Under the pieces are notes generated by a model that saw only the letters and a list, made by a program, of their open reading frames with translations, was not told the origin of the DNA and searched no databases. Of a stretch of DNA of 64,000 nt, positions 1-64,000 are shown one piece after another. The position numbers and the translations under genes are program-made. The stretch comes from Alphaproteobacteria bacterium (GTDB lineage: Bacteria; Pseudomonadota; Alphaproteobacteria; UBA828). Every line of letters starts with the position of its first letter. Positions within the stretch are counted from its first letter, which is position 1. The stretch spans positions 64,001-128,000 of the forward strand of contig CAXXVO010000012.1 in NCBI GenBank assembly GCA_963422645.2, in the 5' to 3' direction.

Positions 1-9
1 GATGCCGGC

Positions 10-699
10 GTGAGCTTCGCGGTGCGCGAGGGCGAAATCTTCGGCATCGCCGGGGTCGACGGCAACGGCCAGAAGCAGCTCGCCGAGTCCATCGCCGGGC
101 AGCGCCACGCGGACGCCGGCCGCATCGTGCTCGACGGCGCAGCCATCGAGGGGCTGAGCGTGCGCCAGCGCCAGCACGCGGGGCTCCGCTACGTCACCGA
201 CGACCGGCTCGGCGAAGGCACCGTCTCCGCCTTCCCCGTCGGCCTCAATCTGCTGCTGAAGCGGATCGGCGACGAGCCCTTCTGGCGCCACGGCATCATC
301 CGAAACGCCGAGGTGGAGCGCCACGCGCGGACGCTCATCGCCGAGCACGACGTGCGCGTGCCGGGCCCCGAGACCCCGCTCGGGCATCTCTCCGGCGGCA
401 ACGTGCAGAAGGCGCTGCTCGCCCGCGAGCTCGACGACCAGCCCATGGCGGTGATCTACAACAAGCCCACGTATGGGCTCGACCTGAACAACATCCGCCG
501 CGCCCGCCGCGCGATCTGCGAGAACGCCGACCAGGGTGTCGCGACGATCCTGATCTCCACTGACCTCGACGAAATCCTGGAGCTCTCGGACCGCATCGGC
601 GTCATGCTCGACGGGCGCATGGTCGGCGTCGTGGACAACGATGGCGACGCGGCACGCCGGGTCGGCGAGCTCATGATCGGGGTCGGCGCCCAGGCGTGA
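10..699 (+). CDS. ABC transporter ATP-binding protein, sugar/nucleoside type (C-terminal half, 5' end outside window)
   Basis: GIAGVDGNGQ, LSGGNVQK signature, ISTDLDE motif. Confidence 0.9.
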   Translation: MSFAVREGEIFGIAGVDGNGQKQLAESIAGQRHADAGRIVLDGAAIEGLSVRQRQHAGLRYVTDDRLGEGTVSAFPVGLNLLLKRIGDEPFWRHGIIRNAEVERHARTLIAEHDVRVPGPETPLGHLSGGNVQKALLARELDDQPMAVIYNKPTYGLDLNNIRRARRAICENADQGVATILISTDLDEILELSDRIGVMLDGRMVGVVDNDGDAARRVGELMIGVGAQA

Positions 700-706
700 G
701 CGCGCG

Positions 707-1792
707 ATGACACACGCGCCGACCGCACACGAGGAGCGGCCCGCCCCCGGCGCAACCGCGTTGCTCCGCTGGGCCGTGCCGGTCGCGTCGGCGCTGCTGC
801 CCATCGTGCTCGCGCTCGGCGTCGGCGCGCTGATCCTGCTGGTCCTCGGCGCCGACCCGGGCGCCTTCTATTACAACATCATCAAGCGCGGCCTCCTGAG
901 CTGGATCGGGCTGCAGGACACGATCACCCGCTGCGCGCCGCTGCTGCTGCTGGGCGCGAGCCTGATCGTCGCTTTCCGTGCCGGTCTCTGGAACCTCGGT
1001 GTCGACGGGCAGTTCCTGCTGGCCGCGGTGATCTCCGCCGCGCTCGCGCCGGCGCTGGTCACGGTCCTGCCGATCTGGCTGGTGCTGCCGCTGGTGATGC
1101 TGGTGGCGATGGCCGTCGGTGCCCTCTGGTCGCTGCTGCCGGCTGTGCTCAAGGCCTATTACGGCGTCAACGAGATCGTCACCACGCTGATGATGAGTTT
1201 CCTGGGGATCAGCGCGGCGAACGTGCTCATCAAGCTTCCCTTCGACGACCCCACCACCACCGTGCCGCAGACCGAGACGCTGGCGACCGACGACCGCCTG
1301 CCGCGCCTCTTCGACAGCACGATCAACGTGGGCGTGATCGTCGGCCTTGCGGTGATCCTGTTCATCCACTGGCTGATGACGCAGACGTCGTTCGGCCTGC
1401 GTCTGCGGCTGGTGGGCGCGAACCCGCGCGCTGCGGTGCATGTGGGGCTGCCGCTCGGCGCGCTGATGGTCGCCGTGTTCGCGCTGAGCGCCGGCCTTGC
1501 CGGGCTCGCCGGCTCGGTCGAAATCCTCGGCGTCTGGGGCAACGTGCGGGCCGACTGGAACCCGGCCTATGGCCTGATGATCATCCCGCTGGTCTTCCTC
1601 GCCCGCTTCAACGGCATCGCCGTGATCGGCTTCGTCTTCTTCTTCGCCGTGCTCTCCATCGGCGGCGAGACAGCCTCGCGCAAGGCGGGGCTCCCCAACT
1701 ACTTCATCCTGGTACTGGTGGCGCTGATGCTGGTCTTCCTGGCGCTCACCGAATGGCTCGGCCACCGCCGCCAGATGGCGGCACGGGACTGA
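707..1792 (+). CDS. ABC transporter permease (nucleoside/BMP type)
   Basis: Hydrophobic; FRAGLWNLGVDGQ and GVNEIVTTLM motifs. Confidence 0.9.
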   Translation: MTHAPTAHEERPAPGATALLRWAVPVASALLPIVLALGVGALILLVLGADPGAFYYNIIKRGLLSWIGLQDTITRCAPLLLLGASLIVAFRAGLWNLGVDGQFLLAAVISAALAPALVTVLPIWLVLPLVMLVAMAVGALWSLLPAVLKAYYGVNEIVTTLMMSFLGISAANVLIKLPFDDPTTTVPQTETLATDDRLPRLFDSTINVGVIVGLAVILFIHWLMTQTSFGLRLRLVGANPRAAVHVGLPLGALMVAVFALSAGLAGLAGSVEILGVWGNVRADWNPAYGLMIIPLVFLARFNGIAVIGFVFFFAVLSIGGETASRKAGLPNYFILVLVALMLVFLALTEWLGHRRQMAARD

Positions 1793-1798
1793 GCGGCG

Positions 1799-2737
1799 AT
1801 GTCGCAGGGCCTGCTCAGCGACGCCTTCCTGATCTCGCTGATCGCGGGTGCGGTCGCGGCCGGCGTGCCGCTGCTGCTGGCCGGGCTCGGCGAGCAGGTC
1901 TCGGAGAAGGCCGGCGTGCTGAACATCGGCATCGAGGGGATGATGCTCTTCGGCGCCTACGCCGGCTTCGCCACCGCCTTCGGCACCAACTCGCTCTGGC
2001 TCGGATTCCTGGCGGGCGCCGCAGCCGGCCTCGTGATGGCGATGCTGATGGCCCTCTTCTGCGTGCGCTTAGGGCTAAACCAGATCGTGATCGGGATCGC
2101 GCTCACCCTCGGCGCGGACGGCATCACCGCCCTCCTCCACCACGTGCAGTTCAGCCGCACCTATCCACGCCTGCCGCGGGTCGAGACGGTGGACATTCCG
2201 GGACTCAGCGAGATTCCGATCGTCGGGCCGAGCCTCTTCGCCCGCCACCCCATGGTCTACATCGCGGTCATCCTGGTGCTGGTCCTCGCCTATCTCTTCC
2301 GCAACACCCATGTCGGGCTCAACCTGCAGGCGGCGGGTGACAAGCCCGATGCCCTCGACGCGGCCGGGATCAGCGTGACTGCGACCCGCACCTGGTCGGT
2401 GCTCTTCACCGGTGCGATGGCGGGGATGGGCGGCGCCTACATGGCGATGATCGGGGCCGGCATCTTCGTCCCCTTCATGACCGGCGGGGCGGGCTTCATC
2501 GCCATTGTGCTGGCGATGCTCGCGCGCGGGCGGCCGATCTGGGTGCTGATCGGCGCCCTCCTCTTCGGCGCGAGCCTCTCGCTCACCACCGCGCTGCAGG
2601 TCGGCGGCGTCAACGTGCCTACGGATGTGGTGCAGATGCTGCCCTTCCTCATGGTGATGATCGTGCTGGTGCTCTTCGCCCGGCGCGCGAGCCTGCCGGC
2701 CGCGCTCGGCCTGCCCTACGTGCGCGGGCAGCGTTAG
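1799..2737 (+). CDS. ABC transporter permease
   Basis: SEKAGVLNIGIEG motif; multiple TM helices. Confidence 0.9.
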   Translation: MSQGLLSDAFLISLIAGAVAAGVPLLLAGLGEQVSEKAGVLNIGIEGMMLFGAYAGFATAFGTNSLWLGFLAGAAAGLVMAMLMALFCVRLGLNQIVIGIALTLGADGITALLHHVQFSRTYPRLPRVETVDIPGLSEIPIVGPSLFARHPMVYIAVILVLVLAYLFRNTHVGLNLQAAGDKPDALDAAGISVTATRTWSVLFTGAMAGMGGAYMAMIGAGIFVPFMTGGAGFIAIVLAMLARGRPIWVLIGALLFGASLSLTTALQVGGVNVPTDVVQMLPFLMVMIVLVLFARRASLPAALGLPYVRGQR

Positions 2738-2763
2738 ACTGGAGGGATGCAGGGAGCGAGGCG

Positions 2764-3582
2764 ATGAAAGAGACGCGGGTCTTCATCCTGGACGGCGGCA
2801 CGCTGGTGATCGACGGCTTCCACATCTACTGGAACCGGGGTCCGGCGGGCGAGGTGCGCTTCCCGGTCTATAGCGTGCTGATCGACCATGCCGACGGGCT
2901 CTACCTCTTCGATACCGGCTTTGACTGCGACCACGTCAACGCCGTGCTGCCCTTCGAGAAGCCGATCCAGTCGGATAAACAGTCGCTGGTCGGCGCTCTC
3001 GCGCTCGCGGGCTACCGGCCCCAGGACATCGATTACGTCGTCAACTCGCACTATCACTTCGACCACTGCGGCGGGAACCGCCATCTGCGCGAGGCCTGCA
3101 CGGTCTGCCATGCGCTCGAGTTCGCCCAGTGCTCGGCTCCCGAGCCCTTCGAGCTGCTGGGCTATTCCGACATGCGCTTCCACGCGGACCTCTACCGCGA
3201 GCGCCTCAAGCGCGAAGGCCGGGAGGTGCCGGCCGACCCGGAGAGCGACATCTGGACCCCGCGTGTCGAGCTCGTGAGCGGCGATCAGGAGATCGCCAAG
3301 GGCCTGCACCTGATCGAGACGCCGGGGCATACCGCCGGGCACTACAGCCTGCTGGTCGAGCTCGCCGGGAGGCGGCCGATGCTCTTCACCGCCGATGACG
3401 CCTACACGCGCAAGGGATTGGAGCAGGAGATCATCCCGAGCTTCCACCTGGACCCGGTGAAGGCGGTCGCCTCGATGAAGCGGCTCAAGGACGTTGCGGT
3501 GGAACGGGATGCCGAGATCTTCGTCGGCCACGACGGCGAGGCCTTTGCCGGCTACGACACTGCGCCAGCCTGGTATAGCTAG
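2764..3582 (+). CDS. pldA: 4-pyridoxolactonase / AHL-lactonase-family metallo-beta-lactamase
   Basis: HYHFDHCG metal motif; N-terminus LDGGTLVIDGFHIYWNRGPAGEVRFPVYS resembles rhizobial 4-pyridoxolactonase. Confidence 0.8.
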   Translation: MKETRVFILDGGTLVIDGFHIYWNRGPAGEVRFPVYSVLIDHADGLYLFDTGFDCDHVNAVLPFEKPIQSDKQSLVGALALAGYRPQDIDYVVNSHYHFDHCGGNRHLREACTVCHALEFAQCSAPEPFELLGYSDMRFHADLYRERLKREGREVPADPESDIWTPRVELVSGDQEIAKGLHLIETPGHTAGHYSLLVELAGRRPMLFTADDAYTRKGLEQEIIPSFHLDPVKAVASMKRLKDVAVERDAEIFVGHDGEAFAGYDTAPAWYS

Positions 3583-3606
3583 CCGGCAGGCGCGGGAGCA
3601 GCAGTC

Positions 3607-5396
3607 GTGATCCGCGCGCTGGTCGCAGAGCTGCAGGCCGACGCCCTCTCGGCCAAGCTTCCCGCTGCGCTCTCCACCGGACTCGTGGTGGCGGTGATCA
3701 TGCTGGTCTCGGAGGCCGCCATCGCCTCCATCATCTTCTCGGGGCCCCTCACTCCCTTCATCCCCCAGGGTACCGGCGCGATCCTCTTCGGCACGCTGGT
3801 GATGTGCCTCATCACGGCGCTCTCCAGCACCTACAAGGGCATCATCTCCGCCCCCCACTTCGCGCCCGCTGCGGTGCTGCTGACCATCGGCGGCACGGTC
3901 GCGGTCAGCCTCGCATCCGCCGGCGGCACGGCGGTGTTCGCGACGATGATCGTCATCCTGGGACTCACCACGGTGATCTCGGCGATCATCTTCCTGCTCA
4001 TCGGGCAGTTCCGGCTGGCCCATCTGTTCCGCTTCATGCCCTACCCCCTGGTGGGCGGATTCCTCGCGGGCATCGGCTGGTTCCTGGCCAAGAGCAGTGT
4101 CGCGGTGTCGTCCGGGATCAGGCTCGACTGGGAGACCTTTCCGCATCTGGCGGAGATCGACACGATCCAGAGGTGGGCGCCGAGCGTCCTCTACGGCTGC
4201 GTGCTGCTCGCCATCTCGAAGATCCGCGCGCACTACCTGATCCTGCCCGTTTCGGTGGTGATCGCCGTCGGGCTCTGCCACGCGGTGCTCTACGCGCTCG
4301 ACATTTCGCTCGCCGAGGCCACCGCAGCCGGCATCCTCTTCGTGGGCATTCCGGCCGAGTCCACCTGGCCACCCATCGGTCTCGGCGACCTCACGCATGT
4401 GGACTGGGGGGTGGTGGGATCCCAGCTACCGCTCATCCTGGGCGCCATGCTGGTTGCGCTGATCGGTGTCGTCCTGCATGCGGGCGCCATCGAGCTCGTG
4501 ACCGGCGTTGAGATCGACCTGAACCGGGAGTTCCGGGCCGAAGGCGCCTCGTGCCTGGTGGCCGGCATCGGCGGCAGCGCGCCGGGCTGCAACACCTCGC
4601 CCGTCTCCCTCATCAGCCACGCGACCCGGGCCGACACGCGGCTTACGGGCGTGGTCGTGGCCCTCATCGTCGGCCTGATCCTCTTCGTGGGCGGCGAGGT
4701 GCTGGCGATCCTGCCCACGCCGATGCTGGGCGGCCTGGTGCTCTTCGTCGGGCTCAACCTGCTCTACGACTGGCTGGTCACGAACCGCAGGACCCTGCCC
4801 TGGCTGGACTACGGCACCGTTCTCGTCGTCTCCCTCATCATCGGCATCTTCGGGTTCCTGGAAGGCGTGGCGGTGGGGATGGCGGCGGCCGTGATCTTCT
4901 TCGTGATGCGCTTCAGCAAGGTGAGTGTCATCGACGCCGCGTTCACCGGACGCGAGTTGCGGAGCAAGAAGACCCGCTCCGTCACCCATCGCGCCATCCT
5001 GCGGAACCAGGGCGAGCGCCTGCGCGTCCTGCGGCTGCGCGGCTACATCATCTTCGGCAACGCCGCCGCCATCGGCGGCTGGATCAAGCAGGCGCTCAAG
5101 GACGACCCGCCGCCGCACTGCCTGCTGCTGGACTTCGCCGCGGTCTCGGGCTTCGACAGCTCCGCCGCGAACGTCATGAGCCGCGCGATCCGCGCCGCGC
5201 ATGGACGGGGGACCCGCGTGGTGCTCAGCGCGGCTCCAGCGCACGTGCGCACCATTCTGCAGCGCGGGCTGCCGCGCCCCCTGTGGCAGGCGCTGATCGT
5301 GGAAGAGGATCTCGACCGCGCCCTGGAGCGCTGCGAGGACCAGGTCATCGCCGAATGGGACCGGCTCCACGGCGACTCCGACGCAGCGCGCGCGGC
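3607..5396 (+). pseudogene. SulP-family anion transporter with STAS domain, 5' part (interrupted by Mu-like element)
   Basis: PYPLVGGFLAGIG motif, STAS LLDFAAVSGFDSSA; frame rejoins at 10335 once the insertion and one TSD copy are removed. Confidence 0.9.
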
Positions 5397-5404
5397 TGTA
5401 GGGG

Positions 5405-5520
5405 GACGAAAGTCATTGCGAATCCGGAAGATGCCGGGAAGAAGGCGGAAGAAGGCGGACGGTCAAGGGGTTGGCGGCGTTTCCGGGGTCTGGCGGGCCG
5501 GACGAAAGTCTTTGCGAATC
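5405..5520 (+). repeat. Left-end putative transposase binding sites (5405-5424, 5501-5520)
   Basis: GACGAAAGTC(A/T)TTGCGAATC twice. Confidence 0.85.
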
Positions 5521-5666
5521 CGGCCCGGAAAGGGCCGTGAATTGGCTGGAAACGGTGATTTTCGGGGCGTTTCAGGGGTGCTGAAAGGCCTGTAAATCGG
5601 GGCGGTTCCGGGGGTGCGGATTCGCCGGCAAATCCCGGTGCGGCGCGGTGCTTCGCCTCGCCCGGT

Positions 5667-6605
5667 CTACGATGCCGGCGTTGTCCCCGCGCCGGCCTCC
5701 TTCCCTTCGAGATCGGCGCGCCGCGGGTCGCGTGCGATCTCCTCGTCGGAGAAGGGCTTTCGCCCGGGGTTCCCGACCTCCCAGCTTTCCATCCATGGCA
5801 GCGACTGGCATCCGCAGTTGATCGTCTCGGCGGCGGGTCCGGCGGGATCGCGGGGGTACATGAGCGTGGCGCCGCCGACGTCGAAGGGCCTGGCGGCTTC
5901 CCTGGTCTGTCCGTCGACGGCGTCGTGGGCGATGCGGCTTCTGAGCTTTCCGGAGCGTCGCCACTGCTTCCTCAGCCCCGGCAGGATCCCGGCGGCCTGC
6001 TCCATGCGCTGCTGTCCGGCCATGGAGTATGCGCGGCCGAGCTCGGTCCGCACGATTGTCAGGGCGCGGGACCTGCCGCCGGTCTTGAGGATGGCGGCGA
6101 CGCGTCCGGTGGTCTCGCCGACGGGGACCGAGCCGGTCATGGCGAGGCCGAGCTGGGTGTTGACGCGGTCTGCGAGGGCGGCGGTGACGCCCTTCATCTT
6201 GTCGGTGAGGAAGGATCGCATGGCGAGGAGCTGGCGGGTGTCGACCCGGGGCAGGACGGCGGCGATGCGGAAGTCGGGGGCATCGAGGCGCATGGCGGCG
6301 TCGACGGGGGCGTCCACGGTATCGATGCCGGCGTCCCAGGCGCGGGTTGCGCCCTCGGCCATGGCCTGCCCGGCGTCTGCGCCGAGGCTGTCGAGGGCGT
6401 CCCGGACGGAGGCCTGGAGGGATGGCAGCGCCCATGCCTGGTAATCGGAGGGCGCGCCGGCGAGGGTGGCCCGGATGTCGCGCTCGGCGCGCCCGAGGAT
6501 GCGGCCGACCTCGGCGGCGGTGTCCTTCTGGATGCGGGGCAGGGCGCGGGCGCGGCGGGATCGCTCGCCCTTGAGCCTGCGCTCGCGCTGACGGTCGGTA
6601 GCCAC
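5667..6605 (-). CDS. Phage head morphogenesis protein (Mu gpF / minor head family)
   Basis: RALTIVRTELGRAYS, KQWRRSGK..R..H...DGQ, MYPRDP...AAETINCGC. Confidence 0.85.
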   Translation of the reverse strand: MATDRQRERRLKGERSRRARALPRIQKDTAAEVGRILGRAERDIRATLAGAPSDYQAWALPSLQASVRDALDSLGADAGQAMAEGATRAWDAGIDTVDAPVDAAMRLDAPDFRIAAVLPRVDTRQLLAMRSFLTDKMKGVTAALADRVNTQLGLAMTGSVPVGETTGRVAAILKTGGRSRALTIVRTELGRAYSMAGQQRMEQAAGILPGLRKQWRRSGKLRSRIAHDAVDGQTREAARPFDVGGATLMYPRDPAGPAAETINCGCQSLPWMESWEVGNPGRKPFSDEEIARDPRRADLEGKEAGAGTTPAS

Positions 6606-6608
6606 GTG

Positions 6609-6742
6609 CTACGCCTCGCCGTCGTCGGCGTCCTCGTCCTGCGGGGGCTCGCGGAAGGCGTCTTCTTCGGCCCGTCCGGCGGCGTCTTCGCGCGCCGCCT
6701 CGAGTTCGGCGTCGGCGTCGATCTCGACGCCGAGGCGCCCGG
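6609..6742 (-). pseudogene. C-terminal remnant of probable phage portal protein
   Basis: GRLGVEIDADAELEAARED tail directly upstream of gpF; 5' part replaced by IS-like sequence. Confidence 0.55.
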
Positions 6743-6892
6743 TGAGCGCGCGCGGTCTTTCAGCGGGGATCGGGGCCTGATCCGCTCGGATTTGTTGAGG
6801 TTTTGGGGCGGGTGCCCCTCGGCGAACTTGCAAGAAGTTCGCCGGGGGGCTTTGTCTCGTGGTGACGGTCACAATCGCCAGAGACGGCCCCA

Positions 6893-7510
6893 ATGTCGCA
6901 CAACATTTTCCGCCACTCCATGCTTTGCAACGCCCTGGTCTGGGCCTGGCTGCGCGAGGTCGATGAGGCCGAGGCGGCGCGCTGCCGCGAGGCGGGCTGC
7001 CGACACTGCCCCGGCAAGCTGCACAGCGCGACGTATCCGCGCAAGCCGTACGGTCTGGCAGCCGAGTTGAGGGAAGAGGGCACGCGGCGGTTCAGCTTCT
7101 GCTGCGCGGATTGCCGCCTGCGAGCGACCCCACCATCGGTACGATTCTTCGGGCGCCGCTTTTATCTGGGCGCCCTGTTCGTTCTGTTGAGTGCACTGGT
7201 TCTGAGAGGCGGGGTGCGGTTGCAGACGATCAAGCGGAAGTGGGGGGTCTCGGTCGCCACACTGCGCCGCTGGCGGAAGTGGTGGCTGGAGGCGTTCCCG
7301 GCGACGGAGCCCTGGGGAGCGAAGCGTGGCGAACTGGTGATGCCACCCGAGGAGGTGCCGCTGCTCTTCGTGCTGCGGCAGATGCGGGGCGGACGCTTCG
7401 GTGAGCGTCTGTTCCTGAGCCTGATCTGGTTCAAGCCGTGGACGGGCTATTGCGGGCTCGGCGATGGCTCGGCGCCGCCCGCAGAAAGTGTTCCTGTCAC
7501 GCCCGGATAG
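6893..7510 (+). CDS. Cys-rich (CxxC) plus HTH accessory protein of the transposon
   Basis: CRHCPGKLH, FSFCCADCRLRATPPSVRF, TLRRWRKWW. Confidence 0.75.
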   Translation: MSHNIFRHSMLCNALVWAWLREVDEAEAARCREAGCRHCPGKLHSATYPRKPYGLAAELREEGTRRFSFCCADCRLRATPPSVRFFGRRFYLGALFVLLSALVLRGGVRLQTIKRKWGVSVATLRRWRKWWLEAFPATEPWGAKRGELVMPPEEVPLLFVLRQMRGGRFGERLFLSLIWFKPWTGYCGLGDGSAPPAESVPVTPG

Positions 7511-7559
7511 GGCGTTCTACATGGGCATCTCTCCGATGCGGCGAGGGAGGGATGCCGGA

Positions 7560-9035
7560 ATGGACAAGGACGACGCGGGCGCCAGGCGCGAGAAGTGGGC
7601 CCGGCTGCGCTTTGCGGTGGTGGGGCCGCTTCTGGCTTCACCGCCGCCTGCAGGCCAGCTGGGGGCCGAGTTCGAGCGTCTGTCGCAGCGCGACTGGGAG
7701 CACCCGTCGGGCAAGGGGCCGGTGCGCTTTGCGGCCTCGACGATCGAGCGCTGGTACTACCGGGCGCGGGCAGAGGAGCAGGACCCGGTCAAGGCGCTGC
7801 GCCGGAAGCCTCGGACCGACGTCGGCCGCGAGCGGTCCATGTCGGCGGGGCTGATCGCGGCGCTGCGCGAGCAGTACCGGGTCCATCCCTCGTGGGCGGC
7901 GCAGCTCCACTACGAGACCCTCAAGGCTCATGTTGCGACCCATCCCGAGCTCGGCCCGATGCCGTCCTACGCGACGCTGACGCGGGCGATGCGCAATCGC
8001 GGCCTGGTGCGCGAGCGCCCCAGGAAGTGGCACGAGGGTGAGGACAAGCCGGCGGTCGAAGCCCGCGAGGTCCTTAGCTACGAGGTGTCTCGCAGTCACG
8101 CGCTGTGGCACGGGGACTTCCACCACGGCAAGCGCCGCGTGCTGACGGCGTCGGGCGAATGGCAGACGCCCATCCTGCTCGGCTTCCTCGACGACCACTC
8201 CAGGCTTGGCTGCCACCTGCAGTGGTACCTGGAGGAGACCGCCGAGGTCTTCGTCCACGGGCTCTGTCAGGCCTTCATGAAGAGGGACTTGCCCAGGTCC
8301 CTGCTGACCGACAACGGCGGGCCGATGACGGCGGGCGAGGTCGAGGAGGGCTTGCACCGCCTCGGCATCGTGGGGGCCACGACACTCGCTTACAGCCCCC
8401 ATCAAAATGGAAAAATCGAGTCGTTCTGGGGCACGGTCGAGGGCCGCCTGATGGCTCAGCTCGAAGGCGTCGACGCGCTCACCCTGAAGATGCTCAACGA
8501 CGCCACCATAGCCTGGCTGGAGCAGGACTACCATCGGCGGGTGCACCGCGAGCTCGGCATGACGCCGCATGAACGCCTCGCCGGGAGCGTCAAGGCATCG
8601 AGGCCCTGCCCCGCCTCGGACGAGCTCAAGGCGGCCTTCCGCATCGCCAGGAAGCGCACGCTCAGGCGCTCGGACGGCACCGTCTCGGTCGAGGGCATCC
8701 GCTACCAGGTGCCACAGCCGTGGCGCCACCTGAGGACGCTCTGGGTCCGCTATGCGCGCTGGGACCTCAGCGGCGTCGATCTGGTGGAAGGCCGAAGCGG
8801 CGAGCGGCTGTGCACGCTGTACCCCCTCGACAAGCGCGGCAACGCCGATGGCGTCCGCCGTCCTGCGAGACCCGGCAGCGACCATGGCGGCGCCAGCGCG
8901 GGCGTCGGCGAACTTCCGCCGCTGCTCAAGGGCGTGCTCGACGCCCAGGCCGCAACAGGCCTGCCGCCGGCCTGGGTACCCCATAACAAGACGCCCGGTC
9001 CGGGCGAGGACGACGATCAGGGAGATCCGTCATGA
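7560..9035 (+). CDS. DDE integrase/transposase (rve, Mu-transposase-like C-terminus)
   Basis: LWHGDFHH, LTDNG, NGKIESFW catalytic D-D-E. Confidence 0.9.
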   Translation: MDKDDAGARREKWARLRFAVVGPLLASPPPAGQLGAEFERLSQRDWEHPSGKGPVRFAASTIERWYYRARAEEQDPVKALRRKPRTDVGRERSMSAGLIAALREQYRVHPSWAAQLHYETLKAHVATHPELGPMPSYATLTRAMRNRGLVRERPRKWHEGEDKPAVEAREVLSYEVSRSHALWHGDFHHGKRRVLTASGEWQTPILLGFLDDHSRLGCHLQWYLEETAEVFVHGLCQAFMKRDLPRSLLTDNGGPMTAGEVEEGLHRLGIVGATTLAYSPHQNGKIESFWGTVEGRLMAQLEGVDALTLKMLNDATIAWLEQDYHRRVHRELGMTPHERLAGSVKASRPCPASDELKAAFRIARKRTLRRSDGTVSVEGIRYQVPQPWRHLRTLWVRYARWDLSGVDLVEGRSGERLCTLYPLDKRGNADGVRRPARPGSDHGGASAGVGELPPLLKGVLDAQAATGLPPAWVPHNKTPGPGEDDDQGDPS

Positions 9036-9568
9036 ACCGCGAGCTGCTCACCTTCTACGGGCTCAAATGGAACCCCTTCGCCACCGACCTTCCGGTCGAC
9101 AGCCTCATGGTGAGCCCCGCCGTCGACAGCTTCTGCCTCAGAATCGAGCATCATCTTGTGCGCCAGGGCGGCTTCGCGTTGATCGCCGGCGAGCCCGGCA
9201 CCGGAAAGAGCGTGGCGTTGCGCGTGCTCGCCGACCGCCTCGGCCGCTCGGACGGGCTCAGGGTCTGTGCCATCACCCACCCCTCTTCCAGGCTGTCCGA
9301 CTTCTACCGCGAGATCGGCGGGATGTTCGGCGTCGACCTGATGTACAACAACCGCTGGGCCAGCTTCAAAAACCTGCGCGAGCGATGGCTCACCCATGTC
9401 GACGACACCCGCATGCGGCCCGTGGTGCTCATCGACGAGGCCCAGGAGCTGCTGCCCTCGGTGATCTCCGAGATCCGCCTGCTGGCGTCCACCGACTTCG
9501 ACTCGCGCGCCATCCTCTCGGTCGTCTTCGCCGGCGACAGCCGCCTGATCGACAGGCTCCGCCAGCCC
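9032..9568 (+). pseudogene. ExeA-family AAA ATPase, truncated
   Basis: Walker A GEPGTGKS, Walker B VLIDEAQ; plausible sequence ends after RLRQP. Confidence 0.8.
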
Positions 9569-10157
9569 CACATTCGGCCCCTGGGGCCTCGACCGGTACG
9601 CAACCCACGCCGACGAGGCCGAGCGCCACCGCGCCGACCGGGTGATGCTCGGCATCACCTCGTGGGACACCGCCGACGACATGCACCGCATGTACTGGTA
9701 TCCCGTCTACCGCGCGCGCACCGCCGTCCCCATGGAACTCCCCTTCTTCCCCGGCTGGGAGGACGGCGCGCAGTGGCCGCCGTCGCGGGACGACCCCTTC
9801 GGACCCGTCGCCGGGCGCTTCGCGCTCCAGGCCCTGCTCCCGCCCGGGCTGGAGGCGCTCACCTACCGGTGCACCGCCGCGGCAGAGCCCTGCGGACGCT
9901 GCCCCAGATGCCGCCTCAACGCCTTCTTCGAGCGCTTCTGCCGGGGACGCCCGGCGGACCAGGTCGCCCGCATCGACGACGCCCTCGAACGACACCGCGG
10001 CGCAGGCCGATGGTACGCCGACGCCGACCCCGGAAGATGGACCGGTCACGACGGATACGACGCCGCAGAACGCGCCGTCGAAGACCCCGAATGGTGGAAG
10101 GCCGAACTCGAACGCCCGTGCCGCCCCGGCGCCCGCCCCGGTCCCGACCGCGCCTGA
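9569..10157 (+). pseudogene. QueC-like (PP-loop/Zn) protein, 5'-truncated
   Basis: ADRVMLGITSWD and TYRC-x6-CGRCPRC resemble the QueC C-terminal Zn motif. Confidence 0.5.
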
Positions 10158-10278
10158 AACCCTCACGCACCGCCCGTGCACGGGCCCTGAACCCCCCGCG
10201 CAGCGCTCCTTCACGGCCCATGCACAGGCCGGTTTTTCCAGCCCGATTCAGCCCCGAAAACCAGACGATTTTCCAGGC

Positions 10279-10321
10279 CATTCGCAAAGACTTCCGGCCG
10301 CGATTCGCAAAGACTTTCGTC
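10279..10321 (-). repeat. Right-end putative transposase binding sites (10279-10298, 10302-10321)
   Basis: Reverse complements of the left-end 20-mer. Confidence 0.85.
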
Positions 10322-10329
10322 CGGCTACA

Positions 10330-10743
10330 GCGGCGCTCTTCGGGCTCTCCATCGACCGTGCGATGCAGGAGGTCGAGAGGCTGGCCCGATTCGAGGAATT
10401 GACTGAGCGTCTCGATCCCTGGCTGGAGGCGCGCGCCTTCGAGGCCGACGCAACCATCGTGACGCAGGGCGAGGAGCAGGAAGGCATGCTGCTCGTGACC
10501 GAGGGCAGAGCGATCGCGCGCGAGGGCGACACCGGCGCACGGATGGCCGAGCTCGGACCCGGCGATGCGCTTGCCGCCGAAGCGGCGTTCGTCCCTTACG
10601 TGCCGCAGGTCTCGGTGGTGGCGGCGACGCCCTGCCGCGCCGCCCTGATGACGCCAGCCGCCCGCCGCGCGTTGGAGCGCGACGACCTCGCACTCGCCGT
10701 CGAGCTGGACAGGTACCTGATCGAGACGATCTCGGCGCATTAG
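10330..10743 (+). pseudogene. SulP transporter 3' part (cyclic-nucleotide-binding domain)
   Basis: Restored frame DAARAALFGLSIDRAMQEV; IVTQGE..LGPGD cNMP fold. Confidence 0.85.
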
Positions 10744-10875
10744 AGCGCGTCCGTCTTTGACGGATGCGGGACAGCACTTGCGTTCTGCATGTTTTGAGAC
10801 GGCAATCGTCCGACGGTTGGGTGTGCCGGCGCGCGACCGTCGAGAGGCGTGCGCGGCGGCGCACTACAGTCAACC

Positions 10876-10926
10876 CCGCAACATGGTGCGGTGGAGGGCG
10901 CGGGGCTGCCGCGTCAGCATCGCGGC
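10876..10926 (+). promoter_or_regulatory. Palindromic site CCGCAACATGGTGCGG plus candidate -10 (CAGCAT) 6 nt before ATG
   Basis: Same layout at 29557 and 55847(-). Confidence 0.65.
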
Positions 10927-11640
10927 ATGCAAAACCTGAACCGACCCATCAGAATCGGCGGGCGCTCCTCCATCGACCGCCTGCCGTCCAAACTCCGCGA
11001 GGCCGTCGATCAAGCCATCGCGGACGGCGCCACCATCGACGACATAACCGCCCTCATCCGGGCCGAGGGCGGCTCCTGCTCGCGTTCGGCCGTCGGCCGC
11101 TATTCCAAGAATATGCGCGCCCTGATCCGCGAACAGCAGGAGTTCGACCGCGCGATGAGGATCTGGGTGCGGGAACTCGGCGAGCGCGCGGAAGGCCGCG
11201 CCGGGCTTATCCTGATCGAGACCCTGCGGACGATGGTGCTCTCCAGCATGGCCGAACTCAGCCAACGCGGAGAGCCTGCGCCCATGCGAGAACTTGCCCG
11301 CCTCGCCCTCACCCTCAAGCGCATCGAAGGCACCGACAAGCTTCGCCTCGAGCGGGAGCGCACGACGGCAAAGCCGGCACCCGTCGGCGGGGCCAAGCCC
11401 CAGGGCGGCCTCTCGCCGGAGACCGCCGCCGCCATCCGCGAGGTCGTGGAGGGCCGGCCCGAGCCGCCCGACCGCACCCTCACGTCGGTGCCGGTCGATG
11501 CCTGGGCGCCTGCGAGTTCCCGGCCATCCAGCTTAATCCCACCTGATCCCGGACAGAAATTCCCGGTTCGCTCGGGGCGGAGGGCGGCGGTGCGGCGCAA
11601 CTCTGCCGCAAGCCCGGATCAGGCGTCCGGCAGCCGGTAA
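10927..11640 (+). CDS. DUF3486 / Mu gp27-like protein (putative small-terminase-like)
   Basis: GRSSIDRLPSKLREAVD...SRSAVGRY N-terminal HTH typical of DUF3486. Confidence 0.8.
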   Translation: MQNLNRPIRIGGRSSIDRLPSKLREAVDQAIADGATIDDITALIRAEGGSCSRSAVGRYSKNMRALIREQQEFDRAMRIWVRELGERAEGRAGLILIETLRTMVLSSMAELSQRGEPAPMRELARLALTLKRIEGTDKLRLERERTTAKPAPVGGAKPQGGLSPETAAAIREVVEGRPEPPDRTLTSVPVDAWAPASSRPSSLIPPDPGQKFPVRSGRRAAVRRNSAASPDQASGSR

Positions 11641-13247
11641 TCCTGAAACATCTCGCGCAGGCGCGACTTCTGAATCTTGCCGGTGGCGGTGAGCGGCAGC
11701 TCGTCGACCAGCACGACGTCGTCGGGCAGCCACCACTTCGCGACCCTGGCCGCGAGGTAGGCGTTGATGGTGTCTTTGTCGGGCGTGCAGCCGTCCCTCG
11801 GCACCACCACCATGAGCGGCCGCTCCTCCCACTTGGGATGGAAGATGCCGATGACCGCGGCCTGCTTCACGTCCGGGTGGCCGACCGCCGCGTTCTCCAG
11901 GTCGATGGAGCTGATCCACTCGCCGCCCGACTTGATCACGTCCTTGGTGCGGTCGGTGATCCGCATGAAGCCGTGCTCGTCGAGGGTGGCGACGTCGCCG
12001 GTGGGGAACCAGCCGTTCTCGTCGAGCCGGTCCCCGCCCTCGCCCTTGAAGTAGCCGCTGGCGGCCCAGTTGCCGCGCACCCACATGTCGCCGAATGTCT
12101 TGCCGTCGCGCGGTACCGGCGCGCCGTCGGCGTCGGTGATCGTGAGCTCCAGGCCGAACTGCACGCGGCCTTGTTGACTCAGCACCGCCTGGCGCTCCTC
12201 TTCGGTAAGCGCGTCGATTGCCGGAGTCGCCGTCGCCATGGTGCCGAGCGGCGAGGTCTCGGTCATGCCCCAGAGCTGGTGCACCGTCACCCCGTAGGGG
12301 TCGGCCAGCCGCTCGATCATCGCGCGCGGCACTGCCGAGCCGCCGATGGCGACACGCTCCAGGCTTTCCACCGTCTTGCCCTTCTCGTCGAGATGGTCGA
12401 TCAGCATGGTGAACACCGTCGGCACGCCGAGGGCGAAGGTCACTCCCTCCCCTTCGATCAGCTCCTGCAGGCTCTGCCCGTCCATCTGCGTGCCGGGCAG
12501 CACCAGGCCTGCGCCGGAGAGGCAGCCGAGGTAGGGCAGCGACCAGGCGTTGCCGTGGTACATCGGCGCGATCGGCATCAGCACGTCGTGGGCGGAGATT
12601 CCCATGGCGCTGTTCTGGCAGGCAGCCATGGCGTGCAGCAGGGTCGAGCGGTGGCTGTAGAGCACGCCCTTGGGATTGCCCGTCGTGCCTGAGGTATAGC
12701 AAAGCGAGGACGCGGCGCGCTCGTCGAAGACCGGCCACGCGTAGTCCCCACTCTCGGCCGCGAGCAGGGTCTCGTAGCAGAGGACGTTGGCGAGCGCGAT
12801 CTCGGGCATGTGGTCTTCATCGGCCATCACCACGACCTGCTCGACCGTGGTGAGCTGATCCGCGATGCGCTCTACCAGCTCGACGAAGGTGAGGTCCACG
12901 AAGAGCACCCGGTCTTCCGCGTGGTTGATGATGTAGACGATCTGCTCGGTGAAGAGCCGCGGGTTCACCGTGTGCAGGACGGCGCCCATGCCCGAGACCC
13001 CGTAGAAGAGCTCCAGGTGCCGGTAGCCGTTCCAGGCCAGCGTGCCGACCCGGTCGCCGTGGCCGATCCCGAGCCGCGCCATGACGTTGGCGACGCGCCG
13101 CGCGCGCCCTTCGCACTCGGCATAGCCGTAGCGGTGGATAGGCCCCTCGACGGTGCGCGAGACCACCTGGCGGTCGCCGTGATACTCCGCCGCATAGCGA
13201 ATCAGCGACGAGATCATCAGCGGGATCTCCTGCATCAGGCCGTGCAT
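11619..13247 (-). CDS. Acyl-CoA ligase (long-chain fatty acid / DmdB-like)
   Basis: [35 protein letters not shown]. Confidence 0.9.
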
Positions 13248-13413
13248 GGCTCCTCCCCTCGATCGGTCGGCCGGGGCCGCTCCCCTCGCGCCATTATCGG
13301 CTGCCGCCGCGCCGGTCGAAAGACTTTCCGGTGCGTCGCTGATATTCTCGCCGCCCTTGCAGGGAGCGGCGCATGGTCGCGCTGCGGCGTGGGAGAGCGG
13401 GGAGGAGAGGATC

Positions 13414-14181
13414 GTGAAACTGGAGGGAAAGACGGCGCTGATTACCGGCGGCTCTTCGGGCATCGGCGAGGCGATCGCGGTCAGATTCGCGGCCGAAGGC
13501 GCGCGCATCGCGGTCGCGGCTTCCTCGAATCTGGCCAAGGCCCAGGCCGTGGTGGAGAAGATCGAGGCATCGGGCGGCGCGGCCCAGGCCTTTGTCGCCG
13601 ACGTGCGCGACGTGAGCTCGGTCAAGGCGTTGGTCGGCGACGTGAAGGCAGCGTTCGGCCGCATCGACATTCTGGTCAACTCGGCCGGTATCTTCGAGCC
13701 GACGCCGATCGGCGAGACCACCGAGGCCGAGTACGACGCCACCATGGACATCAACGTGAAGGGCACCTTCTTCGCGATCAACGAGGTGGCGCCGGTCATG
13801 ATCGCGCAGGGCGGCGGCAAGATCGTCAACCTCTCGTCGGTGACGGGGGTGATGGGGTTCAAGACCTTCTCGGTCTATTGCGCGTCGAAGGCCGCGATTA
13901 ACTACCTCACCCGCGCGCTCGCGCTGGAGCTCAGCCCCCACAACATCGCGGTGAACGCGATCCTGCCCGGCAACACGGCGACACCGATGAACGTGAAGAT
14001 CCGCACCGAGCCGCAGTTCGAGGAGATGCTGGAGGGCATGACCGCGGTGACGCCGAGCAACCGGACCTATTCGGAGCCCGACGACATGGCGTCCGCCGCG
14101 CTCTTCCTCTGCTCCGAGGATGGCCGTGCCGCCCACGGCTCGCTCATGCTGCTGGACGAGGGCATCTCCTGCGGCCTCTGA
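13414..14181 (+). CDS. SDR oxidoreductase
   Basis: TGGSSGIG, NSAG, YCASK. Confidence 0.9.
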   Translation: MKLEGKTALITGGSSGIGEAIAVRFAAEGARIAVAASSNLAKAQAVVEKIEASGGAAQAFVADVRDVSSVKALVGDVKAAFGRIDILVNSAGIFEPTPIGETTEAEYDATMDINVKGTFFAINEVAPVMIAQGGGKIVNLSSVTGVMGFKTFSVYCASKAAINYLTRALALELSPHNIAVNAILPGNTATPMNVKIRTEPQFEEMLEGMTAVTPSNRTYSEPDDMASAALFLCSEDGRAAHGSLMLLDEGISCGL

Positions 14182-14789
14182 TGAGCGCACACGCAGAGGA
14201 GGCCGCCCCGGCCGGCAAGCTCTACACGGTGATAACCCATCTCGCGATGGAGTCGCCGCCGGAGCGGGCGGTCCCGCCGCCGCCGGCCCCCGGCCTCACC
14301 ATCGATCGGCGCCGGACCATGCCGGTCGCCGACTACCTGCGTCTCTATCACGCGATCGGGGACGACTGGCTCTGGTGGAGCCGGCTAACGTGGGATGAGG
14401 CCAAGCTTGCCGCCAATCTCGCCTCGGACGAGACGGAAGTCTACGTCGCCGAGGCCGACAGCGAGGAAATCGGCCTGATCGAGCTGAACCTGCGGCCTAA
14501 GCCCGATATCGAGCTGCGCTATTTCGGCCTGATTCCGTCGTGGACCGGCAAAGGCCTCGGCGGCTGGCTGCTCGCCCACGCGCTCGCCGCCGCCGGGCGC
14601 CATCGTCCCCGCCGCATGATCCTCAACACCTGCACCCTCGACCATCCCGCCGCCCTCGCCTTCTATCAGAAGTACGGCTTCGCCATTACCCACAGCGAGG
14701 TGGATATCGTCGACGACCCCCGCCTCGTCGGTCTCCTGCCCCGAGACGCGGCTCCCCAAATCCCTCTCGCCCGGCACGCCGAGGGATGA
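14181..14789 (+). CDS. GNAT acetyltransferase
   Basis: YFGL..TGKGLGG, TCTLDHPAALAFYQKYGF. Confidence 0.85.
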   Translation: MSAHAEEAAPAGKLYTVITHLAMESPPERAVPPPPAPGLTIDRRRTMPVADYLRLYHAIGDDWLWWSRLTWDEAKLAANLASDETEVYVAEADSEEIGLIELNLRPKPDIELRYFGLIPSWTGKGLGGWLLAHALAAAGRHRPRRMILNTCTLDHPAALAFYQKYGFAITHSEVDIVDDPRLVGLLPRDAAPQIPLARHAEG

Positions 14790-14835
14790 TGAGGCGCGCT
14801 TGTCGCCCGGCACTCCCTCTCGCTAGATTGGATCC

Positions 14836-15627
14836 ATGACTGATTCGAAGAGCGACACGGCGGCGCGGGCCATCTGGAAGGCCTGGAGCGGCCATCACCT
14901 GATCGACGGCCTGCCCGAGGCGTGCCAGCCTGGCACCACCGCCGAAGGCTACGACGTGCAGGACGCGCTCGCGCGCCTCGCCGGCGCCACGCCCGTGGGC
15001 TGGAAGATCGCGGCCACCAGCGAGGCCGGCCAGAAGCACATCGGCGTGGACGGCCCCCTCGCCGGGCGCCTGTGGGAGAGCAAGCTCCACCAGAGCGGCA
15101 CCAAGCTGCCCGCCGGCCACCTGCACATGGCGGTGGTCGAGGCGGAGTTCGCGTTCCGCATGGGCCGGGACCTGCCCGGCGGGGACGGCGACTACTCGGT
15201 GGCCTCGGTGATGGACGCGGTGGCGGCGCTGCATCCGGCCATCGAGATTCCCGACTCACGCTTCAGGGACTTCACCGTCGTGGGTGCCGCCCAGCTCATC
15301 GCCGACAACGGCTGCACCGAGTACTGCGTGCTGGGACCGGAGGCGCCAGAGAGTTGGCGCGAGGTCGATCTCGCCGCTCATCCGGTCGTCGTCTCCATCA
15401 ATGAAGAAGAGGCTGCCACCGGCAAGGGCGCGAACGCGTTGGGCGACCCGCGCATCGCGCTCACCTGGCTCGCCAACGACCGGGTCCAACACGGCGTGCC
15501 GCTTGCGGCGGGCGACGTGGTCATCACCGGCACCTGCATCGTTCCCGCGCCGATCGCGCACAAGAAGCACGTGCGCGCCGATTTCGGGGCCCTCGGCGCG
15601 GTCGAGGTGGCGCTGGCGTCGTTCTAG
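14836..15627 (+). CDS. 2-keto-4-pentenoate hydratase / FAH family
   Basis: GWKIAATS, VEAEFAF, AIEIPDSR, IADN. Confidence 0.85.
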   Translation: MTDSKSDTAARAIWKAWSGHHLIDGLPEACQPGTTAEGYDVQDALARLAGATPVGWKIAATSEAGQKHIGVDGPLAGRLWESKLHQSGTKLPAGHLHMAVVEAEFAFRMGRDLPGGDGDYSVASVMDAVAALHPAIEIPDSRFRDFTVVGAAQLIADNGCTEYCVLGPEAPESWREVDLAAHPVVVSINEEEAATGKGANALGDPRIALTWLANDRVQHGVPLAAGDVVITGTCIVPAPIAHKKHVRADFGALGAVEVALASF

Positions 15628-15696
15628 CTGGGGTCGGACTCGGCTTCTGCCGGCCGGCGGGCCTTGACGAGCCAGCCGAGCAGCAGGGAGAACGCA

Positions 15697-17736
15697 GTGG
15701 GACGACTGGCGACCGATATCGGCGGGACCTTTACCGATCTCGTCCACTTCGACGAGGGGACCGGCGCGCTCAGCGTCGCCAAGTCGCTTAGCACGCCGGA
15801 TGACCTGACGCGGGGCGTGCTCGACACCATCGATCAGGCGGAGCTCGACGCCGACGTGGTGGACTACTTCGTCCACGGCGGCACGACCGTCATCAACGCC
15901 ATCACGGAGCGAACGGGCGCGAAGACCGCGCTGGTCACCACCGAGGGCTTTCGCGACGTACTGGAGATCGCGCGCGGCAACCGCCCCGATCTCTACAACC
16001 TCCGTTACCGCAAGGAGGTCCCCTTCGTGCCGCGCCGGCTGCGCTTCGAGGTGCGCGAGCGAGTCGACGCCAAGGGTCGCGTCCGCGTTCCGCTGCATCT
16101 CGAAGACCTGGACCGCGTGGTCGAGGTATGCCGCAACCAAGGGGTGGAAGCCATCGCCATCCAGTTCCTCCATTCCTACGCCGCGCCTGCGCACGAGGAG
16201 GAAACGGCGACTTATCTGCGCGAGCGGCTCAACGGCGTCGCGATCACCGCCTCGCACGAGATCACCCGTGAGTGGCGCGAGTACGAGCGCGCGAACACGG
16301 CCGTGCTCAACGCCTACGTCCAGCCCATCGTGCAGCGCTACTTCGACACCCTGGAGGCCGGCATCGACAGGCTGGGGCTCGACTGCCCGATGATGGCGAT
16401 GCAGTCGAACGGCGGCACGACGAGCTTCAGCTGGGCCAGGGAGCACCCGATCACGCTGCTCGAATCGGGGCCGGCGGCGGGCGTCAACGGCGCCGCCCTG
16501 ATTGGCCGGCTCTGCGACGAGCCCGACGTGATCTATCTCGACATCGGCGGCACCACCGCCAAGTGCTCCACCATCGAGGGCGGCGAGCCGAAGATCACCA
16601 CCGACTACCGGCTGGAAGCGACGCGCATCCGCTATGGCTACCCGGTGCGGGTGCCCGTGATCGACATCGTGGAGATCGGCGCGGGCGGCGGCTCCATTGC
16701 CTGGTTCGACGAGGGCGGCACGCTCAGCGTGGGCCCACGCAGCGCTGGCGCCGATCCGGGGCCCGCCTGCTATGGCCGCGGCGGCACGGAGCCGACCGTG
16801 ACCGACGCTAAGCTCATCACCGGCGTGCTCAACCCGGCGAACTTCGCGGGCGGGCGGCTCTCCCTCGATGTCGACCGCGCGCGGGCCGCCATGGGCAAGA
16901 TCGCCGAAGGGCTGGGCTGCAGCGTTGACGAGGCGGCGGTCGCCGTGATTCGTCTGGTCGATGCCAACATGATCAACGCGCTCAAGCTGGTCTCGATCCA
17001 GCGCGGCCACGATCCCAACGACTTCGCGCTGATGGTGGGCGGCGGCGGCGGCGCCATGCACGGCGCAAGCCTCGGCCGCGAGCTCGGCGTGAAGGAGATC
17101 GTGGTGCCGCGCTATCCTGGCCTCTTCTCGGCCTGGGGCATGCTGGCGACCGCACCTCGCCGGGACTTCGTGCGCACCGCGCTGCAGCGCGCGGATGCGC
17201 TCGACATCGCGGACCTGCACGCGCTCTTCGCCGAGCTGCACGCGGAAGCGGAGCGGTACTTTGCGTCCGAAGGGGGCGAGGGCACGCTCACGACCGCCTG
17301 CCACATCGACATGCGCTATGGCGGGCAGGAGCACGCCGTGACGATCCCCATCGACCTCGACCGGGCGAGCCGCGAGTCGATCCTCGACGCCTTCCATGCT
17401 GCGCACGAGCGCGCCTACACATTCCGCCTCGCGGACACGCCGGTCGAGCTCGTGACCTTCCGTCTCACCGCCACCGCCGATGTCGCCCGGCCCGAGCTCA
17501 CACCCTGGGCTGCGGAGGGCCGATCCGCCCAAGCGGCGGCGCGGGAGGGGCGCACAGTCGATTTCGGCGAGGACGGTGAGCACGAAAGCGCCGTCTACGA
17601 CCGGGACCTGCTGCCGCCGGGCTTCGACGCGGACGGCCCGCTCATCGTGGAGGAGCCGTCCTCGACCACCCTGGTCTGCCCAGGCCAGCGCGTCCGGGTA
17701 GACGATTTGGGCTTCCTCAGAATTACCGAGGCATGA
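15697..17736 (+). CDS. Hydantoinase A / oxoprolinase family
   Basis: DIGGTFTD, ESGPAAG, DIGGTT, SAGADPGPACYG. Confidence 0.9.
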   Translation: MGRLATDIGGTFTDLVHFDEGTGALSVAKSLSTPDDLTRGVLDTIDQAELDADVVDYFVHGGTTVINAITERTGAKTALVTTEGFRDVLEIARGNRPDLYNLRYRKEVPFVPRRLRFEVRERVDAKGRVRVPLHLEDLDRVVEVCRNQGVEAIAIQFLHSYAAPAHEEETATYLRERLNGVAITASHEITREWREYERANTAVLNAYVQPIVQRYFDTLEAGIDRLGLDCPMMAMQSNGGTTSFSWAREHPITLLESGPAAGVNGAALIGRLCDEPDVIYLDIGGTTAKCSTIEGGEPKITTDYRLEATRIRYGYPVRVPVIDIVEIGAGGGSIAWFDEGGTLSVGPRSAGADPGPACYGRGGTEPTVTDAKLITGVLNPANFAGGRLSLDVDRARAAMGKIAEGLGCSVDEAAVAVIRLVDANMINALKLVSIQRGHDPNDFALMVGGGGGAMHGASLGRELGVKEIVVPRYPGLFSAWGMLATAPRRDFVRTALQRADALDIADLHALFAELHAEAERYFASEGGEGTLTTACHIDMRYGGQEHAVTIPIDLDRASRESILDAFHAAHERAYTFRLADTPVELVTFRLTATADVARPELTPWAAEGRSAQAAAREGRTVDFGEDGEHESAVYDRDLLPPGFDADGPLIVEEPSSTTLVCPGQRVRVDDLGFLRITEA

Positions 17737-17761
17737 TCCGGCGGTGACCGGGGCTGCCGCC

Positions 17762-18757
17762 ATGCGCGCCATGGTCTATCGCGGCAATGGCCCCGCGCTC
17801 ACCCTGGAGCAGCGGCCGATTCCGGAGCCCGGCGCGGGAGAAGTCCTGGTTCGGGTTTCGGCTTGCGGGGTCTGCCGCACCGATCTTCACGTGGTGGACG
17901 GCGACCTCACCGAGCCTCGGCTTCCAGTGGTGCCGGGGCACGAGATCGTGGGGCGCATCGCGGCCCTCGGCGTGGGCGTCGAGCGCTTCGGCGAAGGAGA
18001 GCGCGTAGGCATCCCCTGGCTCGGCTGGACCTGCGACGCCTGCCGCTATTGCCGGAGTGGCCGGGAGAACCTGTGCCCAGACGCGCGCTTCACCGGCTAC
18101 ACCCTGGACGGCGGCTACGGCGACTTCTGCATCGCCGACGAGCACTACTGCTTCCCCCTCCCCGGCGATCGCGATGACGTCCATTCGGCGCCGCTCCTCT
18201 GCGCCGGGCTGATCGGCTATCGCGCCCTCGTGATGGCGGGCGATGCCGAGCGCCTCGGTCTCTATGGCTTCGGTGCGGCAGCGCACATCATTGCTCAAGT
18301 CGCGCGGGCCCAGGGTCGCCGCGTGTTCGCCTTCGTCCGGCCGGGCGACCAGGCGGCCATGGACTTTGCCCGCAGCCTCGACGCCGAATGGGCCGGCGCA
18401 TCGGACGAGGCGCCGCCGGAGGAGCTGGACGCGGCGTTGCTCTTCGCGCCCGTGGGCGCCTTGGTGCCGGCCGCGCTCAGCGCCATCGCGCCGGGCGGAA
18501 CCGTGGTCAGCGCCGGCATCCACATGAGCGACATTCCCGCGTTCCCCTACGAGCTCCTGTGGCGGGAGCGGCGCATCGTCTCGGTCGCCAACCTCACGCG
18601 ACGCGACGGTGAAGAGTTTCTGACACTCGCCGCGAAGACCGCGATCGAGATGCACGTCGAGCCCATGCCGCTCGCCGAGGCCAACACCGCCCTCGACCGC
18701 CTGCGCGCAGGCCGCCTTCAGGGCGCCGCCGTGCTCACGATGAACGAGAACGGCTGA
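17762..18757 (+). CDS. Zinc-dependent alcohol dehydrogenase
   Basis: CRTD, GHEIVG, CxxCxxC..C. Confidence 0.9.
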   Translation: MRAMVYRGNGPALTLEQRPIPEPGAGEVLVRVSACGVCRTDLHVVDGDLTEPRLPVVPGHEIVGRIAALGVGVERFGEGERVGIPWLGWTCDACRYCRSGRENLCPDARFTGYTLDGGYGDFCIADEHYCFPLPGDRDDVHSAPLLCAGLIGYRALVMAGDAERLGLYGFGAAAHIIAQVARAQGRRVFAFVRPGDQAAMDFARSLDAEWAGASDEAPPEELDAALLFAPVGALVPAALSAIAPGGTVVSAGIHMSDIPAFPYELLWRERRIVSVANLTRRDGEEFLTLAAKTAIEMHVEPMPLAEANTALDRLRAGRLQGAAVLTMNENG

Positions 18758-18760
18758 GGC

Positions 18761-19636
18761 TCAGGCAGCGACACCCATCTGGGCCATCGTTGCCCGCGTG
18801 AGCTCGCTGTCGGGCTCGCGCAGCTGGTCGGCCATGGTGAAGTGGTTGAAGCCGGGGAGCTCGAGCCGGCTGAGCGGGTAGCCGTGCGCCTCCCACACTG
18901 CCGCCATGGCGTTGGCCTGACGTTCGTATTCCTCTGATTCGATGTCGCCCGAGACCAGCATGAGCGGCGCCGCCACAGGGTAACGCTGCGCGACCGGGCT
19001 GTTCCTCTGCGCCTCCGCTTCGTCCAAGCCGACCTTGTCGTTGAGGTAGCAGAGCCGGATCGGCTCCAGATCGTAGATGCCCGAAATCGAGACCGCGCTC
19101 TTGACGAGGTCGGCCGGGAGGCCGGCGCCGAAGGCAGGCCAGTCGGTCGCGAGCAGCATCGCGGCGAGATGACCGCCGGCCGACTGGCCGAGCGCGTGGA
19201 TGCGCGAGGGATCGCCGCCCAACGATGCCGCGTTGCGCCAGACCCAGGCGACAGCGGCGCGGTTCTGCCGCACGATCTCGTCCATCCGGTAATCCGGGGC
19301 GAGGCCGTAGTTGATGACGACCGTCGCCACACCATGGGGCAGGCCCCCCTCGGCCACGAAGCTGTCGTGATGCTTGTCGAGCGAATACCAGTAGCCGCCG
19401 TGGATCATGACCAGGATCGGGGCGTTGTGCTCTTCGGCCGGGAAGAAATCGAGGGTCTCGACAGGGAGATTGCCGTAGGCGATGTCCCGACCGCCCGGAA
19501 GGGCTGCGCGGGTCTTCGCGCTCCAGTCCAGCCAGCGCTCGAAATGGTCGACGTAGTCGGGGATTCGCGCGCGGTTGTTGTACTGCGCGTCGAGCGCCGC
19601 TCGATCGTAGCCGCGGTAGATGACCTCTCCGCTCAT
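18761..19636 (-). CDS. Alpha/beta hydrolase (arylformamidase-like)
   Basis: LDAQYNNR, HGGYW, GQSAG. Confidence 0.85.
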   Translation of the reverse strand: MSGEVIYRGYDRAALDAQYNNRARIPDYVDHFERWLDWSAKTRAALPGGRDIAYGNLPVETLDFFPAEEHNAPILVMIHGGYWYSLDKHHDSFVAEGGLPHGVATVVINYGLAPDYRMDEIVRQNRAAVAWVWRNAASLGGDPSRIHALGQSAGGHLAAMLLATDWPAFGAGLPADLVKSAVSISGIYDLEPIRLCYLNDKVGLDEAEAQRNSPVAQRYPVAAPLMLVSGDIESEEYERQANAMAAVWEAHGYPLSRLELPGFNHFTMADQLREPDSELTRATMAQMGVAA

Positions 19637-19759
19637 CCAGCCCTCCCGATAGCTGCCTCCCGGAAGTGTAGCCATTTTCCGCCCCGGCCATCGACCGCAG
19701 CCGGATGGCGCACTAAATTGCATTCGAGCACAGTCAACGCACACGAGAGGAATTGGCCC

Positions 19760-20332
19760 ATGCCGCGCTTGGTCCGCACAGCCATTGCCGTTATGGCCGC
19801 GGCAGTTGTCTTCGCCGCCCCGTGGATCGGACTGCCGGCCGCGCAAGCCGCCTCTATCGGGGGCCCTTTCGAGCTCATCGACCACACCGGACAGACGGTC
19901 ACCGAAGAGAGCTTCGACGACCGCTACCTGCTGGTCTATTTCGGCTACGCCTATTGCCCGGACGTTTGCCCGACGGAGCTGCTCATCATGGGCCAGGCTG
20001 TGGACGAGCTCGGCGAGCTCGGCCACGAGGTCCAGCCCCTCTTCGTCTCGGTCGACCCGGAGCGCGACACGGTCGAGTACCTGGCCGAGTACGTGCCTGC
20101 GTTCCACCCCCGTCTGGTCGGACTGACGGGCAGCGACGAGCAAATTCATGCCGCTGCCAAGGCCTACCGCGTCTACTACCGTCTCAACGAGCCGGACGAG
20201 GACGGCGCCTACCTGGTCGATCACACTTCCTACATCTACTTCATGGATTCCGACGGCGATTACCTGACCCACTTCGTCTTCGGGCAGGGTCCGGAGAAGA
20301 TGGCGGAGGTCATGCGCAAGCACCTGGATTGA
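19760..20332 (+). CDS. SCO copper chaperone
   Basis: YCPDVCP, SVDPERD, YLVDH. Confidence 0.9.
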   Translation: MPRLVRTAIAVMAAAVVFAAPWIGLPAAQAASIGGPFELIDHTGQTVTEESFDDRYLLVYFGYAYCPDVCPTELLIMGQAVDELGELGHEVQPLFVSVDPERDTVEYLAEYVPAFHPRLVGLTGSDEQIHAAAKAYRVYYRLNEPDEDGAYLVDHTSYIYFMDSDGDYLTHFVFGQGPEKMAEVMRKHLD

Positions 20333-20354
20333 GCGGGCGGAACCGAGCGGGCGA

Positions 20355-21503
20355 ATGGCGGATTCGGGAGACGGCACCGCCGCAATCGTTGCAGCGCGGG
20401 AGCGCGAAGAGCGCCTGCGCTCGATCACCCGGACTGCGCCGGACGCCATCGTCATCATCGACGAGAGCGGCACCATCGATACGGTCAACCCGGCGGCGGA
20501 GCGCCTCTTCGGCTATTCCGGTGCCGAGCTGGTCGGCCAGAACGTGAAAATCCTGATGCCCTCGCCCCATCGGGAAGCCCACGACGCCCACCTCGCGCGC
20601 TATCGCGAGACCGGCCAGAGGCGCGTCATCGGTATCGGCCGCGTCGTGGTCGGCAGGCGCAAGGACGGGACGACCTTCCCCGCGCGTCTCGCTATCGGCG
20701 AGATCGAGCTCGACCAGGGGCGGCTCTTCACGGGGTTTCTCCACGACATTACCGAGCGGGAGAACATCCAGCGCCGCGCCGGTATCCTCCAGCAGGAGCT
20801 CATGCACGCCTCGCGGCTCTCCGCCATGGGCGAGATGGCGTCGGGGATCGCGCACGAGCTGAACCAGCCGTTGACGGCCGTCATGAACTACACGAGGGCA
20901 GCGCGGCGGCACCTCGACCGCGCCGAACCGAACCCCGCGTCCATCGCGGACCTCGTGGACAAGGCGGGCCAGCAGGCCGAGCGGGCTGCGGAGATCATCA
21001 AGCGGCTGCGGGGCTTCATCAAGAAGGATGAGAGCGAGCGCCGCCTCGAGCCGATCAACGCGGTCGTGGAGGAGGCGGCGGCGCTGGCCCTGATCGGCGC
21101 GAGCGACCGCGACATCGAGTTGATCTTCTCCCTGGACGATACGCTGCCGCCCGTCCTTATCGACCGCATCGAGGTGCAGCAGGTCGTGCTCAACATCCTG
21201 CGCAACGCGATCGAGGCGTTCGAGGGACCGGACGAGCGAAAGATCCGCATCGCGACCTGGGCAGCCAGCCTCCGGCAAATCCAAGTCGATATCAGGGACA
21301 ATGGCCCTGGCCTGGCGCCCGGCATCGTGGACAATCCCTTCCGCCCCTTCCAGACCACAAAGGAGGACGGCTTGGGGATCGGCCTCGCCATCAGCCGCAC
21401 GATCATCGACGCCCACGGCGGGCGGCTCTGGGCCGAGAACGCGCCGGAGGGTGGTGCCGCCTTCCACTTTCTGCTGCCGGTCGGAGGCGGAGCCGATGAA
21501 TGA
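20355..21503 (+). CDS. fixL: Heme-PAS oxygen-sensor histidine kinase
   Basis: LMPSPHREAHD..IGIGRVVVGRRKDG heme-PAS; AHELNQP H-box. Confidence 0.85.
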   Translation: MADSGDGTAAIVAAREREERLRSITRTAPDAIVIIDESGTIDTVNPAAERLFGYSGAELVGQNVKILMPSPHREAHDAHLARYRETGQRRVIGIGRVVVGRRKDGTTFPARLAIGEIELDQGRLFTGFLHDITERENIQRRAGILQQELMHASRLSAMGEMASGIAHELNQPLTAVMNYTRAARRHLDRAEPNPASIADLVDKAGQQAERAAEIIKRLRGFIKKDESERRLEPINAVVEEAAALALIGASDRDIELIFSLDDTLPPVLIDRIEVQQVVLNILRNAIEAFEGPDERKIRIATWAASLRQIQVDIRDNGPGLAPGIVDNPFRPFQTTKEDGLGIGLAISRTIIDAHGGRLWAENAPEGGAAFHFLLPVGGGADE

Positions 21504-22122
21504 CCGTGCCGCCGCGGTCGCCGTCATCGACGACGATGACGCGGTGCGCGATTCCCTGAGCGCGCTGCTGGAGGCCGCCGGCTACGACGTCGATGCCTAC
21601 GAGTCGGGACAGGCCTTCCTGAACGCGCTGCCCCCGGCCTTGCCCGCCTGCGCCCTCGTCGACGTGCGGATGCCGGAAATGGACGGGCTGGAGCTGCAGC
21701 AGCGGCTGGCCGACGCGGCGCCATCACTGCCCGTCATCATCATCACCGGCCACGGCGACATTGCGATGGCGGTCAGGGCGATCAAGGCCGGCGCCATAGA
21801 TTTCGTCGAAAAGCCGTTCACGGACCGCACCATTCTCGACGGTATCTCGCAGGCCTTGGCATTGCGGGAGGAAACGCTGAGCCGCGAGGCGAGACGCCTC
21901 GACGTCGACCGACGGCTCGACCGGCTGACCGCGCGCGAGCGCGAGGTCTTCGAACGGCTTGTCCGGGGCAGCTCCAACAAGGCCGTCGCCCGCGAGCTTG
22001 GTATCAGCCCACGCACGGTGGAGGTGCACCGCGCGCGGGTGATGGAGAAGCTGCAAGCACCGAGCCTCTCGCATCTGGTCCGCATGGCCATGATCGCACA
22101 GGTGGACATGGGCGATATCTGA
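21496..22122 (+). CDS. fixJ: Response regulator FixJ
   Basis: Receiver domain plus LuxR HTH (ISPRTVEVHRARVMEK). Confidence 0.9.
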   Translation: MNDRAAAVAVIDDDDAVRDSLSALLEAAGYDVDAYESGQAFLNALPPALPACALVDVRMPEMDGLELQQRLADAAPSLPVIIITGHGDIAMAVRAIKAGAIDFVEKPFTDRTILDGISQALALREETLSREARRLDVDRRLDRLTAREREVFERLVRGSSNKAVARELGISPRTVEVHRARVMEKLQAPSLSHLVRMAMIAQVDMGDI

Positions 22123-22157
22123 TCGTCCCACCGCGCGCGCCGGGGCACGGCACCCAC

Positions 22158-22175
22158 GTAAGGGATAGTCCCTAC
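22158..22175 (+). promoter_or_regulatory. Candidate FixJ-binding dyad GTAAGGGATAGTCCCTAC
   Basis: Imperfect palindrome between fixJ and fixK. Confidence 0.55.
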
Positions 22176-22261
22176 GCAACCACCCGAATTACGTAGCGCG
22201 GCAAGAGGCACCACATTCCCTGCCGGAAACCCCGAAACGGACGCGGGGAGGAAGCTCCAGA

Positions 22262-22975
22262 ATGAGGGTTGCCGCGACACATCCAATAGCCGATCCGGTC
22301 GATGCTCGCGCGCCTGGCACGGCGTTCAGCCGGCTAGACACCATTGGCGTGATCAAGCATCTCACCCCCCATGAGTCGCTTGCGCTCGAAGGCGACTCGG
22401 CCGACCGCCTCCACCGCGTCTTGAGCGGCACCATCGCCGGCTACAAGGCGACGGCAGACGGGCGCAGGCAAATCCTGACGTTCTTCTTCCCCGGCGATCT
22501 GGTGGGGCTCACTGTGGGCGAGCACTACGCTTACAGCGCCGAAGCGGTCGATCACGCCAGCGTCCGCTCGGTCCCCCATACACGGCTGAGAGAACTTGCG
22601 GCGCAAACGCCGGCGCTGCAGGAAGGCCTGCTTTCGGCTTTACGCTGGGAGGTAGCGGCGGCGCAGGAAAGGCTTCTCTGGCTTGGACGCAAGACGGCGC
22701 GGGAGCGACTGGCCGGCTTCCTCCTGGAATGCGATGGCCGCATCGGGCAGCGCGACAAGGAAGGACGGCGCTCCGTCCCGTTGCCGATGAGCCAGCTCGA
22801 GATCGGCGACTACCTGGGCCTCGCCTCCGAAACGGTAAGCCGGACTCTCGCCGAGCTGGTGCGCGACGGCGCCATCGACATCGTGCGGCCCTTCGCCGGC
22901 GTCATCATCCGCAACCGCCGCAGCCTCGAAGGGGCAGCAGACGAAAGCGCGCCGCCCGCCAACGCTCAACCCTGA
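22262..22975 (+). CDS. fixK: Crp/Fnr regulator, FixK-like
   Basis: DGRRQI..FPGD, IGDYLGLASETVSR; no Fnr Cys cluster. Confidence 0.75.
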   Translation: MRVAATHPIADPVDARAPGTAFSRLDTIGVIKHLTPHESLALEGDSADRLHRVLSGTIAGYKATADGRRQILTFFFPGDLVGLTVGEHYAYSAEAVDHASVRSVPHTRLRELAAQTPALQEGLLSALRWEVAAAQERLLWLGRKTARERLAGFLLECDGRIGQRDKEGRRSVPLPMSQLEIGDYLGLASETVSRTLAELVRDGAIDIVRPFAGVIIRNRRSLEGAADESAPPANAQP

Positions 22976-23044
22976 AGAGCGGCAGTACGCCGGCCGACGC
23001 CGGACATACTCGGGCCGCGTCCAGCCCAGTGATAGACTCGGACG

Positions 23045-23995
23045 ATGACCGTTCTCCCGTCCCGCATGCTGCGGCTGTTTTCGCTTGCAGCCTGCTTGCT
23101 CGCTCCGGCCGCCGCCTTGGCGGAACCGGACATGCCGTCGCCGGCCGGCGACCAGGAGATCGAACGCAGCGCCGCCATGGCCCTCCGGCTTAGGGCAACG
23201 CCGGACGCCGGCGTGGAGGGCCGGTCCGTTCTGCTCACCATGGCGGTTCAGGGTCACGCGTCGTCCCAATACCAGTTGGGGCTCATGCTCCTCGAAGGTA
23301 GGGGAATCGATCGCGACCATGCGGGGGGCGTTCAATGGCTGGAGCGCGCCGCGTCCCGGGGCCACGAGGGCGCACTTGCCCACCTTACCGGGATGGCCGC
23401 GCGCGGCGACGTGGCGGCGCACCTCGCCCTCGGCTTGATCGCACGCGACCACGCCCGCAGCGGCAGGGCGACCATGCGGCACTTGGGCGCAGCCGCGGCG
23501 GCCGGCGATCCGCAAGGGCTGCTTGCGCTCGGCGAGCTCTACCGAGCAGGCGATGCGCTCGAGACCGACGAGGCCTACGCCGCCATCCTGTTCCGCGCCG
23601 CTGCGGAAGCCGCCATGAATGCGGTGCAGCGCGCGCGGCAGGAGGCAACAGCCGGCATCCTCGGCCCTGACTCCGACGAATGGCTGGAGGTCGCCGTTGG
23701 CCGCACGCGCGCCGCGCATGCCTCCCCACCCGGGCGCGACGCCGATCAATCGGAATTCTTCGCACGCTACTGGGTCGGGCTGGCGCTCCTAGTCGGCGCC
23801 GGTACGAAGGTCGACACGCCGCGCGGCATTGCCCAACACCGCGCTGCTGCCGAGCGCGGTTTCGATCTCGCCGAGTACAGCTTGGGGCTGCTCTACGAGC
23901 GGGGCCATGGCCTGCCCCGCGACCTCGATAGTGCGCGGCACTGGTTGGCTCGTGCGGCGGCCCACGGCCACCCGCTTGCCGACCTGGCGCTATAG
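23045..23995 (+). CDS. Sel1-repeat secreted protein
   Basis: Signal peptide; QYQLGLM..GRG, YSLGLLYERGHG repeats. Confidence 0.8.
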   Translation: MTVLPSRMLRLFSLAACLLAPAAALAEPDMPSPAGDQEIERSAAMALRLRATPDAGVEGRSVLLTMAVQGHASSQYQLGLMLLEGRGIDRDHAGGVQWLERAASRGHEGALAHLTGMAARGDVAAHLALGLIARDHARSGRATMRHLGAAAAAGDPQGLLALGELYRAGDALETDEAYAAILFRAAAEAAMNAVQRARQEATAGILGPDSDEWLEVAVGRTRAAHASPPGRDADQSEFFARYWVGLALLVGAGTKVDTPRGIAQHRAAAERGFDLAEYSLGLLYERGHGLPRDLDSARHWLARAAAHGHPLADLAL

Positions 23996-23999
23996 GAGA

Positions 24000-24425
24000 T
24001 CAGCCGTCGCGGTGGGTGCGTTCGTGGCGCTCGTGGCGCTCTTGCGCCGCGAGACTGAGCGTCGCGATGGGGCGGGCTTCTAGTCGGCGGATGCTGATGG
24101 GCTCAGCGGTTTCCTCGCAAAAGCCGTAGCAGCCGTCGTCGATGCGCTGCAGCGCAGCCTCGATCTTCGAGATCAGCTTGCGCGCGCGGTCTCGGGTGCG
24201 AAGCTGAACCGATCGCTCGGATTCGACGGCGGCGCGATCCGCCAGGTCGGGCTCCTGGCTGGTATCGAGCTTGAGCTTCTCGAGGGTCGCATCGGTTTCG
24301 TCGAGGATGTCCTGCCGCCACATTTCCAGCTTGCGCCGGAAATACTCCCGCATCCGCGGCGACATGAACTCCTCTTTGCTCGTCGGCTTGTACTTGGCCG
24401 GGAGCTCTTCTCGATTCTGCGCCAC
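24000..24425 (-). CDS. dksA: RNA polymerase-binding protein DksA
   Basis: YKP..EEFM, DLADRA, RRLEARPIATLS. Confidence 0.92.
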   Translation of the reverse strand: MAQNREELPAKYKPTSKEEFMSPRMREYFRRKLEMWRQDILDETDATLEKLKLDTSQEPDLADRAAVESERSVQLRTRDRARKLISKIEAALQRIDDGCYGFCEETAEPISIRRLEARPIATLSLAAQERHERHERTHRDG

Positions 24426-24687
24426 TGCCCTGCCGTATTCCCCTTGAAATGGGCGCGGAGTATAGAAATGCACCAGCGTCTCGGCAAGGCATTCTGACGC
24501 CCTCTCCCGACCGGGATTGCGATTTCGGCATGAGGTGAATTCACATTTTATTTCAATGAGATATATTGACATCTCGACGTAGTCTGGAGCGCCTCAGCGC
24601 CCGAAATGGTCGACACAGCGTCGTGCGGCTATCATGCGGAAGCCGCAGGCGGTTGCCCGCGGTGACAGATGGGTGAGAGGGGAGCCA

Positions 24688-24885
24688 ATGGTCTACGGAC
24701 TTGCGCCAGGCGACTGGGTCAGGAACCCGCAGGCGCCGGACTGGGGGCTCGGGCAGGTGCAGTCCGTGATTGGCGACCGGGTGACGGCCAACTTCGAGAA
24801 TGCGGGCAAGCGCCTGATCAACGCCGCCGTGGTCAGCCTCACGAAGGTCGAAGCGCCCGCGCCGCTCAACGAGGAGGCGTTCTGA
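24688..24885 (+). CDS. DUF3553-like small protein
   Basis: PDWGLGQVQSVIG..VTANFENAGK. Confidence 0.75.
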   Translation: MVYGLAPGDWVRNPQAPDWGLGQVQSVIGDRVTANFENAGKRLINAAVVSLTKVEAPAPLNEEAF

Positions 24886-25033
24886 GCAACCCGCTTCGCT
24901 GCTCTGTGGCGCCGGCCGGGTCACCGACGTTCAAACTAGGTCTCGACCCTTGCCCGGCTAGGTGTTAGGCATCGGTGCCAGTTCGGCGCAGTGACCGCCG
25001 ATTGCGGCGGCAGAATCCATTTGAGGAGTGTAG

Positions 25034-26734
25034 GTGGCTTTTTCGGGCGGAACTCAGGCTCCCAGACACCCGGGTAGTGGGCGGCGCAAGGCGCGCTACA
25101 TCGAGAAAGGCCGGCAAGTCGATCCCGCGGCGCAGGACGAGATCCGTACGCTGCTGGGGGACGAGCCGCGACGCCGCGACCTGCTGATCGAGCACCTGCA
25201 CACGATCCAGGACCGTTACGGCTGCCTCTCCGCCCGTCATCTCGCGGCACTGGCGGCCGAGATGCGCCTCGCCATGGCCGAGGTCTACGAGGTTGCGACC
25301 TTCTACGCCCACTTCGACGTCGTGATGGAGGGCGAGAGCCCGCCCCCGCCGCTCACGGTTCGGGTCTGCGACAGCCTTACCTGCGAATGTCTCGGCGCGC
25401 CCGCACTGCTGGATTCGCTCCCCGGCGCCGCAGGCGATGCCGTAAGAGTGGTACGGGCGCCCTGCATGGGGCGCTGCGAGGAGGCACCGGTGGCCGAGGT
25501 CGGCCATCGCCACGTCACCGGGGCGACCGTCGACTCGATCCTTGCCTGCATCGAGGGAGGGGACCATTCGCCGGCCATTCCGGCTTACGTCGATTTCGCG
25601 GCTTACGTCGCGGGCGGCGGCTACGCGGTGCTCAAGGAATGCCTCTCGGGCGCGCGGTCCGTCGACGACGTGATCGCGGCACTGGAGGGGAGTGGCCTCA
25701 AGGGTAAAGGCGGCGCGGGCTTCCCGACCGGGCGCAAGTGGCGCTTCGTCCGCGCCGAGGCCGGTCCCCGGCTGATGGCGGTGAACGCGGACGAAGGCGA
25801 GCCCGGCACCATCAAGGACCGGGTCTACATGGAACAGGACCCGCACCGCTTTCTCGAAGGCACGCTGATCGCCGGTTGGGCGGTGGAAGCCGCCGAGTGC
25901 TACATCTACCTGCGCGACGAGTATCCCGGCATCCGCGAGGTGCTGCTGGAAGAGATCGCGAAGCTCGACGCTGGGGGCCTTACGGCACAGACCAAACTCA
26001 TCCTCCGCCGGGGTGCGGGCGCCTATATCTGTGGCGAGGAGTCCGCGAAGCTGGAGAGCATCGAGGGCAAGCGGGGAGAGCCCCGGCACAAGCCCCCCTT
26101 CCCCTCCCAGGTCGGTCTCTGGGGCAGGCCCACGCTCATCAACAACGTCGAAACGCTCCACTGGGTGCGCGACATACTGGAGCACGGGCCGCACTGGTTC
26201 GCAGACGAAGGCCGCAACGGGCGCTCCGGCTTTCACAGTTTCTCGGTGTCAGGCCGGGTGAAGGAGCCGGGAGTCAAGCGCGCGCCGGCGGGCATCACCA
26301 TGAACGAGCTGCTGGCCGAATACTGCGGCGGCATGGCCGAGGGCCACACTTTCCGCGCCTACCTGCCCGGCGGCGCCTCAGGCGGCATCCTGCCCGCCTC
26401 GATGGCCGACCTGCCTCTCGACTTCGGCACCCTCGAGGAGCACGGCTGCTTCATTGGCTCGGCAGCGGTCGTGGTGCTCTCCGACAAGGACGACTTGAAG
26501 AGCGCGGCACTCAACCTGATGCGCTTCTTCGAAGACGAGAGCTGCGGGCAGTGCACGCCCTGCCGCGTCGGCACCGAGAAGGCGGTCGGGCTGATGGGCA
26601 ACGGACACTGGGATGCGCCGCTCCTGCGCGAGCTGAGTGCCGCCATGGCCGACGCCTCGATTTGCGGACTTGGACAGGCGGCGCCGAACCCGCTGCTCTC
26701 CATCCTGCGCTACTTCCCGGAGGAGCTCGCATGA
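25034..26734 (+). CDS. NAD-dependent formate dehydrogenase beta subunit (NuoE/NuoF-like fusion)
   Basis: GGAGFPTG, NADEGEPG, GAYICGEE, CGQCTPCR. Confidence 0.9.
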   Translation: MAFSGGTQAPRHPGSGRRKARYIEKGRQVDPAAQDEIRTLLGDEPRRRDLLIEHLHTIQDRYGCLSARHLAALAAEMRLAMAEVYEVATFYAHFDVVMEGESPPPPLTVRVCDSLTCECLGAPALLDSLPGAAGDAVRVVRAPCMGRCEEAPVAEVGHRHVTGATVDSILACIEGGDHSPAIPAYVDFAAYVAGGGYAVLKECLSGARSVDDVIAALEGSGLKGKGGAGFPTGRKWRFVRAEAGPRLMAVNADEGEPGTIKDRVYMEQDPHRFLEGTLIAGWAVEAAECYIYLRDEYPGIREVLLEEIAKLDAGGLTAQTKLILRRGAGAYICGEESAKLESIEGKRGEPRHKPPFPSQVGLWGRPTLINNVETLHWVRDILEHGPHWFADEGRNGRSGFHSFSVSGRVKEPGVKRAPAGITMNELLAEYCGGMAEGHTFRAYLPGGASGGILPASMADLPLDFGTLEEHGCFIGSAAVVVLSDKDDLKSAALNLMRFFEDESCGQCTPCRVGTEKAVGLMGNGHWDAPLLRELSAAMADASICGLGQAAPNPLLSILRYFPEELA

Positions 26735-29487
26735 GCGACGTGATCCGCTTCACGCTCGACGGCCGGGCCGTTACTGCACAGCCGGACGAGACCATCTGGC
26801 AGGTCGCCAAGCGGACCGGGATCGACATTCCCCATCTCTGCTACACGCCCGAGCCCGGCTACCGGCCCGACGGCAACTGTCGGGTCTGCATGGTGGAGAT
26901 CGAAGGCGAGCGGGTGCTTGCGGCCTCCTGCATCCGCAAGCCGGCGGATGGGATGGTGGTCCGCGTCGATGCGGAGCGTGCGGTGCGCTCCCGCGACATG
27001 GTGATGGAGCTGCTGCTCGCCGATCAGCCTCCGCCAGAGTCCAGCCACGACCCGTCCTGCGAGCTTTGGGATTGGGCGGGAACGATGGGGCTTTCGACGA
27101 GTCGCTTCGAAGCGCGGCAGTCCCCGACACCCGACCTCAGCCATACGGCGATGGCGGTCAACCTCGATGCCTGCATCCACTGCACGCGCTGCGTGCGCGC
27201 CTGCCGCGAAGTGCAGGTCAACGACGTGATCGGCATGGCAGGCCGGGGCGCGCGCAACAAGATCGTCTTCGACTTCGACGATCCGATGGGCGAGAGCACC
27301 TGCGTCGCCTGCGGCGAGTGCGTCCAAGCCTGCCCCACCGGCGCGCTGATGCCCGCCAAGGAGGTCGGCAAGGAGGAGCCCGCCAAGCAGGTCGACAGCG
27401 TCTGCCCCTATTGCGGCGTCGGCTGCCAGCTCACCTTCAACGTCAAGGACAACAAGATTCTCTGGGTGGACGGCAGGGACGGCCCGGCCAACCACGGCAG
27501 GCTCTGCGTCAAGGGCCGCTTCGGCTTCGACTACGTCAATCACCGGCACCGGCTGACCACGCCGTTGATCCGCCGGGAAGACGCACCGAAGTCGGCCGAT
27601 ATCGACATAGACCCGGCGAATCCCTTTGCCCACTTCAGGGAAGCCAGCTGGGACGAAGCACTCGAAGCAGCAGCGGCGGGCTTGCGGCAGATTCGCGACC
27701 GGCACGGCGCGAGCGCGCTCGCCGGCTTCGGCTCCGCCAAGGGCTCGAACGAAGAGGCCTATCTCTTCCAGAAGCTCGTGCGTGCGGGTTTCGGCACCAA
27801 CAACGTCGATCACTGCACCAGGCTCTGCCACGCCTCGTCGGTGGCGGCGCTGCTGGAATGCATCGGCTCCGGCGCGGTCACCGCCAGCTTCAATCAGGTC
27901 GAGCATTCCGACCTCATCATCGTGATTGGCGCCCAGCCGACCACGAACCATCCGGTGGCCGCCACCTTCTTCAAGAACGCGGCGAAACGCGGGGCGAAAC
28001 TGATCGTGATCGACCCGCGCGGCTCGGCGCTCGCCCGCCACGCGAGCCACTTCCTCCAGTTCAAGCCCGGCACTGACGTTGCTCTGCTCAACGCGCTGAT
28101 GCACGTCATCGTCGAGGAAGAGCTTTACGACCGGCAATACGTCTCGGCCCATACGGAAGGGTTCGAGCAGCTGAGAGCCCACCTCAAGGACTACGCGCCG
28201 GAGGAGATGGGGCCGCTCTGCGGCATCGAGCCCGACGTGCTGCGCGAGGTCGCGCGCCTCTACGGACGTGCCGAGGCGGCGATCATCTTCTGGGGCATGG
28301 GCATCTCCCAGCACATCCACGGCACCGACAATGCGCGCTGCCTGATCTCGCTGGCGCTGATCGCGGGACAGGTGGGCCGCCCCGGCACCGGCCTGCACCC
28401 GCTGCGCGGGCAGAACAACGTGCAGGGCGCCTCCGACGCCGGGCTGATTCCGATGATGTACCCCGACTACCAGCGGGTGACCGACCCCACCCGGCGCGAG
28501 CAGTTCTCGGATTTCTGGGAGGCCGAGCTCGACCCCAACGCCGGCCTCACCGTGGTCGAGATCATGAACGCCGCCCACGAGGGCCAGGTCAAGGGCATGT
28601 ACATCATGGGTGAGAACCCGGCGATGTCGGACCCCAACCTGCGGCATGTGCGCCAAGCGCTGGCCTCGCTCGACCATCTCGTCATCCAGGAGCTCTTCCT
28701 CACCGAGACCGCCTGGCATGCCGACGTGGTGCTGCCGGCCTCGGCATGGCCGGAGAAGGACGGCACGGTCACCAATACCAACCGCCAGGTCCAGATGGGC
28801 CGCGTCGCGCTCACCGCGCCCGGCGGCGTCAAGCAAGACTGGTGGATCATCCAGGAACTCGCGCGCCGCATCGGGCTCGACTGGGATTATGACAGCCCGG
28901 CCGATGTCTTCGCCGAGATGAAGGGCTGCATGCCCTCGCTCGACAACATCAGTTGGGAGAGGCTGCGCCGCGAAGGCGGCGTGACCTATCCCTGCGAGGG
29001 CGAGGACGAGCCCGGCCGCGACGTGATCTTCGAGGACGGTTATCCGACCCCGAGCAAGCGCGGCAAGCTCGTGCCCGCCGGGATCGTGCCGCCGGACGAG
29101 ACGCCCGACGACGAGTTCCCCATGGTGCTGACCACCGGCCGCATGCTCGAGCATTGGCACACGGGCGCGATGACCCGGCGCGCCACGGTGCTCGACCACC
29201 TGGAGCCCGAAGCGGTCGCCCATCTCGCGCCGGCGGAGCTGGAGCGCATGCACATCGAGCCGGGCGCGCCGATCACGGTGGAGACCCGGCGGGGCGCCAT
29301 CGGCCTTCGCGCCCGCGCCGATGCCGGGGTGCCTGCCGGGGTGGTCTTCGTCCCCTTCTGCTTCGCCGAGGCCGCCAGCAACATGCTGACCAACCCGGCC
29401 CTCGACCCCTTCGGCAAGATTCCCGAGTTCAAGTACTGCGCCGCCCGCGTCACCCCGGCAGAAGCCCCTGCCGAAGCGGCTGAGTAG
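26731..29487 (+). CDS. fdhF: Formate dehydrogenase alpha subunit (Cys type)
   Basis: Fe-S motifs, CPYCGVGC, HCTRLCH, RGQNNVQG, KIPEFK. Confidence 0.92.
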   Translation: MSDVIRFTLDGRAVTAQPDETIWQVAKRTGIDIPHLCYTPEPGYRPDGNCRVCMVEIEGERVLAASCIRKPADGMVVRVDAERAVRSRDMVMELLLADQPPPESSHDPSCELWDWAGTMGLSTSRFEARQSPTPDLSHTAMAVNLDACIHCTRCVRACREVQVNDVIGMAGRGARNKIVFDFDDPMGESTCVACGECVQACPTGALMPAKEVGKEEPAKQVDSVCPYCGVGCQLTFNVKDNKILWVDGRDGPANHGRLCVKGRFGFDYVNHRHRLTTPLIRREDAPKSADIDIDPANPFAHFREASWDEALEAAAAGLRQIRDRHGASALAGFGSAKGSNEEAYLFQKLVRAGFGTNNVDHCTRLCHASSVAALLECIGSGAVTASFNQVEHSDLIIVIGAQPTTNHPVAATFFKNAAKRGAKLIVIDPRGSALARHASHFLQFKPGTDVALLNALMHVIVEEELYDRQYVSAHTEGFEQLRAHLKDYAPEEMGPLCGIEPDVLREVARLYGRAEAAIIFWGMGISQHIHGTDNARCLISLALIAGQVGRPGTGLHPLRGQNNVQGASDAGLIPMMYPDYQRVTDPTRREQFSDFWEAELDPNAGLTVVEIMNAAHEGQVKGMYIMGENPAMSDPNLRHVRQALASLDHLVIQELFLTETAWHADVVLPASAWPEKDGTVTNTNRQVQMGRVALTAPGGVKQDWWIIQELARRIGLDWDYDSPADVFAEMKGCMPSLDNISWERLRREGGVTYPCEGEDEPGRDVIFEDGYPTPSKRGKLVPAGIVPPDETPDDEFPMVLTTGRMLEHWHTGAMTRRATVLDHLEPEAVAHLAPAELERMHIEPGAPITVETRRGAIGLRARADAGVPAGVVFVPFCFAEAASNMLTNPALDPFGKIPEFKYCAARVTPAEAPAEAAE

Positions 29488-29556
29488 GACTTGGCGCGAA
29501 TATCATCGCGGCGCCGCATGACCGCCTGAGCCTGCCGCAGGGGTCAACCCAAGGCC

Positions 29557-29800
29557 CCGGAACATGGTGCGGTGCACAGCGCACGCCGCCAGCCTCAGTG
29601 TCGCGCCATGAGGCACAAGAGAGAGCGGGCCGAGGCAGGCGGAGCCGGCATGAGCGGGAGCTCGTCGCTGGGGCGGCTGCGTCCCGCACTTCGCTCTAAC
29701 GCCGTCGACGCCCCTATCAAGGACAGCGGCGGCGGCGACTCGGGACTCCCGCTTATCTCGCCAAATCCCGGCGAATCCCGCAGAAGAAATTGTGTCGCCG
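29557..29800 (+). pseudogene. Internally deleted DUF3486-like cassette with palindromic upstream site
   Basis: CCGGAACATGGTGCGG 35 nt before ATG 29608; MSGSSSLGRLRPALR resembles GGRSSIDRLPSKLR. Confidence 0.55.
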
Positions 29801-29898
29801 TCTCACTCCGTGCGCGACAAGCAGGGCATGACGCAGGCCGCAACGGTGTTGAGAAAGCCAGGTCGGGGACGGCGGCGGGTCGGTGCCCGCCCACTCAT

Positions 29899-30636
29899 TT
29901 ACGACGGACCACCCCGGCCGGAGAGAGGCACGACCGTCGTGGAGACGGCTTCGGCGGGAACATTCTCGTCGGACTCTTCGGCGTCATCAGGCGCACACCC
30001 GGCCTCCTCCCCCAAGGGCAGTCGAGCGGGCGCTTCGCCTGCCCCCTCCGCCTCAGGATCGGCGCTCTCCAACAACCCGGCGGCCTCCAGCTCGTCGACG
30101 CCGGGAAGGTCGTCGAGGCTCTCCAGCCCAAAATGTTCCATGAATGCCGGCGTGGTGACCCAGGTCACGGGGCGGCCCGGCGTGCGCCGGCGCCCCTTGG
30201 GCGCGATCCAGCCGGCTTCCAGCAGGATGTCGAGCGTGCCCCGCCCCAGGTGGACGCCCCTAATCTCCTCCACCTCCGCCCGCGTCACCGGCTGGTGGTA
30301 GGCGATGATCGCGAGCGTTTCCAGGGCCGCGCGAGAGAGGCGGCGGCGGACGACTCGGTGCACGGCCAAGTGATCGGCCAAGTCCGCTGCGGTGCGGAAG
30401 GTCCAGCCGCCCGCGACCTTCGCAAGCTGGATACCGCGGTGCTCGTAGTAGGCGGCAAGCGCTGCGAGCTCCGCCTCGATATCGGTGCCCTCCGGCACTT
30501 GCGCCGCGAGCGCCGCGGCATCGACCGGCCGGCCGGCCGCGAAGATCATGGCCTCCATGATGCGGCGTGCGTGGGCCGCACGCTCCTCATCCTCGGTGGG
30601 CTCTGCGGACAGCGACGCTTCGTGGGGTTCGGTCAT
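29899..30636 (-). CDS. scpB: SMC-Scp subunit ScpB
   Basis: LSRAALETLAIIAYHQPVTRAEVEEIRGV. Confidence 0.95.
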   Translation of the reverse strand: MTEPHEASLSAEPTEDEERAAHARRIMEAMIFAAGRPVDAAALAAQVPEGTDIEAELAALAAYYEHRGIQLAKVAGGWTFRTAADLADHLAVHRVVRRRLSRAALETLAIIAYHQPVTRAEVEEIRGVHLGRGTLDILLEAGWIAPKGRRRTPGRPVTWVTTPAFMEHFGLESLDDLPGVDELEAAGLLESADPEAEGAGEAPARLPLGEEAGCAPDDAEESDENVPAEAVSTTVVPLSGRGGPS

Positions 30637-31454
30637 GTCTCTTCCCGCCTCCGGCGGAGGTAGATCGGGCCGAATGGCTCCATTTGGCGGATCTGCAGAT
30701 GGCCCTCACGCGCGAGCTCCAGCGACGCCGCGAAGGTGCTCGCGAGGCCTGAGCGGGCGGACGCTTCGCTCTCGGGGCTGGGGCCGCGGGGCAGGAAGCG
30801 CGCCAGGGTCTCCCAATCCGGCGTGCTGCCCAGCAACTTCGAGAGACGCTTGTAGGCCTCTTCCATCGAATGATAGGCGCTGAGCTCGATCAGCAGGCCG
30901 AGAGGCTTGCGGCGGATGCGATGAAGGGCGTAGGCCCTCAGCAGCTCGACGAGCGTGCTCTCGTGCAGCGCCTCCTCATGGACCGGCAGGCCCTCGGCCG
31001 CGCCGGCGGCGAAGATGTCTCGCCCAAGCTGCGGGCGGTCCATCAGCGCGGCCGCAGCGTCCCGCATCGCAGCCAGGCGCCGCAGCCTGAAGGCGAGCGC
31101 GGCCGCCATCTCGGGCCCGCTCGGCTCTTCGTCCTCGATCTCCTCGTCGGGCAGGAGCAGGCGCGACTTGAGGTACGCGAGCCACGCCGCCATGACCAGA
31201 TAGTTGGCCGCGAGTTCCAGGCGAAGCCGCCGCGCCTGGGCGACGTAGGCCAGGTATTGCTCGGCCAGCGCCAGAATGGAGATGCGCGCGAGGTCGACCT
31301 TCTGATTACGGGCGAGCGTGAGCAGCAGGTCGAGAGGCCCTTCGAAGCCGTCAAGATTGACGATCAGCTGTGGCTCGTCGCCGGCGGCACGAGGATCACG
31401 CGCGGGCGAAGCCTCCGCGCTGGCGTCGTCTTCGAAGGGTGTCAGATCGACCAT
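30633..31454 (-). CDS. scpA: Segregation and condensation protein ScpA
   Basis: FEGPLDLLL, YLVMAAWLAYLKSRLLLP. Confidence 0.95.
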   Translation of the reverse strand: MVDLTPFEDDASAEASPARDPRAAGDEPQLIVNLDGFEGPLDLLLTLARNQKVDLARISILALAEQYLAYVAQARRLRLELAANYLVMAAWLAYLKSRLLLPDEEIEDEEPSGPEMAAALAFRLRRLAAMRDAAAALMDRPQLGRDIFAAGAAEGLPVHEEALHESTLVELLRAYALHRIRRKPLGLLIELSAYHSMEEAYKRLSKLLGSTPDWETLARFLPRGPSPESEASARSGLASTFAASLELAREGHLQIRQMEPFGPIYLRRRREET

Positions 31455-32146
31455 GACACCAATGCCTCCACACCGAAGAGTTCGACGATCAACTCGAAGC
31501 CCGCGGCCGTCGGCGGTAGCACGATCGCGGCCAACGGGCTGAACGCGCTGCCGAACTCCGCCGCTATCAGCGGCACGATAAAGAACGCGACCAGCACGGC
31601 AACTATACCGAAGCGCTCGAGTCGCGCGAAACGCTCGGCGTGGCGCGGCGGCAGCAGCCCATGCACCACGCGTCCGCCGTCGAGCGGCGGCACCGGCAAC
31701 ATGTTGAAGATGGCCAGCACCAGATTGATCACGATGCCGAGCGTGAACGTCGTCTGCCACCACTCGGCCAGCAACGCCGGAAACGCCGGCGCAGCATGGA
31801 GCAGGACTGCCGAGACGCAGGCCAGGAGAATGTTCATCCCCGGCCCGGCGAGCGCCACCAGGACCATGCCGCCGCGCGGGTTGCGGAGCCTCGCCGGATT
31901 GACTGGCACCGGCTTCGCGAAGCCGAACACGAAGGGCGCGCCGAGAGCGATCAGCGCTCCCGGCAACAGAATGGTGCCCACGGGATGAACGTGCCTGATT
32001 GGATTGAGCGTGACCCGGCCGAGCCGCTTCGCCGTGTCGTCGCCGAGCTTGAGCGCGGCCCAGCCGTGGGCGGCTTCGTGCAGCGTGATGGCGAAGAGCA
32101 CCGGTATGACCCAGACCGATGCGGCGAGGAGCCACGCCTCGGTCAC
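31442..32146 (-). CDS. Site-2 protease (M50)
   Basis: HEAAH, NMLPVPPLDG. Confidence 0.9.
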   Translation of the reverse strand: MTEAWLLAASVWVIPVLFAITLHEAAHGWAALKLGDDTAKRLGRVTLNPIRHVHPVGTILLPGALIALGAPFVFGFAKPVPVNPARLRNPRGGMVLVALAGPGMNILLACVSAVLLHAAPAFPALLAEWWQTTFTLGIVINLVLAIFNMLPVPPLDGGRVVHGLLPPRHAERFARLERFGIVAVLVAFFIVPLIAAEFGSAFSPLAAIVLPPTAAGFELIVELFGVEALVSWSI

Positions 32147-33177
32147 TGGGGCGACACCCGGGCCAGCAAGGCCTCCAGCTCGAGGCGGCCAGCGGCCTCG
32201 TCGAACGAATCGGGCTCGTGCCGCGCAGATCGCATGCAGTCGAAGCGCTCCCGCGCGCGGCCGGCGAGCCGTGGCACCGCCGCCACGACCTCCTCCATTT
32301 CGGTACGCTTGCCGTTGCAATGAAGGGCCAGGTCGCAGCCGGCCGCGAGAGCGGCCGCAGCCCGCGCGCCAACCGGCCCGATCAACGCTCCCATGGAGAG
32401 GTCGTCGCTGAAGAGCAGGCCGTCGAAACCGATCGCGCCCCGCACGGCCTCGTCGATCACGGCCTTGGAGAGCGTACCCGGTCGTTCCGCGTCGAGCGCC
32501 GTGTAGCAGACATGGGAGGTCAGGCCCGCCGGCACGTCACGCAGGGCCCGAAAAGGCGCGAAATCGAGGGTGCGGAGCGAGGCGAGCGAGGTATCGACGC
32601 GCGGCAGTACCGCGTGACTGTCGGCAGTCGCCCGGCCATGCCCGGGCATGTGCTTGACCGCAGGCACGATGCCGCCCGCACGCAAGCCCTCCGCAACCGC
32701 GCGGCCCAGCCGGGCCACCGTGTGCGGATCGGCACCGAGCGAACGGTCGCCGATGACCGTGCTGGCCTCAACGAAGCGGAGGTCCAGCACCGGGGCGCAG
32801 TTGACCGTGATCCCGAGAGGATAGAGGTCCGCTGCCACCAGTCGGGCGCTCAGCGAGGCCGCGCACACACCGGCAGCCCCGTCGATCTCCGCCAACGCAC
32901 CGAGTAGCGCCGGCGGCGGCGGCGCGCGCCAGTGCGGCGGGCCGAGGCGGGCCACCCGGCCGCCCTCCTGATCGACCAATACCGGCGCGTCGGGTCGCGC
33001 GACCGCATCGCGCAGTGAGGCGACCAGGGCCCGCACTTGTTCCGGGCTCTCGCAGTTGCGCTTGAACAGGATGAAGCCCGCCGGATCGGCGTCGGTCATG
33101 AAGCGGTACTCGCTTGCGTCGAGCGCTGTGCCCGCGCAGCCAAGCACCACCGCCCTCGGTGCGGCGTGCGACGTCAC
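32143..33177 (-). CDS. nagZ: Beta-N-acetylhexosaminidase
   Basis: DQEGGRV, KHMPGHG..DSH, SDDLSM. Confidence 0.92.
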   Translation of the reverse strand: MTSHAAPRAVVLGCAGTALDASEYRFMTDADPAGFILFKRNCESPEQVRALVASLRDAVARPDAPVLVDQEGGRVARLGPPHWRAPPPPALLGALAEIDGAAGVCAASLSARLVAADLYPLGITVNCAPVLDLRFVEASTVIGDRSLGADPHTVARLGRAVAEGLRAGGIVPAVKHMPGHGRATADSHAVLPRVDTSLASLRTLDFAPFRALRDVPAGLTSHVCYTALDAERPGTLSKAVIDEAVRGAIGFDGLLFSDDLSMGALIGPVGARAAAALAAGCDLALHCNGKRTEMEEVVAAVPRLAGRARERFDCMRSARHEPDSFDEAAGRLELEALLARVSPQ

Positions 33178-33184
33178 GCCCGCC

Positions 33185-34465
33185 TCAATCCCGGGGCACG
33201 AAGCAATCGAGCCCGCGCGTCTTCAGCTGCGCACAGACCCGCTGCGCCGCCGCTTGGTTGCTGAGAGGGCCGGCGCGCAGCCGGTAGGTGATGCCGCTGG
33301 CGCCGCTGTCGACGGGCATGATCAGCGGGCTGAGGCCGATCAGCACGTCCTCGTGGCGGCGGCGCAGCATCTCCCAATGACCCTCCAGCGGCCCTCTGGA
33401 ATCGGCGGCACCGAGCTGGACGTATCGCCAGGTGCGGGAGTCAGATTGCACCGGCGCTGGCGCAGTATCCTGCGGGGCGGCGACGGTCTCTTGGATCGTG
33501 CGCTCGGCCGGCGCTGCCCTTGCGACGCGGGCCGGCTTGTAAAGCGGCAATGGCACCGGGTCCTCGTCCTCCGAAAGCAAGGGTTCGGACGGCGCCTCGG
33601 GCTCTCGCTCTTGCTGCAGCAAGTCCTCGATCAGGGCCAGTGTTTCGGGCTCTAGCTCCGGCAATTGGTCGTCTGCGACCTCTGGCTCGGCTTCCGGCGG
33701 AAGAGCTTCGCTCATGGCTGGTTCACCGAGATCCGGTAGCGGGGATTCCTCGATTCGAGCAGCCGCCAGCGTTCCCGGCTTGGGCGGCGGCGGCAGCAGG
33801 ATCCCGTCGATTTCCGAAATCTCCGATTCGAGCGGAATCGCCTCCTCGACCGAGATAGGATCCGCCGGCGCCTCGGATTCCGTCAGGAGTTCTTCCTGGA
33901 CCCCGGCGATTTCGGGCGCCTCGGGCTCAACCGGCGTCGCCTCCTCGACCGGCGGGGGCGCCGGCTCGTCGACAATGACCGTATCCGGTTGTTGCGTCGC
34001 GACCTCGTTCGCCGCACCGGATGCCGCAACCGCGAGCTCTTCGGCGCGGTCGGCCTCGGGCAAGGGCGGGCTCAGGGGCTCCTCCGGCGGCGGCAGGATC
34101 CGCTCCGGCGCTTCCTCGGGATCGGCCGTCGTCAGCGTCTCGTAGATCAGCGTGCCCTGGTTCGGAATCTCCATGCCGCCCGGATCATCGGGTCGGACCT
34201 TCCACGGCTCAACCGATGCGGCAATGAGCGGCACCGAAGTCTCGTCGGAGGACGATGGCCCGCCCCCCATACGCTCCGTCACCGCCCACGCGCCGCCTGC
34301 GAGCACTGCAGCGCCCAGGAGAAGCCACACCGGGAGCAGTCGAGGGCGCCTGCTCTCGGCCCCTTCCTCGCCGGCGGGCTCCGCCGGCTCTTGCTGCTCC
34401 TGCGGCTCTTGCGGGCTCGGCGGCTCGGGCGCCGACGGGGCCTCGGGGCCGTCTTCGCCGCTCAT
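33185..34465 (-). CDS. SPOR-domain cell-division protein
   Basis: TM helix, acidic/Pro linker, VQLGA..YRLRAGP..C..L..GLDC. Confidence 0.85.
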
Positions 34466-36216
34466 CGCATCTCCTGCACCGGCTCGACTCCGAAGAGCGC
34501 CAGCCCCTCCGCAATAACGATCTTGACGGCGCTGATCAATGCGAGCCGAGCCCGCGTCTCGTCCGGCCGCTCGCCATCGACAATGCGAAGCCGCGGGTCG
34601 TCCTTGCCCCTGGTCCAGAGCAGATGAAAGTCGGCCGCAGTCTCATGCAGATAGAAGGCGATACGATGCGGCTCGTGGGCCAGCGCGGCGCCGGCCATCA
34701 CCCGCGGCCACTGACACAGCCGCCGGATCAGATCCAGCTCGGCTGGATCGCTCAGGCAAGAGAGATCGGCGCACGAGAGAAGGGCGGGCGTGAGCTCGGC
34801 TTCAGGCACGATCTCTGCTCCGCGGCGCAGCGCCGAGCACGCCCTGGCGTGGGCGTACTGGACGTAGAACACCGGGTTGTCCCGCGACTGCTCCAGGACC
34901 CTGCGAAGGTCGAAGTCAAGCGGCGCGTCGTTGCGGCGCGTCAGCATGATGAAGCGGACCACATCGCGGCCGACCTCGTCGACGACGTCGCGAAGCGTCA
35001 CGAAGCGCCCCGCGCGCTTCGACATCGCCACCGGCTCGCCGCCGTCCAGCAGCTTCACCATTTGGCATATCATCACATCGAGGGTCGCCGTCTCCTCGGA
35101 GAGCGCCGAGACGGCAGCCTTCATCCGCTTCACATAGCCGCCGTGGTCGGCGCCCCACACGTCGATCAGGTCGCTGAAGCCGCGCTCGATCTTGTCGCGG
35201 TGATAGGCGATATCGGTGGCGAAGTAGGTCCAGGTGCCGTCAGACTTTCGCAGCGGCCGGTCAGTGTCGTCGCCGAAGGAGGTGGCGCGGAAGAGGTCCT
35301 GCTCGCGTGGCTCCCAGTCCTCGTCGCGCTTGCCCTTGGGCGGCTCCAGCACGCCGCGATAGATCAAGTCGCTTGATTCCAGAGCGGCATACGCGTCATC
35401 CACTCGGCCTTCGGCGACCAGCGCGCGCTCCGAGCTGAACACGTCGTGCCGCACGCCGAGCGCATCCAGATCTTCTCGTATGAGGTCCATCATGGCGTCG
35501 ATGGCGAAGCTGCGGACCTCCGGCAGCCAGGTCGATTCGGGCTCCTCCAGCCAACGCCGGCCGTCGCGTGCGGCGAGTGCCTCGCCCACGGGCACCAGAT
35601 AGTCCCCCGGGTAGAGCCCCTCGGGAATGGCGCCGATGGTCTCGCCGCACGCCTCGCGGTAGCGGGCATGGACCGAGCGGGCGAGCGTATCGACCTGCGC
35701 GCCGGCGTCGTTCACGTAGTATTCCCGCGTCACGTCGAAGCCCATGTGCGAGAGCAGATTGGCGAGCGCGTCGCCCACCACCGCTCCCCGTGCATGGCCG
35801 ACATGGAGCGGCCCGGTGGGATTGGTGGAAACATATTCCACGTTTATGCGCTGCCCTTGACCCAGGTCATGCGCACCGTATCCGGGCCCGGTGACGAGCA
35901 GTTCGGCCAACCGCTCCCACCAGAATTCGTTGGTGAGCCTCAGGTTGACGAAGCCGGGTCCGGCAACCTCGACCGCGCGAATCTGCGGATGCACTTGCAA
36001 CCGTTCCGCCAGATGCTCGGCGATCTCGCGCGGCTTGCGGCGCGCCTGCCTGGCGAGCACCAGCGCCGCATTGCAGGCCGCATCGCCGTGCTCCGCATCG
36101 CGCGGCGGTTCGACAAGGACCGCCGAAAGATCGAGCCCCGCGGGCAACGCGCCGGCATTACCCAATGCTTCAATCTCTTCGCGAATAACGCCCGACAAGT
36201 AGCTGAAAACATTCAT
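34462..36216 (-). CDS. argS: Arginine--tRNA ligase
   Basis: [24 protein letters not shown]. Confidence 0.97.
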
Positions 36217-37424
36217 CTCCACAGCACCGTATCGAAGAGATCGCGATGTTCCTGGATGGCGAAGCGATCCGTCATTCCGGCGACGTAGTCGGCAACCACG
36301 CGCGCTGTACTCAATGTTCGCGGACCGTCGCACCGGGTCCGCCACTCCTCCGGCAGGCACTGCGGCTCCTCGATGAAGAGCTCGAAGAGCTCGCGCACGG
36401 TCCGGCGCGCCTTGCTGGCCATCCGGTTGACCTTGTGATGACGATACATGCGCTCGTGCAGAAAGGCCTTCAAGGCCTCACCGTGGTCCTGCATCGTCGC
36501 CGAGAAGGCGATCAACGGTGCGCCGTGGTTGCGCACGGCCTCGACGTCCCCAAGCCCGGCTTCTGCCAGGCGCCGCCCGCTGGAATCGATCACGTCTTCG
36601 ACCATGGCGCCGATCATGCGGCGGACCATCTCGTGAATCCGGCGGCTTTCCTCGCCGCCCGGATTATCGGTGGTCACGTCTTTCAGAATCGTCCCCACCA
36701 GGGGAACGTCCCGCAGGTCATCGACGGCGAAGAGGCCCGCGCGCAGCCCGTCGTCCACGTCGTGATTGTTGTAGGCGATATCATCTGCCAGCGCAGCGAT
36801 CTGGGCCTCCAGGCCGGCGTGGGTGTCGAGCTCCAGATCGTGCCGGCCCGAGTAGGTCTCGATGGCGCCGGGGGTTGCATCCGCCGGACGCGGGCCATTG
36901 TGCTTCGCCACCCCTTCCAGGGTCTCCCAGGTCAGGTTCAGGCCGTCGAAGTCGTTATAGCGCTGCTCCAGGGCGGTCAGGATGCGCATGGTCTGCGCGT
37001 TGTGATCGAACCCGCCGTAAGCAGCCATCGCCTGGTCCAGCGCGGCCTCGCCGGCATGGCCGAAGGGCGGGTGCCCGAGATCGTGAGCCAGCGCGAGCGC
37101 CTCGGCGAGGTCTTCGTTCACACCGAGCACGCGGCTGATCGAGCGCGCGATCTGCGCCACCTCCAGGCTGTGTGTCAGCCGGGTGCGGTAGTGATCCCCC
37201 TCGTGATAGACGAAGACCTGGGTCTTGTGCTGAAGCCGACGGAACGCCGCGCAGTGGATGATCCGGTCGCGGTCGCGCTGAAAGGCCGTCCGCGTGCGGC
37301 TTTCCGGCTCCTGATGGTGGCGCCCGCGGCTCCGCTCGGGGAACGAGGCGTAAGGGGCTGCCGCGAATTGCAGGGCAGATGTCGCCACACCTGACGCAGA
37401 GATGGCGCTCGTGCTCAAGCTCAC
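36213..37424 (-). CDS. dgt: dGTP triphosphohydrolase (start uncertain)
   Basis: [28 protein letters not shown]. Confidence 0.93.
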
Positions 37425-37933
37425 ATCTCGCTTTCAGGCCCGCGGATCGCGTGCAGCCGCTTGGTCGGCAGCATGATCGGCGGCGGCACCGCGTAGAAGG
37501 TGTGGACCTCCGGCGCGGCCTCCTCCGATTCGGCCTCATCGCTACCCTCTTCGGCCGAGCGGATCACCACATCGTGGCCCGAGCGCCGGGTCTCGCGCAT
37601 GACCGACTGAAGCCGCTGGGCCGCCGCCTGGTCCCAGGGCAGCGCATAAAAGCGCGGCGTTCCATCGACGGAAAGCCAGAGATAGATCGCTTCGTCCTCG
37701 CGCAGTGCGGCCGAGAGCACCCGCGCGCCCGCTACGCTCTCCAGTTCGGAGGAGAGTGTCTTCGGCCGCGATAACAGCATTGAATAGCTGAAATAGCCGA
37801 TCACGACGAGGGCGGCGAACAGGACCACAGCAACGGCTTTCCAAAGCGCCCGTCGCCGGGACCAGACCGCGATGCTCGCGAGCGCAGCACCTACAAGCGC
37901 CAGGACGATGTAGAGGTAGGCGAAGCTATCCAC
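37421..37933 (-). CDS. Hypothetical membrane protein
   Basis: Two TM helices; coupled to neighbours. Confidence 0.7.
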   Translation of the reverse strand: MDSFAYLYIVLALVGAALASIAVWSRRRALWKAVAVVLFAALVVIGYFSYSMLLSRPKTLSSELESVAGARVLSAALREDEAIYLWLSVDGTPRFYALPWDQAAAQRLQSVMRETRRSGHDVVIRSAEEGSDEAESEEAAPEVHTFYAVPPPIMLPTKRLHAIRGPESEM

Positions 37934-38248
37934 CCGGCCGCACCTCGCGAGAGCGGAGCTGGGATTGCGCGTATTCCCGTATCAGCGAGAGCCTGACGTC
38001 GTTGGCGCTGCCGTGTACGAGCGCGCCCTTGCCGGTCAGTGCAAAGCGGAACACGGTCGTCTCGTGACGCGGATAGCGCAGCTCGACCTCTTTATCGAGG
38101 ATCGGAGTCGGCCTGTCCTCCCCTTCGCGCTTGACGCTGACTACGACCTGGACCTGCACCGGCGTCGGGCGAATGGGGTCCTCCAGACGGTAAGCCTGGA
38201 CGTTGACGATCCACTCGCCGGGCACGATGCCCCGACTGTAGACAATCT
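37926..38248 (-). pseudogene. Hypothetical protein, 5' end removed by IS66
   Basis: IVYSRGIVPGEWIVNV begins exactly at the IS66 end. Confidence 0.65.
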
Positions 38249-38350
38249 GTAACTGCCCAGGTCTGATTCTGCCGAGCACTCGGACGTGATGGATTGATGG
38301 TTCTGACCAGCCAGGGGTCAGGCGGCGCTTTCCCGGAGCAGCGCAGGATT

Positions 38351-39892
38351 TCAGAAGCGCAATAAGGGGATCAGCTGGATTGGATCGGGGTGCGCCAGGG
38401 TTTCGAGGACATTCCAGCGCTGTTTTCGAGCGGTGGCGATGACGGATCGCAGGTTTGCGAAGTCGCGGGCGCCTTGTATCGAGCGGAAGCCGCCTGAGAT
38501 TTTCTGGCGCAGCTTGCCCATTCGGAGGTCGCGCTCGGCCTCGTTGTTGGAGAAGGGGGTTCGCGGATCGGTGAGGAAGCGCAGGCACCCCTCCTTGTAC
38601 TTCTGGAGTCGGAGGGCGAGGTTGTGACCGATGCGGCGCTTTTGTCGTCCGCGCTTTCCGGTCTGGAGCGGTGGCATTTCTTCGTGAGAGGCGATGGCAC
38701 GTTCGAGGATGCGGTCCCAGGCTCGCGAGATGCGGGCCACCAGTGAGGCGGGCACGTCGCGGTCGTTCTTGTGGGCGAAGCGGGCGGCTCTGTTGGCACG
38801 GATGAGGAGCCGGTGCGTGCTCGTTGCCCAGTCTTCCTTCTCGATCTCGATGAGGGCTTGGAGCTCGCGCAGGTGATGGGCGTTGCAGGCCCCGTGGCGC
38901 ACGCCCTCGAGAGCGAAGTAGGTGGCGTAGTCGTCATGGATGACGATGCCGTTGAGCTTCTCGTCGATGTGGCTGCGCCCGGTGGCGACGCGCAGGATGG
39001 TGAGCAACGGGGTGCACAGCACATGGAGCCAATGGGTCCGGGCGGCGATGCGGATGCCGGTCTCGTCGAGGTGTTTGACTGGGGCTGCGGTGCGGATGAT
39101 CTCCGCGAGGCGATCGAGGAAGCCCTCGAAGCGCCGGGCGGTGCGCCTTCCCATGGCGACGATGGTGGCTGTTGAGAGCTTGACCGCGAAGAGGTCGCTC
39201 ATGACCTCGGCGACCCGCTTCTCGGGAATGAACTGAGCGTGCAGCAGGTAGGTCACCCACGCGGTGATGCGCGGCCCGTATTGGACCGGTGCGCTCACGC
39301 CGTTCGGGAAGACGGCTGTCGTCACGGTGCCGCAGGCAGCGCAGAGGCAACGATGGCCGCGATGTTCGGTGACCTCGAGGGGCTGCGGCTCGGGCACATC
39401 GAAGACCTGCCGGCAGACGGGGGCTCCGTGACGGTCAGCGTCCGACAGCGGCGCGCCGCAGCCCTCACAGGCGGACGGATCATGATCGACGACATGGTCG
39501 GGCGTCGCGGTCCGCTCCAGGGTAGTTCCCTTGTGGCCCGGCTGGCCGCCACTGGGCCTGTCGGACTTGCCGCGCTGGCTCCGGGTGCGCTTCTCCCGGT
39601 CACCGCTCTTCTTCTTCAGACCGTCGCTGGCCGGCGGCTTGGAGCTGGTGGTGCTGTCGAGCGCGGCGCTGCGCTCGAGTTCGGCGATCCGCTCGCGCAA
39701 GCGGGCGTTCTCCCGCTCCAGCGCGTCGTTCTCCTTGACCAGGGCCGCGCTCAGGCGCAGCAACCTCTGGCCCCATTCCCGAATGGCTTTGACGGCGGTC
39801 ATTGCGAAGGATTGTGGGGTGAAAAGGTCCTGCAGGCACGCGAAGGCCTCGTCGTGGGCAGCGAGGTCCTCGTGCCAGCGCGACACTGTCAC
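38351..39892 (-). CDS. IS66 transposase
   Basis: SSKPPASD, Zn finger, HLDETG, CNAHHLREL, NNEAERDLR. Confidence 0.93.
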   Translation of the reverse strand: MTVSRWHEDLAAHDEAFACLQDLFTPQSFAMTAVKAIREWGQRLLRLSAALVKENDALERENARLRERIAELERSAALDSTTSSKPPASDGLKKKSGDREKRTRSQRGKSDRPSGGQPGHKGTTLERTATPDHVVDHDPSACEGCGAPLSDADRHGAPVCRQVFDVPEPQPLEVTEHRGHRCLCAACGTVTTAVFPNGVSAPVQYGPRITAWVTYLLHAQFIPEKRVAEVMSDLFAVKLSTATIVAMGRRTARRFEGFLDRLAEIIRTAAPVKHLDETGIRIAARTHWLHVLCTPLLTILRVATGRSHIDEKLNGIVIHDDYATYFALEGVRHGACNAHHLRELQALIEIEKEDWATSTHRLLIRANRAARFAHKNDRDVPASLVARISRAWDRILERAIASHEEMPPLQTGKRGRQKRRIGHNLALRLQKYKEGCLRFLTDPRTPFSNNEAERDLRMGKLRQKISGGFRSIQGARDFANLRSVIATARKQRWNVLETLAHPDPIQLIPLLRF

Positions 39893-40557
39893 GAACCCTC
39901 GTCGGCCTCGACGGCCATGATCGCGGCCAGCACCGCCAGGCGTTCGCCCGCCGGCATGGCCTCGTAGCGCCGGCCCCAGTTGGCCGCCTTGCGCTTGATG
40001 CACTGGCGCTCGGTGAAGTTCCGGCCGGCGAAGCTCGCCCAGTGCACCCGGTCAGGCGCGAAGTTGAACCACACGACCTCGGTCCGCACCTGGGCCTGGG
40101 TCGTCACCTGCAGCGCCAGCCGGCGCCAGCCCGCCAGCAGCTCGTCATAGAGCGCAGACGGGTGGCCCGAGACCATCACCTGGCAGGGCAGACCCTTGAG
40201 CAGTTCGAGGAGCGCGACGTGGTCGGCCTCCTCGTACTCGAAGCGGTAGCGCTGCGACGAACGCCGGGTCGCGTGCAGATAGGGCGGATCGCTGTAGACC
40301 AGCTCCGGGCCCAGAAACGGGAACGAGGCCAGGAAGGAATGGGCGCAGCCGTGCACCAACTCCACCGGGTAGTCGCAGCCAAAGGCCTCAAGCGCCCGCT
40401 CGTCGCGGTCGATCCCGATCGAGCGCATGGCCGCAGGCTTGCGCTTCATCAGCGCCCCGCCCCCAAGATGGCTCTCGATATAGACAGAGTGCGGCGGCAT
40501 CAGCGCAATCAGCGCCTAGCTCAGACCGGTCGTCGCCTTCGACCCGAAATACCCCAC
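39889..40557 (-). CDS. Dam-like DNA adenine methyltransferase (in-frame TAG at codon 14; restart possible at 40500)
   Basis: GYFGSK, YIESHLGGGA, YSDPPY. Confidence 0.8.
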
Positions 40558-40604
40558 CGGCTGCTCCTCTCATGCGAGAGTGCAACCCATAGGCGAGAGA
40601 ACCT

Positions 40605-43027
40605 CAGACTTCCTGACCTCTGCTGATTTTAGGTGACACGAGCCGCGCGGATTCCGAGGCCCCGTCGATGTCGTAGACTATGCGCAGACGGGTGCCGGGG
40701 AAGACCGTTTCGGTGGCGTTCAGGTCGCTCAGAACCGCATCGATCCAACGGTCGCAGGCGTCGTTTGCGAGGCCAAGAATGTGGACCCGCAGGAGGCCAT
40801 TGCCAGGATCCGGCAGGATGTCGGCATCGGCGGTGAGCAGCGCTTGAAGCAGTTTCCGGGGATGGGGCTTGTGGCCCTGCGCCTGCATGACGGGAAGCAT
40901 CATGCGGGTTTCGGCGCGGTAGGCGATCATCCGGATGACGTCGAGGAGGAGGCGCTCGCGCGCGGGCAAGGCATCGAGCTGCTCGGCTTCGTCGAGGTCG
41001 CCGGCCCGGCAGTGCTTGGGCGTCTCCCTGCGGCTGGCCCTGACGATGTCGCGGACATCCTGGAGGTCCCTGACTTCCCTCCTGAGTTCCGCCGTCGGCT
41101 GCTTCTTCCGGGCCGTGTCGGCGATGCGGTTGCGCAGGCGGCCAAGCTGGCGGTCGAGGCGATGGATTGCCTTGTCATAGGCCCGCCGCAGCGGGTTGAC
41201 GACCATGGCGGCGGGATCGAGAGGCTCGAGCTCGTGGGTCGGCAGGGCGTCGAGATTGAACTCGTCACGCATGTACTTGAAGAAGTTCTCCTGCGACCAG
41301 CGCGAGAACATGGCGCCCGCAACCTCAGCCATCGGCTTGTGCGGATCGGTGGTGATCAGCGGCACCTGACGGCCGTTGTCGAGCAGGCGGCGGATCTGGC
41401 GCACCCTGAAGCCGTTCGGCAACGTCACCGGCTTCTCAGCCAGCCGCATGGTGGCGCTGCCGTCCGCCGCCGGTCCGTGAATGGGAACGGTCATCGCGCC
41501 GAAGTCCTCGGCCGGCCAGTCCTCGCCCCTGAAGTTCTTGTGCCAGGTCAGGCAGGCGACGCCGCGCCTCGCCAGCCGGCGGAACAGATCCGGGCTCCAG
41601 CCCTCGCGGTCGAAGACCAGGGTGAGCGCCGGCTGGCCGGGATGCTCGGCGGTCAGGTCCGGCGCCCCGGCGCCAACGATCCCAAGCTCCTGCAGCGCCG
41701 GCACCACGTCGGCTTCGATGGCCGCGACCATCTTCGGGTCCAGCGGCTTGTGCAGACAGAGCAGCGGCTTGCCGCCCAGAGCGTTGATCCAGTAGCTGGC
41801 GCTCGCCGGCAGGCACAGCTTCTCGCGCGAGACGAAGTGCTTGGGCAAGCGCCCCTTGCGGCCGGAGTAGACCTTGACGTGCCCGTCGATGGCCAGCGTC
41901 GCCCAGAGCTCCGGCTCGTCGGCGCCTGCCAGCGCCTGGCAAGGGCGAGCTGCCACGCCCGCACGCCGGCCTCGTCGTCGGCGATGAGAGCGATCTTGCG
42001 GCGCAGCGTCTTGACCTCGGGGCAGCGATCGAGGCCGAGAATGGCGCCCCATTCGCCCGGCGCCTGGTAGCGCAGGCTCTCGGGGTTGCGCACCCGCGCC
42101 AAGGTCATGAAGGCCAGGAAGAGCAGGATCGTAGGCAAGCCGTAATAGCCCTTCGGCAGCAATGGCAGGAGACCGGTCTCGGAGAGAAGACCTTCCTTCA
42201 GCAGGGCCGGCAGGGCGGCGAGCACGCCGCCGAAGCGGACACCGCGGGCGGCGGCGGCGAACTGCGGTTCGACCGGCCCCGCCTGTCCACAACTGGCCAG
42301 AACCCGAGCCGGAACATCGCAAGTCGCACGCCCCATCGGCGCCTGCCGGTCCCGCCGATCGCGCGCGCTGCGATCCGTTTGCGGCTGCGCTTCCAGCCCC
42401 GGCGCCGTCTCCGGCCCCGGGGCACCGGTACTCTCTTCATCGACACGGCCTTCAGGAGCCGCACCCGCGTCAGGCGGCGCAGCCAGCGCTGAGCGTCCGG
42501 GCTCCCCATCCGCCTCCGTGTTGCCGATCAGTCCCTGACGGCGCCACTTGTTGACCGATGGCGCTGACACGCCGAGAACCCGGGCCGCCGCAGAGCCGCT
42601 CAGGCCCGATGCCAGCAACGCCGTCGCCTTCTCCGCCAACTCCGGAGTGAACACCGACGGCCCGCGACCGCGCCGGGGCTTCATGAACCCCGCTTCGCCC
42701 TCGGCCAGGTAGCGCCGTCGTGCGCGCTGCACCGTCGCGCGCGAGACAGCGAAAGCGTCAGCCAGTTCCTGCGGCGAGACCGCGCTGATCGCCGCGAGGC
42801 GGCCGATCCGCAAGAGCATGGCCGTGCGGTCATCGGCGGCGTGGCTGTCAAATTGGGAGGGTACTGGGCATGGTTGAGACCCCGTGCAATTGGTATCAAA
42901 TTATAATATCAGACCTCGGGCGCGACACCCAGCGAAAAACCGCCTGAAACAACCGAAATGTATCAGAATTCAAGGAGTTCCCGGCACGCTGCCCAGAACA
43001 GCCAGCATCACGAGGTCAGGAAGTCTG
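40605..43027 (-). mobile_element. Large DDE IS, copy 1 (5' deletion and frameshift)
   Basis: IR CAGACTTCCTGACCTC at both ends; TSD AACCT. Confidence 0.9.
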
Positions 43028-43137
43028 AACCTATACAGTCAAGCGGGGATCAACGACGCGCCGACGGCGAAACGGCACCGACGGCAAGCAACATCAGCAC
43101 GCACTCAGAACTGGCGGCGGGGTACCTGGGTAGTTAC

Positions 43138-44359
43138 ATTCGAAGTACATCGTGCTCTGGGCGATCAACACCATCAGCACCAATCTGCACCATTGGCCCT
43201 TCATCGCGGAGGCCCAGCGCCGCGGCGCCAAGGTGGTCGTGATCGATCCGGTCGCGACGCGCACGGCCAAGCAGGCCGATTGGCACTTGCCCATCACGCC
43301 CGGCACCGATGCCGCGCTGGCGCTCGGCATGATCAACGTGATCATCGCGGAAGACCTGGTCGATCACGACTATGTCGAGAAGTACACGCTGGGCTACGAC
43401 GAGCTGAAGGAGCGCGCGGCGAGCTTCCCGCCGGACGCGGTCGCGGAGATCACCGGGATTGCGGCCGACGACATCCGCACGCTCGCGCGCGAATTCGCCA
43501 CCACACAGCCTTCCGTCATCCGCATGGGGGTCGCCATCGAGCGCAATGCCTCCGGCGGCAACGCCGTGCGCGCCATGTCCTGCATCCCCGCTCTGGTCGG
43601 CTCGTGGCGCCATTGCGGCGGCGGCATCCTGCACATGCCGATCTGGGCGTTCCCGGTGAAATGGGACGACTTGAGCCGGGGCGACTGGATTCGCGAGGGC
43701 ACGCCGGTGGTCAATCAATGGCGGCTCGGTGCGGCGCTGGCGGGCGAGCTCGAGCACAAGGTCAACTCGCTCTTCGTCTACAACTCGAACCCGGTGGTGG
43801 TGGTGCCGGAGCAGGACAAGGTGCTGCAGGGCCTCGCGCGCGAGAATCTTTTCACCGTGGTCAGCGAGCACTTCATCACCGATACCGCGCGCTACGCCGA
43901 CATCGTGCTGCCGGCCACAACGCAGCTCGAGCAGTTCGACGTCATGTTCTCCTGGGGGCACCTCTACCTCACGCTCAACGTGCCGGCGATCGCGCCGCTC
44001 GGCGACTCGGTGCCCAACACCGAGATGTTCCGCCGCCTGGCCCGCGCGATGGGCTTCAACGATCCCTATTGGGATCGGACGGACGAGGAGATGGCGCAGG
44101 ACGCGCTGGACTGGAGCAACCCCGTGCTCGAGGGGATCGATCTCGACGGCCTGCGCAAGACCGGCTACGCCCGCCTCAAGGTCGGCTCGCCGGAGGAGTT
44201 CGTCCCGCACCGCGAGGGCAACTTCCCGACGCCTTCCGGCAAGGTCGAGTTCAAGTCCTCCATGGCCGAGGGCGTCGGCAACATGGTGTTGCCGCTCTTC
44301 CGCCAGGGCCATGCCGCCGATCAGTCGGGCGAGGCGCTGGATCCCTTGCCCAACTTCAT
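43138..44359 (+). pseudogene. Molybdopterin oxidoreductase, middle fragment
   Basis: VVVIDPV, PGTDAALALG, TDTARYADIVLPAT. Confidence 0.88.
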
Positions 44360-44456
44360 GTAACTGCCCAGGTCGTCTGATTTGTCATTTTGGGCCAGTG
44401 GATTGAGGCGTTTCTCGTTCGGAGTTGGTGGAAAGGGCTTGACGGGAATTTCGGGA

Positions 44457-45507
44457 ACCGCTTATGCACATGGCTCCGGTTCGATCAACATGCTGTAGGT
44501 AAGGGGTTTTGCATTGGTGGCGATGCGGAAGAGCGAGCGGAAAGCAGCGTGGCGGGTTTTGCGGCGGTTGAAGCGAAAGGCGAACTCATCGAGATAGGCC
44601 TGCAGATGCTTGCGGCGCAGCCCGTGGTAGACGCCTCGCGCCCATCCTTTGAGGTTGGAGAAGACTTGGTGGATCCACGGCAGGACGAGGTGAGCGGCGG
44701 TCTTCCCGACGACATGGACATTGTGGCGATCGGCGGGGACCGCAGCGTAGCCGGACCAGCCGTCGGTTTTCGCGATGGCGTCGGGATCGGCGGCGGTTTC
44801 GACGAAGTGTCCGAGGTCGGCGGCGCCGTAGGAGGAGATTTCGGCCAGCCGCAGGCGGCCCGGGATGGTTCCATCCCCCAGTTCGATGGCGCCGACGATG
44901 AGCATCTTGCCGTCGTGGCTGCGTCCTTGCCCTCCGGTGGGAGGATCGTCTTTGGTCCGGAATGGAAGGCTGGCCTCGTCGATTTCCACCAGGCCCGACA
45001 ACGGGTTGCGCTCGGGGTCGACCATGCTGGCGCGCAGCTTGTGGGCGAGCAGCCAAGCGCTGCGGTAAGAGCCGATACCGAGCTGTTTCTGGAGCTGCAG
45101 GGCAGAGATGCCGTTGGAGTGGGTCGCCATCAGGTAGGCGGCCCAGAACCAGACGGTGAGCGGCAGCTTGCTGGCGTGCAGGATCGTCCCGGCCGTCACC
45201 GAGGTCTGCCGGCGGCAGCCGGCGCACTCGAAGGTGTGTGCTTTTCTGCGCAGCGCCCATCCCTTTTCATGGCCGCACGCGGGACAGACGAAGCCGTCCG
45301 GCCAGCGCATTTCGATCAGCCAGGCGGCGCAGGCGTCATCGTCCGGGAACATGTGCTGGAAGGCGAGGAGGCTGTCGGCGACCTGTTTCATGTGGTGGCT
45401 CCGTCGGCAGGAACGTATAGGCAACATTCTACCCGTTCTCCCGCCCTAACCTCAACCTCAACATCTGGTGGCAAACTCTCGCGACCGGAGCCATGTGCAT
45501 AAGCGGT
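44457..45507 (-). mobile_element. IS1595-family element nested in IS66
   Basis: IR ACCGCTTATGCACATGGCTCCGGT; TSD TTTCGGGA. Confidence 0.92.
44462..45427 (-). CDS. IS1595 transposase
   Basis: RWPDGFVCPAC Zn ribbon, VEIDE, TDG, YLDEFAFRFNRR. Confidence 0.93.
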   Translation of the reverse strand: MLPIRSCRRSHHMKQVADSLLAFQHMFPDDDACAAWLIEMRWPDGFVCPACGHEKGWALRRKAHTFECAGCRRQTSVTAGTILHASKLPLTVWFWAAYLMATHSNGISALQLQKQLGIGSYRSAWLLAHKLRASMVDPERNPLSGLVEIDEASLPFRTKDDPPTGGQGRSHDGKMLIVGAIELGDGTIPGRLRLAEISSYGAADLGHFVETAADPDAIAKTDGWSGYAAVPADRHNVHVVGKTAAHLVLPWIHQVFSNLKGWARGVYHGLRRKHLQAYLDEFAFRFNRRKTRHAAFRSLFRIATNAKPLTYSMLIEPEPCA

Positions 45508-45532
45508 TTTCGGGAAATGACTCAACAACGAC

Positions 45533-47039
45533 ATGAGCAATCCCGAGTCGCCGCGCGGCCCTTCGACGGGAGCAGCGCCCGAAACGCCCGCGCAGAAGAT
45601 CGCCCGCCTGGAGGAGGAGAACGCCCGGCTTCGGGAGGAAAATGCCTGGCTTCGGCAGCAGAACGCGCGGCTGGAAGAGCAAGTCGCGCGTCTCGTCGAG
45701 CGCATCGAGGAGTTGGAGCGCCGTCTCGGCCTCAACAGCGGCAACAGCGGCAAGCCGCCTTCGAGCGATGGGCTGAGGAAGCCGAATTCGAAGCGGCGAA
45801 CCCGAAGCCTGCGCGGCAAATCGGGCCGCAAGCCCGGTGGCCAGCCCGGCCACAAGGGCAAGACGCTGCGCCGCGCCGATCACCCGGATCGGGTGAAGGA
45901 TCACGTCCCGGCTTCCTGCAAGGGATGCGGTTCGCCGCTTTCGGACGCGGCCAGGGCGGGAACGCCCGTCGCCCGCCAGGTGTTCGATCTGCCCGAGCCG
46001 AGCCCCCTGGAGGTGACCGAGCACCGGGCGCATGCCAAGTGCTGCGGGCATTGCGGGACGGTGACCCGGGCGGCGTTCCCCGACGGGGTGTCGGCGCCGG
46101 TGCAGTACGGCCCGCGCATTGCCGGGGTGGCGGTCTACCTTCAGCACGCTCACTTCCTGCCGGAGGATCGGCTGTCGCAGGTGATGGCCGAGCTCTTCGG
46201 CGCGCCGGTGACGGCTGCGACGTTGGCGACGATGAGCGAGAGGGCGGCCGAGCGGCTTGCGGGACGCGGCCTTGCACATACAGGACCTGGCGGCGGGCAC
46301 GGCGCGGGTGAAACACATGGACGAGACCGGCTTGCGGATCGGCGGTCAGACGCAGTGGCTTCATGTGATCTGCACGCCGCTGCTGGCGGCGTACCGGGTC
46401 AGCGGCAAGCGCGGCGCCCTGCTCTCGGGTGTCTCCGGCATCGTCGTGCACGATCACTGGAAGCCGTACTTCGCGATGGAAGGGGTGGAGCACGGCCTGT
46501 GCAACGCCCATCACCTGCGGGAGTTGCAGGCGCTGGTGGACATCGAAGGGGAGGCTTGGGCCCGGCGGATGCAGCAGCTCCTGCGCCGAGCCAATCGCGC
46601 CGCCCGCATCGCGCTGGACAAGGATATCGCCGTTCCGGCGAGGCTTGTGGCGCTGATCGAGCGCCGATACGACGAGATCATCGCCGATGCGCTGGCCTTT
46701 CACGAGAGCCAACCACCGTTCTCGCCTGGCAAGAGGAAGAAGCGCCGGAAGCGAAGGATCGGTCACAATCCGGCCTTGAGGCTGCGCGACCACAAATGCG
46801 CGGTGCTCCGGTTCCTGATCGACCTCGAGGTCGGGTTCACGAACAACGAGGCCGAGCGCGACCTTCGGATGATGAAGCTGCGCCAGAAGATCTCCGGGGG
46901 CTTCCGGTCCGCGCAGGGGGCCGAGAACTTCGCCATCCTGCGCAGCGTCATCACCACCGCCAGAAAGCAGGGCTGGAATATCATCGAAGCCCTGACCAGC
47001 CCATCGGATCGGCTCATCGCCACCGTCAAGTGCGCGTAA
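45533..47039 (+). pseudogene. IS66 transposase with a frameshift near 46260-46280
   Basis: Two overlapping frames together give the full motif set. Confidence 0.85.
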
Positions 47040-47307
47040 GCTCACCTGGCACGGGTTCTCCAACAGCGGAGCCATTCTCATAAACGATCATGGTCGACGC
47101 CGTGCTGGACCACCCCATAGAATGAAAATCGGTGCCCGTCGCGCGGGCGGACTTCGGGCCACATCGGGGTAGCTTACCGGTCGCAGTCCGCAAGAGGGGC
47201 ATCGTGAGCTGTGAAACCCGGCGACCCCAGAGGAGCACACGGGCGTCGCGTGGGTAGCGTTGTGCCGAATCCCAGAGAATTTTCACAGCAAGAACCTGGG
47301 CAGTTAC

Positions 47308-47721
47308 AACTTCATTCCGCGCAATGAATCGGCGGAGACCAGCCCCGAGCTCGCCGCGCGCTACCCGCTCAGCATGCTGTCGCCGAAGCCTCACGCCTTC
47401 CTCAACTCGTCCTTCGCCAACATGCCGACCCAGCTGCACCATGCCGGCGAGCAGTTGGTGATGATCAATCCGGGCGATGCGGGCACCCGCGGCATTGCCG
47501 ACGGCGACACGGTGCGTGTCTACAACGATCGAGGCACCTTCGAGGCGATGGCGCGGGTGAGCGAAGACGCGAGCCCCGGGGTCGTGGTCGCGCCGCTCGG
47601 CTACTGGGCGGAGCGCAGCCCAAACGGCCGCACGGTGAACGCGATCAACCCACCGGCCTTCGCCGACTACGGCAACGCGCCGACCTTCTCAGACACTCTG
47701 GTCGAGATAAGCGCCGCGTAG
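47308..47721 (+). pseudogene. Molybdopterin oxidoreductase C-terminal dinucleotide-binding fragment
   Basis: Restored frame PLPNFIPRNES; INPGDA..RGIADGD. Confidence 0.88.
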
Positions 47722-47770
47722 TCGGGACTGGCGCCTCGACCCGACGCGGTAGTGGCGACCGCCGCGAAGG

Positions 47771-48943
47771 TCAGAGCAACGGGTTGTCGCTTTCCAGGCC
47801 GAGCGCGAGCCGGCCGTAGGTGAGGGCGTTGGGGTCCCAGGTCTGGGTGATGTGGGCCGAGCCCGCGTGGATGTCGCGGAAGGCACGCGAGAGCGGGTTG
47901 CGGTCGTAGACCCCGCCGCCGCCGCTTGCAGCCGTGATCAAATCCACCGCCTGACAGCAGAGCTTGGCGGCGTAGGCCCCTTCGGCCCGGTAGCGGGCGC
48001 GGGCCTCGGCATCCGGTAGCGCGCCGCCCTCGGCGATCGCCGTCGCCTCGTCGCAGTTGCCGAGATAGATGCGCCGCGCGGTCGCCACGGCGGCGCGTGC
48101 CTCGGCGATCTTGACGTGGATGGTGCCGAGCTCGGCGAGCCGCTGGCCCGAATAGTGCGCGGCGCGCGTGCGGGTGGCCTCGACATAGCCCTCCACCGCC
48201 CCCTCGGCGATACCGAGCACCGCGGCGCCGACCCAGGTGAAGAACATGGCGAAGAGCGGCAGCCGATAGACCGCGCCGGTGTTCACCGCGTTGCCGGGTG
48301 CGGCGCCGTGGCGGGTGTCCGATGCGTCGATGGTGCGGTATTCGGGCACGAACACGTCGTCCACAGCCGCGTCGTTGCTGCCGGTGCCGCGCAGGCCCGA
48401 GGCGTGCCAGGTGTCGAGGATGGTATAGTCGTCCTTCGGCACCAGGAAGATGCGGAACTCCTGCGGCTCCTTGTCCGTCACCATGGCGGCGAAGAAATTG
48501 GCGCAGGCGTGGTCGATGCCGCTGCCGAAGGGCCAGCGCCCGTTGAGGCGATAGCCGCCGACCTCCCGCGTCGCCTTGCCGCAGGGGAAGATCAGGTTGC
48601 CCGTGAGCAGCGCGTCCTTGTCCGCGTCCCAAATCTCGCTCTGCGCTCGCTCGGGCCAGAGCGCGAGCTTGAAGGTGCAGCTCGCGAGGTTGCAGTAGAC
48701 CCAGCCGGTGGAGGCGCAACCGCGGGAAAGCAGCGCCACGATCTCCATCATCGTGCGGTAGCCCACCTCGGAGCCGCCGAGACGCGAGGGCAGCGTCGCC
48801 CGTATCAGGCCGCTGTCTACGAGATCGGCGATGGATTCGTCGGGGATGCGCCGCAGGGCCTCGGCCTCCGGCACACGCTCGCGCAGCGCAGGGATCAGCG
48901 CTTCCGCGCGGACGAGAAGCGTCTCCCGGTCGAGCGCCGCCAT
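47771..48943 (-). CDS. Flavin-dependent monooxygenase, acyl-CoA dehydrogenase fold (HsaA-like)
   Basis: GRWPFGSG, GLRGTGSND, RAFRDIHA. Confidence 0.85.
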   Translation of the reverse strand: MAALDRETLLVRAEALIPALRERVPEAEALRRIPDESIADLVDSGLIRATLPSRLGGSEVGYRTMMEIVALLSRGCASTGWVYCNLASCTFKLALWPERAQSEIWDADKDALLTGNLIFPCGKATREVGGYRLNGRWPFGSGIDHACANFFAAMVTDKEPQEFRIFLVPKDDYTILDTWHASGLRGTGSNDAAVDDVFVPEYRTIDASDTRHGAAPGNAVNTGAVYRLPLFAMFFTWVGAAVLGIAEGAVEGYVEATRTRAAHYSGQRLAELGTIHVKIAEARAAVATARRIYLGNCDEATAIAEGGALPDAEARARYRAEGAYAAKLCCQAVDLITAASGGGGVYDRNPLSRAFRDIHAGSAHITQTWDPNALTYGRLALGLESDNPLL

Positions 48944-48958
48944 CGCGCTTCGGCGGGG

Positions 48959-50233
48959 CTACTCGGCTGCGGCCTGCTGCACGACCCTCTGCCGCGCCTG
49001 GGGCGGCTTGTGATAGGCGCCGTCCTTCATGACCATGAGGATGTTCGCTTCGTCCTGGAAGAGCGTCAGGTCGGCGAGGGGGTTGCCGTCGATCAGCAGC
49101 AGGTCGGCGAGGCAGCCGGGCTTGATCCGGCCCAGCTCGTCCGGCGCAGCGAAGGCCTGGGCGCCGTAGTGGGTGGCAGCGCGCAGGATCTCGTAGGGCT
49201 TCATGCCGAGGTAGTTGGTGAAGTGCTCGAAGTCCCGCGCCATCTGGCCGTGGGGCGTCCAGGGGAAGCCGTAGTCGCCGAAGGGCAGCACCTTGATCCC
49301 GCGGGCGTGCATCTTCTTCAGCGTCTGGGCCCCGATCTCGAGCTCGCGGAGGAAGCCCCAGGACTCGGCCTCCTCAGGCGAGATGCCGAAATCGCCGGCC
49401 TCGTAGGCGGTCGCGTGGGTGAAGCCGATGGCCGGCACCACCCAGTGCTTGTCCTTGTGCTCCTCCAGCAGGTCGAGGGATTCCTCGTCCGCGTAGGTCG
49501 CGTGATAGATCAGCTCGATCCCGTACTTGACGCAGAGCCGGATCGATTCCGGGTTGCGCGCGTGCGCGGCGAGCCGGCGGCCCCGCTGGTGCGCCACGCG
49601 AGCGCCGGCGGCGATCTCGTCCTCGTCCATCGCGCTCTGGGTGGCATCGCAGGCGCCCGGAATCAGGTGATCGCCCGACGGCATGAGCTTGATGATGTCC
49701 ACGCCTTCGCGGACCAGCATGCGGCAGGCCTGGCGGATCTCCTCGGTCCCGTCGGCCAAGAGCGAGAGGTCGTTCTTGTAGTAGTGCAGCATGCGCTGGT
49801 CGCCGAGGCCGCCGGTGACCGTGATCTCCGGCGAGCACGCGCGGTAGCGTGGGCCGGGGATGCGGCCTGCGTCGATCTCGTTCCGGATCACGACATCGAG
49901 GCGGGTCTTCGCCGCGCCCGCGCCCACCGCCGCCGTCACGCCGTGGTCGATGATCGTCCTGGCGTTGTGCATGGTGATGAGCGTGTGTTCCTCGGGCGGA
50001 ATCTCGGACATCGATTGCGGTCCGGTGTAGCTCATGTGGCAGTGCGCGTTGACGAGGCCCGGCATCAGCGTCGCGCCCTCGCCGTCCACCACCGCAGCGC
50101 CCCGCCGCGACAGCTTCTGGCCGTTCCTCGCGACCTTCTCGATGCGGTTGCCCTGAATCGACACCTCGCCCCGATAGGGCCTCTTGCCGGTGCCGTCATA
50201 GATGCTGATGTTGGTGAAGACGGTGCGCGCCAT
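48959..50233 (-). CDS. Metal-dependent amidohydrolase
   Basis: PGLVNAHCH, AAHAR, GRIKPGCLADLL. Confidence 0.88.
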   Translation of the reverse strand: MARTVFTNISIYDGTGKRPYRGEVSIQGNRIEKVARNGQKLSRRGAAVVDGEGATLMPGLVNAHCHMSYTGPQSMSEIPPEEHTLITMHNARTIIDHGVTAAVGAGAAKTRLDVVIRNEIDAGRIPGPRYRACSPEITVTGGLGDQRMLHYYKNDLSLLADGTEEIRQACRMLVREGVDIIKLMPSGDHLIPGACDATQSAMDEDEIAAGARVAHQRGRRLAAHARNPESIRLCVKYGIELIYHATYADEESLDLLEEHKDKHWVVPAIGFTHATAYEAGDFGISPEEAESWGFLRELEIGAQTLKKMHARGIKVLPFGDYGFPWTPHGQMARDFEHFTNYLGMKPYEILRAATHYGAQAFAAPDELGRIKPGCLADLLLIDGNPLADLTLFQDEANILMVMKDGAYHKPPQARQRVVQQAAAE

Positions 50234-50395
50234 GTCCCCTTCCTCCCTGAGTACCATGATCGCAGAATCTCTTATGCTCGCGCGAAGCCGCGCGCCCGTC
50301 AATGAACGCGAGGCGCTCGCACACCGGGGGCTTGACGGGTGCCGCCAAGGGGCGCCATATCGTCTGTGACCCCGCGAGCGGGAGAAGGCTGCACG

Positions 50396-50815
50396 ATGGC
50401 TCCGACACGCAGGGATGTCTTGCTGCTCAGCGCCTCCGCCACCGCGGTTGCGCTCCTTCCTGCCGGTGCGGCCGAAGCCTCGAAGGGCGTCTGGCAGGCC
50501 ATCGACGAATTCACGGGCGGCGCGCTGCGCCTGGAAGGCGGCGTGCTGCTCGATGCGCCGGAGATCTTCGACAACGGCGGCGCCGTGCCGATCCGGGTCG
50601 TGGCCGAGGGCGCTCGGCGCATCGCGCTCTTCAACGACGGCAACCCGAATCCCGGCGTCGCGGTCTTCACGTTCGGGAGGCTGGTGACGCCGGAAGCCAC
50701 CATCCGCATCCGGCTGGCCCAGAGCCAGACCGTCTATGCGGTGGCGGAGATGGAGGACGGCACGTTCTACCAGGCCACCCAGAAGATCGCGGTGACGGTC
50801 GGCGGCTGCGGCTGA
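50396..50815 (+). CDS. soxY: Sulfur carrier SoxY
   Basis: Tat signal TRRDVL; C-terminal VTVGGCG. Confidence 0.88.
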   Translation: MAPTRRDVLLLSASATAVALLPAGAAEASKGVWQAIDEFTGGALRLEGGVLLDAPEIFDNGGAVPIRVVAEGARRIALFNDGNPNPGVAVFTFGRLVTPEATIRIRLAQSQTVYAVAEMEDGTFYQATQKIAVTVGGCG

Positions 50816-50825
50816 GGAGCGGGCA

Positions 50826-51152
50826 ATGGCTGAACCCACGCCGCGCGTGAAGCTGCCGAGGTCGATCGAGCCGGGCGTCCCCTTCACGATCAAGACCCGG
50901 ATCACCCATCCGATGCACACCGGCGAGCGCCACGACAGCGAGGGCGCGCTCGTGCCCCGCCGGATCATCAACCGCTTCGTGGTGAGCTACAACGGCGAGG
51001 TGGCGATTTCCGTCAACCTGGAGCCGGCGGTCTCGGCCGATCCCTACATTCAATTCGAGATGGCGGTCCCGGGCTCGGGCCTTCTGGAGTTCCGGTGGTT
51101 CGACGATGACGGCTCGGTCTACAGCCTTCAAAAGCGGATCGACCTCGGCTAG
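50826..51152 (+). CDS. soxZ: SoxZ
   Basis: ITHPMHTG, PAVSADPY, WFDDDG. Confidence 0.9.
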   Translation: MAEPTPRVKLPRSIEPGVPFTIKTRITHPMHTGERHDSEGALVPRRIINRFVVSYNGEVAISVNLEPAVSADPYIQFEMAVPGSGLLEFRWFDDDGSVYSLQKRIDLG

Positions 51153-51159
51153 GGCCACC

Positions 51160-51900
51160 GTGGGACACCGGCCGTGGAGCGCTGGTGTTGCGGCGTGTCT
51201 CGCCTCCGGGCTGCTCGCCGTGGCACTTCTGCTGGTACTCCCCGCCGCCGACGCATGGGGAAGCGACGCCGAGCGCGGCAAGGCGCTCTTCGGCCAATGC
51301 AAGCGCTGCCATCAGGTGGGCAGCGGCGCGGAACACCGGATCGGCCCGCACCTCAACGATGTCTTCGGCCGCGCGGCCGGCGCGCTCGCGGACTATCGCT
51401 ACTCCAAGGCGATGCAGGAAGCCGGCGCCGGCGGCCTGGTCTGGAGCGAGACGGCGCTCGATGCGTTCCTCGCCGACCCGCCCGCTCTCGTGCCGCGCTC
51501 GCGCATGAGTTTTGGGGGCATGGAAGGAGCGGAGGACAGGGCGGACCTCCTGGCGTGGCTGCGCGGCTTTTCGGGTGCCCACACCGATTCCTCACCGGCG
51601 GAGCCCACCGCCACGCCCGAGGAATACGGCCTCGACCCGCAGATCCTCGCCATCGAGGGAGACCCCGAATACGGCGCCTATCTCGCAGGCGAATGCATCA
51701 CCTGCCACCAGGTAGACGGCGCCGCCGAGGGCATCCCATCGATAACCGGATGGCCGCTCGATGACTTCGTGATAGCCTTGCAAGCGTACAGGCACGGAAA
51801 GAGGGAGCATCCCGTCATGCAGATGGTGGCCGGACGCCTCTCGGACGAGGAGATCGCTGCCCTCGCCGCGCATTTCCACAGGGCGGAAGACAGCCCGTGA
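51160..51900 (+). CDS. soxE: Diheme cytochrome c (SoxE-like)
   Basis: CKRCH and CITCH. Confidence 0.8.
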   Translation: MGHRPWSAGVAACLASGLLAVALLLVLPAADAWGSDAERGKALFGQCKRCHQVGSGAEHRIGPHLNDVFGRAAGALADYRYSKAMQEAGAGGLVWSETALDAFLADPPALVPRSRMSFGGMEGAEDRADLLAWLRGFSGAHTDSSPAEPTATPEEYGLDPQILAIEGDPEYGAYLAGECITCHQVDGAAEGIPSITGWPLDDFVIALQAYRHGKREHPVMQMVAGRLSDEEIAALAAHFHRAEDSP

Positions 51901-51917
51901 GCCAGGGGAACCACGTC

Positions 51918-53213
51918 ATGAGCAAAGCGAAGGGAAAGAAGGGCTTGAACCGGCGCCACTTCCTTGCATCTGCAGCTGCGGCGACCGCGGCGGTTTCGGC
52001 ACTGTCGGCGCCCACGGTGCTCGCGCAGGGCCGCCCGCGCGTCGTGGTCGTCGGCGGCGGCGCAGGCGGTGCGACGGCGGCACGCTACATCGCCAAGGAT
52101 TCCAAGGGTGCGATAGACGTGACGCTCGTGGAACCGAGCCGCGCCTACTACTCCTGCTTCTTCTCGAACCTCTATATCGGCGGCTTTCGCGAGTTCGCGT
52201 CGATCGGGCACAGCTACGGCGCGCTGGCCGCAAATCACGGGATCAACGTCGTGCACGACTGGGCGGTCTCCATCGACCGCGACGCGCGGAGCGTGGGGCT
52301 CGCGGGCGGGGGCAGCCTCGCCTACGACCGCCTCGTGCTCTCGCCGGGCATCGACTTCCGCGCTGGCTCCGTTCCCGGATGGGACCTGTCGCAGCAGAAC
52401 CGCATGCCGCACGCCTACAAGGCCGGCTCGCAGACCCAGCTCCTCAAGGCGCAGATCGAGGCCATGCCCGAAGGCGGCACCTATTGCATGGTCGCACCGC
52501 CGAACCCCTTCCGCTGCCCGCCGGGGCCCTACGAGCGGATCTCGATGGTGGCCCACGTTCTGAAGCAGTCCAATCCGACGGCGAAGATCATCATCGTCGA
52601 CCCCAAGGAGAAGTTCTCCAAGCAGGGGTTGTTCGAGGAAGGCTGGCAGCGCCACTACCCCGGCATGGTCGAGCGCATCGGCCCGGACTTCGGCGGCGAC
52701 AAGGTCGAGGTGCGGCCCGAGGCCATGGAGGTGGTGGTGGACGGCGAGGCGATGAAGGTGGATGTCTGCAACGTCATCCCCGGGCAGCAGGCGGGGCGCA
52801 TCGCGGCCATCGCGGGCATCACCAACGAAGCCGGCTGGGCGCCGATCGTGCCGCACACCATGCAGAGCCGGGCGGACGAGAACATCCACGTGCTGGGCGA
52901 CGCGGCGCACCAGGGCGACATGCCGAAGTCGGGCTTCTCGGCCAACAGCCAGGCGAAGGCCTGCGCCATGGCGGTGCGCGGGGCGCTTACCGAGTCCTCG
53001 GTGTTCCCGGCGCGCTTCTCCAACACCTGCTGGTCGCTCATCGCCACCGATGACGGCGTCAAGGTCGGCGCCACCTACGAAGCGACCGACGAGAAGATCG
53101 CCAAGACCGACGGCTTCATTTCCAAGACCGGGGAAAGCGCGGAGCTGCGCAAGGCGACCTACGAGGAATCGCTCGGCTGGTACGCCGCCATTTCCGGCGA
53201 CATGTTCAGCTGA
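51918..53213 (+). CDS. soxF: Flavocytochrome c sulfide dehydrogenase flavoprotein (SoxF/FccB)
   Basis: Tat signal, GGGAGG, RCPPGPYER, MPKSG. Confidence 0.88.
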   Translation: MSKAKGKKGLNRRHFLASAAAATAAVSALSAPTVLAQGRPRVVVVGGGAGGATAARYIAKDSKGAIDVTLVEPSRAYYSCFFSNLYIGGFREFASIGHSYGALAANHGINVVHDWAVSIDRDARSVGLAGGGSLAYDRLVLSPGIDFRAGSVPGWDLSQQNRMPHAYKAGSQTQLLKAQIEAMPEGGTYCMVAPPNPFRCPPGPYERISMVAHVLKQSNPTAKIIIVDPKEKFSKQGLFEEGWQRHYPGMVERIGPDFGGDKVEVRPEAMEVVVDGEAMKVDVCNVIPGQQAGRIAAIAGITNEAGWAPIVPHTMQSRADENIHVLGDAAHQGDMPKSGFSANSQAKACAMAVRGALTESSVFPARFSNTCWSLIATDDGVKVGATYEATDEKIAKTDGFISKTGESAELRKATYEESLGWYAAISGDMFS

Positions 53214-53232
53214 TCGTCTTGACGACGCCGCT

Positions 53233-54258
53233 TTAGCGAGCGGCCAGTAACACGCCTGTGGCCCTCGCGCTCGCTGCCATGGCGGCGAGCGCGAGCAGGG
53301 CGGCGAGGCTCGCGGTCGAGACGCCGGAGAGACCGGCGCCGACCGTGCAGCCGCCCGCCAGCACGCCGCCCACGCCCATCATCACGGCGCCGGCGAGGTA
53401 GCGTCCGGTCTGCCGCGGCCCCTCCAGGCTTTGCCAGCGGAATTCGCCGGCCGCCAGCGCCGCGGCCAGGCTGCCGAGAAGGACGCCCGCCGCGAGGCCG
53501 GTGCCGAAGCCGGCCGGAATCGAGGTCGCCGCCACGGCCCAGAAGAGCGTGTCCGCCATCGGGCCGGTGAAGCCCATGGACTGTGCGGGGATCGGGTCGA
53601 AATCGTCCAGCAGCACGAACCCCGTGCCGATCCAGCCGAGCGGCACCAGCAGCCCGATTGCGGCCGCCATCGCCAGATGCGAGATCCGCGCACGGGAGAA
53701 GAGCGCGAAGAGAAACGCGGCGCCCGCAATGATGAGCGGCCAGACCTCGCCCCCGGGCCAGGCCGAGAGCGCGGACACCGCGCCGCCGGGAAGGGTGGCG
53801 TCGCCCACCGCCACGCGGATCGGCGCCAGCGCGCCTTTCATTACCGCATGGGCGGTGACGGCGAAGACGATCAGTACGAGCAGTGCGCGCAGATTGCCGG
53901 TGCCGACCAGCACCGTGAGGCGCGAGACGCAGCCCCCCGTTAGCACCATGCCGGCCCCGAAGAGCGCCCCGCCCAGAAGCACGGACGCGACCGGCAGGTC
54001 GGCCGCGAGAAAGCGGTGCGCTTCGAGGGAGATCAGGTCCAGGGCGACCGCGAGCCGGGTGCCGGCGATCGCCGTCGCCAGCGCCATGACCCAGGTGCCA
54101 AGCGCCGGCAGGCAGTCGCGCCACTCGCCCACCAGGCTGCGGCGCAGGCAGAAGGCGCTGCGCTGCGCCAGCGCGCCGTAGGCCAAGCCCAGCACCAGCC
54201 CCAGCAGGACAGAGGCCGTGATCGGCGTCAGCTCCTCGAACCCGAACTCCTCGAACAT
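53233..54258 (-). CDS. YeeE/YedE sulfur-compound transporter
   Basis: FC, GGC and GGC conserved Cys motifs. Confidence 0.88.
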   Translation of the reverse strand: MFEEFGFEELTPITASVLLGLVLGLAYGALAQRSAFCLRRSLVGEWRDCLPALGTWVMALATAIAGTRLAVALDLISLEAHRFLAADLPVASVLLGGALFGAGMVLTGGCVSRLTVLVGTGNLRALLVLIVFAVTAHAVMKGALAPIRVAVGDATLPGGAVSALSAWPGGEVWPLIIAGAAFLFALFSRARISHLAMAAAIGLLVPLGWIGTGFVLLDDFDPIPAQSMGFTGPMADTLFWAVAATSIPAGFGTGLAAGVLLGSLAAALAAGEFRWQSLEGPRQTGRYLAGAVMMGVGGVLAGGCTVGAGLSGVSTASLAALLALAAMAASARATGVLLAAR

Positions 54259-54350
54259 GGGGAAGCGCCTCCTCCCGGCCGGGACGCCGTCGGGGCGTCC
54301 TCACCGACGGTTGAGTTCACGGCCGTTCTGGGCTATCTCCAGTGAGCCGC

Positions 54351-54426
54351 GTCCCCATCGTCTAGTGGCCTAGGACACCGGCCTCTCACGCCGGAAACGG
54401 GGGTTCGAGTCCCCCTGGGGACGCCA
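54351..54426 (+). tRNA. tRNA-Glu (CTC)
   Basis: GTCCCCA/TGGGGAC acceptor stem, CCGGC-CTCTCAC-GCCGG anticodon arm, GTTCGAG, CCA end. Confidence 0.97.
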
Positions 54427-54492
54427 TCTATTCCGATTTTCTGGCGCTTGTCACGGGCCTAGGCCCGCTGACCCCTCTGCGCCGTCCATATC

Positions 54493-54728
54493 GCGCCCGC
54501 CCTTGAGGGACATGATTAGGGGGGTAAAGAGGGCCGGACCGCAGGTCCGGAGCGCGCGACTGCGCGCCGCGCCGAATGGCGCGTAGGCAAGCGAACGGAG
54601 TGAGCGCCCGCCGTCGAGGGAAATGAATAAGGGTAAAGAGAACCGGACCGCAGGTCCGAAGCGCGCGCCTGCGCGCCGCGCCGAATGGCGCGTAGGCAAG
54701 CGAGCGGAGCGCGCGCCCGCCGTCGAGG
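54493..54728. repeat. Tandem ~110-bp structured repeat (2 units plus a partial)
   Basis: Units start 54493, 54604, 54713; hairpin CGGACCGCAGGTCCG; shared GCGCCGAATGGCGCGTAGGCAAGCGA. Confidence 0.85.
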
Positions 54729-54781
54729 TTTAAAAAAACTAGCGCCCGGCTACGGCCGATAGGTCGATCCCGCCCCGTCCC

Positions 54782-55795
54782 TCACCATGCCGAGGGGTCG
54801 AGGGGAATCTCCGGTGGCCACAACTCGCCGCCCCAGGCCCAGCGATTGGGGCGCGCGATATGCGGAACGTCGTCCGCGTCCTGCGCTCTGCGCGCGTGGC
54901 CGACATCGTGCGCTCTGCGCGCGTGGCCCATATCCTGTTCTTCGCACGCAGCTCCCGCGTCGGGGGCCTCTCGTGCGTCCTCCGGGTCGCGCTCTTCATG
55001 CGCGTCTTCGGAGAGATGCGCGTCCCGCGCGCCGCCCCCATCGTGCGCTCCGCGCACGTGGCCCACATCGTGCGCTTCCGGCTCTCCCCAGGCGAAATGC
55101 CCGGCGCTCGAGTCCGGCGATGGCTCCGGCGGGGCGGCCTCGGGCCCGGCAGGCGCGTTGGCATCCGGCCAGGCCTCCCACGGCTTCGAGCCGAGGCGCT
55201 CGGGGTGGAACCCCGCCTTGATGGCCGGGCCGAGGAGGGCCCTCATTTCCTGCGTGGAAGGGGGCTTGCGCGGGGCCTGAGGAGCGGCGCTCTCGGCCGC
55301 CGTCCGCTCCCCTTTGAGGCGGTGCTTGTCGACGACTTCGATGCGGTGGAGCGCAAGCGCAAGACACGCGATCTCGTCCGGCGAAGGCGGCTCCTCGCGC
55401 GCGGCGAGCTCGCCCATCTTGAGCAGCAAGAGCGACCGCACGCCCTCGACGGCGAGGCGTGCGGTGTGATTCTCTCTACCGGGTCCCTGCCTCTCCGCCC
55501 ATTCCGCGGCTTGGGCGCTGACCTCGCGCTGCAGGTCGATCAGGCCGTGAATGTGTGCGGTGAAGAAGTCGTCGGCGGAATCCGAGCTCTCACCCTCGTG
55601 CGGATCCGCGCGGAGGAACGCGGTCGGGCGAATACTTGCCGCGATTGCGTCGACGGCAGCACCGTCTTCGATCTCTGCCGCAGCGCCCTCCCGGCCCGCG
55701 TCCTGCGCCGGCTCGCCCGCCGAGCCCCCGCCCGTCTCGCCCCTGCCGCCCTGTCGCCTCATCATGCCCCGCCGCCTGCGTCGCTCGCGATTCAT
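54782..55795 (-). CDS. Divergent DUF3486-like protein with His-rich repeats
   Basis: MGELAAREEP..EIACLALALHRIEVVDKHRLKGER aligns with 10927 MAELSQRGEP..ELARLALTLKRIEGTDKLRLERER. Confidence 0.7.
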   Translation of the reverse strand: MNRERRRRRGMMRRQGGRGETGGGSAGEPAQDAGREGAAAEIEDGAAVDAIAASIRPTAFLRADPHEGESSDSADDFFTAHIHGLIDLQREVSAQAAEWAERQGPGRENHTARLAVEGVRSLLLLKMGELAAREEPPSPDEIACLALALHRIEVVDKHRLKGERTAAESAAPQAPRKPPSTQEMRALLGPAIKAGFHPERLGSKPWEAWPDANAPAGPEAAPPEPSPDSSAGHFAWGEPEAHDVGHVRGAHDGGGARDAHLSEDAHEERDPEDAREAPDAGAACEEQDMGHARRAHDVGHARRAQDADDVPHIARPNRWAWGGELWPPEIPLDPSAW

Positions 55796-55847
55796 GCCGC
55801 GATCCTGACGCGTCCGCCTCCGCCCTGTGCACCGCACCATGGTGCGG
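55796..55847 (-). promoter_or_regulatory. Perfect palindrome CCGCACCATGGTGCGG plus candidate -10 (CAGGAT)
   Basis: 55832-55847, 36 nt from ATG 55795. Confidence 0.65.
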
Positions 55848-55850
55848 GGG

Positions 55851-55922
55851 GTCGCTCGCGCCCGAAGGGTCGCGAGCGCGAAACAAGTCGCTCGCGCCCG
55901 AAGGCTCGCGAGCGCGAAACAC
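55851..55922. repeat. Two tandem 36-bp hairpin units
   Basis: GTCGCTCGCGCCCGAAGG(G/C)TCGCGAGCGCGAAACA twice. Confidence 0.85.
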
Positions 55923-55955
55923 AAAAGCCGCGGGTCGCGCACGCCCCCACCACAG

Positions 55956-56057
55956 GTCATGCCCCGACATGCCCGGACTCGTTCCGGGTATCCGGGCATC
56001 CCTCGCCACCAACCGCCACTTCGTCATGCCCGGACTTGATCCGGGCATCCACGGCTT
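55956..56057 (+). repeat. CGTC-type REP palindromes (degenerate 55956-56001; intact 56021-56057)
   Basis: CGTCATGCCCGGACTTGATCCGGGCATCCACGGC. Confidence 0.85.
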
Positions 56058-56066
56058 CCTGCAAGG

Positions 56067-56360
56067 CTACGGCAGGGTTTCGAAAAGATCGTCCCAATTG
56101 GGGTTCTGTTTGCGGATGAGTCTGACCTTCCAGGCGCGCGGCCAGTGCTTCAAGGTCCGCTCTCGCTGAATGGCTGCGGCGATTTCCTCGTGCCGTTCCG
56201 CGTAGACAAGCCGGGTCAGGTCGTACCGCTTGGTGAACCCTTCAAGCAGTCCTTCGCGATGTTCCCACGCCCTGCGCACGATGTTGCTGGTCATGCCGAG
56301 ATAGAGCGTGCCGTTGGGTCGATTGGTCATGATGTAGACCCAGCCCGCGCCCTTTCTCAT
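56067..56360 (-). CDS. Small GIY-YIG nuclease
   Basis: WVYIMTNRPNGTLYLGMTS, AIQRERTLKHWPRAWK..NPNWDDL. Confidence 0.92.
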   Translation of the reverse strand: MRKGAGWVYIMTNRPNGTLYLGMTSNIVRRAWEHREGLLEGFTKRYDLTRLVYAERHEEIAAAIQRERTLKHWPRAWKVRLIRKQNPNWDDLFETLP

Positions 56361-56373
56361 GTCCTTATGCTGC

Positions 56374-56410
56374 AAGCCGTGGATGCCCGGAACAAGTCCG
56401 GGCATGACGA
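56374..56410 (-). repeat. Inverted REP copy
   Basis: 36/37 identical to revcomp of 56021-56057. Confidence 0.9.
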
Positions 56411-56439
56411 TGCAAGGAACCGGCCTTGCGGATGCGGGC

Positions 56440-56685
56440 ATCATGGCGAAGCGCGCCATGCGGGAGCCCGGCGAGATGTGCCCGACGCCCGCCCACGACA
56501 TGCCGACCGAGACGATCCGGGCCCTCCGCCCGCACGAGACCGCCAGTCAAGCGGTGCTCGCGCGTCACCCGAACGTGACCACGAGACTGGTGAGCCAGCT
56601 GGAGCGGGGCGAGAAACGCCCTCGCGGCGCCTCTCTCAAGCTCCTGACCCTGGTGGCGAAGAGGGGCCTCAGCGCGGTCGTGTGA
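56440..56685 (+). pseudogene. XRE-HTH antitoxin-like (HigA-type), degenerate
   Basis: SQAVLAR..VSQLERGEKRPRGASLKLL; no upstream toxin. Confidence 0.7.
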
Positions 56686-56746
56686 GGGTGGTTGCTGGAC
56701 AACACGCAACAGTTGTGAAGTAACGGCGCACGAGCCATCATAAAAT

Positions 56747-59260
56747 CAGACTTCCTGACCTCGTGATGCTGGCTGTTCTGGGCAGCGTGCCGGGAACCCC
56801 TTGAATTCTGATACATTTCGGTTGTTTCAGGCGGTTTTTCGCTGGGTGTCGCGCCCGAGGTCTGATATTATAATTTGATACCAATTGCACGGTCTCAACC
56901 ATGCCCAGTACCCTCCCAATGTGCCCTCCAGAGGCGGTCTCGATCGGCAACAGCTGCTTCGCCGTCCTGATCTCGGACGACACCTTCACCTACTTTTCCA
57001 ACCTCATTCCCTTTGACAGCCACGCCGCCGATGACCGCACGGCCATGCTCTTGCGGATCGGCCGCCTCGCGGCGATCAGCGCGGTCTCGCCGCAGGAACT
57101 GGCTGACGCTTTCGCTGTCTCGCGCGCGACGGTGCAGCGCGCACGACGGCGCTACCTGGCCGAGGGCGAAGCGGGGTTCATGAAGCCCCGGCGCGGTCGC
57201 GGGCCGTCGGTGTTCACTCCGGAGTTGGCGGAGAAGGCGACGGCGTTGCTGGCATCGGGCCTGAGCGGCTCTGCGGCGGCCCGGGTTCTCGGCGTGTCAG
57301 CGCCATCGGTCAACAAGTGGCGCCGTCAGGGACTGATCGGCAACACGGAGGCGGATGGGGAGCCCGGACGCTCAGCGCTGGCTGCGCCGCCTGACGCGGG
57401 TGCGGCTCCTGAAGGCCGTGTCGATGAAGAGAGTACCGGTGCCCCGGGGCCGGAGACGGCGCCGGGGCTGGAAGCGCAGCCGCAAACGGATCGCAGCGCG
57501 CGCGATCGGCGGGACCGGCAGGCGCCGATGGGGCGTGCGACTTGCGATGTTCCGGCTCGGGTTCTGGCCAGTTGTGGACAGGCGGGGCCGGTCGAACCGC
57601 AGTTCGCCGCCGCCGCCCGCGGTGTCCGCTTCGGCGGCGTGCTCGCCGCCCTGCCGGCCCTGCTGAAGGAAGGTCTTCTCTCCGAGACCGGTCTCCTGCC
57701 ATTGCTGCCGAAGGGCTATTACGGCTTGCCTACGATCCTGCTCTTCCTGGCCTTCATGACCTTGGCGCGGGTGCGCAACCCCGAGAGCCTGCGCTACCAG
57801 GCGCCGGGCGAATGGGGCGCCATTCTCGGCCTCGATCGCTGCCCCGAGGTCAAGACGCTGCGCCGCAAGATCGCTCTCATCGCCGACGACGAGGCCGGCG
57901 TGCGGGCGTGGCAGCTCGCCCTTGCCAGGCGCTGGCAAGGCGCCGACGAGCCGGAGCTCTGGGCGACGCTGGCCATCGACGGGCACGTCAAGGTCTACTC
58001 CGGCCGCAAGGGGCGCTTGCCCAAGCACTTCGTCTCGCGCGAGAAGCTGTGCCTGCCGGCGAGCGCCAGCTACTGGATCAACGCTCTGGGCGGCAAGCCG
58101 CTGCTCTGTCTGCACAAGCCGCTGGACCCGAAGATGGTCGCGGCCATCGAAGCCGACGTGGTGCCGGCGCTGCAGGAGCTTGGGATCGTTGGCGCCGGGG
58201 CGCCGGACCTGACCGCCGAGCATCCCGGCCAGCCGGCGCTCACCCTGGTCTTCGACCGCGAGGGCTGGAGCCCGGATCTGTTCCGCCGGCTGGCGAGGCG
58301 CGGCGTCGCCTGCCTGACCTGGCACAAGAACTTCAGGGGCGAGGACTGGCCGGCCGAGGACTTCGGCGCGATGACCGTTCCCATTCACGGACCGGCGGCG
58401 GACGGCAGCGCCACCATGCGGCTGGCTGAGAAGCCGGTGACGTTGCCGAACGGCTTCAGGGTGCGCCAGATCCGCCGCCTGCTCGACAACGGCCGTCAGG
58501 TGCCGCTGATCACCACCGATCCGCACAAGCCGATGGCTGAGGTTGCGGGCGCCATGTTCTCGCGCTGGTCGCAGGAGAACTTCTTCAAGTACATGCGTGA
58601 CGAGTTCAATCTCGACGCCCTGCCGACCCACGAGCTCGAGCCTCTCGATCCCGCCGCCATGGTCGTCAACCCGCTGCGGCGGGCCTATGACAAGGCAATC
58701 CATCGCCTCGACCGCCAGCTTGGCCGCCTGCGCAACCGCATCGCCGACACGGCCCGGAAGAAGCAGCCGACGGCGGAACTCAGGAGGGAAGTCAGGGACC
58801 TCCAGGATGTCCGCGACATCGTCAGGGCCAGCCGCAGGGAGACGCCCAAGCACTGCCGGGCCGGCGACCTCGACGAAGCCGAGCAGCTCGATGCCTTGCC
58901 CGCGCGCGAGCGCCTCCTCCTCGACGTCATCCGGATGATCGCCTACCGCGCCGAAACCCGCATGATGCTTCCCGTCATGCAGGCGCAGGGCCACAAGCCC
59001 CATCCCCGGAAACTGCTTCAAGCGCTGCTCACCGCCGATGCCGACATCCTGCCGGATCCTGGCAATGGCCTCCTGCGGGTCCACATTCTTGGCCTCGCAA
59101 ACGACGCCTGCGACCGTTGGATCGATGCGGTTCTGAGCGACCTGAACGCCACCGAAACGGTCTTCCCCGGCACCCGTCTGCGCATAGTCTACGACATCGA
59201 CGGGGCCTCGGAATCCGCGCGGCTCGTGTCACCTAAAATCAGCAGAGGTCAGGAAGTCTG
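56747..59260 (+). mobile_element. Large DDE IS, copy 2 (apparently intact, 2514 bp)
   Basis: IR CAGACTTCCTGACCTC; flanks AAAAT / AAATT. Confidence 0.92.
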
Positions 59261-59261
59261 A
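56901..59261 (+). CDS. 786-aa putative DDE transposase
   Basis: Two N-terminal HTH-like segments; AIDGH, VFDREG, SRWSQENFFK. Confidence 0.88.
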   Translation: MPSTLPMCPPEAVSIGNSCFAVLISDDTFTYFSNLIPFDSHAADDRTAMLLRIGRLAAISAVSPQELADAFAVSRATVQRARRRYLAEGEAGFMKPRRGRGPSVFTPELAEKATALLASGLSGSAAARVLGVSAPSVNKWRRQGLIGNTEADGEPGRSALAAPPDAGAAPEGRVDEESTGAPGPETAPGLEAQPQTDRSARDRRDRQAPMGRATCDVPARVLASCGQAGPVEPQFAAAARGVRFGGVLAALPALLKEGLLSETGLLPLLPKGYYGLPTILLFLAFMTLARVRNPESLRYQAPGEWGAILGLDRCPEVKTLRRKIALIADDEAGVRAWQLALARRWQGADEPELWATLAIDGHVKVYSGRKGRLPKHFVSREKLCLPASASYWINALGGKPLLCLHKPLDPKMVAAIEADVVPALQELGIVGAGAPDLTAEHPGQPALTLVFDREGWSPDLFRRLARRGVACLTWHKNFRGEDWPAEDFGAMTVPIHGPAADGSATMRLAEKPVTLPNGFRVRQIRRLLDNGRQVPLITTDPHKPMAEVAGAMFSRWSQENFFKYMRDEFNLDALPTHELEPLDPAAMVVNPLRRAYDKAIHRLDRQLGRLRNRIADTARKKQPTAELRREVRDLQDVRDIVRASRRETPKHCRAGDLDEAEQLDALPARERLLLDVIRMIAYRAETRMMLPVMQAQGHKPHPRKLLQALLTADADILPDPGNGLLRVHILGLANDACDRWIDAVLSDLNATETVFPGTRLRIVYDIDGASESARLVSPKISRGQEV

Positions 59262-59675
59262 AATTATGTCGCTTGGGCAGTTTCAAGCCAATCAATTGTT
59301 CTTGGACGCATTCATCTCTGTTGTTAAGGAGAAGGGGTTTTACGTAACACTTGGCGACTATGACCGTGACAAGAAAATTATCCTCAACGCTTCGGCTAGA
59401 TGAATCTTAGGTAGCATTTCTGTGGGAACAACTGTTGAGAACAACTTGCATCGCTATTGTTGCAGAGGAGACAATTGCGTCGACAGTCGTGTGTCGCGCC
59501 GGGGTCATTTCGCCGTCCTCTCTTACCTTCGGGCGAACGCGGGGGTTGCATCTCACCCGGCGCCGCCGCATCCTGCCGTGGCTCCGGGTGCGCGGAGTCG
59601 TGCCATGAGAGTACCGCGCGTTCCGTGCGCCCGGAGCACCGCGCCTTCGGCGTGACGCAACGAGGAGGTATCGCA

Positions 59676-59775
59676 ATGCCGGCTGACGATCTGAGCCTCG
59701 CGATACGCATCCGTGCCGACACGCAGCAGGCGGCGGACGAGATGGGCAAGTTCAACGGCCGCCTCGACGATGCGG
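59676..59775 (+). pseudogene. Possible phage tape-measure N-terminal remnant
   Basis: GAGGAGG RBS then MPADDLSLAIRIRADTQQA. Confidence 0.45.
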
Positions 59776-59970
59776 GCGGGCCCCGCCGCGAGAGCGCCGC
59801 AGTCGCGGCCTGTCGCGCGTCCGTCCAAGTCGGACGCGCTCTAAGTCCCAGCGTGGAAGCACCCGATGGACCGCTCCATCCGAATATGCCGCCCGCGCCG
59901 AACAGGCACGCCGCTGCCGCCACTCCATCGCTCGATTGGTTTTGGACCGGTGCACCGCGGGAGGCAGAGG

Positions 59971-60852
59971 CTAACGAACAAGAGGCCGCTCAGGGATGCT
60001 ATTGCTGATCGCAGAGTGAGTGTGGAACTCGCTCTCTATCGAAGCGACCAAATCGTCAACGTCGTTCTCGTCGACCACCTCCGCCTTGAACGGCACTTTC
60101 CCCAGGATCGCCTTGGCCTTTTCGTAGGCGTCCATGAGCGACGTGTCCTGAGGGCGGCCCAGCAAGAAGTGAAGCTCGATCTGCTCGGACGCTCCGTCGT
60201 GAACGGCTGCCAGGTGGCCAAGCCATCTGCGCGCCTTGACCTTGATGCCTTCGGCATCGGCGAGATCCAGTGACAGTGCCTCGTACGCGTGCCACTGTCC
60301 GTTCTTCCACGCCCTCTCGAATTCAATCCGGTCCTGCGCGCCTACCACCGCCTTGGTTTCGAATGGGACGTCGATGCCACGTTCCGTGAGTTTGTCGCGG
60401 ACGGGCCGCCAGATGTCTTCATCCGTCCTGCGTTTGTCCGCCTTGAGGTCGTACCGAGCTACGTAGCGTGTGTAGAGACGCTCGAACGTCTTGGCAGGAT
60501 CAGCGGTCAGCCCTGTCCCGACCGGCGACCACTGGAGTGCACTGTCGTCGTTGGGGAGAACCTTCAAGGCATGACAGCGGGCATCGGCGTCCTCATCGAA
60601 CAAGGGCGCGTTGCTCGCCTGCTTCGCGACAGCCGCAACGCCGCGGTCGACCGCGCGCATGGACATTACGAAGGCACTGCGGTCCAGGTCGGGAAAGGCC
60701 TGCTTCAGCCGGCCGATGGTCTTGCGTGTGCGCACCTTCAGGAACTCGGCCTTCGGCGCGTGCATGACGACGCCGACGTTGAGTGCTTCTCCCGACACGA
60801 CGTCATGGACGTAGCGCAGCACCGTGTAGCTGTAGGCTTGCTTCTCGGTCAT
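59971..60852 (-). CDS. DUF3037-domain protein
   Basis: YSYTVLRYVHDVVSGEALNVGVV N-terminus. Confidence 0.85.
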   Translation of the reverse strand: MTEKQAYSYTVLRYVHDVVSGEALNVGVVMHAPKAEFLKVRTRKTIGRLKQAFPDLDRSAFVMSMRAVDRGVAAVAKQASNAPLFDEDADARCHALKVLPNDDSALQWSPVGTGLTADPAKTFERLYTRYVARYDLKADKRRTDEDIWRPVRDKLTERGIDVPFETKAVVGAQDRIEFERAWKNGQWHAYEALSLDLADAEGIKVKARRWLGHLAAVHDGASEQIELHFLLGRPQDTSLMDAYEKAKAILGKVPFKAEVVDENDVDDLVASIESEFHTHSAISNSIPERPLVR

Positions 60853-61643
60853 TGCAGCACCCGTTCCACCTCGGCGATCACTCCGTCAAAATTATCCTTG
60901 GCATCCCGGACCCGGCCCAGCGCCTCGTCGATGGCCGGAAGGGCTTCGCCCCATTCCGGCGGGATCGCCGCTCTGTACTCTGACAGACGATCATCCGATA
61001 TCGCGGACCATAGCGCCGCAAGCGAGGCAAAGTCGAGGCGATGCCGCTTGAGCTCGCTGGCGAAGATGTGTCCGTCGACTTCGCCAAGCCGCCGAAGCGC
61101 GCCGGCTTGCCAGGGAGGTTGCCAGCCTAGCAGTCCCACCGTTCGGGGGAACGCCAACTCGTGATCGATCAGGCGAAGGTCGTTTCCGGATACGAGGCAG
61201 TTCGGGTTTGACGGCCTCCTGTCGGCGTTGTCGATGACGGCGTCGAACACCAGCGCCCCAAGCGCCGCAGGCAGCATGGCATCGGTTACGCGGGTGCCGG
61301 TCGTCCACACACCGAACTGCTTTTCGACACTCTTGGAGCCGAACCCCACAGGAGAGCTATTCTGAAGACGGCTTGCAATGTCGCCATCTTTTAGGGCCGA
61401 AGCCAAATCGGAAGGAATCTCGACAAGATAGGGGGTGGGCACGGGCAAATTCAGGTCAACCGCGAGGCAAGCCGCCACGACTTCCCGAGCCAGATTGACA
61501 ACCCCCTCGAAACAACCTGCCGACAACTTGCAAAAGACCTCGAGCGGCTGATCGGATTCGGCCTCGCACAGCACTATTATTGGTCCAGTCCGTCCAGAAT
61601 ACGCTTGCCGTACCACCTCGTCGGCCGTCACACGGCTGATCAT
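60849..61643 (-). CDS. HipA-like kinase
   Basis: SGRTGP, FCK, REVVA, FDAVIDNADRR..NPNCL, LIDHELAF. Confidence 0.85.
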   Translation of the reverse strand: MISRVTADEVVRQAYSGRTGPIIVLCEAESDQPLEVFCKLSAGCFEGVVNLAREVVAACLAVDLNLPVPTPYLVEIPSDLASALKDGDIASRLQNSSPVGFGSKSVEKQFGVWTTGTRVTDAMLPAALGALVFDAVIDNADRRPSNPNCLVSGNDLRLIDHELAFPRTVGLLGWQPPWQAGALRRLGEVDGHIFASELKRHRLDFASLAALWSAISDDRLSEYRAAIPPEWGEALPAIDEALGRVRDAKDNFDGVIAEVERVLQ

Positions 61644-61781
61644 CCGGCCTCCCCGGCGAATACCTGCCTCAGCAGGGTGTCCGCGCCTTCTGTATCGCCC
61701 GGTTCGGTCTCATCCTGCTTGGTCTCCGGGCGCGCGGAGCCCCGCGGCCATCGTAACGCGGACCTCCGGCGCGAACAGTTT

Positions 61782-64000
61782 CAGACTTCCTGACCTCTGC
61801 TGATTTTAGGTGACACGAGCCGCGCGGATTCCGAGGCCCCGTCGATGTCGTAGACTATGCGCAGACGGGTGCCGGGGAAGACCGTTTCGGTGGCGTTCAG
61901 GTCGCTCAGAACCGCATCGATCCAACGGTCGCAGGCGTCGTTTGCGAGGCCAAGAATGTGGACCCGCAGGAGGCCATTGCCAGGATCCGGCAGGATGTCG
62001 GCATCGGCGGTGAGCAGCGCTTGAAGCAGTTTCCGGGGATGGGGCTTGTGGCCCTGCGCCTGCATGACGGGAAGCATCATGCGGGTTTCGGCGCGGTAGG
62101 CGATCATCCGGATGACGTCGAGGAGGAGGCGCTCGCGCGCGGGCAAGGCATCGAGCTGCTCGGCTTCGTCGAGGTCGCCGGCCCGGCAGTGCTTGGGCGT
62201 CTCCCTGCGGCTGGCCCTGACGATGTCGCGGACATCCTGGAGGTCCCTGACTTCCCTCCTGAGTTCCGCCGTCGGCTGCTTCTTCCGGGCCGTGTCGGCG
62301 ATGCGGTTGCGCAGGCGGCCAAGCTGGCGGTCGAGGCGATGGATTGCCTTGTCATAGGCCCGCCGCAGCGGGTTGACGACCATGGCGGCGGGATCGAGAG
62401 GCTCGAGCTCGTGGGTCGGCAGGGCGTCGAGATTGAACTCGTCACGCATGTACTTGAAGAAGTTCTCCTGCGACCAGCGCGAGAACATGGCGCCCGCAAC
62501 CTCAGCCATCGGCTTGTGCGGATCGGTGGTGATCAGCGGCACCTGACGGCCGTTGTCGAGCAGGCGGCGGATCTGGCGCACCCTGAAGCCGTTCGGCAAC
62601 GTCACCGGCTTCTCAGCCAGCCGCATGGTGGCGCTGCCGTCCGCCGCCGGTCCGTGAATGGGAACGGTCATCGCGCCGAAGTCCTCGGCCGGCCAGTCCT
62701 CGCCCCTGAAGTTCTTGTGCCAGGTCAGGCAGGCGACGCCGCGCCTCGCCAGCCGGCGGAACAGATCCGGGCTCCAGCCCTCGCGGTCGAAGACCAGGGT
62801 GAGCGCCGGCTGGCCGGGATGCTCGGCGGTCAGGTCCGGCGCCCCGGCGCCAACGATCCCAAGCTCCTGCAGCGCCGGCACCACGTCGGCTTCGATGGCC
62901 GCGACCATCTTCGGGTCCAGCGGCTTGTGCAGACAGAGCAGCGGCTTGCCGCCCAGAGCGTTGATCCAGTAGCTGGCGCTCGCCGGCAGGCACAGCTTCT
63001 CGCGCGAGACGAAGTGCTTGGGCAAGCGCCCCTTGCGGCCGGAGTAGACCTTGACGTGCCCGTCGATGGCCAGCGTCGCCCAGAGCTCCGGCTCGTCGGC
63101 CTGCCAGCGCCTGGCAAGGGCGAGCTGCCACGCCCGCACGCCGGCCTCGTCGTCGGCGATGAGAGCGATCTTGCGGCGCAGCGTCTTGACCTCGGGGCAG
63201 CGATCGAGGCCGAGAATGGCGCCCCATTCGCCCGGCGCCTGGTAGCGCAGGCTCTCGGGGTTGCGCACCCGCGCCAAGGTCATGAAGGCCAGGAAGAGCA
63301 GGATCGTAGGCAAGCCGTAATAGCCCTTCGGCAGCAATGGCAGGAGACCGGTCTCGGAGAGAAGACCTTCCTTCAGCAGGGCCGGCAGGGCGGCGAGCAC
63401 GCCGCCGAAGCGGACACCGCGGGCGGCGGCGGCGAACTGCGGTTCGACCGGCCCCGCCTGTCCACAACTGGCCAGAACCCGAGCCGGAACATCGCAAGTC
63501 GCACGCCCCATCGGCGCCTGCCGGTCCCGCCGATCGCGCGCGCTGCGATCCGTTTGCGGCTGCGCTTCCAGCCCCGGCGCCGTCTCCGGCCCCGGGGCAC
63601 CGGTACTCTCTTCATCGACACGGCCTTCAGGAGCCGCACCCGCGTCAGGCGGCGCAGCCAGCGCTGAGCGTCCGGGCTCCCCATCCGCCTCCGTGTTGCC
63701 GATCAGTCCCTGACGGCGCCACTTGTTGACCGATGGCGCTGACACGCCGAGAACCCGGGCCGCCGCAGAGCCGCTCAGGCCCGATGCCAGCAACGCCGTC
63801 GCCTTCTCCGCCAACTCCGGAGTGAACACCGACGGCCCGCGACCGCGCCGGGGCTTCATGAACCCCGCTTCGCCCTCGGCCAGGTAGCGCCGTCGTGCGC
63901 GCTGCACCGTCGCGCGCGAGACAGCGAAAGCGTCAGCCAGTTCCTGCGGCGAGACCGCGCTGATCGCCGCGAGGCGGCCGATCCGCAAGAGCATGGCCGT
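61782..64000 (-). mobile_element. Large DDE IS, copy 3 (runs off the window), open transposase frame
   Basis: Near-identical to copy 2; flank AGTTT. Confidence 0.92.

Follow-up and report, generated by a model that had tools for sequence, protein, structure and literature searches.

Dispersed cassettes with a DUF3486 gene, an iteron array and a promoter-like module shared with a conserved capsid cluster in an alphaproteobacterial genus

Three loci in a 64,000-nucleotide stretch of alphaproteobacterial DNA (here called the window) raise the question of what genes related to Mu gp27 (DUF3486), a small-terminase-like protein, are doing singly and at scattered sites, each behind the same palindrome. 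The original prediction, made from the letters of the window, took them for leaderless cassettes switched on by a phage late activator and serving in defence, in gene transfer or in their own spread. The layout from which it started was confirmed by reading the sequence: at all three loci a 16-bp palindrome, with the claimed zero to two mismatches, is followed at a spacing of 35 nt (loci 1 and 2) or 36 nt (locus 3) by an ATG, with a CAGnnT hexamer 6 nt upstream of the ATG and no Shine-Dalgarno sequence, and loci 1 and 2 are, as described, flanked by convergent host genes. The coordinates are collected in Table 1.

Table 1. Features of the three cassette loci in the window.
Feature	Position	Strand	Remarks
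Locus 1 palindrome	10876..10891	+	1 mismatch; centre at -43.5 if A of ATG = +1
Locus 1 -10-like hexamer CAGCAT	10915..10920	+	-12..-7 relative to ATG; followed by CGCGGC; no Shine-Dalgarno
Locus 1 ORF	10927..11640	+	ATG at 10927; 237 aa, subfamily A, DUF3486 (Mu gp27 / small-terminase-like)
Locus 1 type-A 3' module, degenerate	11532..11566	+	three xxTCCC units about 10 nt apart, then GAAATT
Locus 2 palindrome	29557..29572	+	2 mismatches
Locus 2 -10-like hexamer CAGTGT	29596..29601	+	6 nt upstream of ATG at 29608
Locus 2, body of a MITE-like short copy (copy length 236 bp)	29608..29792	+	without DUF3486 domain
Locus 2 type-A 3' module	29747..29792	+	two AATCCCG units, then GAAGAAATTG
Locus 3 palindrome	55832..55847	-	exact
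Locus 3 -10-like hexamer CAGGAT	55802..55807	-	6 nt upstream of ATG at 55795
Locus 3 ORF	54782..55795	-	337-aa open frame, subfamily-C paralogue
Locus 3 GC-rich repeat	54879..55075	-	3 copies of about 21-27 nt in 3' part of frame; by eye

A pattern search of the window with the palindrome gave four matches at up to three mismatches against 0.95 expected, a count that was also reached by 1 of 100 shuffled sequences; the fourth match, at 19327 with three mismatches, is without the extended motif. When the extended module was built into an nhmmer profile, with the window loci among the seeds, loci 1, 2 and 3 were recovered at E 5e-16, 2e-18 and 2e-14. Rfam models placed over the window found only a tRNA, and the cassettes matched none of the RNA families. 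An rve transposase and an AAA_22 gene immediately upstream of locus 1 were considered as Mu A and B; they belong to a truncated copy of a 3.7-kb IS that occurs more than 20 times and is unrelated to the cassette.

The expectation that many more copies would be found genome-wide was borne out by 40 5' modules in this genome (nhmmer, E<=1e-5), and on sequence likeness the three loci are members of a genus-wide family of small cassettes, with about 40 copies here. The full cassette consists of one ORF (0.7-1.1 kb) between the promoter-like module and the iterons, and in its gene content, as read, there is no integrase, replication or regulatory gene. Six of the 40 copies in this genome retain a DUF3486 ORF. 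A 3' module was detectable by regex in 29 of the 40, and 26 of these 29 are short (141-339 bp) and end in phased 9-10 bp iterons; about nine good type-A 3' modules stand without a 5' module in their vicinity. The 3' module of locus 1 is placed within the 3' end of its open frame, and the open frame of locus 2 overlaps scpB on the opposite strand. Neither the common 3' iteron module nor the short copies had figured in the original prediction. Five relatives carry 8-17 matches to PF11985/DUF3486 per genome. The iterons vary in a concerted manner, every unit of an array switching jointly between the form of subfamily A (ATCCC) and that of subfamily B (G[A/G]GCC), and type-B arrays were found downstream of all three subfamily-B genes; subfamily-C elements, read by eye, have a GC-rich type of repeat in place of the ATCCC iterons.

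Relatedness to DUF3486, which had been claimed for all three ORFs, is clear for locus 1, partial for locus 3 and did not hold for locus 2. Against the gathering cut-off of 28 bits for PF11985 (Phage_Mu_Gp27, DUF3486), the locus 1 protein scored 80.8 bits and was the sole window locus to pass. The locus 3 protein, at 14.7 bits, fell under the cut-off, but was revealed by BLASTP as a divergent paralogue of locus 1 (E 4e-19, 32% over 215 aa) in which the central DUF3486 helices are kept and the N-terminal helix-turn-helix (HTH) region is degenerate. The locus 2 ORF had no Pfam match and no BLASTP similarity (E 27), on which ground an impression by eye that its N-terminal codons correspond to a DUF3486 N-terminus was dropped. 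NCBIfam gave no match for loci 1 and 3, and a sequence search of the PDB with the cassette protein gave 0 matches.

An identity as small terminase is suggested by several of the comparisons made with the cassette protein. The locus 1 protein matches phrog_426, "terminase small subunit", at E 3e-28. In an AF2 model, helices within residues 15-60, including the N-terminal HTH, have pLDDT >90 and are followed by long helices at 53-84, 88-113 and 120-147, a predicted plan like that of TerS proteins, with an N-terminal HTH and then helices for oligomerisation. The C-terminal helix is near-invariant over 38 homologues, in an alignment that includes a Defluviicoccus gp27 protein whose gene precedes terL. 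Foldseek against the PDB returned nothing at E<=1e-3, with Sf6 gp1 at ranks 6 and 25 (E 0.8-1.5), and the best fold match in BFVD was a phage DUF3486 protein (E 1.5e-3).

The 5' module spans 52 nt, with the 16-bp palindrome, a 35-nt spacer ending in CAGCAT and 6 nt, and then the ATG. Its proposed tie to cassette-type DUF3486 genes was upheld at 36 of 36 cassette loci in six genomes, with fixed spacing, and the start codon lies at model position 61+-1 in 33 of the 36; among named MAGs the module was present at all 16 evaluable cassette loci. CAGCAT is near-invariant at -12 to -7 in 47 full-length copies. The module was absent at the three prophage-type DUF3486 genes beside or near terL in this genome, at a Mu-like locus of Defluviicoccus (L028) and at a prophage of a genus member (G002, C1:208 kb). 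[quoted passage not shown] A scan with the sigma-70 consensus gave no promoter at locus 1. The best match to the Mor/C family (PF08765) in this genome had E 0.4, below the cut-off, and no Mor/C-family protein passed the cut-off when 21 genus genomes were searched; the idea of leaderless cassettes driven by a late activator is in keeping with the promoter geometry, given a start at the ATG, but finds no Mor/C protein in these genomes to go with it. None of the LexA, CtrA and sigma-54 consensus sequences seems to fit the palindrome.

What the cassettes may be for is suggested by the other places where the module occurs. It precedes operons of a structural gene cluster with a Mu-type head and a GTA-type tail, lying upstream of the protease gene in five of five genomes examined (G000, G002, G005, G008, G009), upstream of terL in G002, G011 and G025, and between terL and portal in G011, G021 and G025; no terS was found between module and terL in G002, G011 or G025. 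The fixed ATG is retained at these operons though the main gene starts later; by eye, it begins a short reading frame with a stop codon that overlaps the beginning of protease, terL or portal. Occurrence of the motif at phage late genes had been anticipated, and it does precede terL, portal and protease/capsid operons, but the partner is a cluster conserved in the genus rather than an incoming prophage. Of the 21 genus genomes, 17 have the capsid gene (88-97% identity), with dN/dS of 0.09-0.13 in ten of ten comparisons, and the cluster adjoins the atp operon in G000 and G002; as judged from these sequences the cluster is vertically inherited, conserved and under purifying selection, as is looked for in a GTA. 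Cassettes and cluster also tend to be absent together, in that three genomes (G012, G024, G028) have no capsid, terL or PF11985 gene and have 1, 0 and 1 motif matches, against 31 in G022 and 42 in G005. The promoter shared by cassettes and capsid cluster suggests that the cassettes may steer the loading of DNA into virus-like particles.

In the genome from which the window comes, the cluster is broken, its protease gene being split by an IS and its tail genes and orthologous terL missing, so that the copies in the window are probably relics. Other Mu-like terS-terL-portal sets are present in this genome. None of its six cassette-type DUF3486 copies adjoins terL, and its three prophage-type copies are next to or near one. 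A terL family with three copies here was considered as lacking terS; its C6 copy is directly preceded by a DUF3486 gene, and these sets are therefore ordinary prophage-type pairs, without the motif. The genome also contains duplicated segments with terL and portal, and its IS copies number in the hundreds.

The explanation that we favor, at a probability of about one half, is that these are co-regulated cassettes of a small terminase gene with its binding site, multiplied in the manner of MITEs. Each would comprise three modules, namely the promoter-like 5' module, the DUF3486 small-terminase-like gene (whole in few copies and deleted from most) and the phased 9-10 bp iteron array, with an iteron sequence that differs by protein subfamily. 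One dimeric activator would bind the palindrome and switch on the cluster and all cassettes together, and the fixed ATG would be the first codon of a putative leaderless transcript. The cassette proteins would act as small terminases that bind their own iterons and recruit the large terminase of the cluster, from which packaging would start at numerous points on the chromosome. Common descent of whole elements could alternatively explain why iterons covary with protein subfamily. As in MITEs, the 26 short copies have the same two ends as a longer coding copy, and the insertion sites are polymorphic. More tentatively, this Rhodospirillales-like genus may possess a domesticated particle with Mu-type head and GTA-type tail whose own terS has been lost and for which dozens of dispersed cassettes would provide a "distributed pac" form of gene transfer: packaging would start at programmed sites, the cassette subfamilies would differ in site specificity, and a common activator-dependent leaderless promoter would serve them all.

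Multiplication of this kind could also be that of a selfish mobile element, with the DUF3486-like protein as a DNA-binding mobility factor, the iterons and palindrome as cis-acting ends, the short copies as non-autonomous derivatives, and the phage-type promoter as baggage without a role in packaging. We regard this as rather unlikely, even though it would accommodate the retention of both end modules around a deleted middle in the 26 short copies, which by eye appear to form subfamilies of common internal layout. Orthologous sites are both filled and empty (that of locus 2 is occupied in G000, G005, G008 and G006 but not in G004), one intergenic site has a type-A element in one genome and a type-B element in another, the counterpart of locus 3 in G005 lies in a different genomic context, and 21 of 27 copies are directly downstream of the end of a co-directional gene, as placed by a crude gene caller. 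In four of five relatives (G004, G006, G008, G009), copies within a genome are 84-95% alike compared with 67-82% between genomes, which also fits a selfish, amplifying element. Near-identical pairs are, however, absent from this genome, where the closest full-length pair is 85% identical; the protein has no catalytic domain; the two ends of the cassette are unlike each other and form no terminal inverted repeats; and no target-site duplication is visible at the sole empty site, in G004, whose flanks are diverged. Such an element would also leave unexplained the module at the terL, portal and protease operons and the absence of cassettes together with the cluster. That the loci are neutral debris, fragments of Mu-like prophages scattered by IS elements and decaying without function, is improbable. 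The IS load and duplicated segments of this genome, its broken structural cluster, and the lack of an intact ORF at locus 2 and many other copies would all be compatible with decay, for which a dN/dS near 1 had been named as the sign; such a value was obtained for locus 1 only (about 1.2 against the G005 orthologue, on 20 substitutions), whereas other cassette gene pairs gave 0.2-0.6, moderately below 1. Random decay would not leave 26 short copies with both end modules, nor preserve the 5' module, its spacing and CAGCAT at all 36 loci, and is at odds both with the PF11985 copies in every one of the five relatives and with 788 database homologues at E<=1e-3, the best 120 of which are 63-94% identical and all carry PF11985.

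Two further readings give the protein another task. As a defence, small-terminase look-alikes would poison or misdirect the packaging motor of an infecting Mu-like phage, which seems quite improbable. It would suit small-terminase-like proteins under a late-type promoter in a genus with true Mu-like prophages carrying DUF3486-terL pairs. The prophage-type DUF3486-terL junctions examined are nevertheless without the palindrome module, so that a matching activator in an infecting Mu-like phage lacks support; no Mor/C gene was found in the 21 genus genomes, and the module belongs to the resident conserved cluster. Loci 1 and 3 matched none of 5027 PADLOC models, and with nothing else bearing on it the suggestion of a dominant-negative packaging decoy stays unsupported. 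Least probable of all, in our estimation, is that the DUF3486-like protein is itself the activator rather than part of a terminase, binding the palindrome, positively regulating its own gene and switching on the capsid cluster. The predicted N-terminal HTH and the long helices would be suited to a dimerising regulator, no other activator was found, and subfamilies A and B, with the palindrome in common, do not differ in their HTH recognition helix; that identity also means that the helix alone cannot read their different iterons. The same helix occurs, though, in ordinary phage gp27 proteins without such a palindrome (L028), subfamily C (to which locus 3 belongs) has lost the HTH and still has the promoter, and neither the iteron arrays nor the conserved C-terminal helix would be accounted for.

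The favored explanation, of co-regulated small terminase cassettes, combines properties of several known systems. With the Mu late promoters the module shares, if transcription starts at the ATG, the dyad at -43.5, the -10 and the lack of a -35; one copy heads each of several head or packaging operons, and a copy precedes the protease (gene I-like) operon as PI does in Mu. It differs in that the dyad is GC-rich and a perfect palindrome, the start is assumed and the putative transcript leaderless, the 21 genus genomes gave no Mor/C-family protein, and the module is present at about 40 chromosomal sites. Small terminase genes with a pac site in or beside the gene are familiar from SPP1 gene 1, P22 gene 3 and P1 pacA. 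The cassettes resemble these in pairing a small HTH protein (phrog_426) with phased repeats at the 3' end of the gene or just after it, but they are not beside terL, number dozens per genome, and show no significant fold match to a solved terS. Phage satellites of the SaPI/PICI type bring their own small terminase, and RinA-type late activators reportedly bind upstream of terS. There, too, a terS is found outside the phage behind a late-type promoter dependent on an activator made elsewhere; the cassette, by comparison, is a single ORF of 0.7-1.1 kb with no genes for integrase, replication or repressor, seems incapable of excision, and has as its partner a resident conserved cluster. Like MITEs and REP/BIME elements, the family comprises dozens of intergenic copies of 141-339 bp derived from a longer coding form, mostly after gene ends and at orthologous sites that may be occupied or empty. 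It departs from them in having no terminal inverted repeats, target duplication or known transposase, and in having as its ends a promoter-like module and an iteron array. GTAs offer a parallel in a head-tail cluster that most members of the genus have at a fixed location and that is under purifying selection and, as in RcGTA, in the location of some genes of the system elsewhere on the chromosome. RcGTA has one small terminase, and PMC6854486 describes GTAs as showing no sequence preference in what they package; the present putative system has Mu-type head genes and many dispersed small-terminase-like genes with repeat arrays.

How GTAs and transducing phages select DNA for packaging is an open question, and if the cassettes are working units tied to the conserved capsid cluster they would represent a second solution, with many programmed start sites across the chromosome. 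The palindrome, CAGCAT, leaderless ATG and iterons would then provide a sequence signature for finding such systems. Even if selfish, the cassettes would be a repeat family that combines a terminase-like gene with a promoter of the phage late type, of which no description was found in the literature searched; a full-text search for "DUF3486" led to an unrelated phage genome paper only. The palindrome-like sequence GACCCTGGTGAGAAGTGCGGG (the "T module") was considered as a 3' terminal repeat and end of the cassette, and was rejected because it marks the end of another MITE, about 250 bp long, which gave 49 matches genome-wide and occurs in only 7 of the 40 cassettes.

The three palindrome-headed cassettes of the window (loci 1, 2 and 3) belong to a cassette family that is genus-wide and has a fixed anatomy: a 5' module consisting of a 16-bp palindrome and a spacer of about 35 nt ending in CAGCAT, 6 nt before an ATG; a DUF3486 gene (PF11985, Mu gp27, small-terminase-like, terS) or its remnant; and 3' repeats. 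Within the window, a search for the palindrome pattern at ≤3 mismatches gave 4 matches (0.95 expected), the fourth of which (19327) lacks the extended motif, and inspection of the sequence revealed no Shine-Dalgarno at the ATGs of loci 1, 2 and 3. The locus 1 product is clearly a member of DUF3486 (80.8 bits on PF11985; phrog_426 "terminase small subunit" at E 3e-28), and the locus 3 product, at 14.7 bits under the Pfam cut-off for PF11985, is still its paralogue (BLASTP E 4e-19). The locus 2 ORF is unrelated to the locus 1 protein (BLASTP E 27) and extends into scpB on the opposite strand.

Coordinates of cassettes, the phage-like cluster and neighbouring features (window positions, or contig positions in genome G000 and its relatives)
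Feature	Location	Strand	Details
Locus 1 palindrome CCGCACCATGGTGCGG	window 10876	+	1 mismatch; then 35 nt, ATG at 10927; CAGCAT 6 nt before ATG
Locus 2 palindrome CCGCACCATGGTGCGG	window 29557	+	2 mismatches; then 35 nt, ATG at 29608; CAGTGT 6 nt before ATG
Locus 3 palindrome CCGCACCATGGTGCGG	window 55832-55847	-	exact; then 36 nt, ATG at 55795; CAGGAT 6 nt before ATG
Locus 1 type-A 3' module	window 11532-11566		degenerate; by sequence
Locus 2 type-A 3' module	window 29747-29792		at end of 236-bp short copy; by sequence
REP-like hairpins	window 55850-55935	-	immediately upstream of palindrome
Small gene	window 56067-56501	-	just upstream of locus 3
Repeat of ~100 nt	window 54500-54740	-	2-3 tandem copies
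tRNA gene	window 54351-54423	+	Rfam RF00005, 63 bits
Truncated 3.7-kb IS	window 6739-9568 (G000:C13:70739-73568)		adjoins locus 1
DUF3486 genes beside or near terL	G000 C6:359225; C13:168678; C9:184870
GTAACTGCCCAGG-ended IS sites	G000 C7:114312; C10:281928; C8:652455; C9:511778; C15:344061
~250-bp MITE, examples	G000 C5:147270/147492; C9:143847/144095; C10:200406/200628
Cluster, G000	C15:208882-218200
Cluster, G002	C1:6600-26400		L136/L137
Cluster, G005	C4		L057
Cluster, G008	C7		L059
Cluster, G009	C8		L058
3.35-kb portal segment	G000 C9:16450-19799; C8:85071-88436; C9:186533-189882		95-98% identity
Truncated P4-type integrase gene	G000 C9:155080-156080		lower GC

The source genome (G000; 5.9 Mb, 67% GC, 23 contigs, the window being C13:64001-128000) contains 47 palindromes at ≤2 mismatches, in keeping with the original prediction of many more copies genome-wide, and most share about 36 additional bases plus the ATG. 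An nhmmer profile of the 5' module, built from 31 palindrome copies and applied at E≤1e-5, found 40 modules; six precede DUF3486-like ORFs, most remaining copies being short. A recognisable 3' module closes 29 of the 40, with 26 of these measuring 141-339 bp from palindrome to 3' end. It takes two forms with a unit spacing of 9-10 nt: type A, with one to seven ATCCCACTT units followed by ATCCCGGCGAATCCCGCC and an A/T run, and type B, with GAGCCACyTT units followed by GAGCCGGAATAAGCC repeats. Type A was matched 52 times at ≤3 mismatches (reversed-pattern control, 3); a 5' module was detected upstream of 18 of these, and about nine good matches are solitary, so that the two modules are linked mostly, not always. 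Of the 27 copies having a gene within 400 bp upstream, 21 come after the 3' end of one that is co-directional, as judged with a crude gene caller.

Several other repeats accompany the cassettes. The genome is dense in IS (families of ~1.8, 2.25-2.46 and 3.7 kb, each of tens to more than 100 near-identical copies), and the rve/AAA_22 genes adjoining locus 1 were set aside as part of a truncated, multi-copy IS of the 3.7-kb type. An apparent cassette 3' terminal repeat was likewise rejected as belonging to a different MITE of ~250 bp, ending in ...GACCGTGGTGAGAAATGCGGGCTAG; this MITE has 49 end matches, many of them arranged in inverted pairs with a spacing of about 220 bp. In at least five cassettes the A/T-rich end of the 3' module is the exact insertion point of an IS with the end GTAACTGCCCAGG, which suggests that this IS favours such a target. 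Tandem GC-rich REP-like hairpins (stem ~10 bp, loop CTTCGG or TTTCAGG) lie upstream of the locus 3 palindrome and of several other cassettes. The small gene beyond them, multicopy in relatives (84-86% matches in G005 and G009), may by eye be GIY-YIG-like. The open frame of locus 3 ends ~360 bp from a tRNA gene, and the tandem ~100-nt repeat (TTCCCTCGACGGCGGGCGC ... CGGACCTGCGGTCCGG) between the two also occurs downstream of cassettes in related genomes (loci L019, L020, L022, L026 and L027).

The same arrangement was found in relatives. A database search with the locus 1 protein gave 788 homologues at E≤1e-3; the 120 of these that were listed are 63-94% identical, share PF11985 throughout and in many cases come from megabase contigs. 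Named MAGs ("Rhodospirillales bacterium", "Alphaproteobacteria bacterium") have several copies each; in 16/16 evaluable loci (leaving out one cut by a contig end) the 5' module immediately precedes the gene and ATCCC-type repeats follow it. The module is missing from a Defluviicoccus locus, an ordinary Mu-like gp27-terL pair. Among 20 relatives, extra matches restricted to the 5' module occurred in 11 of 12 same-genus genomes versus none of eight outside the genus, and five relatives have 8-17 DUF3486 matches per genome. All 36 loci taken (30 from relatives, six from G000) possess the module, with the start codon at model position 61±1 in 33, and CAGCAT hardly varies among 47 full-length copies. 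An HMM search found three more DUF3486 genes in G000, beside or near terL, and the nhmmer profile detected the module at none of the three.

Three subfamilies share the palindrome module. Subfamily A, including locus 1, has ATCCC iterons; subfamily B, which shares about 43% identity with A, uses a later ATG, preceded by a GGAGG, as its start and is followed by G(A/G)GCC iterons (3/3); and subfamily C (locus 3, three more G000 copies and six taken from G004) has GC-rich repeats of ~21-27 nt in place of iterons and a degenerate HTH region, interrupted in several copies by a REP-like hairpin, which in several G004 genes is of the same type as those upstream of palindromes. An AF2 model of the locus 1-type protein (38 homologues; mean pLDDT 65.5) predicts with confidence an N-terminal domain of three helices; the model also has three long helices, a short helix at 164-175 that is conserved, and a tail without order. 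The C-terminal helix and adjoining VTSAPVDPW stretch are nearly invariant in the 38-homologue alignment. No solved structure was matched significantly by fold or by sequence, the Sf6 small terminase reaching E ~1 only.

The cassette family is associated exclusively with this promoter-like module, which also heads operons of a conserved phage-derived cluster that, in the genomes examined, is without a terS of its own. In G000 one copy (C15:208882) precedes a head maturation protease (phrog_976) and then a Mu-type major head protein (phrog_1005). The capsid gene is present in 17 of 21 genus genomes, mostly as a single copy (88-97% identity). In G005, G008 and G009, with host genes upstream, the module leads into protease, scaffold, capsid, neck, major tail, short tape-measure-like, NlpC/P60-like and large distal genes. 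The G002 cluster is contiguous, and its end adjoins the atp operon, like the G000 remnant; here a diverged module with the same spacing is separated from terL by ~90 nt that contain no terS, and a second precedes the protease. In G011 and G025 the ATG of the module is the terL start, and in these and G021 an additional module separates terL from the gene after it, in G011 a Mu-type portal (PF06074, E 4e-59). Where the main gene has a later start, the fixed ATG begins a short ORF, and the stop codon of this ORF, by eye, overlaps the protease, terL or portal start, as would be expected if that ATG were the 5' end of a leaderless mRNA. Most genus genomes have a terL of this type: terL was matched in 16 of 20, G006 alone having the other type. 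G012, G024 and G028 have none of the three genes (capsid, terL, PF11985), and their motif matches number 1, 0 and 1, compared with 31 in G022 and 42 in G005, a co-occurrence drawn from kin genomes that is a pattern and not a test. Joined to the Mu-type head module, the tail genes are RcGTA-like in look (short tape measure, NlpC/P60-like gene, very large distal protein), which makes the cluster by itself, as judged from sequence, a candidate gene transfer agent.

With a 35-nt spacer and +1 assumed at the A of the ATG, the palindrome spans -51 to -36, centred at -43.5, and CAGCAT spans -12 to -7. Mu late promoters, as described in PMC2582627, have a -10 hexamer but lack a typical -35, and a C dimer binds their imperfect dyad of 16 bp, the centre of which is at -43.5; with +1 so assumed, dyad length and centre agree. 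A sigma-70 consensus scan of locus 1 gave no match, and for the phage activator of the original prediction the best Mor/C-family match in G000 was at E 0.4, with none over the cut-off in 21 genus genomes. We infer that one common activator would serve cassettes and cluster, with leaderless transcription from the fixed ATG, and that the cassette protein would bind the iterons and recruit TerL, so that packaging would begin at cassettes.

The main alternative is a selfish element merely descended from the promoter-terS-pac segment of an ancestral phage. The family has proliferated, with internally deleted copies. The nearest relative of every full-length copy lies in the same genome in G004, G006, G008 and G009 (84-95% within versus 67-82% between genomes), which points to lineage-specific amplification or gene conversion. 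At the site orthologous to locus 2, G004 has a 41-bp spacer with a hairpin and no cassette, G005 and G008 a type-A short copy, G006 a type-B copy with a 5' flank in common with G008, and G003 different content; the G005 counterpart of locus 3 has different surroundings. The cassette ends showed no terminal inverted repeats, and the one empty site gave no sign of a target duplication. Cassette genes are under weaker constraint than the cluster, which is under purifying selection: dN/dS (Nei-Gojobori) was 0.2-0.6 in 13 of 15 cassette comparisons and 0.09-0.13 in all ten for the capsid. The locus 1 DUF3486 domain gave 1.2 against its G005 orthologue, on 4.5 synonymous and 15.5 non-synonymous changes only, and the poorly aligned tail 0.67. 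Packaging from cassettes and a selfish element are compatible, not exclusive, readings.

In G000 itself an IS interrupts the protease gene, the conserved major tail gene has no orthologue (best match 33%), and the G011 cluster terL is matched at 68% at best, against 94% for capsid; with its cluster thus broken, the window cassettes are probably relics of a system intact in relatives. Mu-like terS-terL-portal segments that belong to other lineages are duplicated in G000 as well. There are three copies, plus fragments, of a 3.35-kb segment that includes a Mu-type portal gene; two of the copies adjoin an other-lineage terL with its own DUF3486 gene, with IS copies on the flanks. Another terL, 76% identical to a Defluviicoccus Mu-like terL, occurs in three copies, one of which has a truncated P4-type integrase gene immediately upstream, as part of a segment of ~8.5 kb present three times.
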